From Octopus bimaculoides (lineage: Eukaryota): 38,458 nucleotides of DNA. The notes under the pieces were generated by a model. That model saw only the letters and a list, made by a program, of their open reading frames with translations. It had not been told where the DNA came from and did no database searches. Both the position numbers and the translations under genes were made by a program. Shown here in pieces: positions 1-38,458 of this stretch. Positions within the stretch are counted from its first letter, which is position 1. Every line of letters begins with the position of its first letter. Location: positions 128,546,062 through 128,584,519 of the forward strand of contig NC_068982.1 of NCBI RefSeq assembly GCF_001194135.2, written 5' to 3'.

Positions 1-11057: not shown

Positions 11058-11644
11058 CTGAAAAATTAACATGTAAAAGTAAAAAAATTAGAAAATAATA
11101 AATAGAAGATAAAATATAAAACTAGAAGAAAGAAAATATTTAATATCATCTATAACTAACACAGTTGAATCTATTTACATTAAGAGCTAAGCTATAGTTT
11201 ATAATTAAACAATAGTTAAGATGTGAAGGTATTTCTCTTTATTTCACTAATATTAATAACTAATCTGTAAAATACAAGTAAATTTTCCAATTTAGCAAAT
11301 GACCAAACTCAGTGCTTACCATTTAAATACTCAAGTCATTCAGAGTATAAAATTATAGTTTTGAGGGTTTTTTTTTTTTTTTGTACCTCACCTGTACTAA
11401 TATTCTTATAAGTACAGGTGGAATAAAAAGAGAATTGTACCTTTAGAATAGACTTTTCTAAGTACCTTTATAAGTTACTTGTTATTTAAGGTGGGAATTA
11501 ATTAAACTGGGTAACAGGTTCCCCTTCATACAAATTGATAATTTTGTATTGTTTTTAATTGTGTGTAATTAGAATGAATAATTAATTTTCAATTTTTGGT
11601 TTCTAATTTGAACCAAAATTGTCTTTTTTTTTTGGAAGGTATTA

Positions 11645-11979
11645 NNNNNNNNNNNNNNNNNNNNNNNNNNNNNNNNNNNNNNNNNNNNNNNNNNNNNNNN
11701 NNNNNNNNNNNNNNNNNNNNNNNNNNNNNNNNNNNNNNNNNNNNNNNNNNNNNNNNNNNNNNNNNNNNNNNNNNNNNNNNNNNNNNNNNNNNNNNNNNNN
11801 NNNNNNNNNNNNNNNNNNNNNNNNNNNNNNNNNNNNNNNNNNNNNNNNNNNNNNNNNNNNNNNNNNNNNNNNNNNNNNNNNNNNNNNNNNNNNNNNNNNN
11901 NNNNNNNNNNNNNNNNNNNNNNNNNNNNNNNNNNNNNNNNNNNNNNNNNNNNNNNNNNNNNNNNNNNNNNNNNNNNNNN
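11645..11979. other. Assembly gap (335 N) inside an intron of the Ig gene
   Basis: Run of N; could hide an exon. Confidence 1.
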
Positions 11980-12241
11980 ATATATATATATGATGATGAT
12001 AATTGAAATATATATATATATATATATATATATCTCTTATAATTCTGGTTTTGTCCATGGATTGAGTAGACTATAGCCCAAGATGTACTCAATACTTCAA
12101 ACATGCAGAGTCAATATTTCTTTTATTAACCAGATGATGCCTTACAATTGTACAGCTGTTTGTGTTAAACACTTGTACTATTGACATGTATCAATTGGGT
12201 GATAAAAAAGAAACAATATATATAAACATATATACATACAT

Positions 12242-12272
<31 letters not shown>

Positions 12273-12770
12273 CGCACGCACGCACGCACACACAAATATT
12301 ATATAGACACATACATAAATATGTGTGTGTATGTATATTATTAATGTTTGTCTTATGCCAGATTATAATAAGGCAATATTACATTAAACCAAGGAGTTAC
12401 TCAATACTTTTTGTATAGTACATATGTATTATTCTTTAACAAGAAAACAGTGATGTTGAAGTCTCAGCCTATTTCTTTTTCATACGACTGACTGTCTGAT
12501 GGAAGCTAAGCAGGCCAGAACTTCGAAGTCACTCTCAACACCATTCTTATTAAAGAATAATTATATACACATACACTTATGTATAAATGTATAAGGGATA
12601 AAAGATAAATGGTACACACACACACACACATAGTTTCAGAGAGAGAGAGAGAGAGAGAAAGAGAAGGATAGACACACATGTATACACACATACATAAATA
12701 CATGCATGTATTAATCTCAGAAGAAATTAAGCAATGTGTAGAAATAATTCCCATTTTTAACTGTACTTAC

Positions 12771-13643
12771 CTCCAATGTCAAAACTTGAAGAGGTGTTTG
12801 TAGTCCCATATTTATTTGTGGCCTTACTTGAATATGAACCAGCATCAGTTAAATCCAGATCAGTAAGAAACATTGACGAAACATTATCACTGTAAGAAAC
12901 CTTTGACCGTCGGCTTGATGTGGTTTCATTGCTACTTTTGTACCTGCTAATATCTTCATGGCTACTTTTGTACCTGGTAGTATCATCAAGGCTACTTTTG
13001 TACCTGGTAGTGTCTTCGAGGCTACTTTTGTATCTGTTGGTGTCATCCAGGCTACTTATGTACCTGCTAGTGTCATCCAGGCTACTTATGTACCTGCTAG
13101 TGTCATCCAGGCTACTTTTGTATCTGTTGGTGTCTTCAAGGCTACTTTTGTATCTGTTGGTGTCTTCAAGGCTACTTTTGTACCTGCTATTGTCGTCCAG
13201 GCTACTTAGGTACCTGCTAGTGTCATCCAGGCTACTTTTGTACCTGCTGGTGTCTTCAAGGCTACTTTTGTACCTGCTATTGTCGTCCAGGCTACTTAGG
13301 TATCTGCTAGTGTCATCCAGGCTACTTTTGTACCTGCTGGTGTCTTCGAAGCTACTTTTGTACCTGTTAGTATCATCCAGACTACTTTTGTATCTGTAAC
13401 TGTCTTCATGGCTACTTTTGTATCTGTTTACGTCTTCATGGCTACTTTTGTACCTCTTACTGTCATCGTGGCTACTTCTGTACCTGGTTATATCTTCGTG
13501 GCTACTTTTGTACTTGTTAATGTTTTCTTGGCCACTTCTGTACCTGGTAATATCTTCGTGGCTACTTTTGTACCTGTTAACATCAGAAAGAATTTGGCTT
13601 GTATAAGGACGAGATCTTTTCAAGTAATCCATGTCTGTCGTGT
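12771..13643 (-). CDS. Large coding exon (873 nt, phase 1-1): 22 x 10-aa repeats followed by strands D-G of an I-set Ig domain
   Basis: Acceptor caattcatttcag and donor GGAG|gtaagtac. Stop-free 291-codon frame ending SRRSKVSYSDNVSSMFLTDLDLTDAGSYSSKATNKYGTTNTSSSFDIG, which matches the I-set L-x-I...D-x-G-x-Y-x-C-x-A-x-N-x-x-G motif with Ser in place of Cys. Confidence 0.9.
12916..13575 (-). repeat. Coding minisatellite, 22 x 30 bp
   Basis: All 22 units are exactly 30 bp with no frameshift; plus-strand unit about gctacttttgtacctgctagtgtcatccag. Confidence 0.97.
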
Positions 13644-14318
13644 CTGAAATGAATTGGATTATATGAGAGAAGGAGGGCTGTTGAGTGAAGTTCTAACTCA
13701 ACAGGTAGGTCTCGGCAGTGGTTCCAATATAAATGTGACTTTTAGGTTTTTACTTCTTTTGCATCTAAAGCCCTCTGCCCTGAGTATTAACATTTATTTC
13801 TGATATCCTGAAGTTTATTCTGTTGGCAGCAAGTTATTAAAAATAAACTTTCAATTTACATTTATTTGTACAGATAGAGCTCCACTATTGGCTTTTGTTT
13901 TTGTTGTTTGTTTTTATTTGAAGAAAGTTTTTCCTAAGTTCAGAATGGTTGTCGAAGCTGCTCATGCCACTGCTGCTGCTGCTGCTGCTGGTCCATCTCT
14001 ACTAGCTGTGATGCTTTCTCTTGTGCTACCCACTGCTTCTAAGATATGAAAGATTGTATTCATGAAGGTGGGAGTTACCTCAGCAAGCACAAGTGGCATA
14101 TACTATTTTTTCCAAAAATCATTGGTAATGTTCAGTAAACACCCACACATACACATACTAAGTTACTATTACATAGCTACTCATATCATTAGTTAGTGTA
14201 TAAGGAGCAGCAGCAGTAGCAATGGTAGCATCTACAAGACCAGACCCAGGAATACTTATTTATAAACAGCTGATAGGTAGCTTGATTTTAAACTATATAT
14301 TTTCTCAGTTCATCTTAC

Positions 14319-14352
14319 CCTGTGTTGTCATAGCAACTGAGATAAAATTATC
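14319..14352 (-). CDS. Candidate short exon (34 nt, phase 0-1): DNFISVAMTTQ; ATG at 14331-14329 may be a start codon
   Basis: Acceptor ctgcctttctag after a long pyrimidine tract and strong donor CAGG|gtaaga. Joins in frame to 13643, giving MTTQDTTDMDYL. Confidence 0.6.
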
Positions 14353-15574
14353 CTAGAAAGGCAGCACAATTTTGGCAGAAGTGCAAGAATAAAAGATAAT
14401 ACAGGTAATACATGAAATTTGACACTGAGTAAGTTATATACCACCTACCGTCTGGGGCTGCTACAGATAGTCCGTTTCTTTTCTTTCTTTTTCTTATTTT
14501 TTTTTCTTTCTAGAAAGAAGCAGCTATTTCCAAAGAAAGCTTTTTTACTTGGATACTATTTTTGTAGTTTTTAATGATATTAGCAATCAATACCCTTCAA
14601 GCTAAATCAGTAGTCACTAACATCACACAAAGTAGTTAGTTTTAGAAAAAATATTTTTTAGCTGCTTCTTTGAAAATCTGTTATCAAATTATGATTCGTG
14701 TTTATTAGCGGTTGTAAATATTTTTCATTTTAATTTCTGACATGCTACCATCATTCCTGACATGATACTTAATATTTTGCATTATCTAAACTTATTTTAG
14801 TTCCACAAACATCTTCATAAGTGATATATTATACATTCTCAAACTTTTGCACTGGAAATAAATAAGGTGGCTTGTTAAAACTTAAAAGTTGCTACCTGTG
14901 CTTCCATGTAAGTTGTAACTTAGTCTTTTTCACAAAAGAAGTTAACATATTTGAAAGAGATAAATAGTTACCATATTTTCTTCTACCATTTTTTCACTGC
15001 TTTAATATGCAAAAGATTATGATAGATAAGTTTTCATATAAAGAGCCTGCAGGTGGGCCATTAACCAAAAGTTTAACAGTTTATAGCAATCCTATTTGCA
15101 GCATTGCACTGTAGCCCTATCAAAGATACCTGATTCTCAATAACCCATTTTCCTTACCTGTACACAGGTACCATGCAAAGGTCTTGTTACTTACACAACA
15201 TAATCAGAGTCAGTGGGATTGTTATAAAGTACATCATACAGATTTCAATGATAGGTAAAATATTACAAAAATGTTACACACCTGACTTTAATGAAGATAG
15301 AAAGAGTAAATACAGTGCAAAAATAGTAAGTTATACACTTGAGACGTGTAATACTTAAATGTGCAGTAAATGAAGATTATCAGAATCTTACTAGGGCTCT
15401 TAAAATCTGATGTGATTATTGAATGAAAAGAAAGTAAAAATGCCACTGGAATTTAAATGTTGTGAATCAGGCTTGTCTTAAGAGCAGTCAATGCGAAATA
15501 ACATTTACAAATGTCACAGTTGATGGAAAAAGTGATCTGGAAACCTCCCCAGATCTGGCAATGTCAAAGAAAAT

Positions 15575-16058
15575 GGTAAGATAATATGTTAGAAAGAACC
15601 AGACTGTGGCTACCTTGGAGTACTGCCTTGACAGTTTACCGCCTCCAGTACTTGTATCTTTAAGTGTGGTACTTATTCTGTCAGTCTCTTTTGCCAAACC
15701 ACTTGGTTACAAGAATGTAAACAAACTAACACTGATTGCTAGCAATGGAGTGTTAGTTTGTTTACATTCTTGTAACTAAGTCGTTTGGCAAAAGAGACAG
15801 GCAGAATAAATACCACACTGATTGCTAGCAATGGAATGAGGGCTCAAACACAAACATAAAGGTACACACATACATATGCATACACATATATGCATAGATA
15901 TGGCAGGCATCCAGTCTCCATCTACCAAATTCCCTTACAAGGCATTGGTTGATCCAGGGCTATATTGGAAAACGCTAACCTAAAGTGCTCTGCTGTGAAA
16001 CTGAATCCAAGACCATGTGGTTGCAAAGCAAGCTTCTCAATTGCACAGCCATGCCTCC
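15575..16058 (-). mobile_element. Diverged full-length CORE-like SINE containing an internal inverted duplication
   Basis: Tail at about 15600-15733, internal microsatellite remnant at 15860-15900 and head at 15905-16058 align to the copy at 35881-36291. Confidence 0.75.
15663..15834. repeat. 71-bp inverted repeat with a 15-bp spacer that is duplicated after the right arm
   Basis: 15663-15733 versus 15749-15819 are reverse complementary with about 5 mismatches; gattgctagcaatgg occurs at 15734-15748 and 15820-15834. Confidence 0.95.
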
Positions 16059-16144
16059 ATTACATCACAGTATCACTGTATGGACCATACTTTCAGATGT
16101 TGTTATACACTGTTGGTCATAATACGCTTCACATCCTTTTAGCT

Positions 16145-16350
16145 TTTGAATGATGTCACCCTGCTGGCTAAGCAGGCAGGCCAACATTTCCATCAGTCCA
16201 TCACAAGAGTATCCATTTACAGCTGAGTGGACTGGAGCAATGTAAAATAAAATGCTTTGCTCAAAAACACAATGCACAGCCATTCTAAAAATTGAAACCC
16301 CAATATTCTAATCATAAGTGCAACACCCTAATCACTATGTCATGTGCCTT
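16145..16350 (-). mobile_element. tRNA-derived SINE (third family), diverged
   Basis: tacagctgagtggactggagcaatgtaaaataaaatgctttgctcaa...accctaatcactatgtcatgtgccttca; related to 34450-34774 and 34900-35030. Confidence 0.65.
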
Positions 16351-17550
16351 CATCTGTACTACATAATGTAAATATACATATATATAAAAAAGAAAGATAA
16401 TAGGATTGCTTCATTCTATGCATTCATTTTGCATCTGTATTCCTGAAGACCATGATACCAATGATACTATGAATAGGACCAGGACTTGGAACAATGAAAC
16501 TTCTTCGGATCATAACACAACCCTGCTTTCTTACACAGTGCTTTGAAACTAGAGCAATTTCTCACATACATCTGGGCCACCAGTTCTGTGCTGGTTGAAC
16601 TTAATTTAGGCTGTCCACTCCACTGGCAACTGAAATGACTGCTCTATCAGTGATAGATCCATGAACATGACCCAAAGGAAAGACAAAAGCCAAAGATTAC
16701 AGCTGATATAAAACAGAGTCTGGACATATACAACAGATTTGAAGCTATCAGTGAATCTGTTTGCAGAGGATTTGAATAATCTGATTAAACCAGGGCATGA
16801 TTTCTGGCTGGATGCCTTTTCTAATGCCAACCACTTTATAGAATGTACTAGGTGCTTTTCTCATGGCAACAGCACAAGTGAATATTGCCTTGTAACTTGC
16901 AAGGCTAAGGGTCTAAATGGTCCCTATAACAGAGAAAGAACAAAAGAGAGAGTGAGTAATGATTCTAGGGAGGAGGTAAAAAGGAGGTTAAGTAAGATGA
17001 GAGGAACAGATTTATTTAAGGTGTGTAAGGTAAAAAAGTACACGAGAAAAGGAAAAGGAAAAGAAAAGATATTAGTGACAGGGGTCAAAAGTGGACAGAG
17101 ATGTTGTGTAGGTGTCTAGGAAAAGGGAACAAATTTTAAAAACCTGCTCAGGGACTCTAAAATTATGGTACTGAATATTCTTCAGAATTGCTATAAGCAC
17201 TAAATATCACTATCCTTTGCAAGATTCTTCATCAAAAGAAATATAGCTAGTTGTTGGTTTTGGGGTGTATCATCAAAAAAAATTTTTTTTAATTAGAAAG
17301 AACACTGGGATCTATAGGGGTGGGGTGGGGGTGTTTATCTCATCTTACTCTTAAGAATTTTCATTCTAATCATTTTCTCATTTGAAATCCATTCTCTAAC
17401 TAAACAGAAGATTCTGTCATAACTGAACTAACTGCATGAAGATAAAGTTACATTGTTCTAAACAAATGCAGCTGTAAATAAAATGAAAACGTCACTAATG
17501 AATAACTTTTACCAGGCCACCAAATTATATGGAGCTGAAACTTCACACAG

Positions 17551-17609
<59 letters not shown>

Positions 17610-17769
17610 GAGAAAGACACACACATGCACAACTGTTTATTCATGACTGTACAGTTGTAAAGTGAACTTCTAACCCCCATGCTTTGGGGTCCCATCATAC
17701 TGTAGAATACCTAGAGCAAATGTCTTCTACTATAGCCTCAGTGTGATAAATGCCTTGAGAGTGTGAAAT

Positions 17770-19850
17770 TCTTTAGAGAGGTTGGGATGCGATAATGTTT
17801 CTTGATGTGCGCACTGATGGCTTTTTTGTTATTGAAGAAGACAAGGTTGGCATGATGCCATTGGAGGATGTTTTCAAGGTCTCTGTTCAAGGAGTTAGTG
17901 CAGGTGTAGCATGAGGTGTATTGGTTGTATGTGTATGAAGCTTGACTATGGAAGGTTAGAGAGGAATAAAGGGTGGTGTCAATTGTGTAGGAGTGAACCT
18001 TGTTGGAGGTGATGGTAAATAATCGTTTATGTATAGAAGAAAAAGTATGACGGCTAAAATAAAACCCTGGTGCAAACCATAATTGACAGAGGGAAGGTTG
18101 CAGAATGCACTATCAGCACACACTGTAAGTGTGTGACCTGAGAGGAATACATTGATCCAAGAGATGAGGCATGAATAAAGCTGATAGGCAGGCAGTTTTT
18201 CAAATATTCATATGCCAGATATTGATGAAAGCATTGCTGATATCAAGAGCAACAATACCAGACATGGATAAATGCCTTGCTGATACTGAGAGCAATAACA
18301 CTGCTTTTATCAAACTTCTCGAGTGCAGCAGCATCCGGTGAGTAATATAGGGCAATAAGTTTCAAGTAATTATAATAAACATTAATTGTAGTTATTTAGG
18401 AGGAGAGAAATTCAAGCTGTTACAGGGTTTTTGCTAATGGCTGCCTCCATCTTTGAGATGTTTTCTATGAGTGTAATAAGACAGTAGTTGGCAGGGTCAG
18501 AGAAATTTTACTTCCAGAGAATGGAACAAGTGGTAGATTGTTACTAAAGATCACAGAGGATAACTGAAGAAGCATTATCAGCACTAGTAGCCTTTTTGAT
18601 TTGAAGTGACCAGAGTTACTTTTGTACTTTGCATGTATGTGTGTTTGGTGGTGAGCTTAGTGGAATGGAATAGAAGGGAAAGCTTTGAAGGATAATTATT
18701 TCACATGTACAGTGTTGTTTCGAATGCAAAGTTAACATTGATGCTGGAGATTTTCTCCACAAGAGTGTCGCTCACAAAACCATCATCGTTAAGAAGTGGG
18801 AGGGAAAAAAATTGCACAAAGTTGATAGAGATGTTCTTGACAATTGACCAGAAGGATTGGTTGCAGTTTAATAAGTGTGAGAGCTTATGATTGTTCAATA
18901 TATGGAAGCATTCAGCAGAGCACCTCATCTACACATACTGTAACTATGAGATCTGATAGAATGACATTGATCCAAGAGATGAGACATGAATAGAGCCTAT
19001 AGATAGATATTGATATGTGCAGAATGTAGAGAGAAATGCATAATATGATAGTTTCAGTCACCTGCTCGGCTGTTTCTGTCAAGGGTGAGGTGCATATGAT
19101 GTCAGGGATAGTTATCTTAGAAGTGGCAGAGTTCTGACCAATTAGCTAACTCAAAGTGCCACTATGTCTAGGAGGTAGTGGGAGTACTGTGTATTATGTG
19201 GACGCATGGTCAATAATAATGATAAGGCAGTGATGAGATGATTGGTTAGGTACAGAGACAGATATGATCTAGTAGAGCTTAGTTTGGAGACAAAAAAATA
19301 GATCATAGGTATTGGGAGTGACTGTATGTTGGTCAGTGATGCATGTAGGGGATGGAATGAGTTGATGTAGAGAGCAGAAGATTGCTAAAGATTTGGTTTA
19401 TGCACTGGTGGCATCAGAATAGGTGGGTGTCAGTGTTAAGGAGTGTTGTGAGTGCTGAAGTCATTGATAATGGAGACTTTGGAGTGGAGCAGGGTGAGAC
19501 AGATATCACTAATGCAAGAAGGGATAAGATATGATCTTGGTTTGAGGAGTTTGGAGAGTGGTAGAGAGGGCAAAACTATTTGAAGGAGTAGAAAAGGGAG
19601 ACTTTGAACCAAAGTAACTGGAAGTTTATAGCTAACATCAGAGGATGGAGAGAGTAAAATTTACAAATGTGCTGACACCAACTTTTGACATGAAGTTTGA
19701 GTAAAGAGTTCAATGTAGAGAGCAGAGATGGACTACAGATAGGAGTTGACTATAGATAGAGATTTGTATCTTAGGCAGGAATAGGATGTGTGGTTTGTGT
19801 GTTAGTAAGAGGTGATGATGTATGAAATGTAAGTTGAATCAGAGTCCCAA
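17770..19850 (-). mobile_element. Heavily decayed L2/CR1-superclade LINE ORF2 (APE endonuclease plus RT)
   Basis: Degenerate motifs in expected order on the minus strand: HILFLP.TQI (about 19780), INDFSTHN for GDFNxHN (about 19460), QSFWSIVKNISINF (about 18830), DPANYCLITL for NYRPISL (about 18490), GLHQGFIL for GVPQGS (about 18070), YINDY/IDTTL (about 18000). Confidence 0.75.
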
Positions 19851-20694
19851 TGGAAGAAAAATATTCTGCTGGGTTTAGTTTTATCTTCTGAGATTTAGGG
19901 AAGTGTAGGAGCTGTTGGTATGTCATGATGCCATAGTAACCATTTGTCTAGTTTAAATGCTTGCAACAGTGTAAATTCTGGTAAAAGAACTTCATATAAC
20001 CATCTGGTGATTTTAAAGTGGGTGGTGTGAAGAGTCTAATCACCCCCATCCACACAAAAGGTTGGGTAGGATTCTATGCCATATACAACAGGACTACATA
20101 TTCATGCACAAACAGATGTAGGACCATAATGTAAGTAAACCCTCAGATACACACAGCTAGTCAAATCTACAGACACATGCCAGGATGGAAAACAATGATG
20201 ATGAGGTGGATGGTGTGTGCATGCTGACATGTGGTTACACTCAATTGGTTCTTGATGAATTACCAAAGTTAAACAGACAGAATCAGCATAAAAAGAATCT
20301 GTTTATCTTTTAATAAAGTATAATATTGATAAACAAAAGAAATAATAATGCTGCCAGATTTATTTACACTTTACATCTGTTTACTTTGTAGAAGTTTTGC
20401 CAGGGATGAGATTTTGAATACTGCTGGTATAATGTTCTTCCATTGCTTCAATAACATGCAAATGTTTAAAATTTCTGAAATCTCCTCTTAAGGCAAACAA
20501 CTTCAGTGACATAAATCTGCCTTTATCTATGCTAATTAAAACAGGTAGAATTAAATTTCTTGTTGAGAGGTACAACACAAAAACCATGGATCATGGATTC
20601 AATTCTATCATATTCTTCATGTTTATGGAAGAACATATAATGATTAAGCTTTGTAAAGAGATTAAACATAAAACCTCAAAGAAAATACTTTGAT

Positions 20695-20848
20695 AGGAGC
20701 AGGCATGGCAGTGTGATTAAGCAGCTCACTTTGCAACCATGTGATTTCAGGTTCAATCCCACCTTTGACAAGAGTCTTCTACTATAACATCAGGCCAACC
20801 AAAGCCTTAGGAGTGAATTTGATAGATGGAAACTGTGTGAAGATCTGT

Positions 20849-20870
<22 letters not shown>
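20695..20870 (+). mobile_element. 5' half of CORE-like SINE
   Basis: Head gcaggcatggcagtgtgattaag...ggttcaatccc and body ccaaccaaagccttaggagtgaatttgatagatggaaact. Confidence 0.75.
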
Positions 20871-20879
<9 letters not shown>

Positions 20880-20898
20880 TCTTTTTTTTTATTATTTT

Positions 20899-21080
20899 AT
20901 TTGTTTCAGTCATTTGACAGTTGCCATGCTGGAGCACTGCCTTTAGTTGAACAAATCTCCCCCAGGATTTATTCTTTGTAAGCCTAGTACTTATTCTATC
21001 GGTCTCTTTTGCTGAACCATTAAGTGACGGGGACATAGACACGCCACCTTCGGTTATCAAACGATGCTGGGGGGACAACA

Positions 21081-21117
<37 letters not shown>

Positions 21118-21127
21118 TCACAAACAC

Positions 21128-21199
<72 letters not shown>

Positions 21200-21359
21200 C
21201 AGGCTTCTTTCAGTTTCAGTCTACCAAATCCAATCACAAGACTTTGGTTGGCCCGAGGCTATAGTAGAAAACACTTGCCCAAGGCGCCACGCAGTGTGAC
21301 TGAAACTGGAACCATGTTGTTAGTAAGCAAACTACTTACCACACAGCCACTCTTGCACC
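20899..21359 (-). mobile_element. Full-length CORE-like SINE with internal (CA)n
   Basis: Reverse complement is colinear with 35881-36291 over head, internal microsatellite and tail. Confidence 0.9.
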
Positions 21360-21364
21360 TATAT

Positions 21365-21630
21365 ATGTGTGTGTGTCTCTGTGTGTGTGTCTCTGTGTGT
21401 GTGTCTCTGTGTGTGTGTCTGTGTGTGTGTGTCTTTGTGTTTGTGCTTGCCATCCTCAGTTCCATGGCTTGACAACTGGTGTTCCTTTGTTTACATTCCC
21501 ACAACTAAGCATTTCAGCAGAAGAGACCAAGAAAATAAGTATCAGGCTTAAAAAAGAAACAAAACGCAAACATATGTACTGGGGTCAATTTATTCAACTA
21601 AAAGTCTTCAAGGAAATGCCCCAGCATTGA
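21365..21630 (+). mobile_element. 3' half of an older CORE-like SINE
   Basis: (GT)n followed by ggcttgacaactggtg...gtttacattcc...agagaccaagaaaataagtatcaggctt. Confidence 0.65.
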
Positions 21631-22012
21631 TACCCTGTCATATCAACTATCACGCAACACTTTCTCATATCTTCTATCAACATCCCCCTACCTTTGTCTC
21701 CCACTCATTATAGCCACTACTGCATACATCTGACCTCTGTCTCTATTCCTCTTTCCCCCAATCTTCCGCTCATATTATCTCCCTATTTTCAGATCTATCT
21801 GTATGTTTATTATCTACTATAATAATACTCTCATGTTTTTCTCCGTCACAGCATATGAATGAGAAAGGAAGGGGTGATAGATGAATAAGGAAGGAAGGGG
21901 TGATGGCAAACTTGATAGTGGGTTGATGGAAATTCTACGGTAAAAAAAAATCAAACAGCATTTCAACTCTGTGTGAGTGTATGTGTGTGTATGTAAAAGG
22001 GAGGTATGTGAA

Positions 22013-22054
<42 letters not shown>

Positions 22055-22130
22055 TCAGTTTCTGTTTCTCTGTCTCACTATAACCTTTCATCACCCAACA
22101 CAATACCCTTGAAAGTTTTTTTTTTTTTTT

Positions 22131-22433
22131 GTGCAAGTACTTGGTGGCCCTGTCAGTGCAGGTGCCACTTAAAGGCACCCTGTCCATACTGTAAAGTGGA
22201 TGGTGTTTGGAAGGGCATCCTGCTGTAAAAACCTTGCCAAAACTGACCTCACTTGTGCTTGTGCCATGTAAAAAGCACTAAGTCCACTCTGCTGAGTGGT
22301 AGGTGTTAGGAAGGGCATCCAGCTGTAAAAATCCTGTCAAGACAGTCACAGAACAGAAGTCTGGTGCAGGTTTCTGCCTGGCTGGCTCTTGTCAAACTGT
22401 CCCACCCATGCTAGCATGGAAGGCAGAGGTTAA

Positions 22434-22468
<35 letters not shown>
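22131..22468 (+). mobile_element. RTE-tail element, diverged
   Basis: ttaggaagggcatccagctgtaaaa...cccatgctagcatggaaggcagaggttaaat(gat)n. Confidence 0.8.
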
Positions 22469-22576
22469 ATGGCCCTTTTGCCACTCAAACTATTTAGAAA
22501 GCCTATTCTTATCAAACTCATTTATCCTTTGTCTACACTTTTATTAAATACACACACGCACATGCACACACACACA

Positions 22577-22623
<47 letters not shown>

Positions 22624-22914
22624 AGAGACACACACACACATACACAGAGGCACATACACACTTATACACACACAAAGAGAGATTCCAAACACTGAACAGG
22701 TGCCTAAACATCTTAACTGATCATTCCCAAACATTCTTTGTCCAACCTCTAGACCCAAGCAAACAAACTTAAAGCTTTTTGAATTCCTGACGTTTTTCAA
22801 CAAACAGCTGATATCTTTCACTCACATGTATAAACGATAGGCTCTCGTTATTTCAGAGCTTTTGAAAAATTCCAGTCAGAATGAAATAGCATAAGTAATA
22901 ATTCTTACTAATTT

Positions 22915-23100
22915 TGGCACAAGGCCATCAATTTTAGGGGTGGGATAAGCTGATTTCATCACCCCTGTATGTTGACTGGTACTTAGTTTATCAACCTTGA
23001 AAGGGGTGAAAGGTAAAGTTGAACTTGATGGAATTTGAGTTCAGAACGTAAAGCAGGAAGAAATGTCACTTAACATTTTGTCCAGAATTTTAATGATTCA
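22915..23100 (-). mobile_element. SINE of the 7539-7720 family
   Basis: ctggtacttagtttatcaaccttgaaaggggtgaaaggtaaagttgaac is the reverse complement of the central domain at 7600-7650. Confidence 0.7.
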
Positions 23101-23114
23101 GCCTGTTATAACGA

Positions 23115-23188
23115 TTTAATGAATTTTAATGATTTTTAATGAATTTTAATGAATTTTAATGAATGTTTTAATGAATTTTAATGATTCA
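23115..23188. repeat. 10-bp tandem repeat (gaattttaat) x about 7
   Basis: Directly visible. Confidence 0.85.
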
Positions 23189-23380
23189 AACTTTCAAGAG
23201 TATAAGTTGTAAAAAATGGATTTCTCCTACTTCTAACTACTTTTTTCTTTTATTGATACATACAATATGCGCACAACTGCTGACATGCAATACATACATA
23301 CACACATATATACATAATATATACATAATATATACATGCATACCTAACACGTACATACACATATATAAGTACACACACAT

Positions 23381-23420
<40 letters not shown>

Positions 23421-23831
23421 GTACATGCCAGTGCCGCTGGACTGGCTCCTGTACAGGTGGCATGTAAAAAACACCATTTTGAGCATGGCCGTTGCCAGTA
23501 CCGCCTGACTGGCCCTTGTGCCGGTGGCACGTAAAAGCATACATTTGTACATACATACACACACACACACATCCATCTATCTATCCATCCATACATGCAT
23601 ACATACATACAAAAACTTAATTCAAAAACTACAGATCCAATCCATCACTGGAACAGTAAAAATTTGTAAAACTTGCCAGGAGTTTATCGTTTAATTATAT
23701 ATGCGCATGTCTAGGAATGCAACTATATGCATGAGAATACATACATAAAGCAAAACAGACAAATCTGCACATATGCATACATACATACATACATACATAC
23801 ATACATACATACATACATGCATACATACATG

Positions 23832-23863
<32 letters not shown>

Positions 23864-24013
23864 CATACATACATACATACAAACAAAATTACCCTGTTGT
23901 TGAGGTTGAAATTCCAATGAAAGAGCCTTGAATCTAGGTTAGAAACCGACTTTTTCTCTATTGGCAAGAAATCTTGAACTAAAACGGAACAATGACATAC
24001 ATACATACATACA

Positions 24014-24044
<31 letters not shown>

Positions 24045-24228
24045 GAATACAATGGGTTTCCACACAGTTTCCATTTACAAAATTCACTCACAAGACATTG
24101 TTTGTGGTTGCAAAGTGTACTCCTTAACCATACAGCCATGCCCACACCTTCAGAATATTCTTTTCAGAATCAACAAGAGTATTATTGAGTCTAACAGAAG
24201 TGTTTCATGCAATCCTTCCATGGCTTAA

Positions 24229-24264
24229 CCCTTTTGCTACCATATTTCTGTTGAAACACTGCCT

Positions 24265-24305
<41 letters not shown>

Positions 24306-24768
24306 TTAACATCTGCTTTCCATGCTGGCATGGGCTGGACTGTTTAACTGAGAACTGGTGAGCTGGGAAGCTGCACCAGGCTCCAATCTGATGCCTTTGT
24401 TTCAATTAATTTTTAACATCATTAAAAATTTAGTAAAATAACTTTGGCCATAATTAATCTAGTGTTTGGAACATAAATTAACATGAAATTTTGATGGAAG
24501 GTTTTAATTTAGATCACTTTGACATGTTGCCTGTGTCATAGAACCAGGGGCGGTATTAGGCAAGTTGGAATCAAAGCATTTAAATCAGCCTTATCCAATC
24601 AAAATCTTCAACCAAATATTCTGGTATCTCACATCTACTCTACAATGTCATTATAAAAATGAACAATCACAACATTTAAATCTTCAAGCTATGAGATGAT
24701 GCATGATTAATTCGAAACAATGTGAATAAATAAGCATTACATCTGACAGTAACTTGAATGCTAAAGGG
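24229..24768. mobile_element. piggyBac-type MITE (TTAA target duplication, CCCTTT termini) with nested RTE-tail SINE at about 24263-24400 (-)
   Basis: ttaa|cccttttgc at 24225-24237 and gctaaaggg|ttaa at 24760-24772. Confidence 0.7.
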
Positions 24769-25189
24769 TTAAGATGTAGAAGACCAATAAATATCCAGGA
24801 ATGAATGAATAAATATTCTAGAACTTCAAAGCCCCAGGAAAAAAAAGTACCGTATCAAATATTGTATGAATCTTTAGAGTAAGCATTGGAGTTAAAACAG
24901 GAAATAGATTGAAGATGATGGAGAGATCATGCTGTAAGATATCAACCTTTCCCACTTTATTTTCCAATGATCTCTCCTGTTTGAGCCTCCAGGTTTCTCT
25001 CCCTCTCTACTGAGCTACATTTTAGGTCTACCATACCTCATCTATAACAGCCTCTCATACCTGCTATCATTCTCAGTGTACTCTCATATTTACTGTTGAC
25101 GACTCTGCCACCACCACCACAACTACCACTCATTATAGCTACCACTGTAATAATTATTATCTCTGATGTTTGTGTAATGTTAATGAGCA

Positions 25190-25570
25190 TGACCAATGAG
25201 ACAAAGATGAAGCAAGAGAAAATCTTGGTATAAGAAAAAAATGGATGTTGTGTGCAAGAGACCACTGTGGTGGTAAGGACATGTAATATGTATGGATGAT
25301 AGGAGTAGTTCCAAGAGATTCGAGTGGAAGAAAACTGTGGAAAAGGAATACCAAGGAAGACATGAACAGAAGTATTGATAAAGGCCATTGATCTCAGAGT
25401 GTTGTATCTTACAAAAACAGATGACAAAATAATGTTAAAAATGGTAGAATACTGTGTTAGCGAGTATCTATCCAACCTATGTAAGCATAGAAAAACAGAT
25501 GTAAAAAATGACGATAATGATGACAACAACAATGGTGATGATGATGGTGATGATGATGATGATGATGATG
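25190..25570 (+). mobile_element. Decayed 3' end of an RTE-clade LINE
   Basis: Remnant G(R)PRKT(W)xEV..DLRVL motif (ggaataccaaggaagacatgaacagaagt...gatctcagagtgttg), followed by ccaacctatgtaagcatagaaaaacagatgtaaaa(gat)n. Confidence 0.65.
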
Positions 25571-26670
25571 ACTTTGGGGGTGGAGATGTAGTGAAAGAAA
25601 TTTGGATGGCAAACAATTAGGATATACAGTTACGTGCTTTCTCGTTTAGATTTAATACTGCAACGTTAAATATTTTAATGAAAATAGAAACTATGCCAGG
25701 AGTAAAAAGTCTGAGGATATTGGATGAGTGTTCTATAGAGATTGTTTAACTTATGTTTAGATGCAGGAGGATTCATGGTTGGATAGATGAAGAGATTTTC
25801 AGCAGTGTGCAGTATTAGAGGAATTTGTTGGTTATATGAACACTAGAATTGATTTCAAAGAGAAAATCATATGTTTTTCTGCAGCAATGCTGTGTTGAGT
25901 GGTGAGTAGGAAGATCTACTTAAGCTAATGTAGATGCATTCAGACAGAGATCAGAATACATAGATACACTTTTTAAAGCAGATAAATTTGCTGATTGTGT
26001 TTATGCTAAAATCATTGTTGTTTTTGTTTTTCTTTTCTTAGCTTTCTTGGTCATATATTTGCACGAGAAATGGGATATAGATATATAACAAAAATAATAA
26101 TAATGAAACCTATTTGATTTTTATTATTTAGCTTCATATAAGAGCTTATCTTCTTATGATCAAAGTATTTCAACCATAATCTTCCTGTCATTTTACTACA
26201 AAATGTCTAAAAGTGTATCAACTACTAAAAGTGAGTGATCTGCTTTGGGCAGCATTTTTGGGTTTGCATTTCAAATATGTATTTTATTGTGTATTTGATA
26301 GAAGTTGGAGATGTGGCAAACTCAAGGACTATGCCTGGTGGCACAAACTCTTCTAGCTACATAACTCTCACATTTTCCAATGTGTTCTTCTTTTTTCAAG
26401 ATGGTAGGATGTGATATGAGGGATATTTGGCTGTTATTTTCTAGTATGGGAAATGACTGCTCAGTAGGACTCTCTCTAGCTCAACATCTTGCTTTGTTTC
26501 AGAGGAAAATGATATCTCATTTTATCTGTAACCTTTATTATTTTTTATTTTTTTTGTTTTTTACCTGTTTCAGTCATTAGATTGTGGCCATGCTGGGGCA
26601 CCAGCTTGAAAGGTTTAGTCAAATAAATCAAACCTAGTAATTTTTTTTTTTTTTTCAAATGTGATTTTTT

Positions 26671-27790
26671 TCAAGTGTTGAAAACATTCTGTGATTTTCT
26701 CTGGATCTCAACAATCATGTTAAAACAGCAACCTCTGAGCTGCATTTTCAGCTTGAGGGAGAAATGGCAGTCTGCAGATGCTAAATCTGACAAATAGGGC
26801 AGCTGTGGAAGCGATACCATGTTGTCCTTGGTAAGAAACTCATGAGTGAAGAGAGGTTCATGACAGGGTACATTATTGTCATGAAGAATCCAATTCTTCA
26901 TGCTCCACAAATTCGGTCGCTTTTGCTGAATGTCTTCTGTCAAATGCTTCAAAACATCAGAGTAAAATTCTCGATTGACAGTCTGTCCCTGGGGGATGAA
27001 TTCTTGAGGCACAATACTGCAGATTTCACAAAGAACAATGAGCATGCTCTTGAATGAGCTGTGGCTCTGTCATGCCTTCTTCAGTCATGAAGATGATAAG
27101 CCTCTTCCATTGTGATGACTGCTGCTTCATCTCAGGGTTGTGCCTGTGGACCCAACTCTTCTCACTGCAGATGATCCTCAACATGAAGGATGGGTCGTCA
27201 GCAGCACACTGATGGAGATCTTGACAAACTGCAATGTTCTTTCTGCTCATTGGTCAGCAGGCAGGAGACAAACTTGGCAGTGACATACCACATTCAGATG
27301 TTAGGATTGCCTGCAACAACCCATACGGTGGACCAGCAACATTAGCAATGCCATTGATTGTCCTCCAATGATCCTCATGCACAAGCTGATGAATTTTCTC
27401 CCCATTTCCAGGTCATTTCCTTGTGGCAAGTCTTCCAGACTATTCATCATCTTCCAGGGATGTTCTGCTTTTGTAGAGTCCATACCACTCAGAACATTAT
27501 GTATGACCCATTGCTTCATCGCCATAAGCTTGCCAAAACATGCTCAATGTCTCTGTAGCAGATTTCCCAAGTTTATCACAAAATTTCACGTTGGCTCTTT
27601 GTTCCAACTGCTGCCCATAACAAAATTGCAGACTACAGTATACACGTGATCACAAAAACAGAAATTTCACAACTTGCGAAGTAAACACAGTGATGTCACT
27701 TGGCACACTGCTTCATGAAGGTCACTGCTAATTCTCAATGTGCACACAACTGTGTGCTGCCATCTGTTGGCACACTACGGAGCTAGTCTA
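26671..27790 (-). pseudogene. Mariner (Tc1/mariner, probably irritans-like) transposase pseudogene, 3' end truncated
   Basis: Across frameshifts: LEQRANVKFCDKLGKSATETLSMFWQAYGDEAM; IICSEKSWVHRHNPEMKQQSSQW (first catalytic D lost); MLIVL...EFIPQGQTVN..FY..VL; WILHDNNVPCH; LPYLSDLASADCHF for PYSPDLAP.DF. Confidence 0.92.
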
Positions 27791-27809
27791 CTCTTTTGCT
27801 CTTTTACAC

Positions 27810-27960
27810 ATTTCAGTCATTTGACTGTGGCCATGCAGGAGACTTATTCTTTGTAAGCCTAGTACTTATTCTATCGGCCTCTTTTGCTGAACTGTTAGGT
27901 TAAGGGACATAAACACACCAACATCAGTTGTCAAGTAATGGTAGGTAGACAAAGACACAC
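27810..27960 (-). mobile_element. CORE-like SINE 3' half, running into (TA)n and the gap
   Basis: tttcagtcatttgactgtggccatgc...cttattctttgtaagcctagtacttattctatcgg. Confidence 0.8.
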
Positions 27961-27972
27961 ACACATAAATAC

Positions 27973-28005
<33 letters not shown>

Positions 28006-28245
28006 NNNNNNNNNNNNNNNNNNNNNNNNNNNNNNNNNNNNNNNNNNNNNNNNNNNNNNNNNNNNNNNNNNNNNNNNNNNNNNNNNNNNNNNNNNNNNNN
28101 NNNNNNNNNNNNNNNNNNNNNNNNNNNNNNNNNNNNNNNNNNNNNNNNNNNNNNNNNNNNNNNNNNNNNNNNNNNNNNNNNNNNNNNNNNNNNNNNNNNN
28201 NNNNNNNNNNNNNNNNNNNNNNNNNNNNNNNNNNNNNNNNNNNNN
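28006..28245. other. Assembly gap (240 N)
   Basis: Run of N. Confidence 1.
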
Positions 28246-28277
<32 letters not shown>

Positions 28278-28291
28278 GAAGGTTGTTTATT

Positions 28292-29807
28292 ATGGCTAGT
28301 CAGAGATTGGCCATTGGAGTTGCACCTCCACCATCAAATGAACTCTACATGAGGATGCTGCTAGAAAAGATCAATGACCTCATAAAGCACTTGAGATGGA
28401 AGGCATACTTCTATGACCAAGCCATGCTATCCTCAGAAGCCAATGCTTACAATATCAGATCCAGGCAGTTCCCACCCAGATCAAAGCCTCGAAGACTTTG
28501 AAGCAGACCTACTAGACATCATCATCCCTAAACTGAGATTCCATAAGTCCTCTTGCTCCTTTCAGCACAAGCACTCTTCTGATTTATGTCTCTTAAAAAA
28601 TTCAGATAGGGCTTTACTCTTGTCTGACAAAACAAAAAGTATATATAATGTAAACACATGCACATATGATAGGCTTTTAGCATCACACTGAAATATTAAC
28701 ATACTTCCTCACATGCATACAATAGTATTGACAATGAAGCCAAACAGTTGACCAACAGTCTAGGTATAGCTGATGGGTTTGAAGCATTAGCTAAGAGAAA
28801 TGCCTTTGTCACCATCAAAGACCACAAACCAAACTTTGCCTCTTACCCTGAATGCTGCCTGATTAACCTGGCAAAATTGGAAATCAGGCTGGCAAGCAAG
28901 CATAAAATGAGAAAGATCAATAATGACATAAGGAGAGCATCTAGTCTCCTTATGGCATTGTGCCAATGAGATTATTTCGTGGTTTAAAGTTCACCCAATT
29001 TGATATATGTGGATTTTTATCCATGTATATCAAAAAGGTTCTGTCTGATAGGAATTTTATTACAGTAGTGATAGGGACATAGACATAATTATGCTTGCTA
29101 GGAAAACACAGCTGTTCAATAAAGGTTTGACTTGGATCAAACAAACTGACCTAGTAGGCTCTTTCGATGTGACAATGGGAGCTTTCTACAGCACAATGTC
29201 TGCGACTTCATAGGATTGTATATACTGGACACCTTAACAAAGAGGTCCTTGCCTGTCCTTTTTGGTTTATACAGAGATGCCACTTTAGCCATCTCTGAAG
29301 GGGCTAACAGACATATCCTAGATAGGCTTAGGAAGGGCCTAATTTGCACCCTTAGTTCCCTTGGACTCAAGATTATGATAGAGACCAACCTTATCATTGT
29401 CAACTTTTTAGACGTTACATTGCACCTGGGTACCTGTTCATACCCAGGTGCAATGGTTGTTCATACAGACCCTACTGCAAACCAAACAAAAAGCTGTTGT
29501 AGATTAACACAGCCTCCTGCCACCCACCTATTATGTTCAAGAACCCAATGAAGGGTGTCAGTAAGAGGATTTTGAACCTGTCTTCCAGTCAAGAAATTTT
29601 GGATGCAACAGACCCCTCTTATAATGAGGCTATGGCTCTAGTGGGTTTAAGCACCGCATGTCTTATACACTGGGCCCTAACACCCACAAAAGAAGGTGCC
29701 ACCATAAATTCATTAGGTTTGCTCCACCCTTCTCACTCCACATGAAGACTTGTGTGAAAAGGATATTCCTTAGATTAGTGGGTAAACACTTCATACAGTC
29801 ACATTGA
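28292..29807 (+). mobile_element. Decayed Penelope-like retroelement (RT region), truncated before any GIY-YIG endonuclease
   Basis: Across frameshifts: LLEKINDLIKHLRWKAYFY; AFVTIKDHKPNFASYPECCLINLAKLEI; FDVTMGAF; GLYRDATL for YRDD; GLKIMIETNLIIVNFLDVTL; FIRFAPPFSLHMKTCVKRIFLRLVGKHF. Confidence 0.88.
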
Positions 29808-29809
29808 TG

Positions 29810-29876
29810 TGGTGGGACTGAACCTGAAACTACATATTTGCAGGCAAGCTTCTTAGCCACACAGCCATGCCTGCAC
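29810..29876 (-). mobile_element. CORE-like SINE head fragment at the PLE breakpoint
   Basis: gtgggactgaacctgaaac...cttagccacacagccatgcctgc. Confidence 0.7.
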
Positions 29877-30949
29877 TTATTCTTTTTTATCTTTATTTTT
29901 TACAGAAATTTGATAAATATTGATAAACTACTTGAAAGAGGAAAGACTATGAATGCTGGGGAAGTGTATAAGATATGAAGGAACAGTTTAAGAACATGCT
30001 GGATTAAGGAACTGAATTATATACACAAAAATGTTTTCAATTCTACTAAGATTAATATTAAGAGCTTGCTGTAAAAGTAGAAAGCTGAGATGTCTGGCCA
30101 ACATCTTAGCTTTGTAAAAATCGAACAAGTCAACACAGAAACATGAAAAAACAAGCATTAATAATGTTGTTATCGTCTGAAGTTATTCATGCCAAAATCA
30201 GTTTTGCATTTCATCCTTTTGGAATTAATAAATATAGTGCCCCCAGTCTTGGGTTGTGCATTGGTGGAATTGTTAGAGCACTGAACCAGATGCCTTGTAG
30301 CCATTTGCATTCTGAGTTCAAATCTTGCTCTGGCCTATTTGTTTAATAGACTTAATCTGTCACCAAGTTTAACACTTTCACCTGGGTCCATTAGCAGAGT
30401 CTACTCTGTTACATGTAGTTGGATCAGGTCTCTGGTTTGAGAAAACATTTTTCCCACTCTCCTTTTCATTAGTCTTAGAGACTTGGATACTGTACTTCCT
30501 CCTCGATAAAGAAATTTGAAAAAAAGTTGATACAAGTCAATGTTTTTCTGTGTGATTTTTCAGGACATTTTCTTCTCCTGTTTCTGCTCCATCTTTGCTG
30601 TCTGGGGCCAACTTGGGGTACTTAGGTTTATGTACTTTAATTTTTTATTGGTTTTTTTTTTATAGCATGGTCAGAAGGAAAAGGTAGCTTCCATAAGTAG
30701 TGAGAAGAAAAATTATCCACATGATTAGAGACACAGCCTAAGTACTTGCAACAGATTCGGTTCCACTAAATCTACTTAAGAACTAAATAGTGTCATTAAA
30801 CTGAGACAATTGATTATGGCTATTGTGAAAAATGCAAAAGGGTATGTCCAAGCAGATGGTTCAGTTACCTACTGAGCTGTTTAAAATGGGTTAGACGTGA
30901 AACATATTTGCTATCAAGGGTACTTAGCATAGAACTGGTGGAGCTCAGA

Positions 30950-32920
30950 ACAGTAGCTGACTTAAAGTATTGGATAGTGTAAGGATACACTACAAGGATC
31001 CTTGGACAAATCAATGGGTGTTACAAGTAAATGAAAGACAACAACTCCTGAACACAGGGAAAAAAACAAAAGCTCGTCTATTATGGCCATATTCAAAGAA
31101 GCAGATGTGTAGAAAACATTATCATGGAAGGAAGAGTGTGGAGGGTAGTAGATCAAAAGGCAGGTAAAGAATACAGGGGCTGGACAATATCACAAGCTTA
31201 TTGGACAGAAATGGCAAGACAGCTGGAGAACTTGCATTTAATCAGGAAGTGTAATATGTTGCAGGTGTAAGATATATGATGAGGACAAGTGTATGGATGA
31301 ATAGTAGGTGTCCATGATTAAACAGTGGTTGAACAATCCTGTAGGTGTCACAGACGATGATAATTTGATAAAGTTTAGGTTTGGAGGTGAGAAAGCAATG
31401 GAGGATGCTTTGAAGTGTCTATGTGTTGGTGTGCTGATCACATATACAAGTAAGTGATGATACAAATTGTTGCAGATAGATTAAATTGGGGAAAAAATTG
31501 GTTTCTGGGGCAGCAACAATGGCTTGAGAGGAGCGAGAGAGAGGGCCAAGAAGGGTCATGGTTAAAATCACTGAGAAAATGGACTTATGAGTAATAGTGC
31601 GAGATGACTATTCTTGATGAAGGAGAGAAGATAAGCCAACAGTTACTGGTGTTTGGAGGTGTTCAGAAAGTAATAGAGATAGTAGAGTAATGTAGAAGAA
31701 TGAGAAATGTGTCAGAGGGCCTGAAGGTCTTTGCAGTTGATATTCTGCTGAAGGAGGTGAGTAGTAGAGAGAGTGGATTAACTCAGACATCACCTTTCAA
31801 TGCAATGTTTCCTTTATTGATTTGGTCTCAAGGATGGAATTGTGGCCATGGTCTTCAGAGACTCATGGAAACTGATGATTCCAGTTTCTATTGCACAGTG
31901 TGTCTGTAAGTGAACAGCCGCATAAAAATATATGCTTGGAGTGTATTCCAGAGGGATGACATTCTTGGACACAGAGTAAATGTTGGGGTCTGGAGGATGA
32001 ACACAACATAAGTGATAAGTAGAGAATAGATGAGGGAGTTAAGAGTGCTTAAATGGAGGAGGCACAGCCAGCTGCAAGGAGCAGATGTCATTGAAGCAGC
32101 TTCAAACAAAGATAGTCATTGGCCATCACAAGGACCCTTGCTTTCCTCTCATCCTTGCCAGCCTTGAACAATACTGAATTGAAACTCTAAAACTCTGTAA
32201 AAATGCTAGTTTCCCCCTTATTCATGACTACAAAACCTCCATCCCAAAAACAGCATTCCTCTTCAGAGCCAGGAAATACTTCAGTATTAATCCATTACTG
32301 ACTCTCTTCACGGTTCATGTAGAACTCACAATGGAATACTGCCTTCCCCACCAGAGATGGTGTTGCTGATGGTGATACGCACAAACATCCTAGCCTCCAT
32401 CCAAAACAAAGCCATCCAGATGATTAGCAAAAAGCTCAATCACCATTTTTACTACAACCAGTAGCATAGCTTGGGGTGATTTGCTCCAGGCAGTACTTTT
32501 ATGAGGGCAGCACTTTTGAGTCTGCGGTGAAGGTTTGGGGGCCCAGAGGTTGGCAAACTCATGAACTACCACAAGCAACACACTCTTTAACTATGGCACT
32601 GCTACAACTTCTAACTGAGAGATGCACTGTCTCTTCATTCTGCTTTTTACACTATTCCAATGATTTCTGTTCTTTGGAACTAGCTGTCGAGAAGCTAAAC
32701 ACAGAAGGAAACAATATGTTTGTAGGCTAGAGGCTAGTGTATTATGGAGAGCAATTTGGAGTGTGTTGGTGATCGTTGACTAAACACCTGAGATGAGCTA
32801 TTGACAAGTTATGAGAAATTTGTGCTTCAGAGAGGAACAAGATTTGTGGTTTATATATTTATAGGATGTGATGGTGAGGTCCCTAATGTTCTTAAAGTAC
32901 AGACAGAGAGCAATTGGTTA
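30950..32920 (-). mobile_element. Decayed L2-like LINE mosaic: endonuclease remnants on minus, with a plus-strand C-terminal piece at about 32230-32470
   Basis: Minus: KPQILFLSEAQIS (about 32830), SDFNHDPSW for GDFN (about 31565), QFVSSLT, GLFNHCLI for SDH. Plus: AFLFRARKYF..LLTLF...MEYC and ILASIQNKAIQMI. Confidence 0.6.
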
Positions 32921-33370
32921 GAGACTTTTATAGATATTTGACTAAATAATCTGGACATCAGCAAAATAAGTTAGATCAGTATTTGAAGAATGTGCAGACA
33001 AAAAGCTCATTCTATATTCAAAACATGACAAAGGTTGTATATTCAGTGCCTCCTCCCAACCACCTATAAGATAACAAGAAACAAAGAAAAAGAAATTGCA
33101 AAAGTATTGATTGAGTAGAATATCATCACTGTTTTGTTACAATCACAATATGAAAGATCATAGGTTTATACAGTTCTATATTCTATACCATAGTCACAAT
33201 TTCTAGCTTTTATATCAAGCTGCTAATCAGCAACAACATATTGACAGAAAAACTGTGAGATAAGACTTGGAACAGAGTGGAAAACTAATGAGAATGTTTA
33301 ATGACTCCACCTTATCTGTCACGCAATACTTTGGGTGTTGGCAATAACTATTATATATTTTCTAGAACAC

Positions 33371-33436
<66 letters not shown>

Positions 33437-33483
33437 GTTTACATACACATGCGCATATATATATAGACATACATATACATACA

Positions 33484-33547
<64 letters not shown>

Positions 33548-33559
33548 TATATGCATCTT

Positions 33560-33593
<34 letters not shown>

Positions 33594-33856
33594 TTGGTAG
33601 AAATTAGTCAAAAGAAATTAAGAAATCATGCCTAAGTTTATTTATGTACAGGTATAAAGTTTGCAAATTTTCCAAAGAAATGAAATAAAACAAAATAGAA
33701 TAAAATAAAGTAAAATAAAGTAGAATATTTATGGTATTACATTTAAGAATTTTTCATCTAATACTCGAGAAAGTTAGTACCCCCCTCCCCCACTAATATA
33801 TTTGTATATATTGCCATTTTCCAACTGCTATGCATATATATATATATGTGTGTGTA

Positions 33857-33887
<31 letters not shown>

Positions 33888-34449
33888 GCACACACACGTG
33901 TGTGTGTGTGTGTGTGTGCACATAGCTGTTGGAAATATGGCAATGAAATACGTTATATATGCATCAACAAGGATAGCAGAGAAAGATATAACTTTACATT
34001 GGAAGATAATAATATAACAGAGACATTGGATCAGATCTCAGACTTGTGAAAATGATGCTTGAAACTAAGGTGAAGGAGACAAGAAGAACATAAATGAACC
34101 AAATTACTGGCATCATTCTATAAAAGACAAGATTAGATTTCAACAGACACAACAAGTTACACATCATTAAAGAAGTAGAAAACACTATCCAGACAAGTGA
34201 TAACTGTTACAATGTGAAGGTAATGACTAGGTGAAGATTAGAGACTGAAAGATGAAGTTCGTAGTAGGAAGAAAATGTAATAAAATGTAAAGTCGGTTGT
34301 TGAGGAAATGAGTGAATTGTATAAAGTGAGTTTAAGCAAAAAATGAAGGTGGATGCAGGTTATACATCTACATATAGGCATCATGTGGTGAATTGCTGAG
34401 TGAAGTGCAAATGCTAGTGAAATAAGAGTCTGTGAGTGAAACTATGAAG

Positions 34450-34774
34450 TTTAACTAGCACTCCATCGATTATAATGATGAGAGTTCCAGTTGAACCAAT
34501 CAATGGAACAGCCTGCTCATTAAATTAACGTGCAAGTGGATGAGTATCCACAAACAAGCATACTCCTAATGTATTTTTCAGTGAGATTCTGAATGACACA
34601 GAATGTGACAAGGCTGACCCTTTGACATACAGGTACTACTCATTTTTGCTAGCTGAGTGGACTGGAACAACATGAAATAAAGTGTTTCGCTCAAGGACTC
34701 AAGGACACTGGGAATTGAACTTGTGACCTTACAATCATGAGCTGAATACCCTAACCACTAAGCAACATGCCTTC
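34450..34774 (-). mobile_element. tRNA-derived SINE (third family) with long 3' part
   Basis: tRNA-like head on the minus strand (gcttagtggttagggtattcagctc...aagttcaattcc); its 3' part is the reverse complement of 37365-37530. Confidence 0.75.
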
Positions 34775-35154
34775 ACCAATTATGAAGTTATGGTCTGTCT
34801 CAAAGATACAAGCTCATTAGGTGGGGACTCATCCTGGTTTCTCAGACACGTAAGGCGTTCTGTGAGTGGGATGCTTGTGTATTGCAAGGTTAACTTCCAA
34901 CAGCTTCTGGGACACATTTTCAGCTGAGTAGACTAAAGTACTGTGAAATGAAGGACCCTTGCTCAAAGACACAATGAGCTGTCCTACCCAGGAATTGAAT
35001 CCATGACCTTATGATCCAACATCCTAACCAATAGACAATGTACCTCGACACAAATCAGTGTCTTTAAGTGGAACTGAGGATTAGATACTAATAACACACA
35101 ACACTAGACATGCTTGGGGATTATACCAGACTGCCATGAAGTAAATAAATACAA

Positions 35155-35307
35155 GAAAGGCATTGGTATGGTAGTGTGGTAAGAAGTTTGCTTTCCAGCC
35201 ACATAGTCCCTGGTTCAGTCCCACTGCATGGCACCTTGGGCAAGTATCTTCCACTTCATCCCTGGTTCTTGTGAGTGGATGTGGTAGATGGAAATTGAAA
35301 GAAGCCC

Positions 35308-35359
<52 letters not shown>

Positions 35360-35850
35360 CCTGCGTGCATGTGTGTATGTTTGTTACTGTATCCATGTCT
35401 TCAGGTGATAGTTGTAAACTAGTGCCACTGTCATATGAGCTATGTCATCCATTTCCAATGTTCTGGCAAAAATATCTGGCCATGCAGAAATATTACCTTA
35501 CATGGAAACGGGTAAGGATTGGTGGCAGGAAGGGCATCTAGCCATAGAAAATCCACCTCAATATATTCCATTCAATCCTTGCAAGCACGGACAGGTCGAT
35601 GTTAAAATGACGATGTATATGTATGTGTGTTTGTGTGTACCCTTGTCCAGACATCACATAATGGTTGTAAATGAGCATCATCATCATACAAGAGAAGTTG
35701 TTTGTTTCCAGTCTTCTGTGGAAAACATGATTAGCCATGGGGAAATTTTGATGATAGGAAGGGCACCTGATTTTCGAAAATGTGCCTCAGCAAATTCCAT
35801 CTGACTCATACAAGCATAAGAAAGTGGACATTAAATGATTATGATGATGA
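35155..35850 (+). mobile_element. Composite: CORE-like SINE head, (GT)n and two tandem RTE-type tails
   Basis: Head ggtatggtagtgtggtaagaag...ggttcagtccc...ccttgggcaag. Tails end atccttgcaagcacggacaggtcgatgttaaaatgacgatg (about 35615) and catacaagcataagaaagtggacattaaatgattatgatg (about 35848). Confidence 0.7.
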
Positions 35851-35880
35851 CTACAATGATAATGAAGATTTTAAAAAATA

Positions 35881-36050
35881 GGTGCAGGAGAGGCTGTGTG
35901 GTAAGTAGCTTGCTTACCAACCACATGGTTCCGGGTTCAGTCCCACTGCGTGGCACCTTGGGCAAGTGTCTTCTACTAAGCCTCGGGCCGACCAAAGCCT
36001 TATGAGTGGATTTGGTAGACGGAAACTGAAAGAAGCCCGTCGTATATATG

Positions 36051-36081
<31 letters not shown>

Positions 36082-36291
36082 ATGTGTGTGTTTGTGTTTG
36101 TCCCCCCAACATCGCTTGACAACCGATGCTGGTGTGTTTACGTCCCCGTAACTTAGCGGTTTGGCAAAAGAAACTGATAGAATAAGTACTAGGCTTACAA
36201 AGAATAAGTCCTGGGGTCGATTTGCTCGACTAAAGGCGGTGCTCCAGCATGGGCACAGTCAAATGACTGAAACAAGTAAAAAAAAAAAAAA
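35881..36291 (+). mobile_element. Best-preserved full-length tRNA-derived CORE-like SINE with poly(A) end
   Basis: A-box-like ggctgtgtggtaa, B-box-like ggttcagtccc (35934-35944), ccttgggcaagt CORE-like segment, internal TA/GT microsatellite, 3' stem cagtc-aaat-gactg and A14. Confidence 0.92.
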
Positions 36292-37155
36292 GAGTATTCC
36301 CATCAAAGATAAAATATAAAGACAATGTTGACATCAGAAAAATAGAACAAACAGTGGTTGAAATACAAGCTTTGGTTCTTGTGCTGTATCTAGCCTGGGC
36401 AACCTGAATTTAAAGATAGATGCAATTGTGGAATATGAGACATTCATCTGAAATGAGGCATTTACAAATAAACTGAAATGCAGAAACACAAGTGCGAAAA
36501 CACTAACAAGATTACTAAATGACTGCTGGTAAGAAGTGTTCAATATGAGATGACATAAAACTAGGAATTATTGACAAGTTACCAAAAGCACAGGAAACTA
36601 AAATAACTGATGCAACATAACACTCATGTTTATCCTCAGTAAAATCTTCTCCTGTGTTATTCTGCTTATTCTATGGTAGGTAGTAAAAACAATGGTATGA
36701 GGAGTAGGGTAGATTTCATTACATGACGCTGGGGATGAACAGATCTTTGTAATGGATGACATTAACAAGTTATGCTTCAGATTTCAGCAGCTACAGTCAA
36801 CCAATGCTATTGATTTCAAGAAAAGGTTTGAAAACATACAGAGGTATTCACAGTGGCCAATATCAACACTTTTATTCCTGTTTCTTTCTTTTCCATTCTT
36901 TTACCTGTTCCTGTCATTAGGAGCATATTCCAGTCATTAAGACTGTATCCATGCTAAGATACAGTCTTCAAAACTTTCAGTCGATTATATTAGACTTCCA
37001 TACTTTGTTAGGTTGTTATTTTATCGACCCTTCCCCTTAGTGGGGGAAAAGATGAAGTGGGGGCTGGAAATAAAGGGAGATAACCAGAAAGTAAAGAATG
37101 TCATCAAACACCAATTTTCATTTGATGGTACAATGTTTCCTTCACTCATATACAA

Positions 37156-37224
<69 letters not shown>

Positions 37225-37254
37225 TAAATATTGTTGTGAGTGTTTATTGAGCGA

Positions 37255-37530
37255 AAACACCTAAAGCTCCACAAGGCTCCGGCAGGGGATGGTGGCAAAC
37301 CCTGCTGTACTCTTCCACTACAACTTTCTTTCACTCTTACTCCCTGTTTCTGTTGTGCCTGTAATTCGAAGGGCCAGCCTTGTTACACTCTGTGTCACGC
37401 TGAATATCCCTGAGAACTATGGTAAGGGTACACATGTCTGTGGAGTGCTCAGCCACTTGCACGTTAATTTCATGAGCAGGCTGTTCCGTTGATCGGATCA
37501 ACTGGAACCCTCGTTGTTGTAAGCGACAGA
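37255..37530 (+). mobile_element. SINE/retroelement fragment related to 34450-34625, opposite orientation
   Basis: ccacttgcacgttaatttcatgagcaggctgttccgttgatcggatcaactggaacc is the reverse complement of 34486-34540. Confidence 0.7.
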
Positions 37531-37594
37531 GTGCCATCCATATATATATATATATATACATGCTATCATCATCATCTTTCAACGTTCATGTATA

Positions 37595-37827
37595 CAGGGT
37601 TGGCCAAAAGTCACCTGACAGCAAATTAAGATTCTATAAATACTATCTGTAACTCTGTATAGACTCAAATGGAAAAATGTGTCACTCAAGAAGGATTTCA
37701 GTTTGAACAATTTTCATGATATTTCATATTTAGATGCTTTTATTAAATTCATTCAGTTGTTAAACATAAATAAATTTTGGAATTAAATGGTTTTGATTTA
37801 CTGTCAGGTGACTTTTGGTCAACCCTG
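37595..37827. mobile_element. Tc1/mariner-type MITE, 233 bp, TA target duplication
   Basis: ta|cagggttggccaaaagtcacctgacag...ctgtcaggtgacttttggtcaaccctg|ta; 27-bp TIR with one mismatch. Confidence 0.92.
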
Positions 37828-38284
37828 TATAATTTTATATTATTTTATATGATATTGATTATATTATCTTATATTATTTATTATGAAGGTGCATGGCTTA
37901 ATAGCTGGGGTGTTAGACTCACAAACATATGGTGACCTTGTGGTTTATGCATGGGATTCACAATCTTAAGGTTGTGGGTTAATTGCTCCAGTTTACTCAG
38001 ATACTAAAATAAACACTAGCTGAGTAATGGTGCACCTCCTCCTACCCTGCCTCACTCTATCACTCTAGCTATCACATCATGGACATTCCACTGGGTCAAG
38101 AGTGGGAGGATCAAGCTAGTGTACATGTCTGCTTGCAACAACATGAGTCATGCTACCAGTTCATCCTTAATTCATGGTAGTAGTCATCATAATAGGAATG
38201 TGTGTGTGAGAGAGAGAGTGTGTATGAGTGTGTATGTGTATATAGGTTGTTAAATGATGATGATATATAAATATATATATTATG

Positions 38285-38445
38285 AGTTTTGCATTAGGAA
38301 GGGCATCCAGCTGTAAAACCCATATCAAAGCAGGCACTGGAGCTTGATATAGTCCTAGGACACACTGGGTCCTGTCAAACCATCTAACTATGTCAGCATA
38401 GAACATGGACGTTAAAAGATGTTGTTGATGAGGATGATGATGACA
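38285..38445 (+). mobile_element. RTE-tail element 3' fragment, diverged
   Basis: cattaggaagggcatccagctgtaaaa...agcatagaacatggacgttaaaagatg...(gat)n. Confidence 0.75.
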
Positions 38446-38458
38446 ACGGTGGTGGTGG

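What the first reader, a model, noticed from the sequence alone, without database searches (positions are those of the whole stretch)
12916..13575. 22-fold RYKSSLDDTS decapeptide array: a candidate multisite phospho-switch or spring in an Ig protein
Seen: 22 exact 30-bp units with no frameshift. Tyr2 and Ser4 are invariant, Arg1 is present in 21 of 22, and a basic half is followed by an acidic half. Central units are homogenised, with a 90-bp higher-order duplication (units 8-10 versus 11-13), while edge units diverge. Knowledge: R-x-x-S fits the CaMKII/PKA-type basophilic consensus and S-x-x-D/E fits CK2, so nearly every unit carries both. Inference: a disordered polyampholyte whose charge or stiffness is tuned by phosphorylation, analogous in role (not sequence) to titin PEVK or the Pol II CTD. 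I do not recognise this repeat from any described family.
Basis: partly seen in the sequence, partly recalled or inferred. Interest (0 to 1): 0.85.

Follow-up and report, generated by a model that had tools for sequence, protein, structure and literature searches.

The report
Lineage-specific decapeptide repeat in titin-like gene
This is a real, in-frame 22-copy repeat of ten amino acids that one cephalopod lineage gained by amplifying a 30-base piece at an isoform junction of a titin/twitchin-like kinase-immunoglobulin gene; it adds a probably disordered serine/tyrosine/arginine/aspartate-rich stretch whose function has not been tested.

Summary
Window 12916-13575 (minus strand) holds 22 gap-free 30-bp units encoding RYKSS[L/H][D/E]D.., and it is the only one of six frames open through the region.

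- **Expression context.** The array lies in a verified exon chain (13632-12771, 11057-11012, 5353-5238, 716-513). That chain translates exactly to residues 1-409 of an unnamed public gene model (UniParc UPI000695A3C9).
- **Relatives.** Cephalopod transcripts and three gastropod 'titin-like' proteins are colinear but have no array. The five cephalopod short forms carry one copy (RYKDGDE[LVI]I.), which is strand C/C' of an I-set Ig domain.
- **Two isoforms.** In cuttlefish the gene makes a long Ig-Fn3-kinase-tail-Ig form and a kinase-less short form. They diverge exactly at ...TG|G TAC AAA (Trp) versus ...cag|G TAC AAA (Arg). The window's array starts at that junction, 19 codons after the short form's ATG.
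- **Origin.** It is a lineage-specific coding minisatellite derived from a splice-acceptor/Ig-strand segment. It is not a known repeat family.
- **Constraint.** Coding constraint is moderate (pN/pS 0.39; permutation p about 0.01-0.02).
A disordered, phosphorylatable polyampholyte remains plausible but untested. The 'spring' idea fits poorly, because the array sits at the short form's N-terminus or in an Ig loop.

Interest is moderate.

The parts
12916..13575 (-). 22 x 30-bp tandem array encoding RYKSS[L/H][D/E]D[T..][S/N/T]; residues 20-239 of the short isoform
   Evidence: 100% identical to public gene model P0154
13576..13632 (-). Start codon (13630-13632) and 19-codon leader MDYLKRSRPYTSQILSDVN of the kinase-less isoform. 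Its last bases, ttctttctgatgttaacAG|G, are the conserved 3' splice site used by the long isoform in relatives
   Evidence: leader conserved as M[DE]YL[KR]R.R....[QL][IL][LF].D[LV].R in six cephalopod transcripts; in-frame TAG at 13693-13695; junction comparison
13633..14015 (-). 5' untranslated leader of the short isoform, contiguous with the genome (no splice at the tttcag near 13644); the 5' limit and the promoter are not determined
   Evidence: colinear conserved blocks with transcripts L003 and L008 at 14015-13957, 13917-13896 and 13710-13688
13940..13996 (-). Conserved upstream ORF MDQQQQQQQWHEQLRQPF* in the leader
   Evidence: L003 has MDQQQYEELRQQQPS*, L008 has MDQQQHEELRQQQPS*
12771..12915 (-). 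Remainder of the first coding exon: SRRSKVSYSDNVSSMFLTDLDLTDAGSYSSKATNKYGTTNTSSSFDIG, which is strands C'/D-G of an I-set Ig domain (F-strand Cys is Ser); donor G|GTAAGT at 12765-12770, phase 1
   Evidence: Pfam I-set 28-30 bits against a cut-off of 23.7, profile positions 32/35-88 only; alignment to relatives
11012..11057 (-). 46-nt mini-exon (phase 1 to 2) encoding (E)VRHRRKKKEDLDTE(T), the linker between Ig domains
   Evidence: ttttcag|AA...AC|gtaata; colinear with relatives; required to reproduce P0154
5238..5353 (-). 116-nt exon (phase 2 to 1): RFITYDGTQVDPLSPPVILLPLVDEYRSIGESVTFSIT, a linker plus strands A-B of the next I-set domain
   Evidence: adding the A-B strands raises the I-set score from 51.8 to 86.3 bits
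513..716 (-). 204-nt exon (phase 1-1): strands C-G of that I-set domain
16..193 (-). Interspersed-repeat-derived 'exon' (KFLQLDALPNANHSE...) included in the public gene model but absent from every relative; doubtful
   Evidence: similar copies elsewhere in the window

Best explanation
Shown: the array is a lineage-specific, in-frame amplification of one 30-bp segment of a cephalopod titin/twitchin/obscurin-like kinase-Ig gene. In relatives the segment is single-copy. It consists of the last bases of a 3' splice site (AG) plus the first nine codons of the shared exon, (R/W)-YKDGDEII-P, which is strand C/C' of the I-set domain that follows the kinase's regulatory tail. The gene makes two products. 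The long form is Ig-Ig-Fn3-kinase-tail-Ig-Ig(n). The kinase-less short form starts from its own leader inside the preceding intron and reads through the acceptor, so the Trp codon TG|G becomes the Arg codon AGG. In this window the short form's ATG is at 13632 and the array supplies residues 20-239. It is followed by a truncated Ig (strands C'/D-G) and then intact Ig domains.

Inferred: the 220 residues form a disordered, net-neutral, Ser-rich polyampholyte with 22 evenly spaced Arg-Tyr pairs. The mechanism I think most likely is a flexible, multivalent N-terminal interaction module. The Arg/Tyr pairs would act as 'stickers' separated by Ser/Thr/Asp spacers, and Ser phosphorylation (R-x-x-S and S-x-x-D/E in nearly every unit) could change its charge and so its binding. 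I do not think it acts as a series-elastic spring. If the long isoform uses the only acceptor with a pyrimidine tract (unit 1), the same array would sit as a 210-residue loop between strands C and C' of that Ig domain. Confidence is about 0.85 for the anatomy and origin and about 0.3 for the functional part.
For: Array and frame. The exon chain reproduces residues 1-409 of public model P0154 exactly. No array in any relative: cephalopod short forms P0043, P0151, P0153, P0265 and P0268 have one RYKDGDE.I. copy, long forms P0152 and P0257 have WYKDGDEIIP, and gastropod P0155, P0078 and P0156 have an unamplified L[KN][DN]GE... segment. These relatives lie on 3-4 kb intron-free contigs and so are transcripts. 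Two isoforms of one gene: L001 and L008 are 98.8% identical for about 2.9 kb from the junction and unrelated upstream (16/60), breaking at acatg|GTACAAAG versus ctttacag|GTACAAAG; the same acceptor-like sequence is in all short forms and in the window. Long-form architecture: Pkinase 242 bits, fn3, 10 I-set stretches. The kinase end, tail and Ig align through twitchin 1koa/3uto and titin kinase 6ygn. Own leader: stops in all frames, conserved uORF, colinear with the window's genome. Coding constraint: pN/pS 0.39; genealogy-preserving permutation 2.0%, and 0.7% with no stop; no indels. Edge units keep ancestral residues (G5, E7, I9), which suggests an older periphery and a homogenised core. Disorder-type composition and no confident fold. 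Only unit 1 has a pyrimidine tract, 11/18 against 6-9/18. The cuttlefish long form has a second region of nearly the same composition with 21 [RK]Y pairs, so this sequence style recurs in the family.
Against: No RNA or protein data exist for this species, so inclusion of all 22 units in mRNA rests on an unnamed gene model plus orthologous transcripts that lack the array. Constraint is only moderate; five of ten positions vary freely; one antisense frame gives a similar pN/pS of 0.40. The 5' half of the unit is invariant even at synonymous sites (TAC 22/22, AGT 22/22), which could reflect recent homogenisation or an RNA-level constraint and not peptide selection. The isoform pair is demonstrated in cuttlefish, not in the window's species, and no kinase or A-B-C-strand exon lies in the 25 kb upstream. 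The unit's exact breakpoints cannot be fixed: a unit drawn wholly from the exon, with a 3-bp loss, is possible. Phosphorylation, disorder and multivalent binding are inferences from composition. AlphaFold was run without an alignment.
Confidence: 0.6

Rival explanations
1. Tolerated coding minisatellite with no function of its own. Replication slippage or unequal exchange expanded a 30-bp segment in a part of the short isoform that is already structurally dispensable (the N-terminal remnant of an Ig domain that lacks strands A-C). Selection only removes frameshifts and stops.
For: Absent from all eight relatives examined. It lies in a half-domain that cannot fold alone (I-set profile 32/35-88 only). 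Half of the positions vary freely; synonymous variants number only 8 of 29 against about 5 expected. Being stop-free is not surprising if units are not independent (P = 0.2-0.37). The homogenised centre and the 90-bp higher-order duplicate point to ongoing turnover.
Against: pN/pS of 0.39 is reached in only 2% of genealogy-preserving permutations. R, Y, S, S and D are kept in units that differ at up to 14 of 30 bases. There are no indels at 17% divergence. A region of the same composition exists independently in the cuttlefish long form.
Confidence: 0.3
2. One reading: a phosphorylation-tuned entropic spring in series with Ig domains, like titin's PEVK segment.
For: The gene belongs to the titin/twitchin-type group. 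The array is charged, low-complexity and probably disordered. R-x-x-S and S-x-x-D/E occur in nearly every unit.
Against: In the short isoform the array begins at residue 20, so nothing known anchors its N-terminal side. In the long isoform it would be an intra-domain loop between strands C and C'. It contains no Pro and almost no Val, unlike PEVK. Relatives do without it.
Confidence: 0.1
3. RNA-level role. The array multiplies a 3' splice site (AG|G TAC AAA...) 22-fold and so acts on isoform choice. It could offer alternative acceptors to the kinase-linked transcript; six units begin AGA, which would create TG|A, a stop. It could also offer in-frame cryptic splice sites (each unit also reads cAG|GTAC).
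For: The array begins at the conserved acceptor and every unit keeps AG(G/A)TAC. The 5' half of the unit is invariant at synonymous sites.
Against: Only unit 1 has a pyrimidine tract. GTACAA is a poor donor (established splice-site consensus). No transcript data exist for this species. The frame is preserved, which an RNA-only role would not require.
Confidence: 0.08
4. Not expressed in this species: the exon with the array is a decaying relic kept in a computational gene model.
For: There is no transcript evidence for the array itself. The same model includes a doubtful repeat-derived exon at 16-193. No exact ORF is on record in assemblies.
Against: The 311-codon frame is open with an intact ATG, donor site, conserved leader and uORF. 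Downstream exons are intact. Orthologous short-form transcripts are found in at least five cephalopod assemblies.
Confidence: 0.04

Closest known systems
Telokin (kinase-related protein) from the MYLK gene
   Same: A kinase-less product made from the 3' part of a CaMK-group kinase-Ig gene by an independent start inside the gene. In mouse, 220 kDa MLCK, 130 kDa smMLCK and 17 kDa telokin come from independent promoters, with telokin from the last three exons (PMC9343278). Here the short form has its own 5' leader with a conserved uORF and shares everything 3' of one junction with the kinase form.
   Different: Telokin is a complete single Ig domain of about 17 kDa. This product starts inside an Ig domain (after strand C), continues through 6 or more further Ig domains (825 aa or more), and in this lineage carries the 220-residue array. 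Promoter activity was not tested. The kinase type is unresolved: the kinase-end peptide scores DAPK > twitchin > CaMK1 > MYLK4 > titin.
Low-complexity inserts of titin-family proteins (titin PEVK; the S/Y/R/D-rich x-D-[RK]-Y-S region of the cuttlefish long form P0257, residues about 1661-1810)
   Same: Tandem short units giving a disordered stretch inside a titin-like Ig protein. The cuttlefish region has almost the same composition (S 20%, Y 14%, R 12%, D 12%) as the array (S 25%, D 14%, R 10.5%, Y 10.5%) and 21 [RK]Y pairs.
   Different: PEVK is Pro/Glu/Val/Lys-rich and lies between tethered Ig segments. The array has no Pro, lies at an N-terminus or in a loop, and has a different origin (an Ig strand). 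The cuttlefish region is a pentapeptide repeat at another place in the protein, so the two are similar in style and not homologous in position.
RNA polymerase II CTD heptads and other multisite phospho-repeats (for example KSP repeats)
   Same: Many tandem copies of a short Tyr/Ser-containing unit that could be phosphorylated at multiple sites.
   Different: There is no sequence similarity (YSPTSPS against RYKSSLDDTS; no Ser-Pro sites), the protein context differs, and there is no evidence of phosphorylation. The resemblance is recalled from general knowledge and was not tested.
Coding minisatellites (VNTR-type repeat expansions in exons)
   Same: A 30-bp unit, in-frame, with a homogenised centre and diverged edges, a higher-order 90-bp duplicate, and lineage specificity.
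   Different: Here the amplified unit can be traced to a specific structural element (Ig strand C/C') and, on the most parsimonious reading, spans a splice acceptor used for isoform switching.

Membership tests
Immunoglobulin I-set domain (Pfam PF07679) | Profile match above Pfam's gathering score | tested here: met
   The exon tail scores 28.3-30.3 bits against a cut-off of 23.7. The next domain scores 86.3 bits once spliced. The gene model has six I-set stretches.
Immunoglobulin I-set domain (Pfam PF07679) | A complete domain (strands A-G) with the C-strand Trp and the B/F-strand Cys pair | tested here: not met
   For the array-bearing domain in the short isoform, only profile positions 32/35-88 are present. 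Trp is replaced by Arg (AGG from the retained acceptor) and the F-strand Cys is Ser (GSYSSKA). In the cuttlefish long isoform the domain is complete.
Titin/twitchin/MLCK-type kinase-Ig genes | A CaMK-group protein kinase domain followed by a regulatory tail and an Ig domain, within arrays of Ig/Fn3 domains | tested here: met
   Met for the cuttlefish orthologue P0257: Pkinase 242 bits, fn3 36 bits, 10 I-set stretches. The kinase end, tail and Ig align through twitchin 1koa/3uto and titin 6ygn. Gastropod orthologues are named titin or titin-like by NCBI.
Titin/twitchin/MLCK-type kinase-Ig genes | Kinase exons present at this locus in this species | not testable with these tools
   No kinase or A-B-C-strand exon lies in 13693-38458. 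The cuttlefish gene spans about 177 kb, so they may lie outside the window.
Telokin-like independent product | A separate transcript with its own 5' end that shares the 3' exons with the kinase form | tested here: met
   L008 against L001: 98.8% identical from the junction on, unrelated upstream. The leaders have stops in all frames and a conserved uORF. The window's leader is colinear with them.
Telokin-like independent product | The product equals the single C-terminal Ig domain of MLCK (about 17 kDa), driven by an intronic promoter | tested here: not met
   The product starts mid-domain and is 825 aa or more with 6 or more Ig domains. Promoter activity cannot be tested here.
Titin PEVK-type spring | Pro/Glu/Val/Lys-rich composition; placed in series between tethered Ig segments | tested here: not met
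   P 0%, V 0.5%, E 5.5%, K 8%. The array begins at residue 20 of the short form.
Any curated repeat family (Pfam-A) | A match at or above the gathering score | tested here: not met
   The best matches are Extensin_1 at 19.7 bits against 105, and the Spt5 CTD repeat at 14.4 against 25.4. The period-10 hits in the exhaustive search are unrelated repeats.
Multisite phosphorylation module | Demonstrated phosphorylation of the repeated sites | not testable with these tools
   Only motif counts are available: R-x-x-[ST] 21, [ST]-x-x-[DE] 42, S-x-E 11, no [RK][RK]-x-[ST], no [ST]-P.

The most novel reading that the evidence does not exclude
The array is a newly evolved regulatory head on a telokin-like, kinase-less filament-binding protein. 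Its 22 evenly spaced Arg-Tyr 'stickers' would drive multivalent self-association or binding to filaments, and phosphorylation of the paired serines (possibly by the gene's own kinase isoform or by PKA/CaMKII/CK2) would switch this off. That would give one cephalopod lineage a graded control of muscle filament interactions. Independent gain of the same S/Y/R/D sequence style elsewhere in the cuttlefish protein would then be convergent evidence for that function.
Probability: 0.12. Interest if true: 0.65.

Novelty: new variant of a known kind. Interest (0 to 1): 0.42.

Why it matters
It is a clean, datable example of how a new disordered protein segment is born. A 30-bp piece that encodes a beta-strand of an Ig domain, and on the most parsimonious reading also contains a splice acceptor, was amplified 22-fold and kept in frame. 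That turned folded-domain sequence into a low-complexity Ser/Tyr/Arg/Asp repeat at the head of an alternative isoform. The work also shows that cephalopod and gastropod titin-like kinase genes make a kinase-less Ig product, recalling telokin from MYLK. If the array proves to be functional and phosphorylated, it would be a lineage-specific regulator of a muscle-type Ig protein. If it does not, it remains a useful case of a tolerated coding minisatellite. Either way it does not open a major unsolved question, so interest is moderate.

Tried and rejected
1. I first treated the repeat exon as an internal phase 1-1 exon starting at tttcag|AC (13643). I rejected this: the 5' leader of orthologous transcripts is colinear with the genome further upstream.
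2. I first spliced the repeat exon directly to an acceptor at 5303. That join is in frame, but the orthologues and P0154 show a 46-nt mini-exon and an acceptor at 5353 instead.
3. I searched for an exon carrying Ig strands A-B (or A-C) upstream of the array by splice-phase enumeration, motif scans and tblastn with paralogous and orthologous peptides. Nothing credible turned up. LVEKISSINVNFAFETT (18710-18763) lies in a reverse-transcriptase-like element, and KTLVKGGIEPEITW (20728-20778) looks like an interspersed repeat.
4. The word-indexed protein searches with the repeat exon and with the next Ig exon found nothing, although P0154 contains both. Those null results are therefore unreliable, and I did not use them as evidence of absence.
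5. Exact-ORF look-ups found nothing.
6. The repeat-only hits of the exhaustive search (P0081 ISRYFKIFQD, P0092 GDVSRGNESL, P0116 RLEDTQRHCG, P0139, P0096, P0126) are unrelated period-10 repeats.
7. The metagenome scan by peptide patterns found no relative. The DNA-pattern scan found one contig, L007, a microbial APAPDTKVAP repeat that shares a 15-mer in another frame.
8. Single-sequence AlphaFold gave a model too poor for fold search.
9. I considered a pentapeptide-repeat solenoid, a coiled coil and a single alpha-helix. The Tyr2-Leu6 spacing of 4/6, the 10-residue period and 33% Ser/Thr do not fit them. This rests on reasoning from sequence only.
10. Literature searches for the motif and for decapeptide repeats in mollusc Ig proteins found nothing relevant.
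Full report
**1. The observation**

Tandem Repeats Finder reports one array at 12931-13576 with period 30, 21.5 copies, 83% matches and no indels. The coding sense is the minus strand. Read from 13575 down to 12916, it gives 22 complete ten-codon units of consensus RYKSSLEDTS.

- Tyr2 and Ser4 are invariant. Arg1 is 21/22, Ser5 is 21/22 and Asp8 is 20/22.
- Positions 3, 6, 7, 9 and 10 vary.
- Units 8-10 and 11-13 match at 87 of 90 bases, and central units are more alike than edge units.

Only one of six frames is open through the region, for 311 codons at 12760-13692.

**2. Is it coding?**

The array's freedom from stops is weak evidence on its own. P is 0.02 if the units mutated independently, and 0.2-0.37 if shared variants count once. 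Stronger points are these:

- The 91 flanking non-repeat codons are also open (P about 0.005 at this window's stop density).
- The 3' flank matches the Pfam I-set domain above threshold (28-30 bits against 23.7).
- There are no indels at 17% divergence.
- Among the units pN/pS is 0.39. When whole column patterns are permuted among the 30 sites, which keeps the units' genealogy, only 2.0% of trials reach so low a ratio, and only 0.7% do so without a stop.

Constraint is therefore real but moderate. One antisense frame gives 0.40. The 5' half of the unit (AGG TAC AAA AGT AGC) hardly varies even at synonymous sites, so homogenisation or an RNA-level constraint may contribute.

**3. Gene structure in the window (minus strand)**

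| Feature | Coordinates | Notes |
|---|---|---|
| First coding exon | 13632 (ATG) to 12771 | donor G\|GTAAGT, phase 1 |
| Mini-exon | 11057-11012 | 46 nt, ttttcag\|AA...AC\|gtaata, phase 1 to 2 |
| Exon | 5353-5238 | ttccacag\|G..., phase 2 to 1; linker plus Ig strands A-B |
| Exon | 716-513 | phase 1-1; strands C-G |

Concatenated, these exons translate to exactly residues 1-409 of P0154, an unnamed 939-residue public model (UniParc UPI000695A3C9) that contains all 22 units. Two of my earlier guesses were wrong and are corrected here: an acceptor at 13643 and a direct join to 5303.

**4. Relatives and the origin of the unit**

The exhaustive HMMER search and a follow-up search found relatives at two distances:

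- Cephalopod relatives at 57-60% identity: P0043, P0151, P0152, P0153, P0265 and P0268, plus the *Acanthosepion pharaonis* genome models P0257-P0259.
- Gastropod proteins at about 35% identity, named 'titin' or 'titin-like' by NCBI: P0155, P0078 and P0156.

The cephalopod ones lie on 3-4 kb contigs that are intron-free over more than 820 codons, so they are transcripts. All are colinear with the window's protein once the array is collapsed to its last unit:

- Window: MDYLKRSRPYTSQILSDVN-RYKSSNETTS-SRRSKVSYSDNVSSMFLTDLDLTDAGSYSSKATNKYG
- Relative: MEYLRRHRHNMNQLLSDLY-RYKDGDEIIP-SRRTRLSYEDGVSSLFSSDLNLSDAGSYSCKAVNKFG

No relative has an array; the cephalopod short forms have a single ten-residue copy. 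The edge units of the array (RYKSSHEDIT, RYRSGQENIN) keep ancestral residues (G5, E7, I9) that the homogenised central units have lost. In I-set terms the segment is strand C/C' (W-y-K-D-G-x-x-l).

**5. Two isoforms and the junction**

The cuttlefish long form (P0257, 2,655 residues, gene span about 177 kb) has this architecture: Ig-Ig-Fn3-protein kinase-regulatory tail-Ig-Ig(n)-low-complexity region-Ig. Its kinase end, tail and following Ig align through the corresponding parts of twitchin (1koa, 3uto) and titin kinase (6ygn). The kinase-end peptide alone scores DAPK > twitchin > CaMK1 > MYLK4 > titin, so the exact kinase family is unresolved.

Transcript L001 carries the kinase form (...KPEPKITW-YKDGDEIIP). 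Transcript L008 carries the short form (MEYLRRHRYNMNQLLTDLYR-YKDGDEIIP). The two are 98.8% identical for about 2.9 kb from the junction and unrelated upstream (16/60). The break falls at ...attacatg|GTACAAAG against ...ctgatctttacag|GTACAAAG.

The short form's upstream bases are a textbook 3' splice site, conserved in all short forms and in the window (ttctttctgatgttaacag|GTACAAAAGT). So the Arg codon AGG of 'R-Y-K' is the retained acceptor AG plus the G that completes Trp (TG|G) in the long form.

The short form has a leader of its own:

- It has stops in all frames and no Ig or kinase coding.
- It carries a conserved upstream ORF: window 13940-13996 MDQQQQQQQWHEQLRQPF*, L003 MDQQQYEELRQQQPS*, L008 MDQQQHEELRQQQPS*.
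- It has blocks colinear with the window's genome up to at least 14015.

This recalls telokin, which is made from the 3' end of MYLK by an independent internal promoter (PMC9343278). It differs in that the product here starts inside an Ig domain and is far larger.

**6. What the array is**

It begins exactly at that junction, 19 codons after the short form's ATG. The most parsimonious amplified segment is the 30 bp from AGG to the codon before 'SRR', which spans the acceptor. A unit drawn wholly from the exon, with a 3-bp loss, cannot be excluded.

Only unit 1 is preceded by a pyrimidine tract (11/18 against 6-9/18). A long isoform in this species would therefore probably splice to unit 1 and carry the whole array as a loop between strands C and C'. 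Whether such an isoform exists here is unknown: no kinase or A-C-strand exon lies in the 25 kb upstream.

**7. Likely working**

- **Composition.** S 25%, D 14%, R 10.5%, Y 10.5%, K 8%, T 8%. The fraction of charged residues is 0.38, net charge is about 0, and mean hydropathy is 0.31 against a boundary of 0.415.
- **Fold.** AlphaFold without an alignment gives pLDDT 30-50 over the array. This is consistent with disorder but does not prove it.
- **Phosphorylation motifs.** Nearly every unit has R-x-x-S (21) and two S-x-x-D/E (42). There are no strict PKA sites and no Ser-Pro sites.
- **The spring reading.** It is weak because of where the array sits: at the N-terminus of the short form, or in an intra-domain loop of the long form.
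- **My preferred reading (inference, about 0.3).** It is a flexible multivalent head with evenly spaced Arg-Tyr pairs whose interactions could be tuned by Ser phosphorylation.
- **The main rival (about 0.3).** It is a tolerated coding minisatellite.

One suggestive side observation: the cuttlefish long form has, elsewhere in the protein, about 150 residues of almost the same composition. They are built from x-D-[RK]-Y-S pentapeptides with 21 [RK]Y pairs.

**8. Novelty**

The repeat matches no Pfam family and no paper in the library. The period-10 proteins found by HMMER are unrelated. The sequence itself is already public in an unnamed gene model.

It belongs to a known kind: an exonic minisatellite producing a low-complexity segment in a titin-like protein. 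Its traceable origin is unusual: an Ig strand at an isoform junction. I therefore rate it a new variant of a known kind, of moderate interest.

**9. Limits**

- The organism is not identified. It is cephalopod-like by similarity, and probably not a decapodiform given 57-60% identity to the cuttlefish cluster; this is inference.
- No expression data for the array were available.
- The word-indexed searches missed the locus's own protein (against 36), so negative results from that tool carry little weight.

Noticed in passing
window 16-193 (minus strand): The public gene model P0154 inserts 60 in-frame residues (KFLQLDALPNANHSESVVGAFTCH...) between two Ig domains. They come from an interspersed repeat with other copies at about 3569-3721, 4121-4237 and 23449-23538, and they are absent from every relative, which reads TV[HY]-NYTLE.... 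This is probably an annotation artefact or a recent exonisation.
   Followed up: partly
window 13940-13996 (minus strand); L003 about 139-186; L008 5' leader: There is a short upstream ORF in the short isoform's leader: MDQQQQQQQWHEQLRQPF* in the window, MDQQQYEELRQQQPS* in L003 and MDQQQHEELRQQQPS* in L008. It is conserved between this window and two other cephalopod transcripts, which suggests translational control.
   Followed up: partly
P0257 residues about 1661-1810 (cuttlefish long isoform): A second Ser/Tyr/Arg/Asp-rich repeat region (...DRYSTDKYSADRYATDKYSADRYS...) built from x-D-[RK]-Y-S pentapeptides, with 21 [RK]Y pairs. Its composition nearly matches the window's array, but it lies at a different place in the protein. 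Whether the window's species has it lies outside the window.
   Followed up: partly
L001 2890-2920; L002, L003, L006 and L008 at their stop codons: All five cephalopod transcripts end their reading frame at ...SGDSDIRW* with the DNA ...AGA TG|GTGAGTT.... The stop (TGG TGA) arises by reading into an unspliced GTGAGT donor that splits a C-strand Trp codon. The genome model continues W-LKDGEVIY. A conserved 3'UTR follows. So the roughly 825-residue products end by intronic termination at the same kind of intra-Ig intron at which the short form starts.
   Followed up: partly
window 26674-27253 (minus), 17741-19660 (minus), 4826-5134 (minus): Transposable-element remnants: a mariner/Tc1-like transposase fragment and reverse-transcriptase-like open frames (YINDYLPS...). 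There are many micro- and minisatellites (80 TRF rows) and three assembly gaps (2272-2359, 11645-11979, 28006-28245).
   Followed up: no
L007 415-517 (metagenome contig Ga0181349_1043354): An unrelated microbial 30-bp coding repeat (APAPDTKVAP) shares the 15-mer AGATACAAAAGTAGC with the window's unit in a different frame. This is a coincidence that a two-unit DNA pattern cannot exclude.
   Followed up: yes
The word-indexed protein search returned nothing for two queries that are contained verbatim in P0154, a protein it later listed. Null results from it should not be read as absence, at least for repetitive or short queries.
   Followed up: partly

What the first reader, a model, noticed from the sequence alone, without database searches (positions are those of the whole stretch)
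12771..12915. Orphan half Ig domain: strands D-G follow the repeats, strands A-C are missing
Seen: directly after unit 22 come SRRSKVSYSDN (D), VSSMFLTDL (E), DAGSYSSKATNKYG (F, Cys to Ser) and TTNTSSSFDI (G). No A-B-C strands or core Trp occur in this exon or in 14319-14352, and I found no Ig-like exon in the 24 kb upstream. Inference, two options: (a) a distant exon supplies A-C, so about 250 aa of repeats are looped out of the C-D region of a folded Ig; or (b) the isoform begins with a half domain that is unfolded or completed in trans by strand exchange. The unit R-Y-K-S-S-x-E-D loosely resembles an Ig D-strand entry, so the array may have grown from the domain itself (speculative).
Basis: partly seen in the sequence, partly recalled or inferred. 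Interest (0 to 1): 0.75.

Follow-up and report, generated by a model that had tools for sequence, protein, structure and literature searches.

The report
Ig half-exon with amplified C strand
The "orphan half Ig domain" is real, but the 22 repeats in front of it are copies of the domain's own C strand (core Trp changed to Arg), so this looks like the second exon of a two-exon Ig domain turning into a disordered repeat region; it is an instructive case, not a new kind of system.

Summary
On the minus strand, 12771-12915 encodes strands D-G of an I-set Ig domain (Pfam PF07679, 28.6 bits against a cut-off of 23.7, profile positions 42-88 of 90). It ends an 873-nt open exon (12771-13643) with phase-1 borders at both ends.

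The statement that strand C is missing is wrong. The 22 in-frame 30-bp units (RYKSSxEDxx) sit where the C strand belongs. The last unit's Arg lies 33 residues before D-A-G-x-Y, the same distance as Trp in the neighbouring Ig domain and in titin. The first unit's Arg lies 8 residues after the "SQ" motif, as Trp does in the paralogous exon. Pfam, titin structures and the paralogue all align R-Y-K onto W-Y-K, and TGG to AGG is one base change.

The next Ig domain downstream is split into an A-B exon (5238-5353) and a C-G exon (513-716). Strands A-B are therefore expected on a separate exon. None is detectable in the 24.8 kb upstream, but the power of that search is low.

Best reading: the C-strand segment was amplified in place, leaving a Ser-rich, evenly charged, probably disordered stretch followed by decaying strands. 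Expression is untested and no orthologues could be found. Interest is modest.

The parts
12771..12915 (-). Relic strands C'/D-E-F-G of an I-set Ig domain (SRRSKVSYSDN...FDIG). F-strand Cys is now Ser; the Tyr corner DAGSY is kept. It ends at the donor GGAG|gtaagt (GT at 12770-12769, phase 1).
   Evidence: Pfam I-set 28.6 bits, E=1.5e-6, profile 42-88/90. A titin-only HMM gives 25.1 bits. Ser+Thr is 38% and hydrophobic residues 19%, against 16% and 29% in the same part of exon Y.
12916..13575 (-). Array of 22 in-frame 30-bp units, consensus AGGTACAAAAGTAGCCTTGAAGACACTAGC = RYKSSLEDTS. These are amplified copies of the C strand and C-C' turn (W-Y-K-x-x-x-E-D) with Trp changed to Arg. The edge units (RYKSSHEDIT/S) look oldest. 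Units 9-11 and 12-14 form an 88/90-identical 90-bp duplication.
   Evidence: Tandem Repeats Finder: period 30, 21.5 copies, 83% matches, 0% indels. Unit table. R of unit 22 aligns to Trp of titin C strands and to I-set profile position 34. The spacings are canonical at both edges of the array. pN/pS among units is 0.39 in this frame, against 1.78 and 0.54 in the other two. The unit occurs nowhere else in the window.
13576..13643 (-). Unique 5' part of the exon: (D)TTDMDYLKRSRPYTSQILSDVN. 'SQILSDVN' corresponds to 'SQSDVEVT', which precedes Trp in exon Y. There is an in-frame ATG at 13632-13630 (gacATGG). The acceptor tttcag ends at 13644 (phase 1).
   Evidence: Sequence reading. The BLASTP alignment with exon Y starts at SDV. 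The SQ-to-R distance equals the SQ-to-W distance, 8 residues.
5238..5353 (-). Exon X: strands A-B of the next Ig domain (PPVILLPLVDEYRSIGESVTFSIT), with donor ACTG|gtaagt in phase 1. The strong acceptor cacag|G is phase 2. A weaker acceptor cccaag|TT at 5324 is phase 1 and would be in frame with the donor of the finding exon.
   Evidence: Top hit of the titin-only A-B HMM at 9.5 bits. Joined to exon Y it extends the I-set match to profile 12-90.
513..716 (-). Exon Y: strands C-G of the same Ig domain (VRSQSDVEVTWSHNEDII...CELTVY), phase 1 at both ends. It is the intact paralogue of the finding exon.
   Evidence: Pfam I-set 50.7 bits, profile 24-90/90. BLASTP against the collapsed finding exon: E=2e-9, 33% identity over 63 aa. 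AlphaFold2 on X+Y predicts six strands, pTM 0.44.
14319..14352 (-). It is in frame with the finding exon but unverified and not Ig-like.
   Evidence: Sequence reading. No Pfam match when joined to the start of the exon.

Best explanation
The exon 12771-13643 (minus strand) is the distal, C-to-G half-exon of an I-set Ig domain. The gene splits its Ig domains into an A-B exon and a C-G exon with phase-1 borders. Inside this exon, the 30-bp segment that began at the C-strand Trp codon (W-Y-K-S-S-H-E-D-I-T, now Arg through TGG to AGG) was amplified in place to 22 tandem copies, presumably by replication slippage or unequal exchange. One 90-bp block was duplicated recently.

The product is about 220 residues that are Ser-rich, evenly charged (K+R 19%, D+E 19%), free of Pro, Trp and Cys, and poor in hydrophobic residues. 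Relic strands D-G follow, and they have lost the F-strand Cys and much of their hydrophobic core. Such a sequence cannot form a normal Ig sandwich. It most likely acts as a flexible disordered linker inside or at the start of a multi-Ig protein. It carries about 42 Ser/Thr-x-x-Asp/Glu motifs, which match the casein-kinase-2 consensus.

Shown: the I-set relic, the register of the array, the two-exon layout of the neighbouring domain, and the open reading frame with consensus splice sites. Inferred: the slippage mechanism, the disorder, phosphorylation, and that the exon is expressed at all.
For: I-set match above Pfam's cut-off.

The last unit aligns without gaps to titin C strands, R on W and Y-K on Y-K, in four titin domains, and to I-set profile position 34, which is the Trp position.

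A titin-only HMM gains 4-5 bits when one unit is placed before the relic, rising from 24.4-25.1 to 29.0 bits, with an ungapped alignment.

An in-silico R-to-W change raises the I-set score from 27.4 to 35.3 bits and extends the match to profile position 31.

The spacings are canonical at both edges. The last R is 33 residues before D of DAG, as in exon Y and titin. The first R is 8 residues after 'SQ', as Trp is in exon Y.

The exon collapsed to one unit aligns with paralogous exon Y at E=2e-9, starting upstream of the array.

The neighbouring domain is split after strand B by a phase-1 intron. Split Ig domains are known in NCAM, CD4 and CD3-delta (PMC5216574).

Coding signals: 291 open codons, no indels in 660 bp, and pN/pS 0.39 in frame against 1.78 and 0.54 out of frame.

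AlphaFold2 in single-sequence mode gives mean pLDDT 48 and no strands in the tail, but six strands for the intact X+Y domain.

Composition of the relic has drifted towards Ser/Thr.
Against: There is no transcript evidence and no orthologue, so expression and conservation are untested.

A ten-residue unit carries little information. Rotated, it also resembles the C'-D consensus (s-x-R-x-K-x-x-x-E), so the assignment to the C strand rests mainly on register.

Under a random-substitution model the absence of stop codons in the array is only weakly significant (P about 0.09). Concerted evolution among units also confounds pN/pS.

The perfect phase-1 donor of the exon does not fit the strong phase-2 acceptor of exon X. 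The downstream splice partner is therefore uncertain, and an assembly gap (11645-11979) lies between the two exons.

AlphaFold2 without an alignment is weak evidence.
Confidence: 0.55

Rival explanations
1. Decaying pseudo-exon. A tandemly duplicated Ig half-exon lost its partner A-B exon and its core residues, picked up a minisatellite expansion, and is no longer spliced into any mRNA. The open frame is residual.
For: Core Trp and F-strand Cys are lost, and Ser/Thr have drifted to 38%. No A-B exon lies in the 24.8 kb upstream. The donor phase does not match the strong acceptor of exon X. No database protein contains the exon. The no-stop statistic is weak (P about 0.09).
Against: 291 codons are open in DNA of about 32-40% GC. 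Both splice sites match the consensus and are in symmetric phase 1. There are no indels in 660 bp. pN/pS is 0.39 in the reading frame only. The relic still passes Pfam's gathering score. The databases searched evidently lack this lineage, since even a mariner fragment found nothing, so the absence of annotated proteins says little.
Confidence: 0.25
2. An A-B (or A-C) exon outside the window is spliced to this exon and a folded Ig forms, with about 210 residues of repeats looped out.
For: The exon's phase-1 acceptor is compatible with a phase-1 donor of an X-type A-B exon. Introns in this locus are several kb long: the X-Y intron is 4.5 kb. The window ends 24.8 kb upstream and contains a gap at 28006-28245.
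Against: The only C-strand candidates carry Arg at the buried Trp position. The F-strand Cys is gone, and hydrophobic content in D-G is 19% against 29% in exon Y. AlphaFold2 predicts no strands in this tail. No A-B exon is detectable in the window.
Confidence: 0.1
3. The unit derives from the C'-D segment, or from an unrelated minisatellite that inserted by chance. The true C strand was then deleted rather than amplified.
For: The rotated unit TS-R-Y-K-S-S-L-E-D resembles the post-array C'-D segment S-R-R-S-K-V-S-Y-S-D and exon Y's SSKYSISKEHD.
Against: The Ser codons differ in family: AGY in the units and mostly TCN in the relic. The array is in C-strand register at both edges, 8 and 33 residues. 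The HMM alignments are ungapped through the last unit with R on W. The pre-array sequence matches the pre-Trp sequence of exon Y. No other copy of the unit is present in the window.
Confidence: 0.1

Closest known systems
I-set immunoglobulin domains of titin-type tandem Ig proteins (best solved matches: titin I65-I70, PDB 3b43; also MyBP-C and NCAM2)
   Same: The D-E-F-G strand signature is shared: Tyr corner D-x-G-x-Y, A-x-N-x-x-G, and the W-Y-K C-strand motif at 33 residues from the corner. The neighbouring domain lacks the B-strand Cys, as do many intracellular muscle Ig domains.
   Different: The core Trp is Arg and the F-strand Cys is Ser. The C strand is present in 22 copies. A-B strands are not in the exon. 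The segment is predicted not to fold.
Split-exon Ig domains of cell-adhesion-type IgSF genes (NCAM, CD4, CD3-delta)
   Same: An Ig domain is interrupted by an intron, with phase-1 borders. The neighbouring domain here is split after strand B (PMC5216574).
   Different: The family identity of this gene is unknown. For the finding exon, only the distal half-exon has been found.
Disordered repeat segments between Ig domains of giant muscle proteins (titin PEVK and similar); comparison from general knowledge
   Same: A low-complexity, charged, repetitive stretch is embedded among I-set domains, with a plausible role as linker or spring.
   Different: The composition is Ser/Asp/Glu/Lys/Arg/Tyr with no Pro, not Pro/Glu/Val/Lys. 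The units are 10 residues long, not about 28. Here the repeats are visibly derived from an Ig strand and share an exon with the Ig remnant.
Coding minisatellites (in-frame tandem repeats with higher-order duplications)
   Same: The 30-bp unit is a multiple of three. The middle of the array is homogenised and the edge units are divergent. There is a recent 90-bp block duplication and no indels.
   Different: The seed sequence can be traced to a defined beta strand of a folded domain.

Membership tests
Pfam I-set (PF07679) | HMM score at or above the curated gathering score | tested here: met
   28.6 bits against 23.7, E=1.5e-6, but only profile positions 42-88 of 90. With the last two units added, the match covers 32-87 at 30.5 bits.
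Pfam I-set (PF07679) | Complete A-to-G beta sandwich in the encoded product | tested here: not met
   The exon contains no A-B strands. None is detectable in the upstream 24.8 kb, but that search has low power. The transcript is unknown.
Pfam I-set (PF07679) | Conserved core Trp in strand C | tested here: not met
   All 22 units carry Arg or Lys (AGG, AGA or AAG) at the position that aligns to Trp.
Pfam I-set (PF07679) | Tyr corner D-x-G-x-Y and A-x-N-x-x-G in strand F and the F-G turn | tested here: met
   DAGSYSSKATNKYG.
Pfam I-set (PF07679) | B-F disulfide cysteines (not universal in intracellular I-set domains) | tested here: not met
   The F-strand Cys is Ser and no B strand is present.
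Split-exon Ig gene layout (NCAM type) | An intron inside the Ig domain, with phase-1 exon borders | tested here: met
   For the neighbouring domain, exon X has donor ACTG|gt and exon Y has acceptor ccag|TT, both phase 1, and the split lies at I-set profile position about 23/24. The finding exon itself is phase 1 at both ends.
Titin PEVK-type spring segment | Pro/Glu/Val/Lys-rich repeats of about 28 residues | tested here: not met
   No Pro, a 10-residue period, and 33% Ser+Thr.
Titin PEVK-type spring segment | Entropic-spring behaviour in a sarcomeric protein | not testable with these tools
   No expression, localisation or mechanical data. The gene's identity beyond 'I-set protein' is unknown.
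Coding minisatellite | In-frame tandem units without frameshifts, and evidence of constraint in one frame | tested here: met
   0% indels over 21.5 copies. pN/pS is 0.39 in frame against 1.78 and 0.54 in the other frames.

The most novel reading that the evidence does not exclude
This is a snapshot of a folded Ig domain being converted into a disordered, possibly phospho-regulated linker. A single beta-strand coding segment is amplified inside its own exon, and the exon stays expressed. That would be a traceable origin of a repeat region between Ig domains from Ig sequence itself.
Probability: 0.3. Interest if true: 0.55.

Novelty: new variant of a known kind. Interest (0 to 1): 0.33.

Why it matters
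If the exon is expressed, it gives a clear, datable example of how disordered repeat linkers in multi-Ig proteins can arise. The route would be in-place amplification of a strand-coding segment after, or together with, loss of the core Trp, rather than insertion of foreign sequence. It is also a caution for annotation: a partial Ig-domain match that follows a repeat array can hide the missing strand inside the repeats. Without transcript or comparative data it remains a single-locus curiosity.

Tried and rejected
Word-indexed homologue searches found nothing. The queries were the whole exon, the neighbouring Ig domain and, as a calibrator, a mariner transposase fragment. The calibrator's failure shows that this database barely covers the lineage, so 'no orthologue' is not evidence of novelty.

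The exact-sequence look-up of the 291-aa ORF found no record.

The exhaustive HMMER search with the N-terminus plus array gave 287 hits at E<=0.001. The top proteins inspected are unrelated ten-residue periodic repeats such as DISRYFKIFQ, GDVSRGNESL and DSSRYKPVTA. None of the listed 150 contains RYKSS, and none has a convincing Ig domain. I rejected them as periodicity and composition matches.

The ORF 13965-14102 (-)...PTFMNTIFHILEAVGSTRESITA..., looked like A-B strands by eye. It scores 2.9 bits (E=13), has no BLASTP alignment to exon X, and has no donor in the right place. Rejected.

The search for DNA-level paralogy between the Ig exons and their flanks returned only microsatellite noise.

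Pfam on exon X alone found nothing, so Pfam cannot detect A-B half-exons.

Rfam gave no match. The bacterial promoter and terminator scan is irrelevant to a eukaryotic locus. The literature search found no precedent for strand amplification.

I considered that the AG|GTAC in each unit could act as a phase-2 donor matching the strong phase-2 acceptor of exon X, which would skip the Ig relic. This is in frame, but the donors are weak and a phase match has a 1-in-3 chance. I kept it only as a note.

Full report
**Setting.** The window is eukaryotic genomic DNA of roughly 30-43% GC. It is full of microsatellites and interspersed repeats and has three assembly gaps, at 2272-2359, 11645-11979 and 28006-28245. 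From memory, the repeat landscape resembles a cephalopod genome, but I could not test that. The feature lies on the minus strand.

**The observation.** The minus strand has a 311-codon stop-free frame at 12760-13692. Consensus splice signals bound an exon at 12771-13643: acceptor tttcag|AC and donor GGAG|gtaagt. It is 873 nt long and phase 1 at both ends, which is the usual phase class of Ig exons.

The exon encodes, in order:
- 22 unique residues, (D)TTDMDYLKRSRPYTSQILSDVN;
- 22 in-frame ten-residue units with consensus RYKSSLEDTS. Tandem Repeats Finder reports period 30, 21.5 copies, 83% matches and 0% indels; the unit table is;

Pfam I-set (PF07679) matches that tail at E=1.5e-6 and 28.6 bits, above the gathering score of 23.7, over profile positions 42-88 of 90. 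Against solved structures the best matches are titin tandem Ig domains (3b43, E=1.6e-22 summed over six domains), followed by contactins.

Four lines of evidence agree.

1. phmmer aligns the last unit, without gaps, to the C strand of four titin domains. For example, isRYKssnettssrrskvsysdnv... aligns with IAWYKEHTKLRSAPAYKMQFKNNV..., with R on W and Y-K on Y-K or H-K.
2. Pfam starts its I-set alignment at profile position 32 when the last two units are present. That places the unit's Arg on profile position 34, the position where exon Y's Trp aligns. Changing that Arg to Trp in silico, used purely as a diagnostic, raises the score from 27.4 to 35.3 bits and gives an ungapped 57-residue alignment to profile 31-87.
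3. I built an HMM only from titin domains, so it is independent of the window. It scores the relic alone at 24.4-25.1 bits and the relic plus one unit at 29.0 bits. The alignment is ungapped, with VN-R-YK on va-W-yk.
4. The register is right at both edges of the array. The last unit's Arg is 33 residues before the Asp of D-A-G-x-Y, the same as the Trp-to-Asp distance in the neighbouring domain and in titin I65. The first unit's Arg is 8 residues after the 'SQ' motif, the same as Trp in the paralogous exon (SQSDVEVTW against SQILSDVNR).

The exon collapsed to a single unit aligns with that paralogue at E=2e-9, with 33% identity over 63 residues. The alignment starts upstream of the array.

This is what is expected if a 30-bp segment starting at the Trp codon was amplified in place. 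TGG to AGG is a single base change, and all 22 units carry AGG, AGA or AAG. The edge units (RYKSSHEDIT and RYKSSHEDIS) are closest to exon Y's W-SHNEDII. The central units are homogenised (L-[DE]-D-T-[SN]) and include an 88/90-identical 90-bp block duplication (units 9-11 and 12-14). This is the usual pattern of a growing array.

The source, however, is strand C and the C-C' turn, not the D-strand entry. The rotated unit also resembles the C'-D consensus, so I keep that option as a minor rival. Against it, the Ser codon families differ (AGY in the units, mostly TCN in the relic), and the two-edge register favours strand C.

**Gene context.** Local HMM scans of every stop-to-stop frame of at least 12 residues, on both strands, find exactly three Ig-like pieces in the window. 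They are the finding exon, an exon at 513-716 and an exon at 5238-5353.

- Exon Y (513-716, phase 1 at both ends) encodes VRSQSDVEVTW...CELTVY. It matches I-set profile 24-90 at 50.7 bits.
- Exon X (5238-5353) encodes ...PPVILLPLVDEYRSIGESVTFSIT and ends with a phase-1 donor.
- Joined, the two extend the I-set match to profile 12-90 (52.8 bits). AlphaFold2 in single-sequence mode predicts six beta strands for the joined domain, with pTM 0.44.

This gene therefore encodes at least one Ig domain on two exons, split after strand B. Split Ig domains are known from NCAM, CD4 and CD3-delta (PMC5216574). The finding exon is the Y-type half. On this reading, the absence of A-B from the exon is ordinary gene structure, not an anomaly.

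Whether an X-type partner still exists is open. A titin-only A-B HMM ranks the real exon X first in the whole window at 9.5 bits, and finds nothing comparable in 13644-38458 (the next best is 5.4 bits, on the plus strand). Power is low, because Pfam does not see exon X alone at all. In addition, the X-Y intron is 4.5 kb, the window ends 24.8 kb upstream, and one gap lies in that stretch.

The downstream partner is also uncertain. The perfect phase-1 donor at 12770 does not fit the strong phase-2 acceptor of exon X (cacag|G). It fits only a weaker phase-1 acceptor at 5324 (cccaag|TT). That splice would give the textbook junction ...FDIG-VDPLS-PPVIL... Alternatively, an exon is hidden in the gap at 11645-11979.

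**Is it coding?** Several signals favour a maintained reading frame.
- There are 291 open codons, about 70 of them non-repetitive, in AT-rich DNA.
- Both splice sites match the consensus and are in matching phase.
- The array has no indels in 660 bp.
- Differences between units are concentrated at synonymous sites in the RYKSS frame only. pN/pS is 0.39, against 1.78 and 0.54 in the other two frames.
- Tyr2 and Ser4 are invariant, and Arg1, Ser5 and Asp8 nearly so, while AGG/AGA, GAC/GAT and CTN vary.

The evidence is moderate, not strong. Random placement of the same substitutions gives zero stops with P of about 0.09, and concerted evolution blurs pN/pS.

**What the product would be.**
- The array has 33% Ser+Thr, 19% Lys+Arg, 19% Asp+Glu, 10% Tyr and 10% hydrophobic residues. 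It has no Pro, Trp or Cys. It carries 42 S/T-x-x-D/E motifs, which match the casein-kinase-2 consensus according to established knowledge; that they are used is inference.
- The relic D-G strands have 38% Ser+Thr and 19% hydrophobic residues. The same part of exon Y has 16% and 29%.
- AlphaFold2 in single-sequence mode gives mean pLDDT 48 and no residue at or above 70. It predicts no strand in the tail, although it does predict the strands of the intact neighbouring domain.

I conclude that the segment cannot form a normal Ig fold. If translated, it is a disordered, evenly charged stretch (equal positive and negative residues) ending in vestigial strands.

**External evidence.** None could be obtained. 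The word-indexed protein searches were empty even for a mariner fragment, so the database lacks this lineage. The exact-sequence look-up was also empty. The exhaustive HMMER search returned only unrelated ten-residue periodic proteins. The unit occurs nowhere else in the window.

**Verdict.** The feature is a degenerate I-set half-exon whose own C-strand segment became a coding minisatellite, which makes it a new variant of known things (Ig exons and in-frame repeat expansion). It is not a new system. Its value depends on expression and on comparative data, and neither is available here.

Noticed in passing
window 513-716 and 5238-5353, minus strand: A complete I-set Ig domain of the same gene is encoded on two exons: A-B on 5238-5353 and C-G on 513-716, with a 4.5-kb phase-1 intron after strand B. 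The B-strand Cys is Ile and the F-strand Cys is kept.
   Followed up: yes
window 12916-13575, minus strand: 16 of the 22 units contain AG|GTAC, a weak donor-like site in phase 2. Spliced to the strong phase-2 acceptor of exon X (cacag|G at 5354/5353) it would stay in frame (AG+G = Arg) and skip the Ig relic. This may be coincidence, since a phase match has a 1-in-3 chance.
   Followed up: partly
window 13156-13335, minus strand: Units 9-11 and 12-14 form a 90-bp higher-order duplication that is 88/90 identical, so the array has grown recently.
   Followed up: yes
window 26674-27649, minus strand: A mariner-type transposase remnant. The ORF 26674-27069 hits Pfam Transposase_1 at E=1.5e-4 and 22 bits, just under the cut-off of 24. 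Adjacent broken ORFs run to 27649.
   Followed up: partly
window 114-252, 3420-3780, 4174-4295; also 35830-36260, 20924-21110, 27841-28005: Two families of short interspersed repeats, with copies 83-96% identical, are scattered through the presumed introns. One copy lies about 100 bp downstream of exon Y.
   Followed up: partly
window 6250-6450, 7050-7250, 8458-9540, 10217-10850: Long microsatellite and low-complexity tracts (trinucleotide and dinucleotide runs of up to about 1 kb) lie in the interval between the finding exon and exon X. They give long spurious ORFs in several frames.
   Followed up: no
window 2272-2359, 11645-11979, 28006-28245: Three runs of N (assembly gaps). The second lies between the finding exon and exon X, and the third lies in the upstream region searched for an A-B exon. 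Small exons could be hidden there.
   Followed up: no
window 17741-18207 (-), 28395-29742 (+), 4826-5134 (-): Broken ORFs that look like retrotransposon reverse-transcriptase remnants by eye (for example ...LYINDYLPS...). The four ORFs tested from these intervals had no Pfam match at E<=0.01.
   Followed up: partly
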